Positions 1 through 5,160 of a stretch of DNA of 5,160 bases are shown here, piece by piece. Numbering within the stretch: the first letter of the stretch is position 1; each line of letters starts with the position of its first letter. Below the pieces are notes generated by a model. The model saw only the letters and a program-made list of their open reading frames with translations, had not been told where the DNA came from and did not search any database. This DNA is from a virus (lineage: Duplodnaviria; Heunggongvirae; Uroviricota; Caudoviricetes). Where the stretch lies: the IMG/VR virus record IMGVR_UViG_2778261570_000022. One strand, 5' to 3'. The position numbers were made by a program, and so were the translations under genes.

Positions 1-1683
1 GATGCCGGAAACATTGACGGCAGCATCCATCGCTGGGCAAAAAATGAAGTTATCGACAACGACCGCGAAGACTGGAAGCGTATCTCGGCATCAATGCGCA
101 AACAGCCCGATGCCCTTCGCTACGACCGCCAGACTATTTTTGGCCTTGTCCGTGAACGTCCGATCGACATTCACAAAGACCCTGTGGCACTGAACAAATA
201 CATTACTGAATACCTGACTACAAAGGGCGTGTTTGAAGATGAAGGAACAAATCAGAGCGCAACTGATACTCTCTCGTCGCCAGTACCAGAAACTGATGCA
301 GTGGAAACGGCAATTCCGGACAACGAAAAAACCGAATGCAAAGTGGAAGTCGAACCATCTGTAGAGCGTGAGGGGCCGTTCTACTTCCTCTTCACCGACA
401 AGGATGGCGAAAAATACGGTCGCGCAAATAAACTTTCTGGTCTGGATAAGGCGCTGTCTGCTGGGGCTACTGAAATCACGAAAGAAGAATATTTTGCCCG
501 CAAAAACGGTACATACTCAGGTTCACAACAAAATACTGGTGCATCTGACACGATCGCACAACCAGAGCCGGTAAAAGTTACCGCTGACGAAGTAAACAAA
601 ATTATGCAGGCAGCCAATATCAGCCAGCCTGACGCCAATAAGTTGCTTGCTGTATCACGTGGTGAATTTGTTGCAGGGATTAGCGACCCGAATGATCCGA
701 AATGGGTGAAGGGGATTGAAACCCGCGATTCAGTGAGCCAGAACCAACAAGAATCGGAACAGAACGGCCAGAAAGCGGAACAAAACAGCCCAAATGCGTT
801 ACAAAACGAGCCAGAAACGAAACAGCCTGAACCAGTGGCGCAACAGGAAGTGGAAAAAGTCTGCACCGCCTGCGGTCAGAGCGGTGGCGGCAACTGCCCT
901 GATTGTGGTGCGGTGATGGGTGACGCAACATACCAGGAAATATTCGATGGAGAGAATCAGCCTGAAGTTCAGGAAAATGATCCGGAGGAAATGGAAGGCA
1001 CTGCGCATCAGCACAAGGAGAACACTGGCGGCAATCAGCATCATGCCAGCGATAGTGAAACTGGCGAGGCGTCAGATCCCTTAATTAAGGCAAACGGTCA
1101 TCATAATCTCACATCCACCAGCAGAGCGGGGATTCATCTGATGCTCGACCTTGAAACCATGGGAAAAAATCCCGATGCTCCGATTATCTCAATAGGTGCA
1201 ATATTTTTCGATCCGCAAACCGGAGATATGGGACCGGAATTTAGTAAGACTATCGATCTGGAAACTGCTGGCGGAGTCATTGATCGGGACACCATTAAAT
1301 GGTGGCTTAAACAATCACGCGAAGCGCAATCTGCCATTATGACCGATGAAATCCCGTTAGATGATGCACTGTTACAATTGCGGGAATTTATCGACGAAAA
1401 CTCCGGTGAATTTTTTGTTCAGGTCTGGGGTAATGGGGCCAACTTCGACAACGTGATTTTACGCCGTTCATACGAACGACAGGGTATCCCCTGCCCATGG
1501 CGCTACTGCAACGATCGCGATGTACGCACAATCGTTGAGCTGGGGAAAGCCATAGACTTCGATGCCAGAACGGCTATCCCATTCGAAGGTGAGCGCCATA
1601 ATGCACTTGATGACGCTCGTTACCAGGCAAAATACGTTTCAGCTATCTGGCAAAAACTGATCCCGAGTCAGGCTGATTTTTAA
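1..1683 (+). CDS. Prophage large exonuclease-like protein, 5'-partial; Gln/Glu-rich low-complexity linker, Cys4 zinc-ribbon, C-terminal DEDDh (DnaQ/RNase T-like) 3'-5' exonuclease domain
   Basis: Frame 1 is open from nt 1 to the TAA at 1681-1683. The ORF track starts it at ATG 94, but no stop precedes that and there is no good SD before 94, so the gene probably begins upstream of the window. C-terminal ~180 aa (about nt 1135-1680) carry DEDDh motifs: motif I LMLDLETMG, motif II WGNGANFD, motif III HNALDDARY. Upstream is a Q/E/N-rich acidic linker (about nt 720-1130) with CTACGQSGGGNCPDCG (CxxC-x7-CxxC, nt 862-909). It is co-directional with and immediately upstream of xis-int. Confidence 0.8.
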   Translation, partial: DAGNIDGSIHRWAKNEVIDNDREDWKRISASMRKQPDALRYDRQTIFGLVRERPIDIHKDPVALNKYITEYLTTKGVFEDEGTNQSATDTLSSPVPETDAVETAIPDNEKTECKVEVEPSVEREGPFYFLFTDKDGEKYGRANKLSGLDKALSAGATEITKEEYFARKNGTYSGSQQNTGASDTIAQPEPVKVTADEVNKIMQAANISQPDANKLLAVSRGEFVAGISDPNDPKWVKGIETRDSVSQNQQESEQNGQKAEQNSPNALQNEPETKQPEPVAQQEVEKVCTACGQSGGGNCPDCGAVMGDATYQEIFDGENQPEVQENDPEEMEGTAHQHKENTGGNQHHASDSETGEASDPLIKANGHHNLTSTSRAGIHLMLDLETMGKNPDAPIISIGAIFFDPQTGDMGPEFSKTIDLETAGGVIDRDTIKWWLKQSREAQSAIMTDEIPLDDALLQLREFIDENSGEFFVQVWGNGANFDNVILRRSYERQGIPCPWRYCNDRDVRTIVELGKAIDFDARTAIPFEGERHNALDDARYQAKYVSAIWQKLIPSQADF

Positions 1684-1693
1684 TGTTCAACCC

Positions 1694-1729
1694 TAATTGC
1701 CGCTAACCGTATATAGTTAGCGGCGGTTA
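1694..1729 (+). promoter_or_regulatory. Imperfect inverted repeat (TAATTGCCGCTAAC / GTTAGCGGCGGTTA) with central CGTATATA, between the exonuclease stop and the xis start; candidate operator, attenuator hairpin or RNA processing site
   Basis: Read directly: 9-bp perfect arms GCCGCTAAC (1699-1707) and GTTAGCGGC (1716-1724) around an 8-nt loop. As RNA the stem extends to 14 bp with two G-U pairs. Only TTAT follows, so it is not a canonical intrinsic terminator. Confidence 0.35.
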
Positions 1730-1741
1730 TGAGATATAGCT

Positions 1742-1945
1742 ATGAGCAGCTTATTTTTAACCGAAGATGAATTGCTAATATTAACGGGCTGCAAATATGC
1801 AAGCCACCAGCGAAAATGGTTAATGGAAAACGGGCTTCCGTTCTATACCAATCGTAGTGGCAAACCGATTGTCAGCCGGGATCTATTTACCTGCAATAAA
1901 ACTTTACCACCACGCGAGGTAGAGCCGAATTTTGGTGCGATCTGA
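1742..1945 (+). CDS. xis: Excisionase / recombination directionality factor candidate (DUF4224-like small DNA-binding protein)
   Basis: 67-aa ORF directly upstream of int, overlapping its start by 1 nt (TGATG at 1943-1947). The pattern LTEDELLILTGCKYASHQRKWLMENGLPFYTNRSGKPIVSRDLF matches the LTxxEL-LTG-W-G-PF-GRP-V signature I recall for int-adjacent DUF4224 proteins. Weak SD (GAGA) 7 nt upstream. Confidence 0.65.
   Translation: MSSLFLTEDELLILTGCKYASHQRKWLMENGLPFYTNRSGKPIVSRDLFTCNKTLPPREVEPNFGAI
1869..1897 (+). promoter_or_regulatory. Possible internal sigma70-like promoter for int within xis (analogous in position to lambda pI)
   Basis: TTGTCA (1869-1874), 17-bp spacer, TGCAAT (1892-1897), about 45 nt upstream of the int ATG. 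Motif match only; the -10 is weak. Confidence 0.2.
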
Positions 1946-3027
1946 TGGGAAGACGAAGGAAAAATCCTGAACACGAAAAATTACCTCCAAATGTATACCC
2001 AAATAAATATAGTTATGTATGGAAACCAACATCCAGAGAATCTGTCACACTAACCGCCATCAAGGATGGTTTAGCTGCTTTATGGAAAAAGTATGAGGAA
2101 ACTGTAAATAATCGCGATCGTGCAATGACATTCGGTCGCTTGTGGGAAAAATTCCTCGCCAGCGCCTATTACAGTGACCTTAGTCCAAGAACACAAAAAG
2201 ATTATCTGCAACATCAAAAAAAGTTGCTTGCCGTATTCGGTAAGGTACCAGCGGATTCCATAAAACCAGAACACATCCGTCGATACATGGACAAAAGAGG
2301 GGAGCAGAGTAAAACGCAAGCCAACCATGAAAAAAGCAGTATGTCCCGTGTTTACAGTTGGGGGTATGAGCGAGGGTACGTCAAGGCTAACCCATGTGCA
2401 GGTGTAAGTAAATTCAAGGCCAAAAACCGCGAACGATATGTAACCGACAAAGAATACCAGGCAGTATTAAGCGTTGCACCTCTTCCTGTTTTTATCGCAA
2501 TGGAAATGGCCTATCTGTGTGCAGCGAGGGTTTCCGATGTGTTATCGCTGAAATGGGAACAGATTGGAAACGACGGGATATTCATCCAGCAAGGGAAAAC
2601 CGGAAAAAAACAGATAAAAGCATGGAGTCCACGATTACAGGCAGCGATCGAAAAAGCAAAACAGTTACCAAAATCTGCCTATGTGATCAGCAATCAATAC
2701 GGCAACCGATATATGTACAAAGGCTTTAACGAAATGTGGGTAGAAGCAAGAAATCGTGCTGGAAAAATTTCAGGTATTTTAACCGACTTCACCTTTCATG
2801 ATCTGAAGGCGAAAGGAATTTCAGACTATGAAGGAAGCAGCCGGGATAAGCAACTTTTCTCTGGTCACAAAACCGAAGGGCAAGTGCTAATCTATGACAG
2901 GAAGGTTAAAGTTTCACCAACACTTGATGTCCCGTTACCTGAAAATATTCCAAGAAAATATTCCAAGAAAATATTCCAAGTAATTCCAAGTGTGATTTTT
3001 GTCACTGACTTAATGATGTGTAAGTGA
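1945..3027 (+). CDS. int: Lambda-family tyrosine recombinase (phage integrase) with N-terminal arm-binding domain
   Basis: 360 aa beginning MGRRRKNPEHEKLPPNVY (lambda Int begins MGRRR..LPPNLY). Catalytic-core equivalents are recognisable: AARVSD (Arg-I), QQGKTGKK (Lys), FTFHDLK (His-II, with Lys at the Arg-II position), SGHK (His-III), LIYDRK (Tyr nucleophile). Transcribed towards the tRNA; stop TGA at 3025-3027. Confidence 0.92.
   Translation: MGRRRKNPEHEKLPPNVYPNKYSYVWKPTSRESVTLTAIKDGLAALWKKYEETVNNRDRAMTFGRLWEKFLASAYYSDLSPRTQKDYLQHQKKLLAVFGKVPADSIKPEHIRRYMDKRGEQSKTQANHEKSSMSRVYSWGYERGYVKANPCAGVSKFKAKNRERYVTDKEYQAVLSVAPLPVFIAMEMAYLCAARVSDVLSLKWEQIGNDGIFIQQGKTGKKQIKAWSPRLQAAIEKAKQLPKSAYVISNQYGNRYMYKGFNEMWVEARNRAGKISGILTDFTFHDLKAKGISDYEGSSRDKQLFSGHKTEGQVLIYDRKVKVSPTLDVPLPENIPRKYSKKIFQVIPSVIFVTDLMMCK
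2942..2990 (+). repeat. Three perfect tandem copies of 13-bp AAAATATTCCAAG plus a degenerate fourth (TAATTCCAAG); putative arm-type Int-binding sites of the att arm, embedded in the 3' end of int
   Basis: Read directly: copies at 2942-2954, 2955-2967, 2968-2980, partial at 2981-2990. They lie 46-94 bp from the tRNA 3' end where the att core is expected, and the integrase has a lambda-like arm-binding N-terminus. Confidence 0.55.
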
Positions 3028-3035
3028 TTGAATTT

Positions 3036-3125
3036 TGGCGGAGAGAGGGGGATTTGAACCCCCGGTGGAGTTGCCCCCACTCCGGTTTTCGAGACCGGTC
3101 CGTTCAGCCGCTCCGGCATCTCTCC
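3036..3125 (-). tRNA. serU: tRNA-Ser (anticodon CGA), 90 nt with long variable arm and encoded CCA
   Basis: The reverse complement of 3036-3125 reads GGAGAGATGCCGGAGCGGCTGAACGGACCGGTCTCGAAAACCGGAGTGGGGGCAACTCCACCGGGGGTTCAAATCCCCCTCTCTCCGCCA. It has a 7-bp acceptor stem, anticodon loop CUCGAAA, T-loop GGTTCAAATCC and a 3' CCA. Naming it serU rests on the anticodon and the adjacent mtfA. Confidence 0.93.
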
Positions 3126-3218
3126 GTTCAGATGGTTGCCATGATGCCAGGAAATTTGGCATTTTAACAGTCCCTGTCCGTGCAATTTTGTTCAAGTGAC
3201 GAGTTTGCGAGCAAAACG

Positions 3219-4016
3219 ATGATTAAGTGGCCCTGGAAAGTACAAGAATCAGCACATCAAACTGCCCTTCCCTGGCAGGAAGCACTATCGATCCCCCTTT
3301 TAACGTGTCTGACGGAACAGGAACAAAGCAAATTAGTCACTCTTGCCGAACGTTTTTTACAGCAAAAGCGGCTTGTTCCTTTACAGGGCTTTGAACTGGA
3401 TTCATTAAGAAGCTGCCGGATAGCACTTCTATTTTGCCTACCCGTTCTGGAGTTAGGACTGGAATGGCTGGATGGTTTTCATGAAGTCTTAATTTATCCT
3501 GCGCCATTTGTGGTCGATGATGAATGGGAAGACGATATCGGTCTGGTGCATAACCAACGTATTGTTCAGTCAGGTCAGAGCTGGCAGCAAGGGCCTATCG
3601 TTTTGAACTGGTTGGATATACAAGATTCTTTTGATGCTTCTGGTTTTAACCTGATTATTCATGAAGTCGCTCATAAGCTGGACACCCGTAACGGCGATCG
3701 CGCCAGCGGAGTTCCCTTTATTCCGTTGCGTGAGGTTGCTGGCTGGGAACACGATCTTCATGCTGCAATGAACAACATTCAGGAAGAAATCGAATTGGTT
3801 GGCGAGAATGCGGCGAGCATTGATGCTTATGCTGCCAGTGATCCTGCTGAATGTTTTGCCGTACTTTCTGAATATTTCTTTAGCGCCCCAGAACTTTTTG
3901 CTCCTCGTTTCCCTTCATTGTGGCAACGTTTCTGCCAATTTTATCAACAAGATCCTTTGCAGAGACTGCATCGCACTAATGATACAGACTCGTTTTCGGC
4001 GACGAATGTTCATTAA
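3219..4016 (+). CDS. mtfA: MtfA (Mlc titration factor A), zinc-dependent peptidase with HEXXH motif
   Basis: 265 aa starting [23 protein letters not shown], with HEVAH zinc-binding motif; matches my recollection of E. coli MtfA/YeeI. The ORF track opens at ATG 3180 (13 extra codons); I take the internal ATG at 3219 as the start, from recollection that E. coli MtfA begins MIKWPWK and is 265 aa. Confidence 0.9.
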
Positions 4017-4047
4017 TTAACAACTTTGCAGATTAATTAACCAATTG
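4012..4047 (+). promoter_or_regulatory. AT-rich upstream region with a direct repeat of ATTAATTAAC (4012-4021 and 4032-4041, 20 bp apart) and palindrome CAATTG; candidate UP-element / Fis-type activator sites for the tRNA-Asn promoter
   Basis: Repeats read directly; they sit about 60-95 bp upstream of the predicted start. Stable-RNA promoters typically carry AT-rich UP elements and Fis sites here. Assignment is by position only. Confidence 0.3.
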
Positions 4048-4069
4048 AAATGACTTATGAAATTTAGTG

Positions 4070-4105
4070 TTGACAGACAAGGTACCGCTAAGTAATATGC
4101 GCCCC
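4070..4105 (+). promoter_or_regulatory. Sigma70 promoter of tRNA-Asn: -35 TTGACA (4070-4075), 17-bp spacer, -10 TAATAT (4093-4098), GC-rich discriminator GCGCCCC (4099-4105)
   Basis: Perfect consensus -35, optimal spacer, 5/6 -10, and a GC-rich discriminator typical of stringently controlled stable-RNA promoters, about 12 nt upstream of the mature tRNA 5' end (4117). Confidence 0.8.
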
Positions 4106-4116
4106 GTTCACACGAT

Positions 4117-4192
4117 TCCTCTGTAGTTCAGTCGGTAGAACGGCGGACTGTTAATCCGTATGTCACTGGTTCGAGTCCAGTCAGAGGAGCCA
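4117..4192 (+). tRNA. asnT: tRNA-Asn (anticodon GUU), 76 nt with encoded CCA
   Basis: TCCTCTGTAGTTCAGTCGGTAGAACGGCGGACTGTTAATCCGTATGTCACTGGTTCGAGTCCAGTCAGAGGAGCCA: cloverleaf with anticodon loop CUGUUAA and T-loop GGTTCGAGTCC. It matches E. coli tRNA-Asn as I recall it. The asnT copy name comes from its position between mtfA and yeeJ. Confidence 0.95.
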
Positions 4193-4282
4193 AATTCTAA
4201 AAATTCGCTTTTTTAGCGCAATGTCACTGACCTTAGTTGAACATTGCTTTTTAACGGATAGCGGTTTTTTAACATCTTAAGC

Positions 4283-4313
4283 GCCCTCGACCTTTATGGT
4301 TGAGGGCGTTTTG
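4283..4313 (+). terminator. Rho-independent terminator downstream of tRNA-Asn
   Basis: GCCCTCGACC (4283-4292), loop TTTAT, GGTTGAGGGC (4298-4307): a 10-bp GC-rich stem with one G-U pair, followed by GTTTTG. A weaker hairpin GCAATG..CATTGC + TTTTT at 4218-4252 may also contribute. Confidence 0.65.
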
Positions 4314-4478
4314 CTATGAACGCCATCACCATTTTCCCCTCGATTATAAAACTTGAGTTATTCAGTAGTCTCCCCTCTTGCAACTCACACCCAAAACTGC
4401 CTAACGAAAAGTTATTAATTTTCAATCATATTGCTATCAGGATTTACATTTTTTCGCTGTGCTAGAAAGGGCGCATTT

Positions 4479-5160
<682 letters not shown>

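Follow-up and report, generated by a model that had tools for sequence, protein, structure and literature searches.

The window, by which we mean the whole stretch of 5,160 nucleotides that was analysed, takes in the int-proximal end of a lambdoid prophage that has integrated into the serU tRNA gene of E. coli. It encodes an exonuclease with a Pfam Rv2179c-like domain (94-1683) and a small plus-strand ORF of 67 amino acids that matches DUF4224 (1742-1945; Pfam E=1.9e-15). This ORF lies immediately 5' of, and overlaps the start of, a plus-strand int gene (1945-3027) that was recognized from the ORF list and its Pfam domains as a 360-residue allele of a lambda-type tyrosine integrase. The int gene converges on serU tRNA-Ser(CGA), which ARAGORN places on the minus strand at 3036-3125 with its 3' CCA end at 3036. 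Beyond this tRNA gene the window holds mtfA, a tRNA-Asn gene and the start of yeeJ. The DUF4224 ORF is a candidate excisionase or directionality factor, and the ORF in the equivalent position of phage ST64B carries an excisionase annotation. The integrase family is very common: the int region of the window is also present in 1156 of 5426 complete E. coli genomes (about a fifth), and the family extends to ST64B-like phages. A near-identical prophage of ~48 kb, reaching from serU back to the zinT side, is found in strain 382634_2f (NZ_CP039403.1); this prophage, the one examined in full, encodes the type III effector genes nleB2, nleC, nleH and nleF.

The int product scored against the Phage_integrase and SAM-like/central domain models of Pfam. 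No Pfam arm-binding model scored on this protein, and the assignment of its N-terminal domain rests on alignment with lambda Int. In a phmmer search of the PDB, residues 1-313 aligned to residues 1-338 of lambda Int (1z1b, E=8e-13), a span that takes in the N-terminal arm-binding domain (MGRRR..LPPN) and ends just short of lambda Tyr342. Both proteins are heterobivalent tyrosine recombinases, homologous from residue 1. The catalytic tyrosine of Int is Tyr317 (codon 2893-2895, plus strand), the invariant Y of YDRKxKxSPTL in an alignment of nine family sequences, which corresponds to lambda Tyr342 in the block after GHK. Residues R195, K218, H285, H308 and Y317 occupy the positions of lambda R212, K235, H308, H333 and Y342, respectively. 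Where lambda Int has the catalytic Arg311, the protein of the serU prophage has Lys288, which is invariant across the nine aligned family members, and transfer of the lambda mechanism is therefore not guaranteed in every detail.

Tandem repeats at the 3' end of int and the strand-exchange region

The 3' end of int contains a short tandem array. Tandem Repeats Finder reported a 13-bp period with 3.1 copies, 100% matches and a score of 80 at 2941-2980, and a pattern search placed exact copies of AAAATATTCCAAG at 2942-2954, 2955-2967 and 2968-2980. A copy with three mismatches, AAGTAATTCCAAG, follows at 2978-2990; it overlaps the third perfect copy by 3 nt and is effectively TAATTCCAAG at 2981-2990, whose heptamer TTCCAAG, common to all of the copies, comes 10 bp after the preceding one. 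The int ORF (1945-3027) contains all of the copies, which are 46-94 bp away from the serU tRNA-Ser 3' end. The first-pass annotation of this DNA had described three perfect copies and a degenerate fourth at this distance from the tRNA, and both repeat searches and ARAGORN agree with it, apart from the 3 nt that the fourth copy shares with the third. Across the rest of the window the pattern search returned two further 3-mismatch matches to the 13-mer, which is chance level only.

The region of strand exchange can be bracketed by comparing the two prophage junctions. The other junction carries a 62-bp copy of the 3' part of serU (locus L004, NZ_CP039403.1), and in a blastn comparison window positions 3036-3097 matched L004 positions 11507-11568 at 96.8% over 62 bp. 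This segment of att identity, common to both junctions, extends from the 3' end of the tRNA across the anticodon loop, and identity stops at 3097, within the anticodon stem. The two differences in the 62-bp block lie left of 3080 and form a compensatory pair, G/C versus A/T, in the variable arm of the tRNA. Both the far junction and genomes without the prophage have the native serU version of the variable arm, and it was therefore the phage that supplied the 3' part of this tRNA in the window. Judged from these sequences, the serU tRNA-Ser of the window has been rebuilt by integration. The position of the differences, left of 3080, together with the end of identity at 3097 places strand exchange between ~3080 and 3097. 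Bracketed by these phage/host differences is the candidate core, the anticodon stem-loop CCGGT-TTTCGAG-ACCGG (3082-3098). Its 7-nt loop TTTCGAG (3087-3093) is the obvious candidate for the strand-exchange overlap, the exact cleavage positions being predicted, and the two halves of the stem, CCGGT and ACCGG, would serve as core-type sites in inverted orientation. All offsets given below are counted from 3090, the centre of the anticodon loop, as position 0.

On this scale, copy 2 of the 13-mer (2955-2967, plus strand) supplies a putative arm-type site at -131..-123, the equivalent of lambda P'3; copy 3 (2968-2980, plus strand) supplies one at -118..-110, the equivalent of P'2; and the degenerate copy TAATTCCAAG (2981-2990, plus strand) supplies one at -108..-100, the equivalent of P'1. 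Copy 1 (2942-2954, plus strand), with its 9-mer TATTCCAAG at 2946-2954, would be an extra site at -144..-136. This copy is missing from most E. coli relatives, and no site at -144 was present in any related attP that was compared. The choice of the "new" copy among three identical 13-mers is arbitrary. The spacing within the array (13, 13 and 10 bp) follows no simple helical repeat, an observation that counts against reading the copies as arm-type sites.

Probable arm sites at both junctions and the lambda pattern

The repeat recurs at the far junction, where an inverted exact 13-mer at L004 11604-11616 has its 9-mer at +47..+55 and a direct exact 11-mer at L004 11670-11680 has its 9-mer at +111..+119. 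In the 61.9 kb of NZ_CP039403.1 that take in the complete prophage with its flanking DNA, there are five occurrences of TATTCCAAG, of which three adjoin int and the remaining two, one inverted and one direct, lie at the far junction, and six occurrences of ATTCCAAG, all within the att arms; neither sequence was found outside the att arms in these 61.9 kb. When four diverged copies of the far arm were compared, conservation was confined to islands at the core, at two IHF-consensus sites and at the inverted and the direct site. Similarity between these copies stops directly past +119, which on this comparison appears to mark the edge of the functional site. These observations also bear on the notion that the repeat arose by chance or by mutational duplication alone and binds nothing. 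The third perfect copy does stem from a recent duplication, but the other sites are conserved in position with differing motifs, are matched in the partner arm and are absent from the rest of the prophage, and the probability of this explanation is negligible.

Matches to the IHF consensus lie between the arm and core sites. In the window, ATTCAATCACTTA (3021-3033, minus strand) has one mismatch to the consensus WATCAANNNNTTR and sits between the arm sites and the tRNA end, at the position of lambda H'. An IHF-like site is found at the same offset, -69..-57, in ST64B, KpF5 and Chris1, and Evi has an exact consensus there. In the far arm, exact WATCAANNNNTTR sequences lie at +25 and +80, compared with just one exact match in 49.9 kb of prophage. 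The positions of these predicted sites, which are consensus matches only, recur in relatives.

The resulting arrangement closely parallels that of lambda, in which the sequence gives P1 (direct), P2 (inverted), the core, P'1-P'3 (direct) and the 3' end of int, with the third P' match overlapping the int stop codon. The serU prophage has the same order, P1-H1-P2-H2-core-H'-P'1P'2P'3-int, and the same relative orientations, and its IHF-consensus sites take the places of H1, H2 and H'. The two systems differ in the core, which is a tRNA anticodon stem-loop in the serU prophage and an intergenic site in lambda, and in the distances from the crossover. The triple array lies 100-131 bp out compared with 54-84 bp in lambda, and the inverted site lies at 47-55 bp compared with about 102-111 bp, so that the pattern of the serU prophage is displaced by ~50 bp toward the int side. 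This displacement would follow from the need of the phage to carry the tRNA 3' sequence (~45 nt) between crossover and arm, which would push the array out to 100-131 bp and into the end of int. The array accordingly differs from that of lambda in its overlap with int, which covers 9 codons in the common allele or 28 in the window, whereas the lambda overlap is at the stop codon. The arm motif WATTCCAAG is unrelated to lambda CAGTCACTAT, and, unlike in lambda, the interval separating the inverted site from the core is too short to accommodate Xis sites.

Related attP sites and the integrase N-terminal domain

Relatives with an intact attP were identified by tblastn of phage genomes and comprised ST64B, KpF5, Chris1, BUCT708 and Evi, with Int identities of 54-61%. 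They share with the window the Int family, an anticodon-loop crossover in a tRNA gene and the positions of the sites, and ST64B, KpF5 and Chris1 also share the serU target. All five phages have three tandem direct sites at about -131, -118 and -108, and the outermost of the three, in these phages and in GTDB relatives, occupies the position of copy 2. The inverted site near +47 and the direct site near +111 were both detected in ST64B and KpF5; a strict scan returned no +47 inverted site for Chris1 and Evi and no +111 site for BUCT708. Weaker far-arm matches are visible by eye in Chris1 and BUCT708. The window has the five sites of its relatives and one extra at -144.

Each phage has its own motif, common to both of its arms: TTTTCTCA in ST64B and KpF5, TATACCAAG in Chris1 and Evi, TATTCTAAG in BUCT708 and TATTCCAAG in the window. 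The site offsets hold across two different tRNA-derived cores, with BUCT708 and Evi carrying the other core, and despite the reversed orientation of the entire attP with respect to int in Evi, which leaves the triple arm on the far side of the core. When GTDB genomes were scanned, the triple array recurred in many Enterobacterales, in Aeromonas and in others, with further motif classes. The sequence classes of the Int N-terminal domain match the motif classes exactly.

Directionality factors such as lambda Xis as a rule recognize direct repeats set close together in one of the att arms. The tandem direct repeats of the window fit this habit, and with the small DUF4224 ORF (1742-1945) immediately 5' of int they could be read as sites for the product of that ORF, similar to the tandem X1-X1.5-X2 sites of lambda Xis. 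This explanation is very unlikely given that the other arm also contains the motif, in one inverted and one direct copy, which gives the five-site pattern of lambda Int. Furthermore, the motif class tracks the Int N-terminal domain and not the type of Xis, as can be seen at two loci, L104 with a window-like Xis and L106 with a BUCT708-like Xis, which have the TATACCAA motif and the Int N-domain type in common. The match between N-domain and motif classes, combined with the full-length alignment to lambda Int, indicates that Int, and not the excisionase, reads the motif.

The presence of the motif in both arms, its conserved positions and its covariation with the Int N-terminal domain together point to the repeats as arm-type Int-binding sites. 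It is therefore very probable, on this sequence evidence, that the array represents the tandem arm-type sites of the int-proximal arm in the attachment site of a lambdoid prophage in serU, equivalent to P'1-P'3 with one site added. The first-pass annotation had proposed arm-type Int sites, and the partner-arm copies, the positional conservation in five related phages with motifs of their own and the covariation with Int are all in its favor. By analogy with lambda, each Int protomer would place its N-terminal domain on a WATTCCAAG arm site and its C-terminal domains on the anticodon stem-loop core, and IHF would bend the arms so that arm and core sites are bridged. The resulting intasome would engage the three tandem sites here and, in the opposite arm, one inverted and one direct site. 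Binding by Int and by IHF is in each case what we infer from this analogy.

Literature searches found no published arm-site mapping for the integrase family of the window and its ST64B relatives. Phage ST64B excises in vivo according to a 2025 paper that did not assign this excision to a particular protein, and whose recombination assay uses a different chromosomal integrase, IntA, which is ~50% identical to ST64B int (PMC12455584). This paper was considered as proof of in vitro activity for the Int family of the window and was rejected, as the assay used IntA. The present comparison provides a sequence-level map of a lambda-style attachment site, with five arm sites, three IHF-like sites and an anticodon-loop core as predicted elements, and this map makes site-directed tests straightforward. 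The serU attachment site is a well-resolved addition to the lambda-type att class that displays expected variation and no new mechanism. The residual novelty is small, and consists of a copy-number polymorphism that alters the number of sites and the protein tail together.

Coding overlap and copy-number alleles

The last 28 codons of int and its stop codon run through the array to within 8 bp of the tRNA. In the window the Int tail, YDRK...ENIPRKYSKKIFQVIPSVIFVTDLMMCK, extends 43 residues past Tyr317, the length given by the first-pass annotation, and the family alignment that defines Tyr317 confirms it for this sequence. As a general feature of Int the long tail does not hold, since the common allele has a tail of 24 residues. 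Conservation in the nine-sequence alignment ends at YDRKxKxSPTL(D/N), 11 residues after the tyrosine, and the length beyond the tyrosine varies from 13 to 43 residues across homologues. Of the two views of the tail offered by the first-pass annotation, this pattern favors the one in which it is an evolutionary by-product of the att arm.

The position of the int stop codon is similarly variable, and falls anywhere from -195 to -66 relative to the crossover across the family. It precedes the array in ST64B, KpF5 and most tRNA-Leu integrators, and in ST64B and KpF5 the ORF stops ~35 bp before the first site, in which they differ from the window. It lies inside the array in the window family, Chris1 and BUCT708, and beyond the array in three Aeromonadaceae loci with tails of 38-42 residues, which read DIP...DIP through GGATATTC repeats. 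The non-conserved tail and the variable stop position imply that the array-encoded residues are overprinted and dispensable, and that the coding overlap is incidental. The codons over the array would accordingly be a non-conserved overprint on the sites. Homologues that terminate before the repeats had been named as evidence that would count against the first-pass proposal. Such homologues exist in ST64B and KpF5; they indicate that the coding overlap is dispensable, and they say nothing against the sites. The family offers a clean natural example of a coding 3' end that drifts in and out of a protein-binding array, where binding is predicted.

A regulatory role for the overlap had also been suggested; Int bound to the 3' end of int might use the array as an operator and regulate its own gene, for example as a roadblock or through the fate of the mRNA 3' end. 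Sites and coding sequence do physically overlap, and autoregulation by Int bound at att has been documented for KplE1 IntS, whose promoter is overlapped by att (PMC2951348). The KplE1/HK620 IntS-TorI system resembles the window in that a prophage integrated at a tRNA gene has arm-type Int sites overlapping its integrase gene region (PMC2951348). The KplE1 overlap is with the int promoter and causes negative autoregulation, whereas that of the window is with the 3' coding end of int. It is confined to the last codons and includes no promoter, and a scan of 2700-3250 on both strands predicted no promoter-like or terminator-like site. With nothing predicted in that interval, readings of the repeats as an int terminator, a tRNA terminator or an internal promoter were dropped. 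The arrangement in KplE1, with the int promoter lying over Int and RDF sites in att, is absent from the window, and integrase autoregulation is predicted to be absent where the int promoter does not overlap the recombination region (PMC2951348). Moreover, the overlap is not conserved, with the ORF stopping before the sites in ST64B, KpF5 and many GTDB relatives and the triple arm lying elsewhere in Evi. The suggestion of autoregulation is therefore without support, and an operator within the gene is highly improbable.

The three perfect copies reported by the first-pass annotation are genuine in the window but represent a minority allele among E. coli relatives. The majority form has two perfect copies and encodes an Int of 341 residues that ends in ...ENIPRKYSK, with a 24-residue tail and a stop at the TAA of the degenerate copy. 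This TAA (2981-2983, in TAATTCCAAG) is out of frame in the window. Forms with one perfect copy encode a protein of 344 residues with the tail ...ENIPSNSKCDFCH, and the three-copy form of the window encodes 360 residues with the tail ...ENIPRKYSKKIFQVIPSVIFVTDLMMCK. An 80-base query spanning the three-copy array matched 1152 E. coli genomes; of the 60 matches listed, 26 aligned over the whole query at 100%, and the rest cover 67 bases, which corresponds to two copies. Among the listed matches, the three-copy form occurs mostly in O157:H7 strains, with a few from other lineages; EC4115 and TW14359 are examples of three-copy O157:H7 lysogens. Forms with one, two and three copies all occur within an O157-type int lineage (about 92-93% identical to the window), from which it follows that the unit was gained or lost more than once, and the three-copy form is found in the int lineage of the window too. 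Two loci, L099 and L100, had been taken as three-copy forms on the basis of tblastn matches to residues 1-360 in the GTDB scan; direct translation identified them as two-copy forms of 341 residues, and they were rejected.

On comparison of these sequences, Int with a 43-residue tail is the product of a rare allele, in which duplication of 13 bp has put the final codons into another frame. In the window, duplication by slippage would have created the fourth site and shifted the frame past the TAA, adding 19 residues (341 to 360). The added site and the added tail residues are assumed to be neutral or slightly deleterious.

The same polymorphism could instead be adaptive, with gain or loss of 13 bp toggling both the tail (341, 344 or 360 residues) and the number of arm sites so as to tune or lock excision. 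The C-terminal tail of lambda Int modulates catalysis, and a tail with this capacity would suit such a switch, as would the existence of all three copy numbers, with every frame open for just 9-28 more codons, and the repeated copy changes, seen in the O157-type lineage and in that of the window itself. However, slippage should be slow with only two to three units, the alleles look clonal, with the three-copy form mainly in one O157:H7 group among the matches listed, and the tail sequences are not conserved. An adaptive slippage switch of this type is very unlikely. The broader proposal, that slippage in the array acts as a heritable two-in-one switch of arm-site number and Int tail that alters the efficiency of excision or integration, is unlikely as well; if true, it could help to immobilise or mobilise an effector-carrying serU prophage, for instance in the three-copy O157:H7 strains.

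The preferred reading, of arm-type sites that overlap a dispensable tail, also bears on existing annotation. NCBI marks some int genes of relatives as frameshifted, and these calls are explained at least in part (locus L006) by copy-number polymorphism in the array, and not by decay of the catalytic protein.

Coding sequence that doubles as recombination-site DNA is known from other integrases. In Myxococcus phage Mx8 intP and the archaeal virus SSV1 the att site lies inside int, and crossover within the gene changes or splits the protein. Recombination-site DNA is integrase coding sequence in all three cases, and in the window the overlap involves arm sites only. The crossover lies ~60 bp (window allele) to 107 bp (common allele) 3' of the int stop codon, and Int is therefore unchanged by integration, unlike in Mx8 and SSV1.

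Overlap of integrase genes with their probable arm sites

Reading of an integrase gene through its own arm-type sites is also found beyond the window. In three Aeromonadaceae loci (Aeromonas popoffii, L131; Pseudaeromonas paramecii, L147; and an Aeromonadaceae MAG, L151), related integrases which target tRNA-Leu(TAA) run through all three of their own arm sites (GGATATTC repeats), and the resulting Int tails of 38-42 residues contain repeated DIP motifs. These loci represent an independent instance of the overlap seen in the window. Some of the int genes with a two-copy array (L006 and L009) are labelled as 'frameshifted' pseudogenes by the NCBI PGAP pipeline. For L006 the label seems to be a by-product of the 13-bp copy-number polymorphism when the gene is set against the chosen reference protein; in L009 there may be a further upstream change.

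Organization of the attachment site and the serU tRNA

In the related phage Evi (L091, 2540-2800), the entire attP is inverted relative to int, with the triple-site arm in the distal position and the tRNA-derived core turned round with respect to the remaining phages of the comparison. Within this Int family, att site and integrase gene have therefore been rearranged as separate modules.

At 2991-3020 of the window, with the arm sites on one side and the IHF-like site on the other, is a short inverted repeat centred around GTGATTTT(N)GTCAC; its counterpart in phage ST64B (L090, 2558-2591) is longer, ACGTGATTTTC...GAAAATCACGT. This repeat may serve as a binding site for the excisionase or for a different accessory protein; in contrast to lambda, the other att arm here does not have room for lambda-style Xis sites.

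Relative to the native gene, the 3' part of serU supplied by the phage has a pair of compensatory differences in the stem of the variable arm, with GGTGGAG...CCCCCAC at 3061-3085 of the window versus GGTAGAG...CCCCTAC at the far prophage junction of a near-identical genome (L004, 11532-11556). Accordingly, the tRNA-Ser(CGA) expressed in lysogens is slightly different from the native form, with pairing of the stem retained.

Catalytic residues of Int and additional features of the window

In the alignment, Lys288 of Int (2806-2808, context FHDLKAKG) occupies the slot of the catalytic Arg311 of lambda Int (motif HxxR). Lysine is invariant at this position among the aligned family members (nine of nine, including ST64B), so that R-K-H-K-H-Y is apparently the catalytic set of the family.

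The exonuclease ORF contains an imperfect tandem repeat at 755-824 (21 bp x 3.3, 70% matches) that keeps the reading frame and is translated into a Gln/Asn/Glu-rich linker. At the other end of the window, homology to yeeJ ends at about 5105, and the last 55 bases (5105-5160) match a multi-copy sequence, for which the search gave as many as 26 sites in a genome and matches on plasmids as well, with one listed match falling under a hok/gef gene. An element that is mobile or repeated probably disrupts the yeeJ gene here.
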